A stretch of 64,000 nt of DNA. Source: Mobula hypostoma (Eukaryota). Shown piece by piece: positions 1-64,000 of the stretch. Position numbers and translations under genes: made by a program. Positions within the stretch are counted from its first letter, which is position 1. Each line of letters starts with the position of its first letter. Where the stretch lies: positions 64,234,001 through 64,298,000 of the forward strand of contig NC_086097.1 in NCBI RefSeq assembly GCF_963921235.1. Direction: 5' to 3'. Under the pieces are notes generated by a model. The model did not search any database, had not been told where the DNA came from, and saw nothing but the letters and a program-made list of their open reading frames with translations.

Positions 1-412
1 TCTGTTCAGTGGTGACCTGCATGAAATTAATGGTAGATACTTGAGAAGGTTATTCCACTCCACTGAACATTAGGAAAAGTGCTTCAAATTTAACTTGAAA
101 TGACGTTTTGAATTGAACTATTGGATAATTTTCCCCTCGATGCCCACTGACTTCACTTTTATTCTCATTGTCGCCAAACACAGCCAAAAATTGTCTTGAC
201 GTCAAGGGCAGTCTGTCCGAAATCAAGTCTCAAGCTGTGTAGTCCTAGTAAAGCCTAAATTAGGGATTAGCGAGGAGGTTAATGGGAAATTCTGCTTCAC
301 AGATTCTAATACTTTGCTGATGATAGGGAGTGATTTAACAGGTTAATTTATTTCACAGAATTTGTTTCTTTTCCCTCAGAAATAATATACACTAAATGAC
401 CTTTTATCAATA

Positions 413-1794
413 CAGGTTTTCCCCGCCATCTGAAGGTAGAGTGTTTCTATGAAACGGTTTGTAAGCCGGAATGTCGTAAAGCGAAGAAGCAATTACCATT
501 TATTTATATGGGAAAATTTTGTGAGCGTTCGCAGACCCAAAAATAATCTACCAAATCATGCCAAATAACACATAAAACCTAAAATAACAGTAACATATAG
601 TAAAAGCAGGAATGACATGATAAATACACAGCCTATATAAAGTAGAAATACTTTTCTACAATCATTGCCGGCACTGTTCTCTGTAGCGAAAATCTCACGC
701 AAGCGCTGTTAGCAAAAACACTCTCTCCAGTAACCTTTAAGCTATGAAGCTGTCAAATCATACCAAATAACACATAAAAATACACAGCCTATATAAAGTA
801 GAAATAATATATGTACAGTGTAGTATCACTTACGGGAATCCAGAAGACAGCTTGCCGAGCACACTGATGATGGTGTGTCAGACTGAGTCGTCGGAGTCTG
901 GCTGGTGCAGTGGTCCCACCCTCCAGGCTGCTGACTGATACCGATCTGCGAAGCATGCAGGGGTACAGTGATAGCCGGGAGGCACACAGCACATCTTTAA
1001 GAAAAAAGCCGAAATAAACATGATAATTAATTAGGTGCCGCCCGGCTCCGCGAATCGGTATCTGTCCACGGCCTGGGGGTTGGGGTGGTGGGACACTGGG
1101 ATGTCTTCTCATCATCGTCTGTTTCCATTAGGGCAGGCAGCTCATCTTCTCCTATGACTGCCCGCCTTGATGTCGAAGGTCGAAGTTCGCCGTCTGCTGT
1201 GGCTCATGTGGAAGGCTTGAAAAACGACAGTACTGTATGCTTGACTGCTGAGCCTCACGCATTTTTCTATCATACAGTTGTTTGTAAACCATCTTGCAAA
1301 TATGCCCTAAACCAATGTACCCTTCCAAAATTAAAGTTGTACTTTATCATTGCAGCGAAAATCTCACGCAGTTGCTTCACATTCAGTTCCAGGACAACTT
1401 AACTTTCGCTACTGCATTCGGTTTCGATCGTTATCCTTTCCTCTTCTAATTGCATCAGCTCTTCATCTATCAGTTCTTGGTCATGAGATGCAAAACCTCT
1501 ACAACCTCATCTTCGTCAACTTCCACAAGCCAAACTCACTTTGTCCTTACTTCGTTCACCATGATCGAAACGCTTCATTATGTCTAGTTTTACGCCAAGT
1601 GTAACACCCTAATGAGCTCTTTCATGCTTTTCCAATACTATAGAACTCATCTTGCAAACGGCTGCTCAGGGCACGCGCTGCTTTTTTTCGTAACAGTGAG
1701 AATACCTTCTGTTAGCGAAAACAGGGAACTAATGTAGGTCTTTCGTAACGGTGAGGTTTCGTAAAGCGAACGTTTGAAAAGCAGGGGACACCTG
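413..1794 (-). mobile_element. TcMar-Tigger-like non-autonomous DNA transposon
   Basis: Imperfect TIRs (caggttttccccgcc... / ...gcaggggacacctg), TA at left; minus-strand remnant of a Tigger-like transposase C-terminus (~1200-1550: SHDQELIDEELMQLEEER, YKQLYDRK); second partial copy at 19450. Confidence 0.75.
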
Positions 1795-2212
1795 TGATAG
1801 AAATAGTGATTGTATTTTGTAAGAAAGTAACTTCTCCAGTGGATTAACAATTAGATTATATTTCTGAAGCATAATGTGATGCAATGTAAATAAACAACTT
1901 CAAAAACCAATTATAATTTTGTTTATGCACCATGGAATGGATTTTACTGGCTATGAAATGCAACACTTACACTTTTCTGAACAAAAAAAACACTTGTCAT
2001 TTCTCAGCCCACTTAACCAGTGGATCAAGATCCCCCCTAAAATTTTTGATAATCCTCTCCATTGTCTTTCAGCGTCATCATGCCTTCCACATACTCATCC
2101 AAATTGTTGAGACGGATGACAAGCAATAACGACCCAGCGCCTACCCGATGCACACCATTAATTATGAGTCTCCAATCTGAGAAGCAACTTTCCACTGTTA
2201 CTCATTGCTTCA

Positions 2213-2830
2213 CAGCAGGCCAGGCAGCATCTCTAGGAAGAGGTACAGTCAGTCAGTAGGCTTATAGTAGACATCAGTGGATAAGCTGTCTCCAGAGTCA
2301 GAGACAGAAAGATCTAGAAAGGGGAGGGAGGTGTCGGAAATGGACCAGGTAAACTTGAGGGCAGGATGAAAGTTGGAGGCAAAGTTAATAAGGTCAACGA
2401 GTTCTGCATGCGTGCAGGAAGCAGCGCCAATGCAGTCGTCGATGTAGCGAAGGAAAAGTGGGGGACAGATACCAGAATAGGCACGGAACATAGATTGTTC
2501 CACAAAGCCAACAAAAAGGCAGGCATAGCTAGGACCCATATGGGTGACCATAGCTACACCTTTAGTTTGGAGGAAGTGGGAGGAGCCAAAGGAGAAATTA
2601 TTAAGAGTAAGGACTAATTCCGCTAGACGGAGCAGAGTGGTGGTAGAGGGGAACTGATTAGGTCTGGAATCCAAAAAGAAGCGGAGAGCTTTGAGACCTT
2701 CCTGATGGGGGATGGAAGTATATAGGGACTGGACATCCATGGTGAAAATAAAGCGGTGGGGGCCAGGGAACTTAAAATCATCGAAAAGTTTAAGAGCGTA
2801 AGAAGTGTCACAAACATAGGTAGGAAGGTA
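2213..2830 (-). mobile_element. Penelope-like retroelement RT fragment joined to a pLTR piece
   Basis: ORF 2249..2740 with PLE RT motifs DVQSLYTSIP, QTKGVAM, RYIDD, LPFLD, YYKPTD; 2213-2250 matches the tail of the 12432 element. Confidence 0.88.
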
Positions 2831-4884
2831 GGAAGAATACCAATGAGCTAGCTCTCCCGGATCCTATACATTCTAATCTTCCAGGGCGACTTGCCACGTG
2901 AAAACTTTTAAAATGCCTTATTGACCACATCTACCATCCTGCTCTCGCTGACCTTCTTGTTTACCAAAAACTGAATCAAGCTCATGACCTCTCAGGCAAA
3001 GTTGTGTGGACTTCCCTAAACAATCTGCTTTTTCAGATGATTGTACATTTTATCCCTTAGAATCCTCTCCAGTAACTTGGCTACCAAAGATGCTAAGCTT
3101 AACAGTCTATAATTCCTAGGTTTTTCTTTGCAGCTCTCACCTAGAGAATATAAAGTTTATTATGAGATTTTAGCAGTTTCTAATTTTTCATTTAAATATC
3201 ATCATCTGAATGCTTATGTGGGAAGGTACAACATTCCCAGATGCCCTCCAAATTTGTCATATTATTTATATTTCAGAACAATTCATGTATTAAATATTAA
3301 ATGTAATATCCATAACATATCACAAATAAATTCAAAAATTGTCAGATACTTTTCCAAGATATATTCTGTTCTAATTCCGAGCAGTATTTTTCTTCATCCA
3401 GTAATTCAACACAACTCTAATCACATGATCAATCAATTAAACAGCTCAAATGGGAGAACAAGCTTCATTAGTGCTTTCTTCAGGACAGAGCAATCAAAAC
3501 ACTTAAATGACCAAATTATTACTGCAATGAGACCAAAACAGAAGCTTCAGAACTATCAGAGCTAGACATCATTTGTACTGGATTACTATTATTCTAATTG
3601 TCAGGAAGATCTAGCCACACAAAATACGTCAATCAACGATATGAACCAAAAGTTTCAAGTATATTAATGCTAGCTTCTAGCATAACTGTACAAATAGAAA
3701 CATTGTTAAAGTAATATTATTTTCACTAAGAAATGCTGCTGAACATAGCTAGGATAAAAAAAAAATCATTAAATTGTCAGTGTTAGGGAAATTTATTCAA
3801 AGATACTACAAATATTTTGCTGGTTCCAAAGAATTTCACATTTTTGTCTTTCAAATGCAAAATGTAAAAAAATACAGCAATTCCTTCATATTATTAAATT
3901 TATATACGTAGGCTGCCCACCAGCTTTTCCAGTAAAATGCAATCTGTGCTTTATTCTGGCCGAATGTGATATCTGTCAGCTAAAAAATACCAGCACCCAT
4001 GAATAAAATTATCACAGCACACAGTAAATAAGACAAAGTAAATTACATGTAAATGGATAGATAATGTTGAAAAAGTGTGATGACTATTCTTGGAGCTGAC
4101 CAGCAAGTCAATGCAATTAATCCTATTTATTTGCTTTGCTCTTTCAGATAAACAAAAATTAAGATGTGAAATCTAAATAAGTCATATTAATTTTGAACCG
4201 TTTCTAATCAAACTAAAGCACAACAAGTAATTGGGAAGTCTTGCCTTCACACTAGGGAAAAATAAATCCGAGACGTCAAGTGACTTTCACCCATTTTGCT
4301 CTCTCACAGCTTTGACAATAAGAAATTTAAAAAATATTCTCAAGAGAAAAGCTACAGAAAAAGCGATCCATTCATGATTCACAATGAAGTTAAGCAAAGT
4401 ATTAGTTTGAAAGAACCTAAGATAAAGTATGAGAATAGGGTCGAGGGGAAGCATACACCAGCCATGATTGAATGGCGGAGCAAACTTAATGGACTGAAAG
4501 GCTTAATTCTGCTCCTATGTCTTATGGTCTAATATGTGGTGTATAGTTGCAAAGAGGAGCATTAGGCCTGAAGGTATTTTTTCCAAATATTAAAAAAGTT
4601 AGAAATAAGTAGAATATTCCTTAGATTAGCAAGAAATATATCTGGATTGTAAGAAGTTCTCCAAGTATTCATGCAGCACAGGCATGTGTTCTTCAACCTA
4701 TCGTGTTGATGGTGACTTTTTGTTCACTTTGTGTTCAGTCAAAAGTTGGTAATGGCTCTTTGACTATATGGTACCCAATATAATTACTGATTTCACCTTT
4801 TAAAGCTCGTAGCCTATTTGATAAAGTTTTTAAATACAAGTGAAACTAAACAAATCTAAGGAATGGTGGAAACACAACAGACTC

Positions 4885-6210
4885 CATTGCTGGAATGTAG
4901 GGCAAAAAATACACTGTTTTTAAAATTCAGCAGGTCAGCAGCATCCATGAAGGAGAAGGGTTGGCTGACTTTTCAGGTTGAGACGCTGCATCAGGACTGA
5001 GAGTTTACATAGAAAATAGCCAGTACAGTCGGCGCTCCTTATCCGCGAGTTCCGCATGCGCGAATTCAACCAACCGCAAATTGAGAAAACCCGGAAGTGC
5101 TCTTCCAGCATTTGCTGTTCAAGCATGTACAGACTTTTTTTTTCTTGTCATTTTTCCCTGAACAATGCAGTATAACAACTATTTTGCATAGCATTTACAT
5201 TATATTAGGTAATCTAGAGATGATTTAAAGTATACGGGAGGATGTGCGTAGGTTATCGTGGATCGGGATCGAAAAAAACCCAGAAGTTCTCTTATTAAGT
5301 AAGTGGGAACAGGTACATCTGTTATTATTTAGCGTCAGTTAGTCAAACATTTGTCTTAGTATATAGTATACATTTTACCTTTCTATGCATATAAAGTACT
5401 TAAGAAATGTATGTTTTAGCGCCGGGCTCGGGAACGCAAGTTTCCAAGTTCGATCCAGTGACAGAGTGCTCCCGAGCACGTTCTTCGTCCGTGCCGGGTT
5501 GATGTGGAGGATCAAAAACCCCAAACCCCAATAATTTAACCACTGTGTTGCTTAGTAATAATTGTAGCTTTAATCGGTCAGGGCCTTTCTCATTTTATCC
5601 TTTAAAATTGTTCTGATCATTGACCGACTGTAGCCTAACGCTTTTCCAACGACCAATGGCATTTCACCTCTTTCTGATCACTTTATTATTTCCACTTTAT
5701 TTTCAACCGTGATCATAATTATTTACGTGAACAGAAACACTGCAGATTCAGAGCTCCGCCGCCGGGTCCTAATGTCCACCGCACTGAGACAGGTTAAATA
5801 AGGTCCGGGGTTCTGCTGGATCCTAAGGTCCACCACATTGAGACAGGCTGAATAAGGGATTTGAGCATCAGCGTTTTTTCGTATCCGCGAAGGGTCACTG
5901 AATCAATCCCTTGTGAATAAGGAGGGCCAACTGTATATAGAAGTGAGAGTGCGGGGTAAGACAGAGTTTGGTAGGTGATTATGTTTCCACCAGTCACCAA
6001 GCCTTTGTTGCTGCATCCCTCCTCCTCCCCCTCCCAGTCCATCACACCACCCCCATTCTCCACCTCATCTGGTTCCATCAATCATCTCACTTCTATACAA
6101 TATGGCAACTATCCCTCTAAGCTGACAGTCCTGATGCAGTGCCTTGATAGGAAACATTAACCATCCTTTTGCCTCCACTGATGCTCCTCGGCTCACTGAT
6201 TGCTTTAGTA
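4885..6210. mobile_element. Degenerate Penelope pLTR-derived repeat in two inverted halves, interrupted by the Tigger element at 5026-5933
   Basis: Decayed hammerhead-like motifs facing opposite ways: minus ~4965-5000 (gtcCTGATGcag..GAAA) and plus ~6127-6160. Confidence 0.55.
5026..5933. mobile_element. TcMar-Tigger non-autonomous element, MER2-like
   Basis: TIRs cagtcggcgctccttatcc / gaataaggagggccaactg flanked by TA on both sides (5024-5025, 5934-5935). Confidence 0.85.
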
Positions 6211-6409
6211 GTTAATGTTTTGATTGAGGAGTTCTGATTTTCCTCCCAGCATATCAACAATGAGAGATAACTAGCTGAGTTCTATAAACAGCCTAGTTAC
6301 CAATTTTACTGTCTGCATAAACTAAATCCAACCAATTTGAAGCTGAGAGCAGTTATCAGTAAAAGACACTAACTGCCAAGGCAGTTGGTGACCTCAATGG
6401 AAGAGTTTA

Positions 6410-6928
6410 TCTGTGGCTCCTCACTTGATGTCAATAAAAAGGCTGCAGCAAGTGATGGCTACAGCTCTGTCCATCACAGATAAAGCCCTTCCCATCATTG
6501 AGTATAATTACATGGAGCACTGCCACAAGAAAGCAGCATCCATTGAAAATGCCCATCATCCATGTCATGTCCTCTTCTCACTACTACCAGGCAGGAAGTA
6601 CAGAAGCCCAAGGTCCACACCACCAAGTTCAGGATAGTTATTACCCTACAACCGTTAAACTCCTGAAGCAGCATGGATAACTTCACTCACCGCTACTCTG
6701 AACTGATTCCACGGCTCACTTAAAACTCATGTTCTCAGTATTACTTTTGCTTGCAGTTTGTTGCCTTTTGCACATTGGTTATTTGTCAGTCTTTGTCTGT
6801 TTATGTATAGTTTTTCCTAAATTTTATTGTATTTATTTTTTTCTGTAAATACTGGCATGAAAATGAATCTCAAGATAGTAAATGGTAACAAATACAAACT
6901 TTGATAATAGATTTACTTTGAACTTTGA
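6410..6928 (+). mobile_element. Rex-Babar-like LINE 3' fragment
   Basis: C-terminal motif KAASI..HHP.H.LFSLLP-GRKYR and (actttga) tail. Confidence 0.7.
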
Positions 6929-7656
6929 AAGTGAAAAACTTTCCCTTGCTTCTGAAACTGAAGATCTGTTTTAGATTTAGCCTCTACGTATTCCAACTGT
7001 TTTATTTTTGTACTACAAAATAATTATCTACTGTTCAAACTGAGGTATTCAGATGCAACAATGAATACAAGGTCTGTAAAACAACACGAGTAATACTAAG
7101 CCCACAATCAGAAATAGATTTTCTGCACTTTTAAAAAGACTGACTTATTTTAACTAACTTCTCTGAATAAACAACAATTACATGTTATAATCAAACAGCT
7201 GGAACGGCAGCAAGTCAGGTTGCTTGAGATGAACTGAAAATTTAATTCTGATTCTCTTTCTCCTTGAGCTGTTGAGTGTTTAATGTTTTTAAAACACATT
7301 TTACAGATTTTCAAGTCATGAGTTCTCTTGCTTTAAGTGGAACTTCCCCAGTGTTATGGCTTTTCCACTTTGAAAACTCTCTCACATTGGTTTCAAAACT
7401 GTTATCATCGGATATGACGGACCCTAATCTATTCTTGTTTGAATATTGATTTAACAGAATAGTTTTCACTGCTCTAAGTACATGAAATTCCAGTTTTACC
7501 TTTGACCAGGTAAACCGATTTGCTTGGTGAGTATATTCTCCTTTTGAGACACAGCAGATGCATAAAACTGAAGTAATATGCGTAACTCTGTCTATCCCAT
7601 TTAACAGGATTTTTATAACTACAAAAGGCCAGCCTTAAGGTACGAAGTATTTAAAA

Positions 7657-7666
7657 AAAAGGATAC
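7657..7666 (-). promoter_or_regulatory. U12-type (minor spliceosome) 5' splice site GTATCCTTTT
   Basis: Exact match to the U12 GT-type donor consensus RTATCCTTT at the exon boundary where the RALGAPA1 frame breaks. Confidence 0.9.
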
Positions 7667-7794
7667 AAATTTTGATATAGAGGAATTAGCGATTTCAATG
7701 CTCGACTTGCATTGATTGCCGTAGCTCGTACTAGACATGGTAAGACTTTTCCATCCACAATTGCTCCATCAAAAAGTGGGCCAAAAAACGGTAC
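7667..7794 (-). CDS. RALGAPA1: RALGAPA1 coding exon ([43 protein letters not shown]), last exon seen in window
   Basis: CAG acceptor; 128 nt, phase 0/2; ends at the U12-type donor GTATCCTTT. Confidence 0.94.
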
Positions 7795-8019
7795 CTGTTG
7801 AAAGATGATCATTTTGTCCAGTTTTAGAAGTTGACTTATTCTGTATTATCATAAGTTGTACAAAAATATCTGGTTTAAAATGACTTTTTCAAATGGAAAG
7901 AAATATAATTTAAAGCAAATAATAAAAATGAAACTGCATTTATTTCAGATCCAGATCTTTCACTTGGCCTCTTCTATGGGAATAGGTTGGGAGTGTTAAT
8001 TACTGAAATAGATGTTCTT

Positions 8020-8234
8020 CCTTATTCCCCAACATGTATAAATGTAAATTCAAATGTAAAGAGGCAGTACACTGTTAAGGACAAGACAGTGTTGATGAGC
8101 AGAGGGATCTTGGGGTCCAAGTTTATAGCTCCCTGAGAAGTGGCTACCCTGGTTGATAGGGTAGTTGAGAAGGTATATGGCACGCTTGCCTTTATTAGTC
8201 GAGGTACTGAGTTCAAAAGTCAGTAAGTTATTTT
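8020..8234 (+). mobile_element. CR1-like LINE fragment
   Basis: EQRDLGVQV...KAYGTLAFISRGTEFKS-type RT C-terminal sequence. Confidence 0.65.
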
Positions 8235-8502
8235 ACAACACACACAAAATGCTGGAGGAACGCAGCAAACCAGGCAGCATCTATAGGAAGAAGTACAATC
8301 GACATTTTGGGTCGAGATCTTGAAGTGATAGTAAGAGATTTGAAAGTGAGAGTCTCCCCCTTTCTTTCTCTCTAGGCCTTCCGTCCCACGATCCTCCCCC
8401 TTCTCCAGCTCTGTATCCCTTTTGCCAATCAACTTTCCAGCTCTTAGCTTCATTCCTCCCCCTCCTGTCTTCTATCATTTCAGATCTCCACCTCCCCCTC
8501 CC
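8235..8502. mobile_element. Penelope pLTR-derived repeat with internal inversion
   Basis: 8235-8350 matches the family tail on minus; 8352-8502 matches the adjacent purine/pyrimidine block on plus. Confidence 0.7.
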
Positions 8503-8955
8503 ATGACATGGAACTGAGGCACTGATTAAACAGGGCCTTAACGATGATAATGTTGGAATTACTATGTCACACTCCAGTGGGTACAGAAATAGGATATTGC
8601 AATAGAATCCACAACCACAAAGATAGTGTGGAAGTGTCAGTTTTAGATTTTTGTGGAAGGTAGAATTGGATATCAGCAGGACCAGAACTTAATATTCTCA
8701 CAAGGAAGTGTGCTGGTATCACCAGGGATATTTTAAATCAACTTGATGGGAGGGAAGGGGCAGATGGTCCCAGCTTCAGAAGAAACAAATACAGAATGTG
8801 CAAGTTGATTAAGTAAATGATCCTGATAGCTAACGCAAGGAAATAAAGAGAATAAACTAAGAACAGCATAGACAATGCAAGAATGACATCATAGCCATTA
8901 CTGAAGAATTGTCAAAGAAAGGTGTGATTAGCATCTCAATGTCTCTTCTTACTGA

Positions 8956-9869
8956 GGCTACGTCCACACTAGACCGGATAATTTTGAAAACACTGGTTTC
9001 GCGTAAAAACGATAGGTGTCCACACCATTTTTTGAAAATACCTCCGTCCACATTAAAACGGGTATTTGGGCGAATCTCCTCCTACTGGGCATGCGCAGGA
9101 CACACCTACAGAAAACAGGCGCCATGTTTGGTGTCGAATCTCGCTGTGAAAGTGCGTGTTTGTGCAGTTACAGACTAGAAAAAACTTGAAAGAAAATTGC
9201 CAAATGACAGACAGCTGTTGGTTCTTGCGCAGGAGGACTTAAAACTAAAAAAAAACAAATACTGGAGCGTATGGAGGCAACTGACAGGGAGTTCACGGAC
9301 AGTATGACCCGGCTGACGACGAACATTGAAAAACTGACTAACTCTGTTGCATTAATAAAGCACCTTGTTAAATGTATAAAACATGTCTGCATCAGTGGTG
9401 TCTTCTATTTCCATACAATGTTACATTAGGCTGTTACTCATCTATTGTCAGATAAGTAGGTAAATCACCTTCATACAAGCAAGGACAGAAAACAGTGAGT
9501 ATACTTATTTAGTCAGTAAGTTATGGGTAAAGGTATTTGGTGAGTACATTTCTAACTTCTGGCTTCAGCCTCGTGGCCGTCGGTTCTGAAATTGTTAGGT
9601 TGTGTGGGGGGTTGCGTTCAAGAAGACAATGAAATGCCGCGCTGCCACCATCTGTTCCGGCACGTCATGACAGCGTTTTTAGAAATCTCTGGTTACCCCG
9701 TCCACAGTACTCTGCCCAATCGGCATTTTCAAATTTACACACTCTGGAGGGTATTTTAGAAAATCTCCGTTTTCTGGGGAGGAAAACACCGTTTCAGTGT
9801 GGATGGAGGGTCAAAACGAAGAGAAAAAGCTTCGATTACGGATTTATCCAGTCTAGTGTGGACGTAGCC
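8956..9869 (+). mobile_element. PIF/Harbinger-type non-autonomous DNA transposon
   Basis: 26-bp TIRs GGCTACGTCCACACTAGAC(C/T)GGATAA with one mismatch; 3-bp TGA target duplication at 8953-8955 and 9870-9872. Confidence 0.88.
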
Positions 9870-11471
9870 TGAGTTTTCAGATAGACAGATATAGAATGTG
9901 TTGCAGTTAAAGAAACAAATAAAGCTGAGAAGAGGTATAATATGTACTGTGATTGCATTTTACACCCAAATATAATACGGTGAACGTTTCATCAAGGAGA
10001 AATATCAAGATAATTCTTGCCCAAGATCCATCAACTTCTTGGTACAAAAGAAAGCACTATCATAATGGATAGAAAACTGATGGGCATACGAGAATTGGAG
10101 AATACAGTACTGCCTGAACTAATCAGAAAGACTTGCAGGCAGGTTTGGTCTGGAGATTGGCAGAGTGCTTCTGCCATGACACAGCTTATTACATGGTCTC
10201 TGCCTCAAAGAAATTGAATTTCCTGGTATGGAGACAGCAAATCAATCAGGTAGATAAGATCTTTTACAAATGAGAATTTTCATTCAGAAGATGTGGATAG
10301 ACTGTAAATGGCAATGCTGGATGGCATTCATTGTCTATCCCTTACTGCCTTCCCTATCCCTATCAAAATAATTGAGTAATGTATACGTCATACTCTTAAG
10401 ATTGGTTGATTTTCCTCTTTGAAGGGTATGAGCAAACTTGCAACGAGGCGAGTATTTTAAAATTCCTAGTTTCTGCTACCATGTTGGATTTGAATCACAT
10501 TCTTGGATCAATGGTCCAGATCTTTGGCTGCTTGTAAAATTACTCAACCATTATGCTGCATACTTTAAGCAGCAATTCAAATGATTGCATGATATTGATG
10601 ATGGTACACAATGCTGACAAATAATAAAGTCTGCTTTCAGATAAATCTGTTCTACTTGTTTGAAAGTATGAGTGAACATAATACCACTGCAGTGGGCTCA
10701 TTTACATGTAATGTTTTGAACATGTCAAAAGAACCTTAATAAAGTAGTGAGGAACCATAATTTTGTCCTTAACTTTTAAAACTACAAAAAAGACATGAAC
10801 CAATTATTAACAATCAGAAATAAATCATATTTGTTTCTTGAGACAAGAAGTATGTGGGGGAACCTAAATTAGACCTTTTTTTCCCACAGTCATAGTCAAA
10901 CCATAGTCATAGTTTCAGGGCCATGTTAAAGGACAAGAAAGAGATTAGGCCACACAGCTGTTCATGTCTTTGCTGCCATCCAATAAGATGATGCATACTG
11001 TTCTTTCAAAACATTCTCTTTTTATATACATACATGCACCTGTTTTCAGATCATTGGTGGTGGGGGGGAATGGAGAAAGAAAGATGGGGCCTCTGTTTGG
11101 TCATTCTACACCTATCACATTCACGTCATGACAAAATATTGCTTACAAAAAAAGGAACAAACTACCTGAGCAACTCTGAATGATATAAGCAAGTTTGTCT
11201 GCTGTGGAATGAAGGCTGAATCTTTGAGAAGTGAAATCATTCATAATTTGGTCTTGGAAATTTTGGGAAAGCTGTAAATTTTTCTTAGTTCTCTTTTGTA
11301 AATTCCCTGCAGATAAATGTTTTTATTTCTGAGATCCACATGAAATATACTGTACTTCTGGCTTCATAACACCAGTGCTATGGAGGAAAATAAATAGCTC
11401 AAAAATGTTCCAGCTGCATTGTTAAGGTGTGCAAATGCCACAGTATTAATTCAGTTCTAAGAAAGCATTTA

Positions 11472-11651
<180 letters not shown>

Positions 11652-11995
11652 CTACTCAAAACAAAACATGAAACAAAGATAAGAAATTTATAGATTATAA
11701 TACAAATATCAATACTTTCGTCTTAACATGGGCAGTCATTCTTTTTTTTCTGCACTATATCAGAGAAGGAGGTGAATATGATGCTTGGCCACAAATGAAA
11801 ATACATGGAAAATGTTCTTTAATTAAAACATTCTTTATATTGATTTTAACTGTTTTTTTTTGTGTTTTAATACAAGAACTAACAATATGTTGGGTACTTG
11901 GCTTTTCTCAGTTACAGTGCAGTGCAGTTAAAGGGAGTGAAGGCAAGTATCACAGGCAACCACCCCTTGAAGAGGTTTCTAACACTATAGACGTG

Positions 11996-12431
11996 TCCAC
12001 GCTGACAATCAACACAGGCGCACCTAAGGATATGTGCTTAGCTCATTCCTATACTTTCTCTACACTCATGACTGTATGGCTAGGCACAGCTCAATTCTCA
12101 TCTGTAAATTCACTGATGACATCACAGTCGTTAGAAGAATCTCAGATGGCGAGGAGGTGGTGTACTGGAGCACTCAATCGGCTGGATGAGTGGTGTCAGA
12201 ACAACAATCTTGCACTCAATGTCAGCTACACCAAGGAATTGATTGCGGACTTCCGGAAGGGGAAGTTGGGAGGAAACACCCCAGTCCTCAACGTTGGAAA
12301 CAGTGAGCAGCTTCAATTACCTGGCAATCAACATGTCAGAGGATTATTCCTGAACCCAACATATTGATCCAATCATGAAGAAGGCACGCCAGCCGCTATA
12401 CTTCATTAGGAGTTTGAGAGATTTAATACGT
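11996..12431 (+). mobile_element. Rex-Babar-like LINE fragment (continues at ~14800-15218 after Penelope insertions)
   Basis: LTINTGAP..., WCQNNNLALNVS.TKELI.DFRK motifs. Confidence 0.75.
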
Positions 12432-12526
12432 AAACACGAGGAATTCTGCAATGCTGGAAATTCAAGCAACACACATCAAAGTTGCTGGTGAATGCAGCAG
12501 GCCAGGCAGCATCTCTTGGAAGAGGT

Positions 12527-12565
12527 ACAGTCGACGTTTCGGGCTGAGACCCTTCGTCAGGACTA
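12527..12565 (-). ncRNA. Minimal type I hammerhead ribozyme, intact core
   Basis: UAGUC-CUGACGA-A-GGG-UCUCAG-CCC-GAAA-C-GUC^GACUG: conserved core boxes, 3-bp stem II, 5-bp stem I, palindromic ACGU stem III, GUC cleavage triplet. Confidence 0.8.
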
Positions 12566-13863
12566 ACTGAAGGAAGAGCTAGTAAGAGATTTGAAAGTGG
12601 GAGGGGGAGGGGAGATCCAAAATGATAGGAGAAGACAGGAGGGGGAGGGATGGAGCCAAGAGCTGGACAGGTGACTGGCAAAAGGGATATGAGAGGATCA
12701 TGGGACAGGAGGCCCAGGGAGAAGGAAAAGGGGGAGGGGGGAAGAAAAGCCAGAGGATGGGCAAGGGGTATAGTCAGAGGGACAGAGGGAGAAAAAGGAG
12801 AGAGAGAGAGAGAAAAAGAATGTGTGTTTATAAACAACGGATGGGGTATGAGGGGGAGGTGGGGCATTAGCAGAAGTTAGGGAAGCCAATGTTCATGCCA
12901 TCAGGTTGGAGGCTACCCAGACGGAATATAAGGTGTTGTTCCTCCAACCTTAGTGTGGCTTCATCTTTACAGTAGAGGAGGCCGTGGGTAGACATATCAG
13001 AATGGGAATGGGATGTGGAATTAAAATGTGTGGCCACTGGGAGATCCTGCTTTCTCTGGTGGACAGAGCATAGGTGTTCAGCAAAACGATCTTCCAGTCT
13101 GTGTTGGGTCTCGCCAATATATAGAAGGCCGCATCGGAAGCACCGGATGCAGTATAATCACCCCAGCCGACTCACAGGTGAAGTGTTGCCTCACCTGAAA
13201 GGACTGTCTGGGGCCCTTTCTGCAGGGATCGCTTCCTACATGACCCCCGTGTCCATTCGTCCCCCCCCATCCCTCCCCACTGATCTCCCTCCTGGTACTT
13301 ATCCTTGTAAGCGGAACAAGTGCTACACATGCCCTTACACTTCCTCCCTTACCACCATTCAGGGCCTCTGTCCGCCAGAGAAAGCAGGATCTCCCAGTGG
13401 CCACACATTTTAATTCCACGTCCCATTCCCATTCTGATATATCTATCCACGGCCTCCTCTACTGTAAAGGTGAAGCCACATTCAGGTTGGAGGAACAACA
13501 CCTTATATTCCGTCTGGGTAGCCTCCAACCTGATGGCATGAACACTGACTTCTCTATCTTCCGCTATGCCCCACCGCCCCCTCATACCCCATCCGTTATT
13601 TATCTATATACACACATTCTTTCTCTCTCCCTCTCTCCTTTTTCTTCCTCTGTCCCTCTGACTATACCCCTTGCCCATCCTCTGGGTTTCCCCCCCTCCC
13701 CCTTTTCCTTCTCCCTGGGCCTCCTGTCCCATGATCCTCTCATATCCCTTTTGCCAATCACCTGTCCAGCTCTTGGCTCCATCCCTCCCCCTCCTGTCTT
13801 CTCCTTATCATTTTGGATCTCCCCCTCCCCCTCTCAAATCACTTACTAGCTCTTCCTTCAGTT

Positions 13864-13900
13864 CGTCCTGACGAAGGGTCTCGGCCCGAAACGCCGACTG
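13864..13900 (+). ncRNA. Minimal hammerhead ribozyme copy with mutated cleavage triplet
   Basis: GUC-CUGACGA-A-GGG-UCUCGG-CCC-GAAA-C-GCC-GACUG; GUC changed to GCC. Confidence 0.65.
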
Positions 13901-14029
13901 TACCTCTTCCTAGAAATGCTGCCTGGCCTGCTGCGTTCACCAGTAACTTTGATGTGTGTTGGGAGATTTAGTAAGTCACTTACTTAATGAGTTATCAAAT
14001 CTCCTCAAACTGACCAGGGAACTGATAGT

Positions 14030-14790
14030 GATTTAAAAGATTGAGACCATGTGAAGTGTCACAAATGTACGTGGGAAGGGACTGAACCATAGGGGACAAA
14101 TTAGAGTCGAGGTATGCAGACAAAAGTTCATTTGGGTAGGAGTAGGCAGAAACAATGGGTCTTCTTGACAGTCAGTTTTGTGGATTTTGTGCAGGAGGTA
14201 GAAATGTACAGTGCAGGGTAAGGGAACTACTAGGTTGGTGACAGTGGATGGGAGAGCTCCAGAATTGATGGGCTGGTGATTGTGTGAGAAATAATGGCCT
14301 GATGCTTCACAGTGGGGTCCCTTTCAAGGGGTATTTAAGAGGAAGTGTCTGAGAGTTGCTGTCTAGCCTCAGCAAGATAGAGATCAGTCTACCAGTCTAT
14401 AACAGCATTCTGTTGTCTGTGGTTTTGATGGAGAGGGTGGGTTTGGTGTGGTAAGAGTGGAGGGCAGTCCTTTCAGAGAGCGTGAGGTTCGAATAGGAGA
14501 AAGGAGTACAGAAGTTTAGATGGTTGATATCTCACCGGCACTCAGTTATGAAGAGTCCCACAGCAGGAAACCCCCAACTTCTCACTTCATCCTCATTCAA
14601 ACAGCTTCCTCCTCACTTATCACTTACCAACTTGTACTCCTTCACCACCGCCCGCACCCCTCCCCAACTGCACCTTCTTCACTCCTGCTTTCTAGTCTGG
14701 ATGAGGAGTCTTGGCCCAAAATACTGACTGCTTATTCTTCTCCAGAGGTGCTGCCAGACCTGCTGAGTTCCTCCAGCATTGTGTGTGTGC
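14030..14790. mobile_element. Older Penelope-like fragment (RT N-terminal region on minus, pLTR tail on plus)
   Basis: gaagtgtcacaaa.. shared with the 2800 region; decayed hammerhead-like tail at ~14695-14735. Confidence 0.55.
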
Positions 14791-15282
14791 TGCTCTGGTT
14801 TGCAGGCTCCAATGCACAAGATCAAAAGAGAGGCTGCAGAGTTGTAGACTCAGCTTACTCCATAATAGGCACAAGCCTCCCAGACATTGAGGACATCTTC
14901 AAACGGCGATGCCTCAAGAATGTGACATCCGTCATTAAGGGCCCTCAACATGGACACGTCTTTTCATTACCACCATCAAAGAGGTAGTACACGAGCCTGA
15001 GGACACACACTCAATGTTTTAGGAACAGCTTCTTGCCCTCTGTGCTCATGGACCATTCAGAAACATGAACACCATCTTGCTATTCCTCTTTTGCACTGTT
15101 TATTTTTTATTGTAACTTGTAGCAATTTATGTCCTGCACTGTACGGCTGCCCCAAAACTGAAAAACAGTGTCATGACATGGTGCAAGTCAGTGATAATAA
15201 ACCTGTTTCTGACTTTGAAGTCAGGTGCAAAAAGCAGCTATTATTTTCTCCATTCCACTCGGAATCACACTGCAATAACAAG

Positions 15283-15947
15283 CAGGAGGAGGAGAAGATG
15301 GTGGCGCGACGCAGCGCGCGCGTCCTCTCCGGTGAATGATATCTGTAATCTGTCAAGTAGGGTACTGTGCACAATTCTGATTTGATAGAGACAGACGTGA
15401 GAGTACGGAGGAACATCTGGAGAAACTTCTGAAATGCCCGCTTCGCTGCCCCTGCTACTGTGTGGTGACCAGAATCTCTGGAGCAGAAGGCCCCGAATCC
15501 TTGGCTTTGCTGGTTTTGGCAGCTGGGGCGAAGTAGAAGGCGCTCAGGAGGCTGTATCGGAGGGGCTGGTCGGAGGCTCGAAGTTTTCGTACGGGCTCAG
15601 AGTCGGCTGTGGTCGGGTGCTGCCAATGCATCGGCAGTTGTTGATGCCCGGAGGTTTATGGCAGGGAGTTTCTCCTTTTTGCCGCCTGCTATCGGGGACT
15701 CGGGAGTCGATTGGGACTTGAGATTTTTTCTTACCGTGCCCATGGTCTGTTCTTTATCAAATTATGGTATTGCTTTGCACTGCTGCAACTATATGTTATA
15801 ATTATGTGGTTCTGTCAGTGTTAGTCTTTGGTTTGTCCTGTTTTTCTGTGATATCACTCTGGAGGAACATTGTATCATTTCTTAATGCATGTATGCATTT
15901 CTAAATGACAATAAAAGAGGACTGAGTGTTCTCATAATCTAATCTAA
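15283..15947 (+). mobile_element. Non-autonomous non-LTR element (LINE 5'UTR plus 3' tail)
   Basis: CpG-rich head GGAGAAGATGGTGGCGCG; AATAAA and (aatct)n tail. Confidence 0.55.
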
Positions 15948-16960
15948 TATTTTAAGTCTGAGTTGTGACTGAATATTATATGAAGATTTCTCTACTGTGT
16001 GACTGAAAAAAAAACACTTAGAACATAAAACATAAAACATTTAAGCACAATCTGGTAAACATGCCTATCAAAAATATCCAGCAAAAACTTTTCATCTGCG
16101 GCTGTCAACCAGCAAAAAAAGAAATGAAGATGCACCACCACACATCAAATCGTGTTAGATTACTGAACATCAGCATACAAGTTTTCTCAATGAATGGTCA
16201 AACAGTGCAATGTTTTGTACAAATTGCTTTATGCATGACAGGTCAAGAAGAGGCAAATGGTGGTGGTTGGGTGGAAGATGGATGGGACTGTGATGGCAGT
16301 AAATGGTTATTAATGATCGTGTATCTATTCTATCCAAGCAACATTCTATATAGCCTTGGAGAGATTTGTGTGTGGCTAATTGTGATTGTGGTGTTCTGTT
16401 ACTCATGGTAAGTGTGTTAACAATTTTAAATATTTCAAATTTAAAAAAATGTTCACAGCATTCTAAATGGAGCTTCATTGGTGCCACCCAAAAGCATTAT
16501 GCTTGGTCAGATTCTTACGTTGATAGAAGAAATGCAGCAATGAAAGTACAATGAACTAAGTAATTGATCTGTAAATATTTTCAAACATTTCAAAATCCAG
16601 GAACTAACTTTCTTTCCAATAGGAACTAAACTAGAAGTTAAAATTTTCAGGGTGAAGTGTAGGAACAAGTAGCAATGAACTTAGGACCATGTTAATGTTG
16701 CAGATGCAGTATATTAATACCCAAAAAGTAATAATGAAAATAATTCATTTTTTGCAAATAAATTTTTTGTGAAGTCTAAGACTAGCAACAGCAAAAAAAA
16801 CAGCTGAAAATCTACAATTTTAGAAGTATATTACAATAGAAACAAGGCACCACCAATAAATATCAATTATGAAATTGGATAATGTACTAGATATTCAATT
16901 AAAAAAATATGGTGCCTGTAAACTAAAACTGAAGCTCGGAGAAAAATAAACATATTTTTA

Positions 16961-17197
<237 letters not shown>

Positions 17198-17849
17198 TTA
17201 GCTTAGTGTGAAAAGGAATATATTATGTTCAGCAATATTTAAATATTTCTGCATCAAACATCACATCCTTAATAAAATATGCAATGCTGACCAATTAGAA
17301 GTTTTTGTTCGATTTTGAATTTTATAGGCAGCAAATAGGAACATTCTTTGGCAGAGAAACAGTAAAAATAAATTAGAAAAATGTCATAACCTAATACTTG
17401 AAATCTATTTGGTTTTTAGGTGGCCTCACTTTATATGACACCAACCACCACGACCCATCCCCAAATATCATGCAGCTGAGTGGATGGAAAAATAATTATA
17501 CGATGGAAAAATCCAAATTGGCATACTCCGCAAGAGGTGATGTAATTTACAATAACATTATTTTGGACATCTCTGACATGGCAATGTAGATTTACAATAT
17601 CAAGCAAGGCCTACATACATTCAAGGAAGAAATCAATAAACCCAATATTGATATCTTGAAGTAGGCACTTTTTGCTTTCAGTGAAGAGAATAATGCTTCG
17701 AAGAAGTTAATAGCAAACATCTCAAGATAAAAGAAAATGTACTGTTGTCAAAAGGCACTTATCTTTGAGATTTAAAGACTTGCTATCATACAACATTATA
17801 TAATTTAAAAACATCTTCAATGTGTGAAACATTAATTTGTACAATCTTA

Positions 17850-18065
<216 letters not shown>

Positions 18066-19072
18066 TTATTTTAATTTCAATTAATAAAAATGGACCAGCT
18101 ACAATGCTTAGACATACTCAATATTCCACTCTCCAAGTAATAAAAATAACTGTCACTGAACATTTATTCAATAAATGTCAAACTTAACAAAGTGACACAA
18201 AACAGAATTTCCGTTGGTTTTGCTAACTTAAAACAGCAAAGCTTTCTAAGCATCAGCAAACAGTTCTCATACTAAACTACAACTTGCAATCCTATCAAAT
18301 AGACTGGTGTGTGATACTGACACTTAAGATCTGGTCTACCAGATTATTAGAATATGCTAGAAGAGGCTACAGCACAGTGGAAGTAGAAAATAACATCTAT
18401 TAAGAGTCTGAGGCATAAGTGAGTCTCTATATATCGATACCAGCTCTTGGGAAAAAAAATGAGGAAACATCAATTGCTGGCTGACACAATCTAGCGAAGA
18501 CAGCAGTTGAATACATTAATGTTAGCCACATTTTCATGTTCAAAACTCTCTTCGTCAAAATACCTGACAATAACTTCTTACACTCTAATGTGGTGTGACT
18601 AAAGAGGCAAAGATGATTCAGACAAATGCCCAATCATAAGGCATGCCTATCATAAGTATTGCTATTAATATGTAAAGACTTTTATAACCCTTATGATTGT
18701 GTTTCTTACTTTAACTTTATTCAGTTTTATAGTATCTTCCTTGAGAATACATAAACGAATATCATTCCCAAAGGTTAAGCTACTTGGTGCTTAGTGCTGA
18801 ATCATGTAGTTAGAAAAGTCCCAATTTCAAAACCTCATATCTGTGCAAGGTAAATTAATTCATCCTAGATGTATGGTACTGAAATTGCTGGTATGCAGTT
18901 TAAAGCACAGAACTAATTTATGTAAAGAAGTTACTTCACATCCTAACATATTATCTGCATTGATAGCCAAAATGATGAGAGAATACCTGTCTCCATGGAG
19001 ATCAAGCTCTAAAAGTTATGCTACAAATTAATGAAATACAAGAGAAAACCTGAAGGAGATCACAATACTCAC

Positions 19073-19144
19073 CATTGCCTAGAGTCCAGGTTTTTTAATT
19101 CTCGCAACAGCTTTTCATTTTTCTTTAGAAGATGGAAAGTAGTC
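19073..19144 (-). CDS. RALGAPA1: RALGAPA1 coding exon ([24 protein letters not shown])
   Basis: CAG acceptor, GTGAGT donor; 72 nt, phase 2/2. Confidence 0.93.
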
Positions 19145-19449
19145 CTGTAATGAAACAATGTTTAAGTTAGAATTGAGATTATAATATTTTTCCCCAAGAT
19201 AGATAAAGCTTACTGCAATAAATCAAAACTAGAATGTACTTAAATACTTACAATGCAACATCAGGTAAATTAAAATTTATAAAATGAAAACAAAAATCAT
19301 TGTAGCAACTTACAGATAATTTAATTAATTTTTATCTAAGAACTCTGCAACAAAGTAAATTGCTGCCCTATTAAACTCCTTCCTAATTCTCAAAGAAAGT
19401 CCTTAGATTGTGATTGTGTCATCAAGCAATACCAATATTGTACTTAGTA

Positions 19450-19612
19450 CAGGTTTCCCCCGCCATCCGAAGGTAGAGCGTTCCTACGAAACAGTTCGTA
19501 AGCCGGAGTGTCGTAAAGCGAAGAAGCAATTACCATTAATTTATATGGGAAAAATTTGTGAGCATTCGCAGACCCAAAAATAACTTACCAAATCATGCCA
19601 AATAACACATAA
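19450..19612. mobile_element. Left-end fragment of the same Tigger family as 413-1794
   Basis: Near-identical to 413-575 and preceded by TA. Confidence 0.85.
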
Positions 19613-19615
19613 CAC

Positions 19616-20692
19616 ATGGCTGATTGGCAGGAGGCAGCGAGTGGGAATAAAAGGATCTTTTTCTGGTTGGCTGCCAGTGACTAGTGGTGTTCTGCAGGGG
19701 TCGGTGTTGGGATCACTTCTTTTTACGCTGCCTATAAATGATTTAGATGATGGAATAGATGACTTAGTTGTCAAGTTTGCAGATGAGATGAAGATTGGTG
19801 GAGTGGCAGGTGATATTGAAAAAAATAGGTAGGATGCAGAAGGACTTAGACAGATGAGAATGAGCAAGAAAGTGGCAAATGAAATACAATGTTGGAAAAT
19901 GCACAGTCATGCACTTTGGTAGTAGAAATAAATGTGCAAACTATTTTCTGAACAGGGAGAAAATCCAGGAATCTGAGATGCAGAGGGACTTGGGAGTCCT
20001 TGGGCAGAACACCCTGAAGGTTAACTTGCAGGCTGAGTTGGTGGTGAGGAAGGCAAGTGCCATGTTAGCATTCATTTCAAGAGGTCTAGAATACAAGAAT
20101 AAGGATGTGATGCTGAGGCTTTATAAGGGACTGGTGAGGCCTCACCTTGAGTATTGTAAACAGTTTTGGGCGCCTCATCTTAGAAAAGATATGCTGGCAT
20201 TGGAGAGGGTTCAGAGGAGGTTCACAAGGATGATTCCAGGAATGGAAGAGTTATTATAAGAGGAACGTTTGATAGCTCTGGGTCTGTACTCACTAGAATT
20301 CAGAAGGATGAGGGGAGATCTCATTGAAACCTTTTGAATGTTGAAGTGCCAAGACAGAGTAGATGTGGAAAGGACGTTTCCCATGGTGGGAGAGTCTTGG
20401 ACAAGAGAGCATAGCCTCAGGATAGAGGGGCGCCCTTTCAAAACAGAGATGTGGGGAAATTTCTTTAGCCAAAAGGTGGTGAATTTGTTGCTTCATGCAG
20501 CTGTGGAGGCCAGGTTGTTGGGTGTATTTAAGGCAGAGATTGATAGGTTCTTAATTGGACATGGAATCAAACGTTACAGGGAGAAGGCCGGGAACTGGGG
20601 TTGAGGAGGAGATAGAAAAAAAGCATCAGCCATGATTGAATGGTGGAGCAGACTCAATGGGTCAGATGGTCTAATTCTGCCTTATGGTCTTT
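19616..20692 (+). mobile_element. CR1/HER1-like LINE, 5'-truncated
   Basis: VTSGV.QGSVLG, KFAD, RPHLEYC.QFW.P motifs; typical 3'UTR. Confidence 0.9.
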
Positions 20693-21371
20693 GGATCAAA
20701 GGAAAATGAGACAGAATTTCACAACGGTATGTAAAATTGTTGGAAACAGTCAATGAAAACAGGAAAGACGCATTTCTATTTGCAAAACTATTAATAACCA
20801 GGATACATGACTGGATTAGAGTACAGGAAATCTTTTTTATTGCCAAAGGGAAAAAGGATTTCAGAAACAAAATGTAAGGAGGCATGAGCCTTCTAACATT
20901 TGGAAGGAACCTGAATGTATTCTCAAAAAACACTAACCAAGGCAATAGATCAATTGCCAGAAAATGAGAGTAACAAAAATTTTTTTTTGTTCAAGTTGGC
21001 TATGATAGACAAAATGGTCCTTTCAGTGCTGTAAATTTCTGTAATTCTGTGACTAATACAAATTGATTGAAAATGAGGATGCAGTAATATGTCGTAAGAC
21101 CTGCAAGAGGCCAAAGCTGGCGGAACATACATCTCAATTATTAGGAGGGCTTTATGGAGTTTGGAAACATAAATGAGAAATTATGCAGTGTGGAAAGTGG
21201 GAGACTGAACATCATAGAATTGGATGCAATGAAGGCATGGACAGGGTTTTCAGTTGCAGATAAAACGAAGGTATGTATGAATCAGAGCAAACAACGTCAA
21301 TATGGAAGCAAGTAGCCTTGGTGACAATAGATACAAGGTCAGAAAATTAACCTCAGTCTGCTGTGGAAAAA

Positions 21372-22260
21372 TGTCAAGTTCAAAATACGTTTATTATCAA
21401 AGTATGTATACTGGACACAACTTTGAGATTTGTCTGTTTGCAGGTAGCCACAAAACAAAGAAACACAATATATCCTATTAGAAAACCCCACACAACGAAG
21501 ATTGTGAAACACCTTATGTGCTAAAAAAATAAATTGTGTAAACAAAGTAAACAAATAACACACAGAACATTAACTAGTTTCCAAAAGTGAGTCCACAGCC
21601 AAGGAGCCAGTTCAGCTCTGAGGCGAGTATCAATGGTTGCAGGCCACAGCTGCAGAGTCAGATCAGTGCTGAAATGAGTAAACCTTGTCAAGCTGTGAGC
21701 TGAATACCAGTTTGTCCTTCTCCCTCAGCCTTGATAAAATTGTGCAAATGGTAAGTAAACAAAAACACACAGAACGTGAACTGCAGAGTCCCTGAAAGTG
21801 AATTCACAACTGCGGAGCCTGTTCAGCACAGAGGCGAGTGAAGCCCTTCCAGGAGCCTGATGGCTGCAGGGCAACAACTGCTCCGGAACCTGCTGGCGTG
21901 GGATCCAAGACTCCTACACCACCTGCCTGATGGGAGTAGTGAGAAGGAGAGACAGGTCAAATGCTGGCAGTCAGCACTGAACACCTGTTAGTCTTCTGCT
22001 CTCATCCTTGACAATTTTAATCTTTCTTGATGCTTTAATCAGCGCAGAGAAATAGAGTCAACCATGATATCTTCCGCCATTAGGACTCGGTGCAGCGCCC
22101 ACCCACAGCAATAGCTGCCCTGGCTGTACATGCACTTTCAAGAGTATGGTTCACTGAATTCCTCAGGAGATTTGTAAAAGCACCAGATCCTTTAGTCAGT
22201 TCAGAAGAATATCCTTAAAAGGGAATTTACAGGCTGCAGCAATCGCAGTTCAGAAGTATG
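21372..22260 (-). mobile_element. Non-autonomous Rex-related repeat with internal duplication
   Basis: Rex-type tail on minus; internal repeat aaagtga.t.caca..c...ggagcc.gttcagc at ~21583 and ~21795. Confidence 0.5.
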
Positions 22261-22908
22261 TCTACAAGAGTATCTAGTAGTTTTAGACAAAAACAGGTTC
22301 ATGCTAGTGTTCCACATGACACATTTCCCCAAGACTTGGTAGCTCTCATCAATATATTCTCTTTTCCCTTACTCTGTCACATGCTTATTTAGCTTCTCTC
22401 GAAGACACGTGTGCCATTTATTTCAGCCCACCACTCCCTACACATCATGCACTAATGTGCATGAGTCACGTCTTACCCATTCTAAGGATTATAAAAGCTT
22501 CCCCAGACTTACCCATCTATCATATACTATTTATAGTTCAGTTTCATCCCTGCCAAATGCAAATACCACTATTCCTATCAATAACTTGCATGCTTTTTTG
22601 CTTCCCCTTGAAATTTCAGCATGAATCTGTGGAATGTAACCAGAATGTGGTAATTTGATTATGCAACCTGCACAGGATCTGGAGAAATGATCATTTGGGT
22701 AAAATGTTCAATTTATTTGCTGGGCCATTTATTTTTCCAAGCTTTACAAAACAACTGCAGAAATCATACAATATTTTTTGCCCAAGAAAGTATTCTTGCT
22801 TTTCTTTTAAAAAATGCATAAACTGACTAAGGACATCCCAACTTTAAATACAATATGAAAAGTATTACAATTAAAATATAAATACACCTTATTAAATACG
22901 TATCTTAC

Positions 22909-23773
22909 CTTTTGTCCCAAGAATTCATGCCAAGAATATTTAACAGCATCCTGCAGTAGTAAAAGACAGATTGTGGTTCTTGTGGGGATGGTTCTTCCTG
23001 TTCCATTGCTTTCATATTCAGGTCATTGCCATGCTTCTCCACAAACTCTTCCTCTTCAGTGTATTGTTTTAGGATTGCATTGATTACATCATTTTCCTGT
23101 TTTTCTGAAATACAAACTGGAGGGGGAGCCGGGATGTTAAGCTGCACTCCAGCTCTCTGGAGACATTCTGGACTGGTGGAGCCCAGATATTGCAACATCT
23201 CGTCCAAGGCATCTTCATCATCATGAATTACATCCCAAGATGGCACCATTTCTCGGCATCTTCTTTTTGTTTGAGCTACCAAATACTCACTTAAGTCAAC
23301 ATCAGTAATTTCTGTCTCTTTGAACACTGATTCAGCCATTTGTTCTTCTTTATGAACGTTTGTGAACTTGTGAGCAATTTGCCTTTGTTGACAGCAATGA
23401 GGTGGTCCATAGAGAATTGCGGAATCCCAGGAGTACTTACCAGATATATCACGCATCACAACTCTAACATTTGAGGTAGCTGTTGAGAGTCCAGCTGACA
23501 TCCCTCCTCCTGGGATATTACCTTCAATGGGGATTTCCAAGTATGAAATAAGAGTAGAACTGTTCAGCACAAAAAATTGGAGATTTGGATTCTCAAAAAG
23601 TTCTGGGGAAAGTTCAGCACAGTCAGTAAAGGGATTGTCATGGCTTTCACTTATCAAACTGGTCAGCATTGCTGGGCCACCACTCAATGGATAATGGCCA
23701 ACATGATTTACCAAATGTATTATCACGGTCCGGGCAGCAACTGAAATCAAACCTTGCTGTATGCGACTCCTCA
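22909..23773 (-). CDS. RALGAPA1: RALGAPA1 large coding exon ([24 protein letters not shown]...[13 protein letters not shown])
   Basis: TAG acceptor, GTAAGA donor; 865 nt, phase 1/2; corresponds to ORF 22905..23774 (289 aa). Confidence 0.96.
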
Positions 23774-24185
23774 CTACAAGATAAAAGTGGAAAAAATTGT
23801 AAGTTTTTGACTAATTGATTATTTAATCACCAGTTAAAAAATGTAAATTAAAAATATGTAGTACAATCAACTGTGTATGACTCAATTTGAACATATTTTA
23901 AAAGATACAAAGACTGTATGATCAATCTAAAACATAGGCCTGGGTTTTGCTCATAAATATTGACAGTTCCTTGCATTTCTCAGCCTTAAATTTATTAGCA
24001 CGTGTGGAAATCCAAGTCCCAAACTTACTTGCCATGCCTTGCTAGCCCTTCCTTGGCTGTACTTCAGTAAAATGTTCCCTTAGTTTAAAGGGCAACAAAG
24101 GACAAAGGTTCTTGCTGAGATTCCCCAGTATTTCTGCAAATAAGATCAGGTGGAGGACCTGCATACAATGGGAATATTTCTTCAT

Positions 24186-24465
24186 TTATTGAGATACAGT
24201 GCGGAATAGGCCCTTCTGGCCCTGAGCTATGCCGCCCACCAATCCCCCGATTTAATCCCAGTCTGATAATGGGACAATCTACAATGGCCAATTAACCTAG
24301 CAACCGGTACATCTTTGGACTGTGGGAGGGAACTAGAGCACCCCAAGGGAGCCCACTCAGTCACAGGGAGAACGTACAAACCCCTCACAGGCAGTGGCGG
24401 GAATTGAACCCAGGTCACTTGTAACTGTAAGGCGTTGTGCTAACCATTATGCTACTGTGTTGCTC
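24186..24465 (-). mobile_element. tRNA-derived SINE (V-SINE/HE1-like)
   Basis: A-box-like TAGCATAATGG and B-box-like GGTTCAATTCC head; V-SINE-like core; CR1-like tail. Confidence 0.75.
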
Positions 24466-25261
24466 CAATAGTACAACTTTGAGACAGAAAGAGAACATTG
24501 TGAATTTTTTTTTTATCTAGTTGTTTATGATGTTTACTATTCTAATTCTTTTTAAAAGATGTTAATGTTTAATTAATTTTAAAGAAAGGGATAAGCTTTT
24601 GGCACAAGCACAAGAGATTCCGCAGATGCTGGAAATCCAGAGTAATATCCTGAAATGCTGAATCTTTATTATTTTCCATTGCTGCAGCCTACTGCGTTCC
24701 TCCAGCACTTTGTGTGTAAAAGTACCTGAAACATTTCTTCATGTCAGGGAACAAAGCAATGGGCACAAAAATTATCCAACCTATTTAAATTACAATGTAC
24801 TAGACTCACTGCTAATTGGGATGAAAAGTGAAAAACCCTTAATCTACACACTCACATGTTGATGACCCAAACTTTGTATAAAACAAAAATCACTTCACAT
24901 GTTCCAGCTTCAGTCATGGAGCTCTATTTCTAGCTTAATATCAATACGTTATCCCAGACTATACAGCTGGTGATTTACCACACACAATCACCAGCTGTCT
25001 GGATTAAAGTAGATGAATCCAGAATCTTCTTTATCCAGATGGTCCTTGAGCAGTGGCAAAGATTTAATTGATATAATGGAGTGCAGCAGGTGAGTCAAAA
25101 CAATAGAACTCAGAAAAGCCTTTGAGAACAGTAAAGCCCTGCCATCAGCTTGGCTTACTGTCAAAACATACAGTATTTGAATGACAGATATCTCCGATGT
25201 TCAGAAAGATTTTAAAACATATTAAAGTGGAACTAAGGCCAGTAGCAGAATATCTTTTAAG

Positions 25262-26548
25262 AGGGTGAACCCTTGCACGGTGTCAGACTCCAAAGCTGTA
25301 CCTGGCTATCACCTGCTGTGATGAAATGTTTTGACAGGTTGGTCATAGCTAGAATTAATCCCTGATGAGCAAGTACCTGGACTTGCTGCAATTTGCTTCC
25401 CTCCACAATAGGTGTATGGTGGAAGCAATCTCACTGGCTCTCCACTCGCCCTTACACCACCTGGACAACTGCAATACCTACGTCAGGCTGCTGTTTATTG
25501 ATTACAGTTTAGCATTCAATACCATCATCCATCAGTACTAATCACTCGAAACCCTGACCTGTGTAGTTCTCTCTGCAAATGGATCCTTAACTTCCTCATT
25601 GGGCGACCACAGTCAATGTGGATTGGAACTAACAACTCCTACTCACTGACAATTCACACAGGCATTCCTCGAGGATGTGTGCTTAGCCTACTCTCTCTAC
25701 GCCTATGACTGTGTGGCTAGGCACAGTTCAAACATCATCTATAAAATGAAAGAATCTCAGAAGGTGATAAGCAGGTATACAGGAATGAGATTATAGATAA
25801 GCTGGTTGAGTGGTATTGCAACAACCTTGCACTCAACATCAGTAATACCAAGGAACTGATTGTGGACTTCAAGATGGGGGAATTGGGAGAACACACAGCA
25901 GTTATTATTGAGGGCCAGCAGTGAAAAGGATGAGCAGCTTTGAATTCCTGGGTGTCAATATCTGTGAGGATCTATCCTGAGTCCAACATACGATTCAATT
26001 ACGAAGAAGGCATGTCAGCGGCTATATTTCATTAGGAGTTTGAAGAAATTTGGTATGTTACCAAAGACTTGATAGCAAATTACTACAGATGTACTGTGGA
26101 GAGCATTCCGCATGGTTGTATCACCATCTGGAATTGAGGCGCCAAGGCATAGGATCAGAAAAGCTGCAGGGGGTTGTGAACTCGGCTAGTTCCATCATCG
26201 GGACGAATCTCCCCACCAATAAGGAAACCTTCAAAAGGCAATGCCTCAAGAAGATGGTATCAATCATTAAGGACCCTCACCATCTCACAATATGCCCTCT
26301 CACATTACTACTATCAGGTGGTGGTACAGGACCCTGAAGACACACACAGATTTTTAGGAATAGCTTCTTATCCTATGTTATCAGATTTATGAAAGGTCCA
26401 TGAACACCACCTCACTTTTATGATCTCTTTTTGCACTTTTTAAAATATATATTCTTTTTGTCATTTATGGTAATTTTTGTGTATTGCACTGCACTACAGT
26501 TGCAGTACAAATTTCATGACACAGCCAGTGATAATAATCCTGATTCTC
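25262..26548 (+). mobile_element. Rex-Babar-like LINE, decayed
   Basis: RT motifs (IDYS.AFNTI, G..QGCVLS) and the gataataatcctgattct tail. Confidence 0.8.
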
Positions 26549-26847
26549 ATTTAAAATAATAAAATATAAATATTTAGCAAATCCAAATAAAAGGACATTT
26601 AAATTTTCTGTTTTTTCTGACATTCCTGAGTGAATTGAAAGATCTTGCAGATCCTGCGCCACAGCAGAAAGCAGATTCCATAGCACGTGTTGAGATGATC
26701 TGAGAAAAATCCAACCCTCCTGCTGGACTCCATGTGCATGTTTTGGAATACAAACCATTTCATGGGAGTCTTTAAATATCTCTACAGTTATGTTGAGGAA
26801 TGCCACCAATTTCATACTGAAATCTCTACACTCTCCAGTATTCTCCA

Positions 26848-27158
26848 GGGGCACCAAAGTAGCATAGGGGTTAGCACAATGCTATTACAGTTCGGGTATC
26901 CAGGAGGTTAGAGAGTTCATTTCTGGTGCTGTTCTGGAAGGAGTCTCTGTACGTCCTCCCTGTAGAATGGGTTTTCTCTGGGTGCTCCGCTTTCCTCCCA
27001 CATTCCAAAGATGTACTGGGTAGGTTAATTGGTCATTGTAAGTTGTCCTGTGATTAGGTTAGGGTTAATCAGGTTTGTCGGGGTTGCTGGAGGAGCATGG
27101 CTTGAAGGGCTAGAAGGGCCTACTCCATACTGTATTGCTAAATAAAAAATAAATAAAA
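26848..27158 (+). mobile_element. tRNA-derived SINE (V-SINE/HE1-like)
   Basis: Same head and core as 24186-24465; (aaat)n tail. Confidence 0.75.
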
Positions 27159-27405
27159 ATCCAGGCTGTTAAAGTAGAGTAAGGCATAACATGAAAGAAA
27201 AAATTAGCTTTTTGATGTTTTGGCTGTTCTTAATATTTCCTCCTACAAATGTTTATATACTTAAGTGGAATTTTATTGTTTCCCACACAACTCTCTCTCT
27301 CTCTCTCCAGCTTGTTATGCTTTCTTGGTTTCTAGTAAAGTCAATGTTAGCTGAATAATTTAACAACCCCATGGGTCAGCAAAAGACTGGTTTATAAAAC
27401 AAAAC

Positions 27406-27947
27406 TACTCAGTGACTACTTTATTCGGTACATCTGTACACCTGCTTGTTAATGCAAATATCTAATCAGCCACTCATGTGGCTACAGCTCAATGCATAAA
27501 AGCATGCAGACATGGTCAAGAGGTTCAGTTGTTGTTCAAACCAAACATCAGAACAAGAATGAAATGTGATCTAAGTGACTTTGACCGTGGAATGATTGTT
27601 GTTGCCAGACGGAGTGGTTTGGGTATCTCAGAAACTGATGATCTCTTGGTATTTTCACACACAACAGACTCCAGAGTTTACAGAGAATGGTACAAAAAAC
27701 ATCCAATGAGTGGCACTTCTGTGGGCAAAAAGACCTTGTTAATGAGAGGTCTGAGGTGAATGTCTCATGCTGACAGAAGGACAACAGTAACTCAAATACC
27801 ACACTACAACAGTGGTGTGGTGCAAAGGAGCACATCTGAATGCATAACATGTTGAACCTTGAAGTGGATGGGCAACAGCAACAGAAGATCGTGAACATGG
27901 TCACTTCCTTAGGTACAGGAGGTTCCTAATAAAGTAGCTACTAAGTG
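27406..27947 (+). mobile_element. Tc1-like non-autonomous DNA transposon
   Basis: TIR ctcagtgactactttatt / aataaagtagctactaagtg with TA; transposase HTH remnant DLSDFDRGMIV.ARR.GL.ISET. Confidence 0.8.
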
Positions 27948-30900
27948 TATCTTTCTGAATTTTTGATGAATATTATTACTGATTTTCAAAAGTAGAAGAG
28001 TTATTGATTTAATTCCCATCTTTCAAAACCCAAATAGTTGCCATAACGGAGCATCTGACCCTGAAAATACGACAGAATCCCACTGTTGCTCAGAGAAAAT
28101 CAGGATGATGTTTATAGATACTGAGATATAATATTTCAAGACTAGAACAAAGGCAGTGGATCGCAATTGGATTATATATATATTAGTGTTTTTTTTTACC
28201 CCAGTAACAGTATATTGATCTTAATTGTTATCTGAACAGTATTTTAGAGACAACTATTCGCAGAAATACACTTAAATACAAGCTTAAATTTTGGAAAGCT
28301 GAAATTACATTTGGAATATTGGATCAAGAGTAGACTATTAAGTGCAAAGGTGCAATGATTATGTACCATGCATATTGACAGTAACTACAATGGTGATAAC
28401 TGACCAAAGGCTTATCTATTGGCTGATCAACAATATTGCAAGTTATACATTTGTTCAAAGGCAATGCACATGGATTCTCAAGTGCATAAGAACAGACTCA
28501 GGGTCAATGACAAAGAAATAGTAAAAAATGGAAACTAAGTATATTTGGTTCCACAGACCACCAACACAAATAATCTGGCATTTCCATTTGCAAAACTGAA
28601 AACCAGCTGGCAGCATGTGAAGAAAAAGTGTATTTCAGTAGTGCCTTATTTGACACAATATATTCTAAATCTTAAGAGCAAACACCAACTTAAAAAGTTT
28701 AAATGTAAAGAACCACATGCATGCCTACAAATGAATGACTGTATTCTCTAAGTTTTGAGGACAGTTCCCCAATGAGACACTATGTTAGGGTTCACAAAAT
28801 ATGTTCCACAATTGAACAGAAGCACTACTGGGCTGGTGCTGAGAGGCCAGTGGTAGGAAATACATGCATTTATATTGATGTGCACACATCTGGAAGCTAA
28901 GTTTCTCTCAGCACCATTGCACTACAGTGGAGTTAGGCATACGTCCCTAATACTGTGGCTAAGCAGAAGCCTGGCGAAAGCCTAAAACAACCATTTCTTT
29001 GTCAGCTCAAGATCTACTTGGATAGGTGGAATTGAGAGTGCGGTTTAGGAGATGACAGCAAAATAGTGGAAGGAATGCAAATCCAGGATACGGGAGTGGG
29101 CATGCAATGAATAGCAAGAGGGTAAGAAAAATCTGCAGGAGGCACGAAAAAATGATTTGTGAATGGGGGGTAGGGGAAGGAGGAAAATAGAGATCAGAGA
29201 ACAAGACCGAATCAAGACAGATAACCTAAAATGCACAAAAGCAGAACTTAAGTACACTGGGAACATTAGTTGACTAAGTCCTTAGTAATAAAAATGACTA
29301 TTAGTCTGCAAGTGTCTCTTTTCAAAGTATAGAGAAATTTGTTGATTTTGAGAAGCACAAGGAATACAATCATTTTAATTTCTCAAAGCAAGTCTGATCT
29401 GTAAGTAGCATTGTCATAGTCATTAAATAAAACGTTGGATACTGGAAATCTGAACCCCCCCCCCAAAGAAAATACTGGAAACAGTCAGTAGTTTAGGCAG
29501 CATCTGTGAATACAGGAAATGAATTGACATTTCATGTTTTAAATCCTTTCATGAGTTAAAGCATTCCAGCATTTCTGTTTTTGTTTCAGCATTATCATAT
29601 CATTACTTAAGTAGTCACTCTTGTAAAATGTGACAGCTCTTTGAGGAAATAATACACTAGCTGGTATAAATCTACAGATGTGGTGTATACAGCCAATAAT
29701 AACGCCTTTAACCAAACACTGCTGAAGACCAAGTATATACAACTGTACAGAAATAGATAATTGTAGACACTTACAGAGAATGGTTAATCTAAAACTATCA
29801 ACAAGATACATTTACTGAAGCAAGATAATTCAACTATCAAAAAGAAATCCTAACAAAAAGCCACATCTGTAAAATTATGTCATTTTGTACATTTTGTTCT
29901 TATAGTAGTGTTGATGCATTATATGGTGATTTCATTAGAATTTAAATTATAAAGACGAACTACTATAATTGCTTAGTTAGTGACCTTTTCAGCTTTTAAA
30001 GTAGAGGGGCTTAACTTGAACTGAAATGCACAAGTTAATAATCATTAGATAACAGAACATTCTAGCTATAATTCTTTCCATTTCTTTTAGTGTATGAATT
30101 GAAAAGGCTTCCAACTGAAACAGTCAATTGGTGTCAATAAATATTTTAATAAAATAGATTGGACAAAAATCAGGTTAGAAATGAAGGTTAAACAACCTGA
30201 TGATGACAATCTGTGCAACATGATAACTTTGCAACTTTTGAGAGATAGGACAACAGGAAATGATAACAGGGATGGAACACAGAAATACATTTTATTAAAT
30301 CCCTTCCATTGTCAATGGCAGGACAAATTAGAGTGAGTTTGGCAGTCTGAACTTTGTATATTTGAAACCAACTTAAAAACATACTCAGTAGCTTTATCTT
30401 AGAACATAAATATATACGTCGATGTGTATGAGGTAATAAAGGTTCTGCACTAATTCTGCAGCTTTTATTGTCATTTTGTTACAGTAGATAAAATGAATAG
30501 TGTAAAAGCAAATTATTTCCCCACACCACTGCTACTTAGGAATAAAATATAAAGATGAAATCTTTTGATCTTCTAATTAAGCTTTCTACTGCATTTATTG
30601 AATTCTCTATAAATGACCTAAAAAGTAAGAATACCAACAGGCAGTGAGAAGCCTTTTCAAATCTTCTTTTGATTGTAAGCTGCAGATGATTCTCTTTATT
30701 TTTCTATCAGGGCATTGCTTTGGACAATTGCCAACTACCTTGCTTCATTGCTGTTGTATTTTGTAATTACCTCTTATCCTACTGACAACCACCAATCAAG
30801 CTTGTTGAATCTAATGCTGAGCTTATTAGGAACAGCTATGTTTAGAATAGTTTGGCACTTCACCAAAGGTTCCAAACTGCTTGAAAAGAATGAAACATGC

Positions 30901-33169
30901 TTTGGACAATGCAATGATGGTAAGTAATTTTCTTCCTCTGAAAAGCATCACGTAGATGCCATGGGCAAGAAAAATCACCTGCTGTTAGCACGTAGCAAAA
31001 GGGCTCAGCATTTATCTAATCTGTAATATCATTTTGTTGCCCTTAAGGAAACTCAGTATGAATAGTGAATAGCAGTACCTAAAGCCTATCAGAGAGATAT
31101 TGAACTCATCTGTTTCAATTTTTTTTGTTTGCTTCTGGACATTAGGATCTTTTTTCTATCTAGACAAAAGACCCAGTTATTCACATATACATTAAATGCA
31201 TTTTATATTTAAAGCAAAAATGTAAGATTCAAAATTATACATTTTGTCTATTATAAAAATAAGCCGAAGGAAACTAAAAGATATTTTGAATCATTTAAGA
31301 TTTAAAACAAATGAGATTATTTGACAACAGAATCATGTAATATTTAACAGACCTCAAAGATAAAATTACTTTTTGTGTTTATTTAAGAACACTTTGATGA
31401 CAAACTTCGGGCAAATGACTGAAAATAACTTCAGTTTTTGAAAGGACAGCAAATTTAAAATGAGTCCAAAACTGGTAGATTCCGGGAAACACTGCCATAT
31501 TTACATGTATTTTGGTAAGAATTGACTATTTTAGAAGATGGGAAACTACCACTCATTTTGTTGCAAAATTTTGGATGAAAATAATTGTCACAACTTTGAA
31601 TTTTAAAGAATTTATCAGCAACTTTGCCTTAAGATTTAAACAAATTGAAGAAAGGACCATCTTATTTTTTTTGAAAACAGTATTTAAAAATAATCCCCCA
31701 GAAATAGGCTTTCTTCAAAAAAATCCAGTGCAAACTACCCGAATTTTAAGAAAATAAAACAATGAGAGACCCTCAACAGACAGAGCAAAATAATTCACTT
31801 TACGGTAAAATGACAAGATGAATTTAGCACCAAGAATGCTTTATTCAGCCAGTTAAGGCTATGTTGCTTTTCAATAATTGTGACTAATCTGTATCTGTCC
31901 AGCTGCTTAGGCGCTACATCCTTGTTTCCCCCTGCCTTATTTATGTTCGCAATTTAACCCTTTGCTGTAGCCTGCACTGTTACAATTCCCACACAAACAT
32001 TTCAACATACAAGGATTTTTAAAAAACATTTATGCCTTTTACTGTTTATATTTTTTGATATTTATGTTTCAGCTTTACTACTATATACATCTTCCATGAC
32101 TATGTCTTAGTTTCTACAATTCTTTGGAAGTACGTTTTCTAAAGATTCACCATCCTCTGAAGAAGCTTCTCTTCATACATTTTTAAATGATCTGTTCCTT
32201 ACCCGTGGTTTATAGCTTTTAATTCTAACCTCTTCAGCCAAAAGGATATACTTCTCACCACCAAAACCATCTCAATTACATCTCACCTGCATAAAGCTTG
32301 ATTCTTATGCTCTGTCCTTATTTTACAGCAGCTTATTAAACGTCTTTGGAAACTTTGTTAAACAGGCTGCATTATAAGTGCATACATAATCTATTAGCCA
32401 AATCTAGTAAGACTGAAAAATTTCTATTAGTAAACCAGAAGAGCTTTATCAACATTCAAAATTCAAACTGACATTTGGAATACAATTCAAAGAAAAAAAA
32501 TAAAATTCAGAAGTTACTTGACTTGACTTGAAAATTAATGCATTTCACTGAAGGAAATGAAATTTCAGTAAACAAGAGATTTAAAGTAAAATCAAGCACC
32601 AAGGGTCATTTTCTCCTTAAACCTTCTCTGCTCTCAGTCTATAAATGATTACTCCATCATATATTTTTCTATGATACTTTTTCTGCTTATGTCTCCATAG
32701 GGGCTTATGGGGGAGAGGGAAGGGGGGGGGGGAGATATGGGGAAAAAAGTAACAGACCTAAAACTAACTGCTACTTCAAAAGCACACAAAATATAGAAGG
32801 TCTGTCAAGATAATTATACCATTTAAAACAGCAAGGTTGATCTTTTACAATTTCTACCTATTTACTGAGTGTGGCAACTGGCAAGGTATCACCCATCCCT
32901 AGAGACTTTTCAGAATTCCTGAGCTACCTCCTTGAACTGCACCTTTGCTTCTGGTGAAGGTACTCAGTCTTAATGTGCAAGGAGCTTTTTGATTTAGAAC
33001 CCGTGATGAAAGGTTGGCAATACATAAACCAGTTTTACCAAAGCTTTTCCTTTGTTCATAAACCGGATGTAGGCTTCACCGTCAAGGCTAGATTTACTGC
33101 CACACCCAAATACTCCCTAATTGACATGTTAGACCAAATATGGAGGCAACTTCATGAACCTCTAAAGTC

Positions 33170-35575
33170 CCGGACAACCCTGTGATCTCAGTCTCTGAGA
33201 CTGACATAAGAACGTCCTTCAGGAGGATGATTCTTGAAAAGCATCTGGCCCGGATGGCATACGTGATCAAGTCCTGAAGACCTGTGCTAATTAACTAACT
33301 GGAGTGTTTATGGACATCTTCAACCTCACTTTGGAAGTCTTTGTTACCTGCTTCGATCAAACGTTAATCATACCAGTTCCCAAGAAAAACATGGAAACCT
33401 GCCTCAGTGACTTTCATCCAGAAGCACTTACATCAACTGTGATGAAGTGCTTCGAGAGGTTGGTCATGAAGTCTATTAACTCCTATCTGAGTGGTAACCC
33501 AGATCCAGTTTGCCTACCATCGTAACAAGTCAATAGCAGATGCCATTTTTTTTTTAATCCCTTCACTCAGCTCTAGACAATTAAAATGCAATCATCAGCA
33601 TACTCTTGATTGACTACAGCTCGGCATTCAACACTATCATCCCCTCAAAATTCATCACCAAGATCAAAGATACCTCCATACCTCACTGTGAAACTGGATC
33701 CTTGATTTCTTCTCTGGCAGACCCCAGTTAGTACAGATTGGCAACAGCATCTCCTCCACACTCACCATCAGCACAGGTGTACTACAGGGCTGTGAGCTTA
33801 GCTCCCTGCTCTATTCACATTGATTGTGTGGCTAAGTGCAGTTTGCATATGACACCACTGTTGTGTCCCAATCAGAGCCAGTTAGCCTGACTTCAGTGGT
33901 TGAGAAGATGTTGGAGTCGATTATTAAGGATGTGGTTTCGGGGTACTTGGAGGCAAAAGATAAAATAGGTCAAAGTCAGAATGGTTTCCTTAAGGGAAAA
34001 ATTTTGCCTGACAAAATTCTGAGGAAATAATAAGCAGGATAGGCAAGGAGAATTGGTGGATGTTATATACATGAATTTTCAGAAGGCCTTTGACAAAGTG
34101 CCACACGAGGCTGCTTAACAAGATAAGAGCCCATGGTATTACCCGAAAGATACTAATTTGGATAGAGCACTGGCTGATTGGCAGTCCACAAAAAGTGGGA
34201 ATAATGGGAGCCTAGCTACAGGTGGCTAGTGGGATTCTGCAGGGGTCAGTGTTGGGACTGCTTTTTATGTTGTATGTCAATGATTTGGATGATGGCTTTG
34301 TGGATGATACGAAACCTGGAGGAGGGGCAGGAAGTGCTGAAGAAGCAGGGAGGCTGCAGAAGGACTTGGACAGATTAGGAGAACGACAAAGTAGAGGCAA
34401 ATGGAACAGTGTTGGGAACTGTATAGCCATGCACTTTGGTAGAAGGAATAAAAGCATAGAAGGTTTTCCAAAGGGGGAGAAAATTAAAAAAGTCCAAGGT
34501 GCAAAGGGACCTCGGAGCCCTCATGCAGGGTTCCCCAAAGGTTAATTTGCAGGTTGAGTCAGTGGTGAGGAAGGCATATGCAATGTTAGCATTAATTTCA
34601 GAAGGATTAGAATATAAAAGCAAGGATATAATGCTGAGTCTTTAAAAAGACAGAGGAGAGTATTCACTTGGAATATTGTGAGCAGTTTTGGCCCCCTTAT
34701 TTAAGAAAGGATGTACTGACTTTGGAGAGGGTTCAGAGGAAGTTCTCAAGAATGATTCCAGGAATGAAAGGCTTTTTGTATGAGGAGCAATAGATGGCTC
34801 TGGGCCTGTACTCGCTGGAATTTAGAAGAATGAGGGGGAATCTCATAGAAACCTAACCAATGTTGAAAGGCCCAGATAAAGTGGATGTGGACAGGATGTT
34901 TCCAATGGTGGTGGAGTCTAGGACCATAGGGCACAGACTCAGAATAGAGGGACATGCATTTAGAATGGAGATGAGGAGGAATTTTTTTAGCTAGGGGCTA
35001 GTGAATCTGTGGAATTCATTGCCATAGGTGACTGTGGAGGTCAGGTCATTGGGTGCATTTAAGGCAGAAGTTGATAGGTTCTTGATAAGTCAGGGTGTAA
35101 AACGCTATGAGGAGAAGGCAGGAGAATGGGGTTGAGAGGGAAATGGATCAGCCATGATGAAATAATGAAGCAGATTCAACGAGCCAAATGGCCTAATTCT
35201 GCTCCTATGTGTTATGGTCTTGTGGCATGCAAGAGGGAGATTGAAAGTCTGGTGGAATGGTGCCACAACAACAACCTCTTAATCGATATCTACAAAACCA
35301 GAAGTTCTGATTGTTAACTACAGGAAGCAGCTGGAGGTCCATAAGCTAGTCCTCATTAATGGAGCAGAAGTGGAGTGGGTCAGTAGCTTTAAATTCATTG
35401 GTGTTAACATATCAGAGGATGTGTCCTGGGACCAGCACATAGATGTCTCACAAAGAAGACATAACAATAGCTCTACTTTCTTAGAATGTCATTGATCATT
35501 TGACAAACTTCTATAGATGCATTGTGGAGAGTACCCTAACTGGTTGCATCACAGCCTTGTATAGAAATACCAGAC
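33170..35575 (+). mobile_element. Rex-Babar-like LINE interrupted by a CR1 at ~33866-35222
   Basis: [14 protein letters not shown] before the insert and LVEWCHNNNL after it. Confidence 0.8.
33866..35222 (+). mobile_element. CR1/HER1-like LINE, nested
   Basis: PVSLTSVV.KMLESII, KAFDKVPH, 3'UTR ending ctcctatgtgttatggtct. Confidence 0.88.
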
Positions 35576-36797
35576 TGCCAAATTCATATGGATTTCCAGG
35601 AGTTAAAACCTGCATGTTCAGCAATTTCATTCACTTCAACAAAGAGAGCGAGAGGGATGGAGAGGAAAGTTACTATAATTCACTTACCTGAAATAATAAA
35701 CAAATTTGAACCTTAAAAATATTGTTTATGCAGATCTGTGAACACTGGTGAAGTCAGACATCGCACAGATCAAAGAAGGTTTTGTGGGAAAGGTTGGCCC
35801 TAGTGGGCCCTTCCAGGTAAAGATAGATATTATGTTTGGAAGTAAAAACAAACTGTACATAGAGCAGACAAGTGGCAAAGCATTTCATGGTGTTTACAGG
35901 AACATTATCAAACAAAATCTAACAGAGCCACTTCAGAAAATCATCCTGATTAAAAAGTATATTAAAAATAATATACAAATGACAGAGGGATTTAAGGAGA
36001 GAATTCCAGAGGCTAGGGATTTAACATTTTAAAGCATGGCTTCCAAAGATACAACATCCATGATGAGAGTTGCTCATGAGGTCAGAATTGTTGGAGAAGC
36101 ACAGATATATTGTAGGGAAGATAACAGAAAAAGGCATTGTCGGATGAATTTTTACTTTAACAAAAGAGGTTAGTTAGCAAATGTATTGTTGATGGGTGAA
36201 TGGGGTAATTAAGCTGGGGGGAGAGAGAAAGAGGAAGAAGGGTAAAGATAAGAGGGAGTAAGCAGAGTGAAACTATTAACTATTTTTAATATCAGTACAA
36301 CTGTTGAATAAATAACAATATTCCCATCTGATGATTTTTTTTGAATAAAATTCTTTCAGATGTTTGAAGTTCAGCACCTGAGTCTTGCTAGCAGACAATG
36401 CCATGGAAAAACATATGAATCTATTTTGCTGCAACTAAATTTGAAGAATACTTGTCCCTTGGTCTGAAGTAGAGGAAGAATTAAATGATCTGCACAACTG
36501 TGTCATACATTAAAATGCTTCTTCCTATTTTACTATTTAAAATACATTCAGTGTATTTAACTTGCCGTTGACAAGATTCATTCTTATTGTTCTCAAGTTG
36601 CAGGCAACATAAAGATAGCAATATTTGTTCATCCAGAAATGCTTTTCTTAAATACAAATTTTCAATTTCAAGAGGCGCCTTAATGGGATTTAAATAAATG
36701 GCTTTTAAGTTGATAGCTTAAAAAAAACACACTGGACAATCCTACTGTTTTTTTTGCAGTTCTGAAAACACTATTCTTGGCTTATTTTAGTACATAC

Positions 36798-36981
36798 CCT
36801 CTGTGACCGTTTGGAGTTTTGATGAGCGTTCAGAGTCAGGAGAGTGCAAAGGCTCTGGTTCTTTCAAGCTTTCCAAATGTAAGAATGGATCATATTCAAC
36901 AGAAGCTAGATCTGACAAGCTCAGAGGAAAGTATCTAGGATTACTTAAGTATTGAGCTCCGTACACACAGCTATGCAGCAC
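36798..36981 (-). CDS. RALGAPA1: RALGAPA1 coding exon ([61 protein letters not shown])
   Basis: TAG acceptor, GTATGT donor; 184 nt, phase 0/1; the [17 protein letters not shown] segment resembles alpha1 rather than alpha2. Confidence 0.94.
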
Positions 36982-37154
36982 CTATTGAAAAAAAAACACA
37001 AGGATTTATAGTTAGGATCAATAGTAATCACTGCAAATGAAACAAGTGAACGCTAACCTAAGTAGCGAGAATCCATCATGAAAATAAACCTCTATTTTTT
37101 TTTTAATCAAGTGGGAAGAATAATAAAAGTGGCTGTAAAAAATAATCTTTATTC

Positions 37155-39737
37155 TTTAAAGAAGGATAAAGACCCTGCTCAATGTGCATCTTATAGACCA
37201 ATATCTCTATTAAATGTTGATTCTAAAGTTTTTTCTAAGTTATTAGCAAATAGACTAGAAAAAGTACTTCCTTCTATTATTTCGGAAGACCAAACGGGTT
37301 TTATTAAAGGTCGTTACTCTTTTTATAATATTCGTACATTGTTAAATATCGTTTATACTCCCTCACAAAATGTTCCTGAGTGTGTTATTTCTTTAGACGC
37401 CGAGAAAGCTTTTGATAGAGTAGAATGGCCTTATTTATTTAAGGTGCTTGAAATGTTTAATTTTAGCTTGAAATTTATATCCTGGATTAAACTGTTATAT
37501 CATTCCCCTGTAGCCTCGGTCCGTACTAACTCTTTAAACTCACCTTTTTTTCCTCTTTTTCGAGGTACTCGACAAGGCTGTCCTCTTAGTCCCCTATTAT
37601 TTGATATTGCATTAGAACCTCTTGCAATTGCCATTCGAGAATCTTCAAGTATTACTGGGATAACTCGGGGATTAAAGTCCCATAAATTATCACTCTATGC
37701 TGATGATTTACTTTTATATATTTCTAATCCTGAGAAATCCATTCCTGCTGTTTTAGAGTTATTAGCACAATTTGGTTCTTTTTCAGGTTATAAATTAAAT
37801 CTTAGTAAGAGTGAACTCTTTCCGATTAATAAACATCTTCCCTTATATTATAAATTTCCATTTAAATTGATTGATAACTATTTTTCTTATCTTGGGATTA
37901 AAATTACTTGTAAATATAAAGATTTATTTAAGATTAACTTTTTACCATTAATAGACCATATTACTCAACTTTCATCTAAATGGTTTCCTTTATATTTAAC
38001 TTTGATTGGTCGTATTAATGCAGTTAAGATGTTTTTTTTGCCAAAATTTTTATATGTGTTTCAGGCATTACCAATTTTTGTTCCAAAATCTTTCTTTGAT
38101 AAAGTTGACTCTAAAATTTCTTCATTTATTTGGCAGAATAAAAATCCGAGACTGGGTAAAATACATTTACAGAAAGCTAAGAGAGATGGAGGTTTAGCAT
38201 TACCTAACTTTAGATTCTATTATTGGGCAATTAATATTCGACATATGAAATTTTGGTTACTTGACCAGGATATACTATCTATTCCTAAATGGGTAGCATT
38301 GGAACTACAATCTGTTCAGGGCTATACACTTGGCTCTATTTTAGGTTCCTCTCTCCCTTTTGATTCGAAATGCCTTAAGCAGGTGTCTAACCCGATAGTT
38401 AAATATGCTTTGCGTATTTGGTTTCAATTCAGAAAATTTTTTGATCTTAATCAATTCGGGTTAGCGATTCCTATTTTAGGTAACATATTTTTTCCTCCCT
38501 CTTTTACGGATCGCGCTTTTCAAACTTGGAAGACTAAGGGTATTTTACGGTTTTTGGATTTATTTTTAGATGGTTCCCTTATGTCTTTTGAACAATTATC
38601 TAATAAATATAACTTATCAAGAATACATTTTTTTAGATATTTACAAGTTAGAAATTTCCTAAGTACTATACTTTCTTCCTTTCCAATGCTTCCTCCTACA
38701 TATATTTTAGATTCGATAATTAACCTTAATCCATGTCAGAAAGGTGCATCGGCTATGATTTATAATATTATTATGAAACTTAGGAAAGCTCCATTTGATA
38801 AGATTAGGGTAGATTGGGAACAGGAATTGGGGCTTACCATTTCTGTGGATGATTGGGGGCAGATTTTACAATTAGTTAATACTTCCTCTATTTGTGCTAA
38901 ACATTCCCTAATTCAATTTAAAGTTGTTCATAGAGCACATATGTCCAAAGATAAGTTAGCGCGTTTTTACTTGCATATTAATCCTTTTTGTGATAGATGT
39001 TCGGGGCAGATAGCCTCTTTAACTCATATGTTTTGGTCTTGCCCTACTTTGGAAACTTTTTGGAGAGACATTTTTAATATTATTTCTAAGGTATTAAATA
39101 TAGATATCTCTCCTCACCCTATTACTGCTATCTTTGGACTACCTAAAATTTCTAGTAATCTTTCCCCTTCAGCCCGTAGAATGATTGCATTTCTTACTTT
39201 AATGGCGAAAAGATGTATTTTACAACATTGGAAAGAGCTTAATGCTCCAACTACCTTTTTTTGGTTCTCTCAGACGATATTATGTTTGAATCTGGAGAAA
39301 ATTAGAAGTAACCTTTATGATTCTTCATTTAAATTTGAACAGACTTGGGGATCTTTTATTCGATATTTTCATTTAATGTAATATATACCCTTCTTGTTTT
39401 TTTTCCACTGTTTTTAATGGAGGTCGGGATTGAGGACGTGATTTTAAGTTTAACTCTGTTTGGTTTCAAGTTAGCCCATTGCTTTGCTTTGCTTTTAGTT
39501 AGTTGCACGGTGGGTTTTTTTTGGGGTTTTTTTTTCTTTTTTTCTATTGATATATATATATAAAATTTAGTATACTATTATGTTATCTTGGTTTCTTATG
39601 TTTAAATTACATTGTTTGTAGTATTTTTTTTGGTATTGATACCTTCTGTAATTTTATTATATTTTAACATTGTATTAATGTTTATATGGCTTACCTTTTT
39701 GTATACTTATTCAATAAAAAGATTTAAAAAGAAAAGA
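37155..39737 (+). mobile_element. Young 5'-truncated L1-clade LINE with intact RT reading frame
   Basis: ORF to 39381 with YRPISLLN, QTGFIKGR, DAEKAFD, QGCPLSPLLF, YADD and a CxxC..H..C knuckle; AATAAA at 39713 and A-rich tail; 18-bp TSD aaaaaataatctttattc at 37137-37154 and 39738-39755. Confidence 0.95.
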
Positions 39738-39984
39738 AAAAAATAATCTTTATTCACAAGTAAACAAACACAGGAAACAAAGTGTAAAGTAGTAAGTAAT
39801 CCCTTCTTTTGTGGTTTTTCTGTCATGTAGAAAAATTAACTGGCTCATAATATGAAGACAGCTATTCTTAGAGCCAAAGACAATTGCTTTTAAAGATAAA
39901 TAATAATATAATTAAGACAACTACAAATGTTTGTAAAAGAAAGTCAACTGATATCAAAATATTGGATTTGTGCCAAGAATCACT

Positions 39985-41840
39985 AACTCACTCTTCTACA
40001 CTCTTTCCAGTTTAATAACCGAGCAAGCAAAAGTTTATACAGCACTCTCACGTGTAGTCTGAACAATCTCCTTCACAACCAACGCCACTGCATCACAACT
40101 TTTATACTCAACACCTTGACTGATGACAGCGAGCATGCCAAAAGCCTTTATCACTGTGTCTACCTGTGACTCTACTTCCAGTGAATTATGTCCTGATCGA
40201 GAAGTTGCAAAACCTGGGCCTCTGTACCTCCCTCTGCAATTGGATCCTCTACTTCCTAATCGGAAGACCACAATCTGTGCGGATTGGTCATAACATATCC
40301 TCCTCACTGACGATCAACACTGGCGCACCTCAGGGGTGTGTGCTTAGTCCTCTACTTTCTTCTCGATATACACATGACTGTGTGGCTCGGTACAGCTCAA
40401 ATACCACCTATAAATTTGCTGATGATACAACCATTGTTGGCAGAATCTCAGGTGGTAACGAAAGGGCGTACAGGAGTGAGATATGCCAACTAGTGGAATG
40501 ATGTTGCAGCAACAACTTGGCACTTAAAGTCAGTAAGACAAAAGAGCTGATTGTGGACTTCCAGAAGGGTAAGAGGAAGGAACACATACCAATCCTCAGA
40601 GAGATCAGAAGTGGAGAGAGTGAGCAGTTTCAAGTTCCTGGGTGTCAAGATCTCTGAGGATCTAACCTGGTCCCAACATATCGATGTAGTTATAAAGGTG
40701 GCAAGACAGCAGCCTTTCATTAGGAATTCAAAGAGATTTGGCATGTCAACAAATACACTCAAAAACTTCTAGATATACCGTGAAGAGCATTCTGACAGGC
40801 TGCATCACTGTCTGGTATAGGGCGGGCGGGGGGGGGGGGCACAGGACCAAAAAAAGCTGTAGAGGGTTGTAAATCTAGACAGCTCCATCTTGGGTACTAG
40901 CCTACAAACTACCCAGGACATCTTCAGCGAGCGGTGTCTCAGAAAGGCAGCGTCCATTATTAAGGACCTCCAGCACCCAGGGCATGCCCTTTTCTCACTG
41001 TTACCATCAGGGAGGAGGTACAGAAGCCTGAAGGCACACACTCAGCGATTCAGGAACAGCTTCTTCCCCTCTGCCATCCGATTCCTAAATGGACATTGAA
41101 CCCTTGGACACTAGCTCACTTTTTTGAATACACTGTATTTCTGCTCATGTTTTTAAAATCTATTCAATATACGTATACTGTAATTGATTTACTTATTTCT
41201 TATTATTTTCTACTCTTCTATATTATGTTATGCATTGAACATGGCAGTGATAATAAACCTGATTCTGATTCTCTGTTCTTTGACACTCCATCTAGGCGCG
41301 ACTGTTCACTTTAAAAATTCTTACTGGGTTTTCACTTTCCAAACATCACACTTAACTGAATGAAACTCTATTTGCCATCACTTGCCCACTTATTCAGCTA
41401 ATCAAGAACCCCCTATAATTTTGATGATCTTCTTCATTGTCCACTATACAAACTATTTTAGTGTCATCTGCAAACTTACCATGTTTTGTACATTCTTATC
41501 CAAATTATTAATATGAATGACAAAAAGTAACAGAACTGAGGCACACCACTATTCGCAGGCCTCAAGTCCGCGAATCAACCTTTGACCATCAAGCCAAATT
41601 GTGTATCTGATTAGGCAGCACTCTCAGGATACCATGCGATCTAAACTTCCAAAGCAGCTCATCACATGGAATCATATCAAAGTCCTCACTAAAGTACTTA
41701 TTAAACCATGTCTACTGTCCTGGTTTCATCAAATTTCTTGGTTACCTAATCAAATATTTCAATCAAGTTTGTATGATCTCCCAGGCACAAAGCCATGTGT
41801 CATTACAGATATACGCATATCTTATCCTTCAGAATCCTCT
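39985..41840 (-). mobile_element. Decayed CR1-like LINE split by the Rex insertion at 40192-41271
   Basis: KAFGMLA.ISQGVEYKS (ORF 40035..40307) and KFADDT-type sequence near 41460. Confidence 0.65.
40192..41271 (+). mobile_element. Rex-Babar-like LINE, 5'-truncated
   Basis: [38 protein letters not shown]; (ctgatt)n tail. Confidence 0.88.
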
Positions 41841-42004
41841 CCGATGACGGATTTGTGCTGCAGCTCGATGGCTTCAACATTCTCCACAAACACAGGACAG
41901 CTCAGCTTTTAAAGGCAGAGGAAGTAGAGTATGCTTTATGATTAATTCACCTTGGTGCACAAATGTGAGTTCTGTCTCAGTCGTGCTCACCTGACTTAGA
42001 ACAT

Positions 42005-43768
42005 CTAGCGGCCAACTTCATCAAGACCTGTGTGGATGAGAACGTGCCTTCGAGAATATACTTAACATACCCAAATCAAAAGCCATGGATGAACCAGACA
42101 ATCTGTACACTGCTGAGGGCTAGATCTGTGGCATTCAAGGCCAGTGGACAAGAATCCAGGTAGATCTACAGAAGGCTATCATAAGAGCAGTAAAACAATT
42201 CCAATTGAGGTTAGAGATAGAATCCGATATACATCAGCAATGGGAAGGTTTGCAGGCTATTATTTCCTGGAAAGTGAAACCTAACATAACATCATGAATG
42301 GCAGTGATGCTTCACTCCCAGATGAGCTCAACATCTTTTATGTACGCTTTGAAAGCAAGAATAAAACTACGTCAATGCGAATCCCTGCAGCATCCAGTGA
42401 CACTGTGATCTCGGTCTTGGAGGCTGATGTCAAAACACCTTTCAAAGGGTGAACCCTCCCAAGGCGTCAGGCCAATATGGTGTGCCTGATAGGGCTCTGA
42501 AAACTGCCAACCAACTGGCGGGAACGTCAAAGGACTTCTTCAATCTTGCTCTGTTATAGTAAGAGGTTCCCACCTGCTTCAAAAGGGCGACAATCATACC
42601 AGTGCCCAAGAAGAGCAGGGTGAGCTGACTCAATGACTATCATCCAGTGGCACTCACATCTACTGTGATGTAGTGCTTCAAGAGATTGGTCATAGCTCCA
42701 GACAATTCCTATCTAAACAAGAGCCTGGACCCTCTGTAATTTGCTATCAATAGGGCTACAGTGGATGCAATGTCACTGGCTCTCTACTTGGTCTTGGATC
42801 ACCTGGACAATAGTAATACTTCTGCCAGGTTGCTGCTTATTGACTACAGCTCAGCCTTCACTAAAATCATACCCTCAAGTTTAGTCAAAAAGCTCCAAAA
42901 CCTGGGTTTCTATACCACCCTCTACAAATGGATCTTTTGACTTTATCACCAAAAAAATCACAGTCTGCGCGAACTGGAAATAACATCCACTCCTCACTGA
43001 CAGTCAACATTGGCACATCCAAAGTGTGTGCGCTTAGCCCACTGCTCCATTCTCTCAGCAACAACCTCGTACTCAATGTCAGTAAGATCAAGGAATTGAC
43101 TGTGGACTTCAGGAAGGGTAAGTCAAAAAAAAACAGACCAGTCCTCATCGAGAGATCAAAAGTGGAAAAGATGAGCAGTTTCACGTTCCTGAGTATTAAC
43201 ATCTCTGAGGATCTATCCTGGGCCCAACATAATGACGCACGAAGGCGGCTTGACAGCAGCTATATTTCATTAGGAGTTTGAAGGGAATTGGTATGTCACC
43301 AAAGACACTCACAGATTTCTACAATGTACTGTGGAGAGCATTCTAACTGGCTGCATCATTGTCTGTTCTGGAGGGGCAAAAGCACAGGAAAAGATAAAGC
43401 TGCAGAGAGTTGTAAATTCAGCCAGCTCCATCATGGGCACTACACTCCCAAGTGTCTAAGACACCTTCTAAAGGTGATGCCTCAAAAAGGCAGCATCCAT
43501 CACTAAGTACCCCCATCACCCAGGACCTGCTCTCTTCTCATTGCTAACCATCAAGGTGGTGGTACAGGAGACCGAAGACACACACTCAACATTTCAGGAA
43601 CAGCTTCTTCACTTCCACCATCAGATTTCTGAATGGATAATGAACACTTCCTCAGTATTTTTTCCTCTCTCTTTTTGCACTAATTTATTTTTTAGTATAT
43701 GCTTTTTAATGCCACAAAACAACAAATTTCATGACATATGTCAGTAATATTAGGCCTGATTCTGAATC
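42005..43768 (+). mobile_element. Rex-Babar-like LINE, decayed
   Basis: NQKPWMNQ, PDELN.FY.RFE and RT motifs; ctgattctga tail. Confidence 0.82.
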
Positions 43769-44065
43769 TAATAACTTACCCAACACTAAAGTTAAGGTCT
43801 ATCACTGCCATCAACCCATTTGTAAATTCAACTGATGATGCTCAGAGAAAGTAGAATCTACCAAAGCTGGCAGGTTCAAGACTTTGTTTTTGGGGGAAAA
43901 GAGGAAGAGAAGTCAATGCAGATTGCAGGTGGGAGGATAGCAGTATAGTGTTGATGTATGGAGTACTGTACACAGCATTGTGAGATCAGGTTACTGTAAT
44001 TTAAGTTGGAACCAGTCTTTGGAACTGGTCATGGCTAAAAAATTAATTCAAGTAATTATGGTCAT

Positions 44066-44440
44066 CAGCAGTGCTGCCAGGATAATCAAGGACACGACCC
44101 ACCCAGCCAACATACTTTTCATCCCTCTTCCCTCAGGGAGAAGGCTCAGGAGCTTGAAGACTGTACGGCCAGATTTGGGAACAGTTTCTTTCCAACTGTG
44201 ATAAGACTGCTGAACGGATCCTGACCTGGATCTGGGCCTATCCTCCAAATATCCGGACCTGCCTCTCGGTTTTTTTTGCACTACCTTATGTTTCCTTTCT
44301 ATTTTCCATTTATGATTTATAATTTAAATTTTTACTATTTACTATCGATTTGTACTGCAGGGAGTGCAAAGCGCAGAATCAAATATCACTGTGATGATTG
44401 TACGCTCTAGTATCAATAGTTTGGCGACAATGAAGTATTA
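44066..44440 (+). mobile_element. Rex-type LINE 3' end (different subfamily)
   Basis: AARIIKD.THPA..LF.PLPSGRRLRSL. Confidence 0.65.
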
Positions 44441-44799
44441 AGCATTAAACCAGCAAAACTATGTCATAACAACATGTTTTTTTAAGTAATGTAACATTAT
44501 GCATTGCTCAGCAGCAATCTGAACAGAATCTGAGTTTCCAATAAAATATAATCATTGTGCTTTACTAAAGTAGTATCTGGTTTCCTGAATAACACTTGGC
44601 AATGGTCATTCATGGCTTTAATTGAATTCAGACTGATGACATCATCTGCCACACTGGCAAAATCTACTTCTATTCTTCGGGACTGATCAAATTGGACTCG
44701 TTGAGGAAAAAATTTCCAGAAGCTATATCATTTAGCACAAAGTTTGTCTTCAAACAAGCAGCTGACAAAACCAATGAGGTGTGTGACTCCTGATGGGAG

Positions 44800-47700
44800 T
44801 TATATACAGGCCTCCCAATAGTAGCCAGAATATGGGCTACAAATTACAACGGGAGATATAAAATGCACATCAAAAGTGCAATGCTATGATAGACATGGGG
44901 GATTTAAATATTCAGGTAGATTGGGAAAATCAGGTTGGCGCTGGACCCAAAGATTGAGAATTTATAGATTCCTCATGAGGTATCTTTTTAGAGCAGCATG
45001 TGGTTGAGCCTACTAGGGGAAAGATATTCTGGATTGGGTATTGTGTAATGAACTGGATTTGATTAGGGAGCTTAAAGTAAAGGGACCCTTAGAAGGCAGT
45101 GATCATAACATGATAGACTTCACCCTGCAATTTGAGAGGGAGAAGATATAGTTGGATGTATCATAAAACATAGAAAATCTATGGCGCATTACAGGCCCTT
45201 TGGCCCACAATGTTGTGCCGACATGTAATCTACTCTAGAAGCTTCCCTATCGCGCAGCCCTCTATTTTTCCAAGCTCCATATACCTATCCAAGAGGCTCT
45301 TAAAAGACCCTATTGTATCCGCCTCTACCATCTTCACTGGCAGTGCATTCCTCGCACCCACCACTCATTGTGTGAAAAACTTACCTCTGACATCCCCCTT
45401 ATACCTGCTTCCAAGCACCTTAAAACTATGCCCCCTTGTGTTAGCCATTTCAGCCCTGGGAAAAAGCCTCTGGCTATCCACACGATCAATGCCTCCCATC
45501 ATCTTAAACACCTCTATCAAGTCATCCCTCATCCTCCATCGCTTCAAGAAGAAAAGGTCAGGTTCACGCAACCTATTCTCATAAGGCATGTTCTCCAATC
45601 CAGGCAACGTCCTTGTAAATCTCCTCTGCACTTTCTCTATAACATCCACATTATTCTTGTAATGAAGTAACCAGAACTGGACACAGTACTCCAAGTGGGA
45701 TCTAACTAAGGTCTTATATAGCCTCACAGCTATATAACGTTACCTCACGGCTCTTGAACTTGATCCCATGGTTGATAAACAACAACACACTATACGCCTT
45801 CTTAACAAAACTGTCAATTGCGCAGCAGCTTTTGAGTGTCCTATGGACATGGACCCCAAGATCTCGCTGATCCACCACACTGTCAAGAGTTTCACCATTA
45901 ATATTATATTCTGTCTTCAAATTTGACCTACTGAAATGAATCACTTCACACTTATCTGGGTTGAATTCCATCTGCCATTTCTCAGCCCAGTTCTGGATCC
46001 TATTGATGTCCTGCTGTAACCTCTGACAACCCTCCAGACTACCCACAACACCCCCAACTTTTGTATCAGCAAACTTTCTAACCTACCCTTCTACTTCCTC
46101 ACCCAGGTCATTTATAAAAATCGCAAGGAGGGGGTCCCTGAACACGACCCTATGGAACACCACTATTCCGTACAGAATACTAACCACCCACAACCACCCT
46201 TTGCTTTCTGTGGTCAAGCCAATTCTGGATCCACAAAGCAAGGTCTCCTTGGATCCATGCCTCATTACTTTCTGAATGAGCCCTGCATGGGAAACCTTAT
46301 CAAATGCCTTACTGAAATCCATATACACACCCACTGCTCTAACTTCAATGTGTTTTGTTACATCCTCAAAGAATTCAATCAGGTTTGTAAGGCATGACCT
46401 GCCCTTGACAAAGCCATGCTGACTATCCCTAATCAGATTAAGTCTCTCCAGATGCTCATAAATTCTGCCTCTCAGGATCTCCTCCAACAACTTGTCCACC
46501 ACTGATGTAGACTCACTGGTCTATAATTCCCTGGGTTATCTCATCTCCCTTTCTTGAACAAGGGAACAACGTTTGCAACCTTCCAATCCTCTGGTACTTG
46601 TCCCCGTCCCTATTGATGATGCAAAGATCATCATCACCAGAGGGCCAGCAATCCCCTCCCTTGCATCCCACAGTAGCCTAGGGTATATCTAGTCTGGTCC
46701 TGGCGATTTCTTTAACTTAATACCTTTCAAAAGCTTCAGCACATCCTTTTTCTTAATATCTATACACTCAAGTGTTTCAGTCTGTTTTAAGTCACTCCTA
46801 CAATTACCAAGGTCCTTTTCACTGTTGAATACTGAAACAAAGTATCAGCATTACAGTGGAGTAAAGGGAACTATAGAGGCATGAGAGAGGAGCTGGCCAA
46901 GGTGATTGGAAGGGGTCACTAGCAGGGCTGACAGCAGAACAGCAATGGCTGGAGTTTCTGGGAGAAGTTTGGAAGGCACTGGATAGATACATCCCTAAGA
47001 AGCAGTAGTATTCTAAAGGAAGGATGATGCAACGGTGGCTGACAAGGGAAGTCAAAAACAACAAAAGCAAATGAGGGGGCATAAAATTAGTGGGATATTA
47101 AAGGATTTGGAAGTTTAAAAAAAACAACAAACTATTAAGAAGCCATAAGGAACGATAAGATGAAATATTAAGGTAAGCTAGCTAATAATATCAAAGAATA
47201 TATACTAGAAGTGTTTTCAGATATATAAAAAATAAAAGGGAGGCAAGAGTACATATCTGGATGGTGGAAAAATGACACTGGACAGGTAGTAATAGGGGAC
47301 AAGGAAATGGTGAACAAACTAAATAACTGTGGAAGATACTAGCAGTATACTGGAAGTTCGAGAGAGACAGGACAGAAGTGAGTGCATTTGCTATTACTAG
47401 GGAGAAGGTGCTTGAGAAGCTGAAAGGTCTGAAGGTGGATAAGTCACCAGGACCAGATGGACTACACCCCAGCATTCTAAAAAAAAAAAAAAATGGCCTG
47501 AGGAGATTGAGACATTAGTAATGATCTTTCAAGATCATCAAGGAAACTATAATCTAGTTAGTCTGACCTTAGTGGTTGGGACGACATTGGAATTGGTTGT
47601 TAAGAATGAGATCTCAGTGTACTTGGAGGCACATGATGAAATAGGCCAGAGTCAGCATTTTTCCTCAAGGAAAAGTCTTGTCTGACAAATCTGTTGGAAT

Positions 47701-48213
47701 TATTCGAGAAAATAACAAGCAGAATAGACGAAAGAGAATCGGTGGCCAGGTTCAATAATCCGAGTTGCAAATAGACCTGGGAGTCCTCATGCTGTACTAG
47801 TGAGGCCTCAGTTGGGAGTATTGCGAGCAGTTCACGCTCCTTATTTAAGAAAGGATGTGCTGACATTGCGGAGGATTCAGAGAAGGCTCATGAGAATGAT
47901 TCCATGAATGAAAGAGTTGTTGTATGAGGAGCGATTGATGGCTCTGGGCCTGTATTTGCTGGAATTTAGAAGAATGAGGGAGAAATCTCATTGAAACCTA
48001 TCAAATGATGAAAGGCCAAGATACAGTGGATGTGGAGCGGATGTTTCCTATGGTGGTGGACTCTAGGCACACCCTCAGAATAGGATTCCATTTGGATTAG
48101 AGATGAGGCATAATTTCTTTAGCTAGAGGGTGGTGAATCTGTAGATTTTGTTGCTACAGATGGCTATGGAGGCCAGATCATTGGGTGTATTTAAGGTGGA
48201 AGTTGATAGGTTC
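44800..48213 (+). mobile_element. CR1/HER1-like LINE (EN to RT, decayed), interrupted by an inverted CR1 at 45164-46842
   Basis: VIYRPP, GSDHN, KSPGPDGLHP motifs; sequence is colinear across the insert. Confidence 0.8.
45164..46842 (-). mobile_element. CR1/HER1-like LINE, nested, opposite orientation
   Basis: ORFs 46083..46502, 45714..46046 and 45365..45727 (SQHGFVKGRSCLTNL, DFSKAFD, HLEYCVQFW). Confidence 0.9.
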
Positions 48214-49077
48214 ACTACTATGTCCATTTCCAGATCATTTTTTGCTGAGGGCCCAGAATCTATGGAACAAACTCTTAAGTATTAAGGTACAGGTTGAGTA
48301 ACAAGGCTACATGATAAGCAAAGAGGAAAAAGTTTATCATGCTTATATGGATAAAACAGAGTTGAGGTTACATTCAAATGAGCTAATATCTTATTAAATA
48401 GTAGAAGTTCAAGGGACCAAGAGGCCTATTCTTGGTGTTAGTTTGTATGTTCATAGGTATTTGTGTAGGTCGATTACTTTTTTGGTAAAAACTTCTCTTT
48501 TCCATGCAGACTTAACATTGATTTATTCCTCCTAAATTTCCACATGCCCTTACTTTTCTCATCAACCATGTCATTGATAAATGCATCCCACAGAAAGGCA
48601 AAGATCAGTCAATAATCCATTTAATGTATATTTGAAAGGCACCCAGAATCATAGCATCATATAAAACTTTGAAAGGCTTATCAGGCTACTGAGCCTGTGG
48701 CAAGCATGAAACATCTATCTACATTAATCCTGTTTTAATTCTCCCACATTCTCATCAACTCCTTCCAGATTATACCATTAAATTGCAAAATAAGGCCTAT
48801 TTACAGTGTCAATTAACCTCTCAACTCATGCAAAGTCCATGACCACAGCACTTCATGTCAGCAGGGCTTTTGTTGTGGAAAAGAAAAAAAAAGTAGTTTC
48901 AAAATTGGTTTTGGCAGGACACAGGAGTGATTTTGTTTTAGGTTTTAATTGGTTAATCAGGAAAATAAATCTATCCTTACAAACATATTTTAAGAGTTAG
49001 GTGAGTTATAAATGCTCACAGGGCTCCAAAACTGTGCAAAGTATTCCAAGTAGGCCTTACCAATATACATTGTACAA

Positions 49078-49305
49078 CTGTAACAAAAACTTGCCATTCT
49101 TAAACTGCAATCCCTTGGAAAAGACTACTATACAGTTTGCCTTTTAACTGCTTGTTGGATCTGTCTGCTAAATTTTTGTGATGTACTTGAACACTTAGAT
49201 CCCTCTGAACTTCATTCATTTGCAGTCGTTCTCCATTTAGATAATAATTTGCCTTTTGATTCCTTTTACCAAAGTGCATAACCTGACACTTCCTCACTTT
49301 AAACT
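49078..49305 (-). mobile_element. CR1-like LINE fragment
   Basis: KCQVMHFGKRNQKANYYLNG. Confidence 0.7.
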
Positions 49306-49641
49306 GAACGAATTTATCATGCTGGATACCAAGCCAGAAAGAATCTGATTAGTTTGTATAGCTCCCCACCAGATCAAACTCCACCTCCACTCCAACACCA
49401 ATGTAGTTGGAAAACTGGATCCAATTAATTTAATGACTTGTGTGAATGTGCACCTGGCCCTGGAGCATGTGAACAGATTCAGAGTGGCGGCTATGGAGAA
49501 GAAGTGGGAGAAAGGTCTACAAGTGCTGTAGAAGTTTGTTCATTCAGTTTTACTATAATACTACAGATTGTTCCTTGATTCAATAAAAATCATAAAGCAA
49601 ATACAAATACATTTTTTCATGCAAATTATACTAATGCTTAC

Positions 49642-49776
49642 CTTGTAAATGCAACTGAGAATAGATTTGTCTGAATTATTCTTATCTTGTCCTGCAGCTT
49701 GGACAACTTGCAGCAATGTTTTTAAAGGCAGCACCATACACCAGTCCAAAAGGCACAGCAATAAAGACACTACCAG
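49642..49776 (-). CDS. RALGAPA1: RALGAPA1 coding exon ([45 protein letters not shown])
   Basis: CAG acceptor, GTAAGC donor; 135 nt, phase 0/0; overlaps ORF 49561..49770. Confidence 0.93.
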
Positions 49777-49879
49777 CTGTTAAGTGCAGGTTATAAAAAA
49801 GAAAATTAATAAAAGCTATGTCTTGCAAACATACTAAACTCCTACCCTACTTACTCATAATTACACAACACATACTTAC

Positions 49880-49948
49880 CCTTTTATCTTGTTCATGTGG
49901 GGATACTTCAGTGCCTGGCAATAGGTAGGTAATTGTTGCCATCAAAAT
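49880..49948 (-). CDS. RALGAPA1: RALGAPA1 coding exon (ILMATITYLLPGTEVSPHEQDKR)
   Basis: TAG acceptor, GTAAGT donor; 69 nt, phase 0/0. Confidence 0.92.
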
Positions 49949-50106
49949 CTATTCAAAAAGGAGACAAGTTCACGCTAAAAGAAAAGTTCACCTAGTTATC
50001 CAAAAAGAAGACAAGATTTCCAGAAACTGAAAAAATAAAGAGGTTGGAAAGCATTATATTTCACAAGACTAACACAAGTCCTCTCCTGGGAAAATGGTAA
50101 GAGATC

Positions 50107-50248
50107 GCAACACACACAAAATGCTGGAGGAGCTCAGCAGGCCAGGCAGCAACTATAGAAAAGAGTTAACAGTCAACGATTCAGGCCAAGACTCTTCATC
50201 AGGACTGGAAAGAAAGATGAGAAGTCAATGCAAGAAGGTGGGGGGAGA
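50107..50248 (-). mobile_element. Penelope pLTR tail with near-intact hammerhead
   Basis: Minus strand reads AGUC-CUGAUGA-AGAGUCUUGGCCU-GAAU-C-GUU-GACU (GAAA changed to GAAU). Confidence 0.7.
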
Positions 50249-50499
50249 TTAAACCATGATGTGTGCGTGCCAGCCTACTGTAATGGAGCTGGATCCAGCC
50301 CACTGCAATCACTGTTGCTACATTTACCTGGACTAGATGAGGAAGTTAATCAAGCCGAGCTTGTGAAACTTAGATAGCATATCATTGAGGCCCTGCACTT
50401 GGTAGGCTCTGGACGGCACTGGACAGGAATTCTACGTGATCTTACAGGCTTAAAGGGATAAATGGTGTATGTCCATTCTAACACTACTATTGTTTCTTT

Positions 50500-50870
50500 C
50501 AGACTCAGGCTGAACTACAGAGGAAGGGGAGGAGATCTGGCTCCTGCACACGTAGCACGCAGGCCCACCAGTGAGTGGACACGCCCTGGTGCTCGTGAAC
50601 CAGACCCTCAGCTACGGGTAAATAGCCCCACTGCCCTGCGGGAAACCTTGGGAGAGATGAAGGCAACCTAAGTAAATCCAGACACCAAATCCAGAGTGGA
50701 GCACCTAAGGTGTCTGGATGTCATTGTACATCCTTCCGGCTGATCCTGCAGCCAAGCTGGTGTCAAACATATTGCTGCATATTGCCTTTGGATTACACTG
50801 GTGAAGCCGAAAGGGGGATCTTGATGACTGGGCATCTCAGGATCTCCACACCTTATGCCCAGGCTTATAA
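50500..50870 (+). mobile_element. Possible RTE-type LINE 5' region
   Basis: GC-richer block that resembles RTE 5'UTRs from memory; no coding motif seen. Confidence 0.3.
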
Positions 50871-51539
50871 TGATAAGTAAATGAGCATGATAAAGTAAAA
50901 GTATCATCGCATGGCTGAAACTAATCTTGCCATAAAATGTGACATTCTCTTGTCAACCAACTCATTTCTCCAAAATAACTTGGATTCAAAACATTAAGAT
51001 AAATTGGAATGTTTGAGACATTAAAAGATGTTAAGATTTTAGAAATAAGGCACTCACAAAAATAGCCACTTAAGGAATTGAACTCTTACCCAAGGGCACA
51101 ATACTAGCCATTATATAAACGTTTTTTGGGCAATTCAAGCAATTCTGTTTGCCGCATCCAAGGATGATGCTTTTTCCTATTCCCATCTCCTTCCACTATC
51201 CATTGCGAGTATGTCTTTTGAAGTCTAAGCCTTAAAATGTGGAATTACATCTTGAACAATCATATAAACTCTTCCTATTATATCTTACCATCCGACTAAA
51301 ACTTCATACTTTTGGTAGTGTAATTTTTTTTGCTTTAGTATTAATTTTTGGCTGTTTATCACTGAAGCACTTTCTATTATTTTCCTGTTACAAACACCAT
51401 AAACATAAATATTATCCCCAAGCAAATAAGAACATCCATATAATGAAAGGTATATCACATAAGTTTATTGGCTACAGTCTTCAACTGAATATTTTACAAG
51501 ATATCACTTTTCCAATCAATAAAAGTAGTACATTTTTAC

Positions 51540-51650
51540 CTCAAGTATCTTTTTCGGAGAATCTGGTGGATAATTCTGGAGCTTGTCCACATAATTGATC
51601 AATAGATGTAAAATATCACAAGCCACTTGTGCCACAGCTTTGTTTGGGAA
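51540..51650 (-). CDS. RALGAPA1: RALGAPA1 coding exon (FPNKAVAQVACDILHLLINYVDKLQNYPPDSPKKILE)
   Basis: CAG acceptor, GTAAAA donor; 111 nt, phase 0/0; follows an 86-nt intron. Confidence 0.92.
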
Positions 51651-51736
51651 CTGTAAATACATGATAGCAAGTTTATGGTCCTGAAAATCTAGTTTTTAAA
51701 GATGAGTCATAATAAAATTATGGAAATATGTTTTAC

Positions 51737-51845
51737 CTTTAAGGTCACACAAATTACATTTAGAGCATCTTTGATTTGAGGATGATGAGTGCCATGTACT
51801 AACTCTTCACAAAGCCAAATGCCAAGGCTGCAAAGTGCAACACAT
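51737..51845 (-). CDS. RALGAPA1: RALGAPA1 coding exon ([36 protein letters not shown])
   Basis: CAG acceptor, GTAAAA donor; 109 nt, phase 2/0. Confidence 0.93.
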
Positions 51846-52278
51846 CTGCAAAAACAAAAAGATTGTAATGCCTATTATAATCTTATATACTCGGTCTTAA
51901 ATGGAGCATGAGTAATTTTCACGTGAGGTTAACAGGTGAAGATGTTTCCTTTAGAAATTACCTTAATCTGTACTGTGTGTCTACGTAATTTCAAATTTAA
52001 CAAGCTACTATGTATCAACACGATTGGGCCAGATTATGCTCTATTGCCCGATATGATAGCATTGGTTATGGCAAGTGAGCCAGAAGGGCAAAGTCAAAAA
52101 AGTAAATATTTTAAAACTAAGGTGTTAAAAAACCTCCAAAAGTAACAGCTGAAGAAATGAGATGCCTTATATAAACAGAGATGAACTGATGACAAATAAT
52201 TGTTAGATCGTCAAAAGGATACTTCTATTTTTTTGTGGCAATTTTTGAACCTACTACATTATTAACAACTTTGCACCA

Positions 52279-54590
52279 GTCAGGCTTCGGTACCTCCTAC
52301 TTGATAGTAACAATGAGAAAAGGGCATGCCCTGGGTGCTGGGGGTCCTTAATAATGGACGCTGACTTTCTGAGACTCTGCTCCTTGAAGACATCCTGGGT
52401 ACTTTGAAAGCTAGTACCCAAGATGAAGCCAACTAAATTTATGACCCTCTGCAGCTTCTTCTGGTCCTGTGAAGTAGCAAACCACCCCCCACCCCATACC
52501 AGACAGAGATGCAGCCTGTCAGAATGCTCTCCACAGTTCATCCATAGAGGCTTTTGAGGGTTTTTGTTGACATACCATAATGAAGTATAGTTGCTGTCTT
52601 GCCTTCTTTATAACTGCACCGATATGTTGGGACCAGGTTAGGTCCTTAGAGATCTTGACATCCAGGACCTTGAAACTGTTCACTCTTTCCACTTCTGATC
52701 CCTCTATGAGGATTGGTATGTGTTTCTTCGTCTTACCCTTCCTGAGGTCCACAATCAGCCTTTTCGACTTACTGACGTTGAGTGCCAGGTTGTTGCTGCA
52801 ACACCACTAAATTACTTGGTATATCTCATTCCTGTGCGCCCTCTTGTCTCCACCTGAGATTTTACCAATAATGGTTGTATCATCAGCAAATTTATAGATG
52901 GTATTTGAGCTATGCCTAGCCACACAGTCATGGGTATAGAGAGAGTAGAGCAGTGGACTAAGCACACACCCCTGAGGTGCACCAGTGTTGATTGTCAGCG
53001 AGCAAGAGATATTATCACCAATCCACACAGATTGTGGTCAAGGATCCAATTGCAGAGGGAGGTACAGAGGCCCAGGTTCTGCAACTTCTCAATCAGGATT
53101 GTGGGAATGATGGTATTAATGCTAAGCTAAAGTCGATGAACAGCATCATGACATAGGTGTTCATATTGTGCAGGTGGTCTAAGGCCGTGTGAAGAGCCAT
53201 TGAGAACACATCTGCTGTCAATCTATTGTGGCAATAGGCAAATTGCAGCGGGTCCAGGTCCTTGCTGAGGCAGGAGTTCAGTCTAGTCATGACCAACCTC
53301 TCAAAGCATTTCATCACTGTAGATGTAAGTGCTACTGGGTGATAAGTCATTAAGGCAGCTCACATTGTTCTTAGGCACTGGTATAATTGTTGCCTTTTTC
53401 AAGCAAGTGGGAACTTCTGCCCATAGCAGTGAAAGGTTGAAAATGTCCTTGAATACTCCCACTAGTTGGTTGGCACAAATTTTCAGAACCTTACCAGGTA
53501 CTCCGTCGGGGCCTTCCACCTTGCGAGGTTCACCCTCTTTAAAGACAGCCTAACATCAGCCTCTGAGACACAGGTCACAGGGTCATCAGGTGCAGCAGGG
53601 ATCCTCACAGCTGTAGTTGTGTTCTCCCTTTCAAATCGGGCATAGAAGGCGTTGAGTTCATCTGGTAGTGAAGCATTGCTGCCATTCATGCTATTGGGTT
53701 TCACTTTGTAGGAAGTAATGTCTTGCAAACCCTGCCAGAGTTGTCGTACATCTGATGTCACCTCCAACCTCGTTCAAAATTGTCTCTTTGCCCTTGAAAT
53801 AGCCCTCTGCAAGTCATACCTGGTTTTCTGGTACAGACCTGGGTTGCCAGACTTGAATGCCACAGATCTAGTCTTAGCAGCCAATATACCTCTTGGTTCA
53901 TCCACGGCTTTTGGTTTGGTAATGTATAGCAAATCTTTATAGGCACACACTCATCCACACAGGTTTTAATGAAGTTGGTTAGAACTGCATATTCATCCAG
54001 ATTCAAAGATGAATCCCTGAATATGGTCCAGATCACTGATTCAAAGCAGTCCTGTAAGCGCTCTTGTGCTTTCCTTGTCCATATCTTCTTGGTTCTCATT
54101 ACTAGTGCTGCAGTCTTTAGTCTCTGCCTATACTCGGGGAGTAGAAGTAGAGCCAAGTGATCAGACTTTCCAAAGTGAGGGCATGGAATTGCATAGTAGG
54201 CATTCTTGATGGTGGTGTGACAATAGTCCAGTGTGTTGTTTCTTCTGGTATTGCAAGCGATCTGTTGATGGTAAGTGTTTAGTGAATTTTTCAGGCTGGC
54301 CTGGTGAAAATCCTCCAGAACGATGATGAAGGCGTTAGGGTGCGCTGTTTCGTGCATGTTGATCCCATCGCTGGGATCATCTAAAGCCTGATTGACATTG
54401 GTCTGAGATGGAATGTATACCACTATCAAAATGATCATGGAAATCTCCCATGGTAGGTAAAATGGACGACACATAACTGCGAGATATTCCAGGCCTGGTG
54501 AGCAGAATTGGGACACCACTGATATATTTGTGCACCAAGAGGGGTTGATCATGAGGCATACTCCTCCACCTTCACTTTTGAGAGAATCTA
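52279..54590 (-). mobile_element. Rex-Babar-like LINE, long copy (endonuclease plus RT, frameshifted)
   Basis: ORFs 53758..54552 (CRPFYLP, GKSDH), 53483..53767, 53093..53350 and 52807..53028 (QGCVLSP, KFADDTT). Confidence 0.9.
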
Positions 54591-54647
54591 TAAATCTATA
54601 GAACCTGACAAGGCTCTGCTAAATAAACAGCCATTCTAACCCAGCAT

Positions 54648-55170
54648 ACAGTCAGTGGCCACGTTATTAGGTACACCTGTACAACCCACTTATTTAATAC
54701 AAATATCTAATCAGCCAATCACATGTGGCAGCAACTCAATGCATAGAAGCATGTAGACATGGTCAAGAGGTTCAGTTGTTGTTCAGACCAAACATCAGAA
54801 TAGGGAAGAAACGTGATCTAAGTGACTTTGACTGTGGACCGTTGGTGCCAGGCGGGGTGGCTTGAGCATCTCAGAAACTGTTGATCCCCGGGATTTTAGA
54901 GTTTACAGAGAATGGAGTGAAAAACAAACCAAAAAAAAAAATCCAGTGAGCAGTTTGGTGGGCGAAAATGCTTTGTTACTGAGAGAGATCAGAGGAAAAT
55001 GACCAGACTGGTTTAAACCGACAGGAAGGTGGCGGTAACTAAAATAACCATGTGTTACACAGTATTGTGCAGAAGATCTCTGAACGCACAACACGTCAAA
55101 CGTTGAAGTGGATGGGTTACAGCAGTAGTAGCCTACGAACATACACTCAGTGGCCAGTTTAATAGGTGTC
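54648..55170 (+). mobile_element. Tc1-like non-autonomous element, same family as 27406
   Basis: Colinear similarity to 27406-27947; TIR sequence cagtggccac(g)ttattagg. Confidence 0.8.
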
Positions 55171-55269
55171 TAACGTTGTCACATCTCATCTAGTTACTTG
55201 ATAATAGTTGGAAATATATTATTGTTCCCTCATTATCAACGGCCTTTTTTAAAAAACTGGAACATCATT

Positions 55270-55520
55270 TACAGCACAGTTGAAGAGGTGCAAAAAGGGA
55301 GGGGAAAAAAAGAAAAAAAGTGAGGTAGTGTACATGACTTCATTGCCCATTCAGAAATCTGATGGCAGTGGGGGAGAAGATGTTCCTGAAGCGCTGAGTT
55401 TCTCTCTTCAGGCTCATGCACCTCTTCCCTGATAGCGATAGAAGAGGGCATGTCCTGGGCGATAGGGTCCTTAATGATGGACGCTGCCTTTTTGAGGGAT
55501 CACCTTTTGAGGATGCCCTT
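55270..55520 (-). mobile_element. Rex-Babar-like LINE 3' fragment
   Basis: KKAASIIKDP..PGHAL-type sequence on minus. Confidence 0.7.
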
Positions 55521-56066
55521 CACTCTCTCCTTTTGAAGAGTAGTTAGGGATGTGTAGTAAATACTGACTTTGTCAGAAAGTTCTCTTTTAAAAAGTTAAT
55601 TTAGAATAAAGATTTTATGAGAGAATTGGACATACAGATTCATTTTCATTTCCTTGGAGTTCTCAGCTTCATTCCATCTAAAATGGCTCACAAAGCATGA
55701 TATAGTATTTATTTAAAATGCTGTATCTCTATATTAAATAAAAGTAGCATCACTCAAAAATAACTCAGAGCCATAAACAAGTTATCATACAAGCTCAAAA
55801 ACAAATTTTCCAAATGAACCTACAGCCAATTGAATTGATAGTGATTTTGATTAGCAAGTATTGCCCATTGTATTCTCTGGAGCAGTTGGACTGAATGGGA
55901 GGAACTTCATTCAAAAGCTAATGTAATTTACTGGGAGGTGTTACATAGTAATCATAATATGTCTGAAATAGCTTTTTATGCCCTATCCCTTTATTGCCAT
56001 TAAAAAATAGGCATCACATTGATGGAAAACTTGTATAATCAATTGTCATCATTTGGAAATACATAC

Positions 56067-56125
56067 CTAGCTGGCCCTGAAGGTTCTTCCCTTGCTGACT
56101 TTAAAATGCTCTTAATTACAAGCTC
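56067..56125 (-). CDS. RALGAPA1: RALGAPA1 coding exon (ELVIKSILKSAREEPSGPAR)
   Basis: AAG acceptor, GTATGT donor; 59 nt, phase 0/2, matching the next exon. Confidence 0.9.
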
Positions 56126-57773
56126 CTTTGAAGACAAATACAAAGGGCATCATAAGATTTCCATAATGTTAGCAAATGAGTAAAAATTGGTCAAAAGTAA
56201 CTGCATCTAATGAAAAACATATGTTGAACAGAAAAGTTTTACATCAGAATCCTTATTTAAACAGTTTTCACATATTAAGTATTAAATATTAATGCTTTAC
56301 ATAAATTCAAAACAAATAAATGCCTTTTAAAAAGCAAGGTAGGAACATAAAAACTTAAGATATGCTGATTTGAAACAGTTAATCTCATTTGAGACATTAA
56401 AGAAAAAAATAGTCAAGTCACAGCTATCAAATCATCAACTTTAATTAACAATTAATAATATTTTCATTAAAATATTCACCAGAAGACAAAATAATTGGAT
56501 TCTTTCCTCAGTCAGAATTAAGTACAATTTAGCTAGTTCTTTCGCCACATAGTATGCCAAAAAAATGTGCTGAAAGAAAATCTCATTAGAATTACAATGA
56601 TGCTTCACAACTCAGAGTCCCTAGTGTACTGTGAGAAAGAGGTTTGCAGATAAGGCCAAGTATGTAACTACTTTCTAAATTTCTAAAAAGAACCATTATT
56701 GGAGGTAAATATGCTTTTAAAAAGGTGACCTGATTTGAATATTTGTTTCATAACAATCTTGCTTTTGATGTTAAACACCACATTGGGGTTTGACAAAGCT
56801 TTTTAATGCAGGCAAAATAAATGTCATTTTTCCATCAGTGGCAATTTTCAGCTGGTACCACAGGTCAATGGGTGTACTCCTAAAACATTGATGAGATGCA
56901 ACTACATTGAAGTCTATATTGGACAGGGTAGTGTGTCGCTTCCTCATTCATGTTCCCCATTTACCTTGTCAGAAAATATTGTGTCATCTGATTCCAAAGA
57001 ATTTCTGAAGTAAATATATTAAAGGATCGGAAGCATAAAGACTTAGAAATTAAAATTACACTCATTCATCCTTCATAACTTTTCAGTTCAGATGACAGCT
57101 TCAAAACAAAACAGCAGACAAAAATTCAGTTTAAATCTAAATATAAATATTAGATAACTCAAAAACTCAGAAGAGCAAAACATTATGTTTGGTTTGTATA
57201 CAGTTATTTTAGATAAGAAGTTCTTAAAAAACTCTAAATTGGATAGCTATAATTAGATCAAGGAAAATTAAAAGTTGTAATAATATCATCATGTGGAGCT
57301 AGTTTTGGACATTAAATTGTATTATTCAACCGCCTGGGAAACTAATTTTGTAACTCCCAATTTTACATCACATATTAACACTCTACAGATAAATCACCAA
57401 GCAACATTTCTCCAAATCTAATAAGAATAATCACTTCCCCTTGACATTTAGTAGTTTAACCTATGAAACTGGATCCTGAAGGATCAGGTGACCTCAGAGC
57501 AGATGTGGACTTGGAAAGTTGTTTTCTGAATAATACTTTAGGAATATGTGAATGCTTCTAATCTCACTGCAACTTGCGCTCACGAAATTCAGGCCCAAGA
57601 AGTTGGCTATGTTATATGGGGAATTTAAAACATGCCCAGAATGTAACCTGATAAATAATGGAATTGAGAAAAAATATTATACTATTTCATTGAGTGTTTG
57701 GCAGTAAAAGAGATCTCAGGATGAAACAGAAAATGGTTAAGATATCTATTAACACTTTAACCAGAAATCTTAC

Positions 57774-57899
57774 CTTAACATCATTACATTTTGTGGATAA
57801 AATATCAGTAAGAGAAGGTTGTAACGTAGGGAGGTCATCATATAAATTTGGGAAACAGACTAAAGAACCCAGAAGAATCTGAGCTTCAACTCTTGGTGC
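57774..57899 (-). CDS. RALGAPA1: RALGAPA1 coding exon ([42 protein letters not shown])
   Basis: TAG acceptor, GTAAGA donor; 126 nt, phase 0/0. Confidence 0.93.
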
Positions 57900-58394
57900 C
57901 TACAATGAAACAAGGATACATTTCAAAGTTACAACAAGTGTTATTCCACCTTCATTTTCAAGGACAAAAGGACAAACAACATGATCAATTTTGATTTAAA
58001 ATGTAACAGCGTTCCAATTGTAAAACTGATGCTAATTCATTAAATGAATGGATTATCATGAAATGCTTAAATGTTTTGTTGCAGCACTTTGGATTGGTTA
58101 ATTGACCAATTAAACTTAAAGTTGAAGATTGCTGGAGCATTCCTTCTGTAACTTCATAGTTGCAGAGAGGGTTGTTGCATTCTTCATACAGTTAGTACAT
58201 AATTGAAATAATACTTAAACAGCAATGCAATTGCTCAGCACTCCCTCCATCCCTCATCTCAAATTACAGCCATAACACTTGTTGATATATCTCTATCAGT
58301 TTCCACAAACAGCTAATAAATATTGGCCAGGAGTGGCTTGCAGCTAAGTTTAAGACTTCATTTAACTTTTTTTTATATATTATACACACAAGAG

Positions 58395-61338
58395 TTAAAA
58401 TACCCGATGACAATACCCGATGGGATCGTACAGTATGGCCAAGTGAAACAGGAATTGATATCGGAGGTGAAGGGAATAATGAATTAAAAGTATTGTATAT
58501 GGATGCACGGAGTATAAGAAATAAAGTGGATGAGCTTGAGGCACAGCTGGAAATTGGTAAGCATGATGTTGTGGGAATAACGGAGACATGGCTTCAAGTG
58601 GACAGGGCCTGGGAAATGAATATTCAAGGGTATATGTCCTATCGAAAGGACAGACTGATGGGCAGAGGGGGTGGAGTGGCTCTGTTGGTGAGGAATGATA
58701 TTCAGTCCCTTGCGAGGGGGACATAGAATCAGGAGACGTAGAGTCAGTAGGATAGAACTGAGAAATTCTAAGGGTAGAAAGACCCTAATGGGAGTTATCT
58801 ACAGGCCCCCAAACAGTAGTCTGGATGTAGGGTGTAAGTTGAATCAAGAGTTAAAATTGGCATGTCGCAAAGGTAATGCTACAGTTGTTATGGGGGACTT
58901 CAACATGCAGGTAGACTGGAGGAATCAGGTTGGTACTGGACCCCAAGAAAGGGAGTTTGTGGAGTCCCTCCGAGATGGATTCTTAGAACAGCTTGTACTG
59001 GAGCCTACCAGAGAGAATGCAATTCTAGATTTAGTGTTGTGCAACGAACCGGATTTGATCAGGGACCTCAAGGTAAAGGAGCCATTAGGAGGTAGTGACC
59101 ATAATATAATAAGTTTTAATCTACAATTTGAGGGAGAAGGGAAACTCGGAAGTGTCAGTATTACAGTTGAATAAAGGGAACTATGGTGCTATGAGGGAGG
59201 AGCTGGCCAAAGTTCAATGGAACAATACCCTAGCAGGGATGACAGTGGAACAGCAATGGCAAATGTTTCTGGGAATAATGCGGAAGGTGCAGGATCAGTT
59301 CGTTCCAAAGAGGAAGAAAGATCCTAAGGGGAGTAAGGGGAGGCCGTGGCTGACAAGGGAAGTAATAGACAGTATAAAAATAAAAGAGTAGTAGTATAAC
59401 GTAGCAAAGGCGAGTGGGAAGCCGGAGGATTGGGAAACTTTTAAAGAGCAACAGAAGATAACAAAAAAGGTAATACGCGGAGAAAAAATGAGGTATGAAA
59501 GTAAACTAGCCAAGAATATAAAGGAGGATAGTAAAAGCTTCTTTAGGTATGTGAAAAGGAAAAAAATAGTTAAGACCAAAATTGGGCCCTTGAAGACAGA
59601 AGCAGGTGAATTTATTATGGGGAACAAGGAAATGGCAGATGAGTTGAACAGGTACTTTGGATCTGTCTTCACTAGGGAAGACACAAACAATCTCCCAGAT
59701 GTAATAGTGGCCAAAGAACCTAGGGTAATGGATGAACTGAAGGAAATTTATATTAGACAGGAAATGATGTTGGATAGGCTGTTGGGTCTGAAGGCTGATA
59801 AGTCCCCGGGACCTGATGGTCTGCATCCCAGGGTACTTAAGGAGGTGGCTTTAGAAATCGTGTTCACATTGGTAATCATTTTCCAATGTTCTATAGATTC
59901 AGGATCAGTTCCTGTGGAAGTGGAGGGTGGCTAATGTTGTCCCTCTCTTCAAGAAGGGAGGAAGAGAGAAAACAGGGAATTATAGACTGATTAGCCTGAC
60001 GACGGTGGTGGGAAAGATGCTGGAGTCAACTATAAAAGATGAAATTACGACACATCTGGATAGTAGTAACAGGATTGGTCCGAGTCAGCATGGATTTACA
60101 AAGGGGAAATCGTGCTTGGCTAATCTTTTGGAATTTTTTGAGGATGTACCTGGACTTTCAGAAAGCCTTTGATAAAGTCCCACATAGGAAATTAGTGGGC
60201 AAAATTAGGGCACATGGTATTGGGGGCAGAGTACTGACATGGATTGAAAATTGGCTGGCTGACAGAAAACAAAGAGTAGCGATTAACGGGTCCCTTTCGG
60301 AATGGCAGGCGGTGACCACTGGGGTACCACAGGGTTCAGTGCTGGGACCGCAGCTGTTTAAAATATATATATAAATGATTTAAATGAGGGAATTAAAAGT
60401 AACATTAGCAAATTTGCTGATGACACAAAGCTGGGTGGCAGTGTGAAATGTAAGGAGGATGTTATGAGAATGCAGGGTGACTTGGACAGGCTGGTTGAGT
60501 GGGCAGCTGCATGGCAGATGCAGTTTAATGTGGATAAATGTGAGGTTATCCACTTTGGTGGTAAGAACGGGAAGGCAGATTATTATCTAAATGGAGTCAA
60601 GTTAGGAAAAGGGGAAGCACAACGAGATCTAGGTATTCTTGTACATCAGTCGCTGAAAACAAGCATGCAAGTACAGCAGGCAGTGAAAAAAGCTAATGGC
60701 ATGCTGGCCTTCATAACAAGGGGAACTGAGTATAAGAGCAAAGAAGTCCTTCTGCAGCTGTACAGGGCCCTGGTGAGACCACACCTGGAGTACTGTGTGC
60801 AGTTTTGGTCTCCAAATTTGAGGAAGGACATTCTTGCTATTGAGGAAGTGCAGCGTAGGTTCACAAGCTTAATTCCCGGGATGGCGGGACTGTCATATGT
60901 CGAAAGATTGGAGCGACTGGGCTTGTATACTCTGGAATTTAGAAGGCTGAGAGGGGATCTTATTGAAACATATAAGATTATTAAGGGATTGGACACGCTG
61001 GAGGCAGGAAGCATGTTCCCACTGCTGGGTGAGTCCAGAACCAGAGGCCACAGTTTAAGAATTAGGGGTAGGCCATTTAGAACGGAGTTGAGGAAAAACT
61101 TTTTCACCCAGAGAGTGGTGGATATATGGAATGCTCTGCCCCAGAAGGCTCTAGAGGCCGAGTCTCTGGATGTTTTCAAAAAAAGAGATGGATAGAGCTC
61201 TTAAAGGTAGCGGAATCAAAGGTTATGGGGATAGGGCAGGAACTGGATACTGACAGTGGATGGTCAACCATGATCACAGTGAATGGTGGTGCTGGCTCGA
61301 AGGGCCAAATGGCCTACTCGTGCACCTATTGTCTATTG
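58395..61338 (+). mobile_element. CR1/HER1-like LINE, nearly full ORF2 (APE endonuclease plus RT) with frameshifts
   Basis: ARSIRNK, ITETW, MGDFN, GSDH, SQHGF, KAFDKVPH, QGSVLGP and HLEYCVQFW across ORFs 58493-61195. Confidence 0.93.
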
Positions 61339-61570
61339 ACAACTGCCCCATGTGTATCAACAATGACTAGCTTGATATTCCTTTCAAAAGGTCAGCACAA
61401 CAATGGCAAATGTAGTATAATCAACAATAATTTGCTGAGATAAACCAACTTGAAACAGATACAGCTCAATACATCACACAATTTACTTCCAATGAATCTT
61501 CAGGAATCAATAACTAAAAAAAGCTATAAAATGGGCAAAATACCATTTGGTGACCACTTAAGTGACGTTC

Positions 61571-61952
61571 GGGAGAGGGGGAGAGGGGGAGAGGGGGAGA
61601 GGGGGAGAGGGGGAGAGGGGGAGAGGGGGAGAGGGGGAGAGGGGGAGAGGGGGAGAGGGGGAGAGGGGGAGAGGGGGAGAGGGGGAGAGGGGGAGAGGGG
61701 GAGAGGGGGAGAGGGGGAGAGGGGGAGAGGGGGAGAGGGAGAGGGAGAGGGAGAGGGAGAGGGAGAGGGAGAGGGAGAGGGAGAGGGAGAGGGAGAGGGA
61801 GAGGGAGAGGGAGAGGGAGAGGGAGAGGGAGAGGGAGAGGGAGAGGGAGAGGGAGAGGGAGAGGGAGAGGGAGAGGGAGAGGGAGAGGGAGAGGGAGAGG
61901 GAGAGGGAGAGGGAGAGGGAGAGGGAGAGGGAGAGGGAGAGGGAGAGGGAGA
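61571..61952. repeat. Compound polypurine microsatellite (GGGGGAGA)n then (GGGAGA)n
   Basis: Directly visible; about 380 bp containing only G and A. Confidence 0.97.
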
Positions 61953-62596
61953 CTGTGGCATGTCTGGTGATTTTGTTGTACTGAAGATCATGGTCCTAAC
62001 TGGGGGGCCTTGCTATTGCATTCTTGCTGGGTGGAGAGTGCTGTTGTTTTGTTGCGGAATGGATGGGGGTGGGGGTGGGAGAGGGTCGTTGCTGTGCTGC
62101 AGCTTGTGCATGGGAGGGGTAGTGGGGGGTGTTTGAGGTTCTAATATTTTTAGTGCCACTCATTCTTTGGGACACTCTTCTGTTTTCGTGGATGTCTGCG
62201 AAGAAAAAGAATTTCAGAATTTATATTGTATACATTTCTCTGATATTAAATGGAACTATTGAACTTCCAGTTTCAAAAAGGAATTTGATTACTAGTATGC
62301 TTCAAATATTTGACTTAGACCTGATCAATAAACATGAGAAAACCAATCCACATCAGCTCACTTGATCACTCTAAAATCTTTTGCAAAGAATATTTACATT
62401 TTAAAATTTACTTTATAAATACAACTAATCTTTATTAGTGATTTTATGAATGTGACATTATTTTTCTTGTAAAAAAATCACACTGCAATTTCTGTTTACA
62501 TTGCAATGCAACATTAAGAATCAAACCAGGATTACAAAAGTAGATCATCAGCCTCGTTTTACATCCACTAAAATAGTAATATGCTTAATGACCTAC

Positions 62597-62725
62597 ATTG
62601 AGTGAAGAGGAGAATGTCACTTTGCTTGCAGCAACTATAAAGTCCCAGATTAACATGGTAGCACCAGGCAACCCAATAGAAAAGAACCTTGGAGAACAAT
62701 GTTTGATGATGGTATTCACTATATC
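62597..62725 (-). CDS. RALGAPA1: RALGAPA1 coding exon ([43 protein letters not shown])
   Basis: CAG acceptor, GTAGGT donor; 129 nt, phase 0/0; continues the frame. Confidence 0.93.
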
Positions 62726-63787
62726 CTGGAAAAAAATTAAAAAGCATTGGAACAACTAAATTGGACACAGCTAATTACCCAAATTTATTTAAATCACATA
62801 GCCCAATTCAGATCACTAAATTATGTCTAGTACACTTGAGTTTTAACTTACAAAAAAACTATTGAAGTTTTTTTTTCCATTTTTGGTAGTTTGAGCAGAC
62901 TATTTCAAATTGAGATCTTGTACAATAACAAAATGGTTTTCTGGGCCATTGAGGAATTATGTCAGCTGGTGGTGGAGGGGTTGGGGACGTGAAGGTGCAG
63001 CAGCAACAAAGAGAAACTGTGCAGTTGGTCATAACAGGATCTATCAAAGGCTGAATGTTCTAAATATTTTCAGAAGCTCTTTAAAACTTAAAATACTTTT
63101 GATTTTTCACAAGTGATAATCAATGCCTCCTCAACATCATGACAGAAAAGAAATGCTTACTTCAGTCTCTGCCAACCATTCCCTTCAATGAAATGAATAG
63201 GGAAGTACCTGTTGCCAGATTCAACCTGACATGATGTTTGTATAGATTGCCAACCACTTAGCAGTGACAAATTCTGAGCAGATTCCCAACCCCATGCTGG
63301 ACTTCACAAGTGCAAGGTTGGAACAGATGGCAAAAAAACAGCTACCTTGCGACATGCAGCTTTGCAGATATTTCCCTACAAAATCTGGGCTGTTACAATC
63401 ACATGAATTATGTAAGGCTCGCAAAATATCATCAATTTTTATACATTAGTTTTTGAACAATCATTCACGATATCTTTGCAGTACTTAAGATAACATGTTT
63501 TAAAATTTCCTTTCATTTCTCTTGTCCCAGTTTCAGTTCCACACTATATTTAAGATTGATAATCAAAACCTTGTACAGATGGACGTTTACTCTGGTCTAG
63601 GCCTGACTAACCTCATTTTGAATGCAGTAGAAATCTGTATTTCTATCTCCAATACCAACCTACGTCTTCAAATTTCCAAGATTAGAATGACGTAGCAGGT
63701 TGCAGCATCAACCTGTAAACTTTAAATTTTACAGCTCATATATTGGAAAAATAGTATCAAAGGCATGTTAAGGAGAAAAGTGCTCAC

Positions 63788-63943
63788 CTGATCAGGATTG
63801 AGGAGTCCACTGTGCATAATATTATAGAAGTGAACCAAGAAATCAGAATTGGGTGAAACATCTTGACGGCGCTTCATAATTTTGCAGATAAGCTTATAAG
63901 CATGAAGCTTTCCTTGTTTGTATTTTTCTGGTAATGTTGTTGC
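63788..63943 (-). CDS. RALGAPA1: RALGAPA1 coding exon (first in window; [52 protein letters not shown])
   Basis: TAG acceptor and GTGAGC donor; 156 nt, phase 0/0; peptide matches vertebrate RalGAP-alpha1 as I recall it ([24 protein letters not shown]). Confidence 0.93.
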
Positions 63944-64000
63944 CTAAACAAGGATTAACTTGAGCATTAAACATCAGATTGCGGAAAACAGAATATTTTG

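Follow-up and report, generated by a model that had tools for sequence, protein, structure and literature searches.

An intact hammerhead motif predicted to be locked in the hairpin of a head-to-head Penelope-like element insertion in a RALGAPA1 intron

The host gene and the inverted unit

The window analysed here, a stretch of 64,000 nucleotides from contig NC_086097.1 of Mobula hypostoma, carries RALGAPA1 on its minus strand, and one intron of this gene holds two inverted arms, one of which contains a hammerhead motif (Table 1). The exon upstream of this intron encodes sequence with 93% identity to vertebrate RALGAPA1 proteins and a clearly lower similarity to human alpha-2, and a tblastn search with chicken RALGAPA1 gave 35 exon-like matches, all on the minus strand and extending from 7663 to 178644 in window-based coordinates. 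The exon downstream of the motif has a Pfam match, and its GND asparagine is, as we assume from knowledge of the Rap-GAP family, the catalytic residue. The asparagine thumb of Rap-GAP is described in PMC12311180. The motif lies 875 nt before the acceptor of the intron, in agreement with the original prediction, which had placed it on the RALGAPA1 transcript strand about 0.9 kb upstream of this exon, and the nearest splice site is about 0.8 kb away from one arm and about 3.0 kb away from the other.

Alignment of the arms resulted in 563 identities, 27 mismatches, and 18 gap columns, with a spacer of 297 nt between them, which confirms the predicted pair of reverse-complement arms of about 600 bp at a distance of about 300 bp. 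The arms are the 3' ends of an endonuclease-containing Penelope-like element (PLE). A long sister copy, L050, has an open frame of 776 codons (L050:3018-5345) in which a match to the Pfam family RVT_1 (E=1.3e-5) is followed by one to GIY-YIG (E=1.1e-3), both under the curated cut-offs, and it is through this copy that the reverse transcriptase and endonuclease of such PLEs are seen in a single ORF. The PLE pieces in the window are 81-100% identical in protein sequence to this frame, the GIY-YIG remnant being 87% identical. With L050 as the reference, the left arm runs from position 1837 through to the end and on into the tail, and the right arm is made up of 1696-1842 and 1985-2576; because the arms map to these adjoining segments, the spacer is PLE coding sequence itself. 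The linker CKRNKCYTC (CX2-5CxxC, Zn-finger-like), encoded both in spacer part A and in L050, points to a family of the Neptune type, although Nematis shares the motif; in the available part of PMC8557442, such a linker between reverse transcriptase and endonuclease marks Neptune and is common to Nematis.

Table 1. Features of the inverted unit and its surroundings (window positions unless a locus is given)
Feature	Position	Strand	Remarks
RALGAPA1 intron, 5,321 nt, between two Rap-GAP domain exons	11652..16972	-	
Left target-site duplication, 14 bp	12418..12431		12/14 identical to 13963-13976; inside older LINE fragment
PLE tail, about 35 nt	12432..12466	-	left arm only
Left arm: PLE 3' end (endonuclease C-terminus, 3' UTR, hammerhead)	12467..13068	-	sense to host pre-mRNA
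Minimal type-I hammerhead motif, core intact	12527..12565	-	predicted scissile bond 12533/12532; 34-nt pattern with 7,812 exact matches
GIY-YIG endonuclease remnant	12867..13217	-	frameshift near 13156-13163; Pfam GIY-YIG E=8e-4, below curated cut-off
Spacer part B: PLE segment that only the left arm retains	13069..13217	-	reference positions 1837-1984
Spacer part A: PLE segment with CxxxxCxxC linker	13218..13366	+	reference 1696-1842; joins right arm across a deletion of about 142 nt
Right arm: PLE 3' end without tail	13366..13961	+	antisense in host pre-mRNA, transcribed first
Mirror hammerhead	13863..13901	+	U16.1>C (GUC>GCC), broken stem I pair, loop change
Right target-site duplication	13963..13976		12/14 identical to 12418-12431; run X13 contig match begins at 13963
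Older, decayed PLE unit adjoining the insertion	13977..14793		reverse transcriptase remnant, minus 14582-14013; hammerhead-like motif, plus 14693-14731
Units with a twin-priming-like footprint	13217-13366 (window); L029:2395-2538; L036:3246-3384; L100:858-1173		

The older unit that adjoins the insertion has 42% amino-acid identity to the L050 frame, and its hammerhead-like motif has 13 differences in 39 nt. It is apparently also arranged head to head; the young element inserted at its edge, and both lie within one LINE. Further older PLE-end fragments are found at 8236-8503, 2213-2250, 50108-50205, and 4961-4999, one pair of them inverted and some with decayed hammerhead-like motifs. Inverted LINE copies at 40266-41031 and 52280-53039, about 85% complementary and 11-12 kb apart, flank several RALGAPA1 exons and could pair in the pre-mRNA.

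The hammerhead motif and its mirror copy

On the strand of the RALGAPA1 pre-mRNA, the sequence from 12565 to 12527 is an intact minimal type-I hammerhead with all core nucleotides present, composed of a 5-bp stem I with one wobble, CUGACGA, an additional A following A9, stem II, GAAA, and CGUC, with a GUC triplet and a palindromic, loop-less ACGU stem III. The core, helices I and II, the palindromic loop-less helix III, and the extra nucleotide after A9 are the features of minimal hammerheads, and the earlier account of the sequence, core, triplet, and stem III proved accurate. The cleavage site falls within the motif as had been proposed, but its position is corrected from 12531/12532 to a predicted scissile bond at 12533/12532, which would leave a new 5' end at 12532. 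The mirror copy on the plus strand, likewise foreseen, extends one nucleotide further on each side than first given (13863-13901) and differs from the motif at three positions, one of them the change of GUC to GCC. The mirror copy is on a strand that the host does not read as a ribozyme, and the only effect of its GCC is to turn one U-A pair into U-G.

The exact intact 34-nt pattern of the motif occurs 7,812 times in the genome (3,896 plus, 3,916 minus) compared with 0 times for the reversed control, and the motif is therefore not a chance occurrence; the GUC>GCC variant pattern of the mirror has 98 genomic copies. The covariance-model check that had been suggested did not recover the motif: an Rfam scan of 10000-17000 at E<=10 returned two chance matches and no hammerhead, a miss that is probably owed to the missing stem III. 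Overall, the PLE origin and the assignment to the minimal, dimer-type hammerheads are supported.

Insertion history

The unit is a single, lineage-restricted insertion in which two 5'-truncated PLE 3' ends are joined head to head; a tail is present on one side only, and the target-site duplication measures 14 bp. In organism D, contig 10 of run X14 joins 12274-12425 to 13986-14365, give or take 12 nt, and thus represents the empty site. The contig match of organism C begins at the right duplication (13963), and the insertion would be present in organism B according to contigs at the two junctions, which contain only 30 and 25 element letters, below the 31-letter bridging rule of the tool. The arms have diverged from each other by 4.6%, a value between the flank divergence to B (2.0%) and that to C and D (7.1%), which would fit neutral change since an insertion that took place between the B and the C/D splits. 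Inverted copies, a tail, and a target-site duplication are typical of PLEs in the available parts of PMC3846280 and PMC8557442, and the unit displays an inverted 5'-truncated copy, a tail on one end only, and a target-site duplication together with an empty site.

Abundance of the family and of the head-to-head layout

The head-to-head arrangement turned out to be a common insertion product of this PLE family. Full head-to-head units were present at 32 of 94 loci anchored on intact matches, and some inversion was present at 45; these loci hold the first 100 listed intact matches, from the first 42 Mb of contig C1, and are not a random sample. The counts are lower bounds, as a unit split by a later insertion (L002) was scored as partial. 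Six of the 98 loci with the GCC variant were examined, of which two have full head-to-head units and four have some inversion. Among the 35 full units, the one in the window included, 33 have a tail on one arm and none on the other, and 22 reach a duplication score of at least 8, compared with 0 of 175 mismatched flank pairs. Because a polymerase entering a head-to-head unit from either side meets the antisense arm first, the order in which the antisense arm is transcribed before the hammerhead is automatic.

The combination of an intact hammerhead with a broken mirror was considered as a distinguishing property and rejected, since the partner fails the strict test in 29 of 33 intact-anchored units. 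These failures are mostly due to a CpG or subfamily change at C11.1, and with the loose test the core is kept in 47 of 59 non-anchor copies. The exact pairing of intact and GCC copies is not unique to the window either, as it recurs in a second head-to-head unit at L102 (G000:C1:35265321-35265677). With respect to subfamilies, U at 11.1 is linked to C at the last base in 13 of the 59 copies, an amplified lineage with G-U at the conserved 10.1-11.1 pair, and U at 11.1 occurs alone in 17 further copies, likely by CpG decay. The middle of a short head-to-head unit at L110:4181-4584 consists of pieces from far upstream (reference 411-520 and 547-629), showing that long template jumps take place.

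Within the RALGAPA1 coding span, the motif has seven matches in sense and six in antisense orientation, of which four and three, respectively, are core-intact. Besides the motif at 12527, three sense-strand copies are therefore core-intact, and one of these, at 156685, is uncaged: it has no upstream antisense arm within 18 kb, carries G10.1-U11.1, and is followed by an antisense copy after about 5 kb. Of the sense copies in the gene, those at 12527 and 94594 are strictly canonical, and both are caged (2/2 against a base rate of 34%, p=0.12). The long sister copy in sense orientation, L050:2620-5345 (minus), is located in another RALGAPA1 intron and has an uncaged hammerhead with G10.1-U11.1.

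Predicted folding of the transcript

In the predicted fold, 570 of the 602 nucleotides of the left arm pair with the right arm, as expected of the long dsRNA that had been proposed, and 37 of the 39 motif nucleotides are among those paired to the mirror arm, which supports the suggestion that the first-transcribed antisense arm masks the hammerhead. Forcing the hammerhead stems was predicted to cost 62.7 kcal/mol in the full hairpin versus 5.2 kcal/mol without the antisense arm, with nearest-neighbour energies that leave out tertiary contacts and proteins. For the lone 39-mer, a fold that pairs the core with the cleavage site is favoured (-13.5 versus -8.1), and comparison with shuffled sequences gave z=-1.93, nine of 200 shuffles being as good. 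A dimer in which both hammerheads form reaches only -15.1, compared with -30.2 for the best cofold, and the minimal hammerhead at 12527 is a lone one, with no partner for a dimer in cis. Contigs of run X9, one of several runs guessed to be RNA, show a spectrum of changes like that of the DNA runs; the arms are swamped there by sister copies, and the low-depth contigs at the unique intron flanks are possibly DNA.

Selection on the ribozyme or the hairpin

Single changes were compared in matched sequence contexts across the genomic copies, and core-killing changes were not rarer than tolerated ones: U16.1>C was found 98 times versus 109 times for U>C in the loop (p=0.49), A6>G 55 times versus 43 times for A>G in stem I (p=0.27), and the pooled counts are 153 versus 152, giving no signal of selection on the copies. 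Neither do the mismatches between the arms favour pairing, as the arm transitions, read on the pre-mRNA strand, comprise nine G-U-compatible pairs and ten A-C pairs. In 73 non-anchor copies, all from this single young PLE family, nine stem pairs were examined and showed no compensatory changes, as is expected of neutrally decaying copies.

The core was also compared with its flanks in 59 non-anchor copies, that is, the 85 found less 26 that do not extend 5' of the motif. Non-CpG changes affect 5 of 529 core sites versus 142 of 3,406 flank sites (p=6e-5), and 66 of 2,993 flank sites once seven polymorphic flank columns are dropped (p=0.06); a cruder count, in which the copies had been filtered on the motif itself and aligned without gaps, both sources of bias, gave 3.2% versus 5.9% (p=0.002). 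We read the lower rate in the core as selection on the active master lineage, on which the family depends, combined with an A-rich core; selection at the level of the inserted copies is possible too, but fits less well. The expectation that the core would be conserved across family copies holds in part. It counts against neutral decay that the copy on the host strand is the fully intact one and the core change is found in its mirror, and that both strictly canonical sense copies in the gene are caged. According to the available part of a 2026 preprint (10.64898/2026.07.22.740005), moreover, retrozymes are under-represented in Xenopus introns, which makes some cost of genic hammerhead elements plausible.

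Comparison with published systems

Complex PLE insertions described in the available parts of PMC3846280 and PMC8557442 share with the window unit the head-to-head arrangement, the tail on one arm, the flanking duplication, a GIY-YIG remnant, and a hammerhead in the terminal repeat, and their one-sided tail of 30-40 bp compares with about 35 nt in the window. In the window unit, by contrast, each arm is a short truncated end that lacks a full ORF, a deletion in one arm has its far breakpoint at the 5' end of the other, and the duplication measures 14 bp versus 8-10 bp in the rotifer examples of these sources. Opposed minimal hammerheads 100-700 bp apart have been known since 2014, according to the available part of PMC4209133 (Cervera and De la Pena 2014), in which metazoan minimal hammerheads show no cleavage as monomers and little as dimers. 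With these metazoan PLE hammerheads the motif shares the full core, the nucleotide between 9 and 10.1, G10.1-C11.1, a short helix I, and the palindromic, loop-less helix III, whereas its helix II is shorter, with 3 bp and a U-G pair versus 7-8 bp in Schistosoma. The host group of the window motif is not named in the available part of that paper, and a literature search for PLE hammerheads in cartilaginous hosts found none, most subscription papers and the species supplements of PMC4209133 being outside its scope.

The Poseidon PLE of Anolis (PAc, PMC11167929) is a vertebrate PLE with a hammerhead, as is the element in the window. Its reverse transcription has two starts, which explain the tail, and both target strands are extended, which would give head-to-head arms as in the window. 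This lizard hammerhead needed the protein of the element, and no RNA-seq ends were found at the cut site. PAc differs in belonging to Poseidon, whereas the family in the window has the CxxxxCxxC linker of Neptune/Nematis. The origin of the inverted arm is debated between self-priming on an antisense template (available part of PMC3846280) and both-strand extension (PMC11167929). For twin priming in Penelope, a literature search judged by title gave nothing on the question of inverted units, and a search for A-to-I editing of intronic inverted Penelope repeats gave only a general review.

Host-domesticated intronic ribozymes, among them CPEB3 and the HH9 and HH10 hammerheads of amniotes, lie on the sense strand upstream of an exon, are low-copy and conserved, and are active as monomers. 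The window motif resembles them, as CPEB3 is presented in the available part of PMC10919898, in that it is an intronic ribozyme motif in sense orientation and precedes an exon. It differs in being high-copy, lineage-restricted, and without stem III, and the empty site in organism D, the 7,812 copies, and the 153 versus 152 variants are not those of a domesticated ribozyme.

Origin of the unit and alternative explanations

The unit is very probably one head-to-head, 5'-truncated insertion of an abundant PLE. Its hammerhead is probably an inactive passenger that decays neutrally, shut inside a long hairpin according to the predicted fold. In the proposed mechanism, the PLE protein would cut the target with a stagger of about 14 nt, and both target ends would prime reverse transcription at two start sites close to the RNA's 3' end; priming at two different sites would explain why only one arm has a tail. 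The two truncated cDNAs would then be joined, one template jump dropping about 142 nt from the right arm. Upon transcription of RALGAPA1, the antisense arm would be made first and a duplex of about 570 bp would zip through the hammerhead, and the intron would likely be spliced out normally with the unit inside, perhaps A-to-I edited as a by-product. The far end of the template jump (1842) is 5 nt from the 5' end of the other arm (1837) in reference positions. This footprint resembles L1 twin priming, and both cDNAs could have come from one RNA. Among 11 units with an inverted piece that ends internally, which were picked by hand and have no null for comparison, this piece ends within 5-25 nt of the truncation of the other arm in four.

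It is scarcely credible that the inverted pair arose from two separate insertions, a later rearrangement, or an assembly artefact. Changes after the insertion could account for the internal deletion and the split spacer, and no listed contig spans the whole unit, but a single duplication flanks both arms and the empty site removes them together, and a difference of 4.6% between the arms means that they are not a collapsed or mirrored read. The hairpin could instead matter as dsRNA, edited by ADAR, diced to help silence the PLE family, or slightly affecting splicing, with the hammerhead irrelevant. Transcription of about one-third of the sampled family loci would yield such hairpins, and the extensive pairing of the left arm in the predicted fold is what this role calls for; the balance of nine to ten among the arm mismatches, which do not favour pairing, and the position of both arms within one intron, about 0.8 kb and 3.0 kb away from its ends, nevertheless make it improbable. 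Incidental editing is compatible with the neutral-passenger reading, and dsRNA becomes a rival explanation only if its role is selected.

The conditionally self-cleaving intron of the original prediction is not supported, and we consider it unlikely. In this scenario, the hairpin would hold the hammerhead off until it is unwound or edited, and cleavage with a trans partner and the PLE protein would abort the RALGAPA1 transcript before splicing of the catalytic exon. The layout is shared by 32 of 94 family insertions, the insertion is absent in organism D, and the family copies give no selection signal. Although the core is intact on the host strand 875 nt before the acceptor, there is no dimer partner in cis, and the strong predicted cage, which would provide the switch, is also a barrier of 62.7 kcal/mol. 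Both strictly canonical sense copies in RALGAPA1 are caged, yet the same pre-mRNA tolerates the sense copy at 156685, which is uncaged and keeps its core, albeit with G10.1-U11.1. An intronic ribozyme that affects its host gene has a precedent in CPEB3 (available part of PMC10919898), whereas published monomers of minimal hammerheads did not cleave (available parts of PMC4209133 and PMC11167929). Taking both sides into account, we hold abortive cleavage in this intron to be highly improbable.

A further idea, for which we see little chance, is that the layout acts as a safety catch for host genes such as RALGAPA1: upon expression of PLE RNA and protein, thousands of intronic sense hammerheads could be cut in trans, whereas a head-to-head insertion, in which synthesis of the antisense arm always comes first, would be protected, and intact sense copies in introns would be enriched for caged ones.

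Significance

By itself the locus is of little weight, being one of thousands of Penelope remnants with a layout that has already been described. The PLE family as a whole provides thousands of dated hammerhead copies with which to ask, by comparing sense with antisense and caged with uncaged copies, whether PLE ribozymes ever cut host pre-mRNA, and the junctions of its units may record how the inverted arm arises. If the safety catch were true, it would link a known insertion layout to the tolerance of hosts for ribozyme-bearing transposons.
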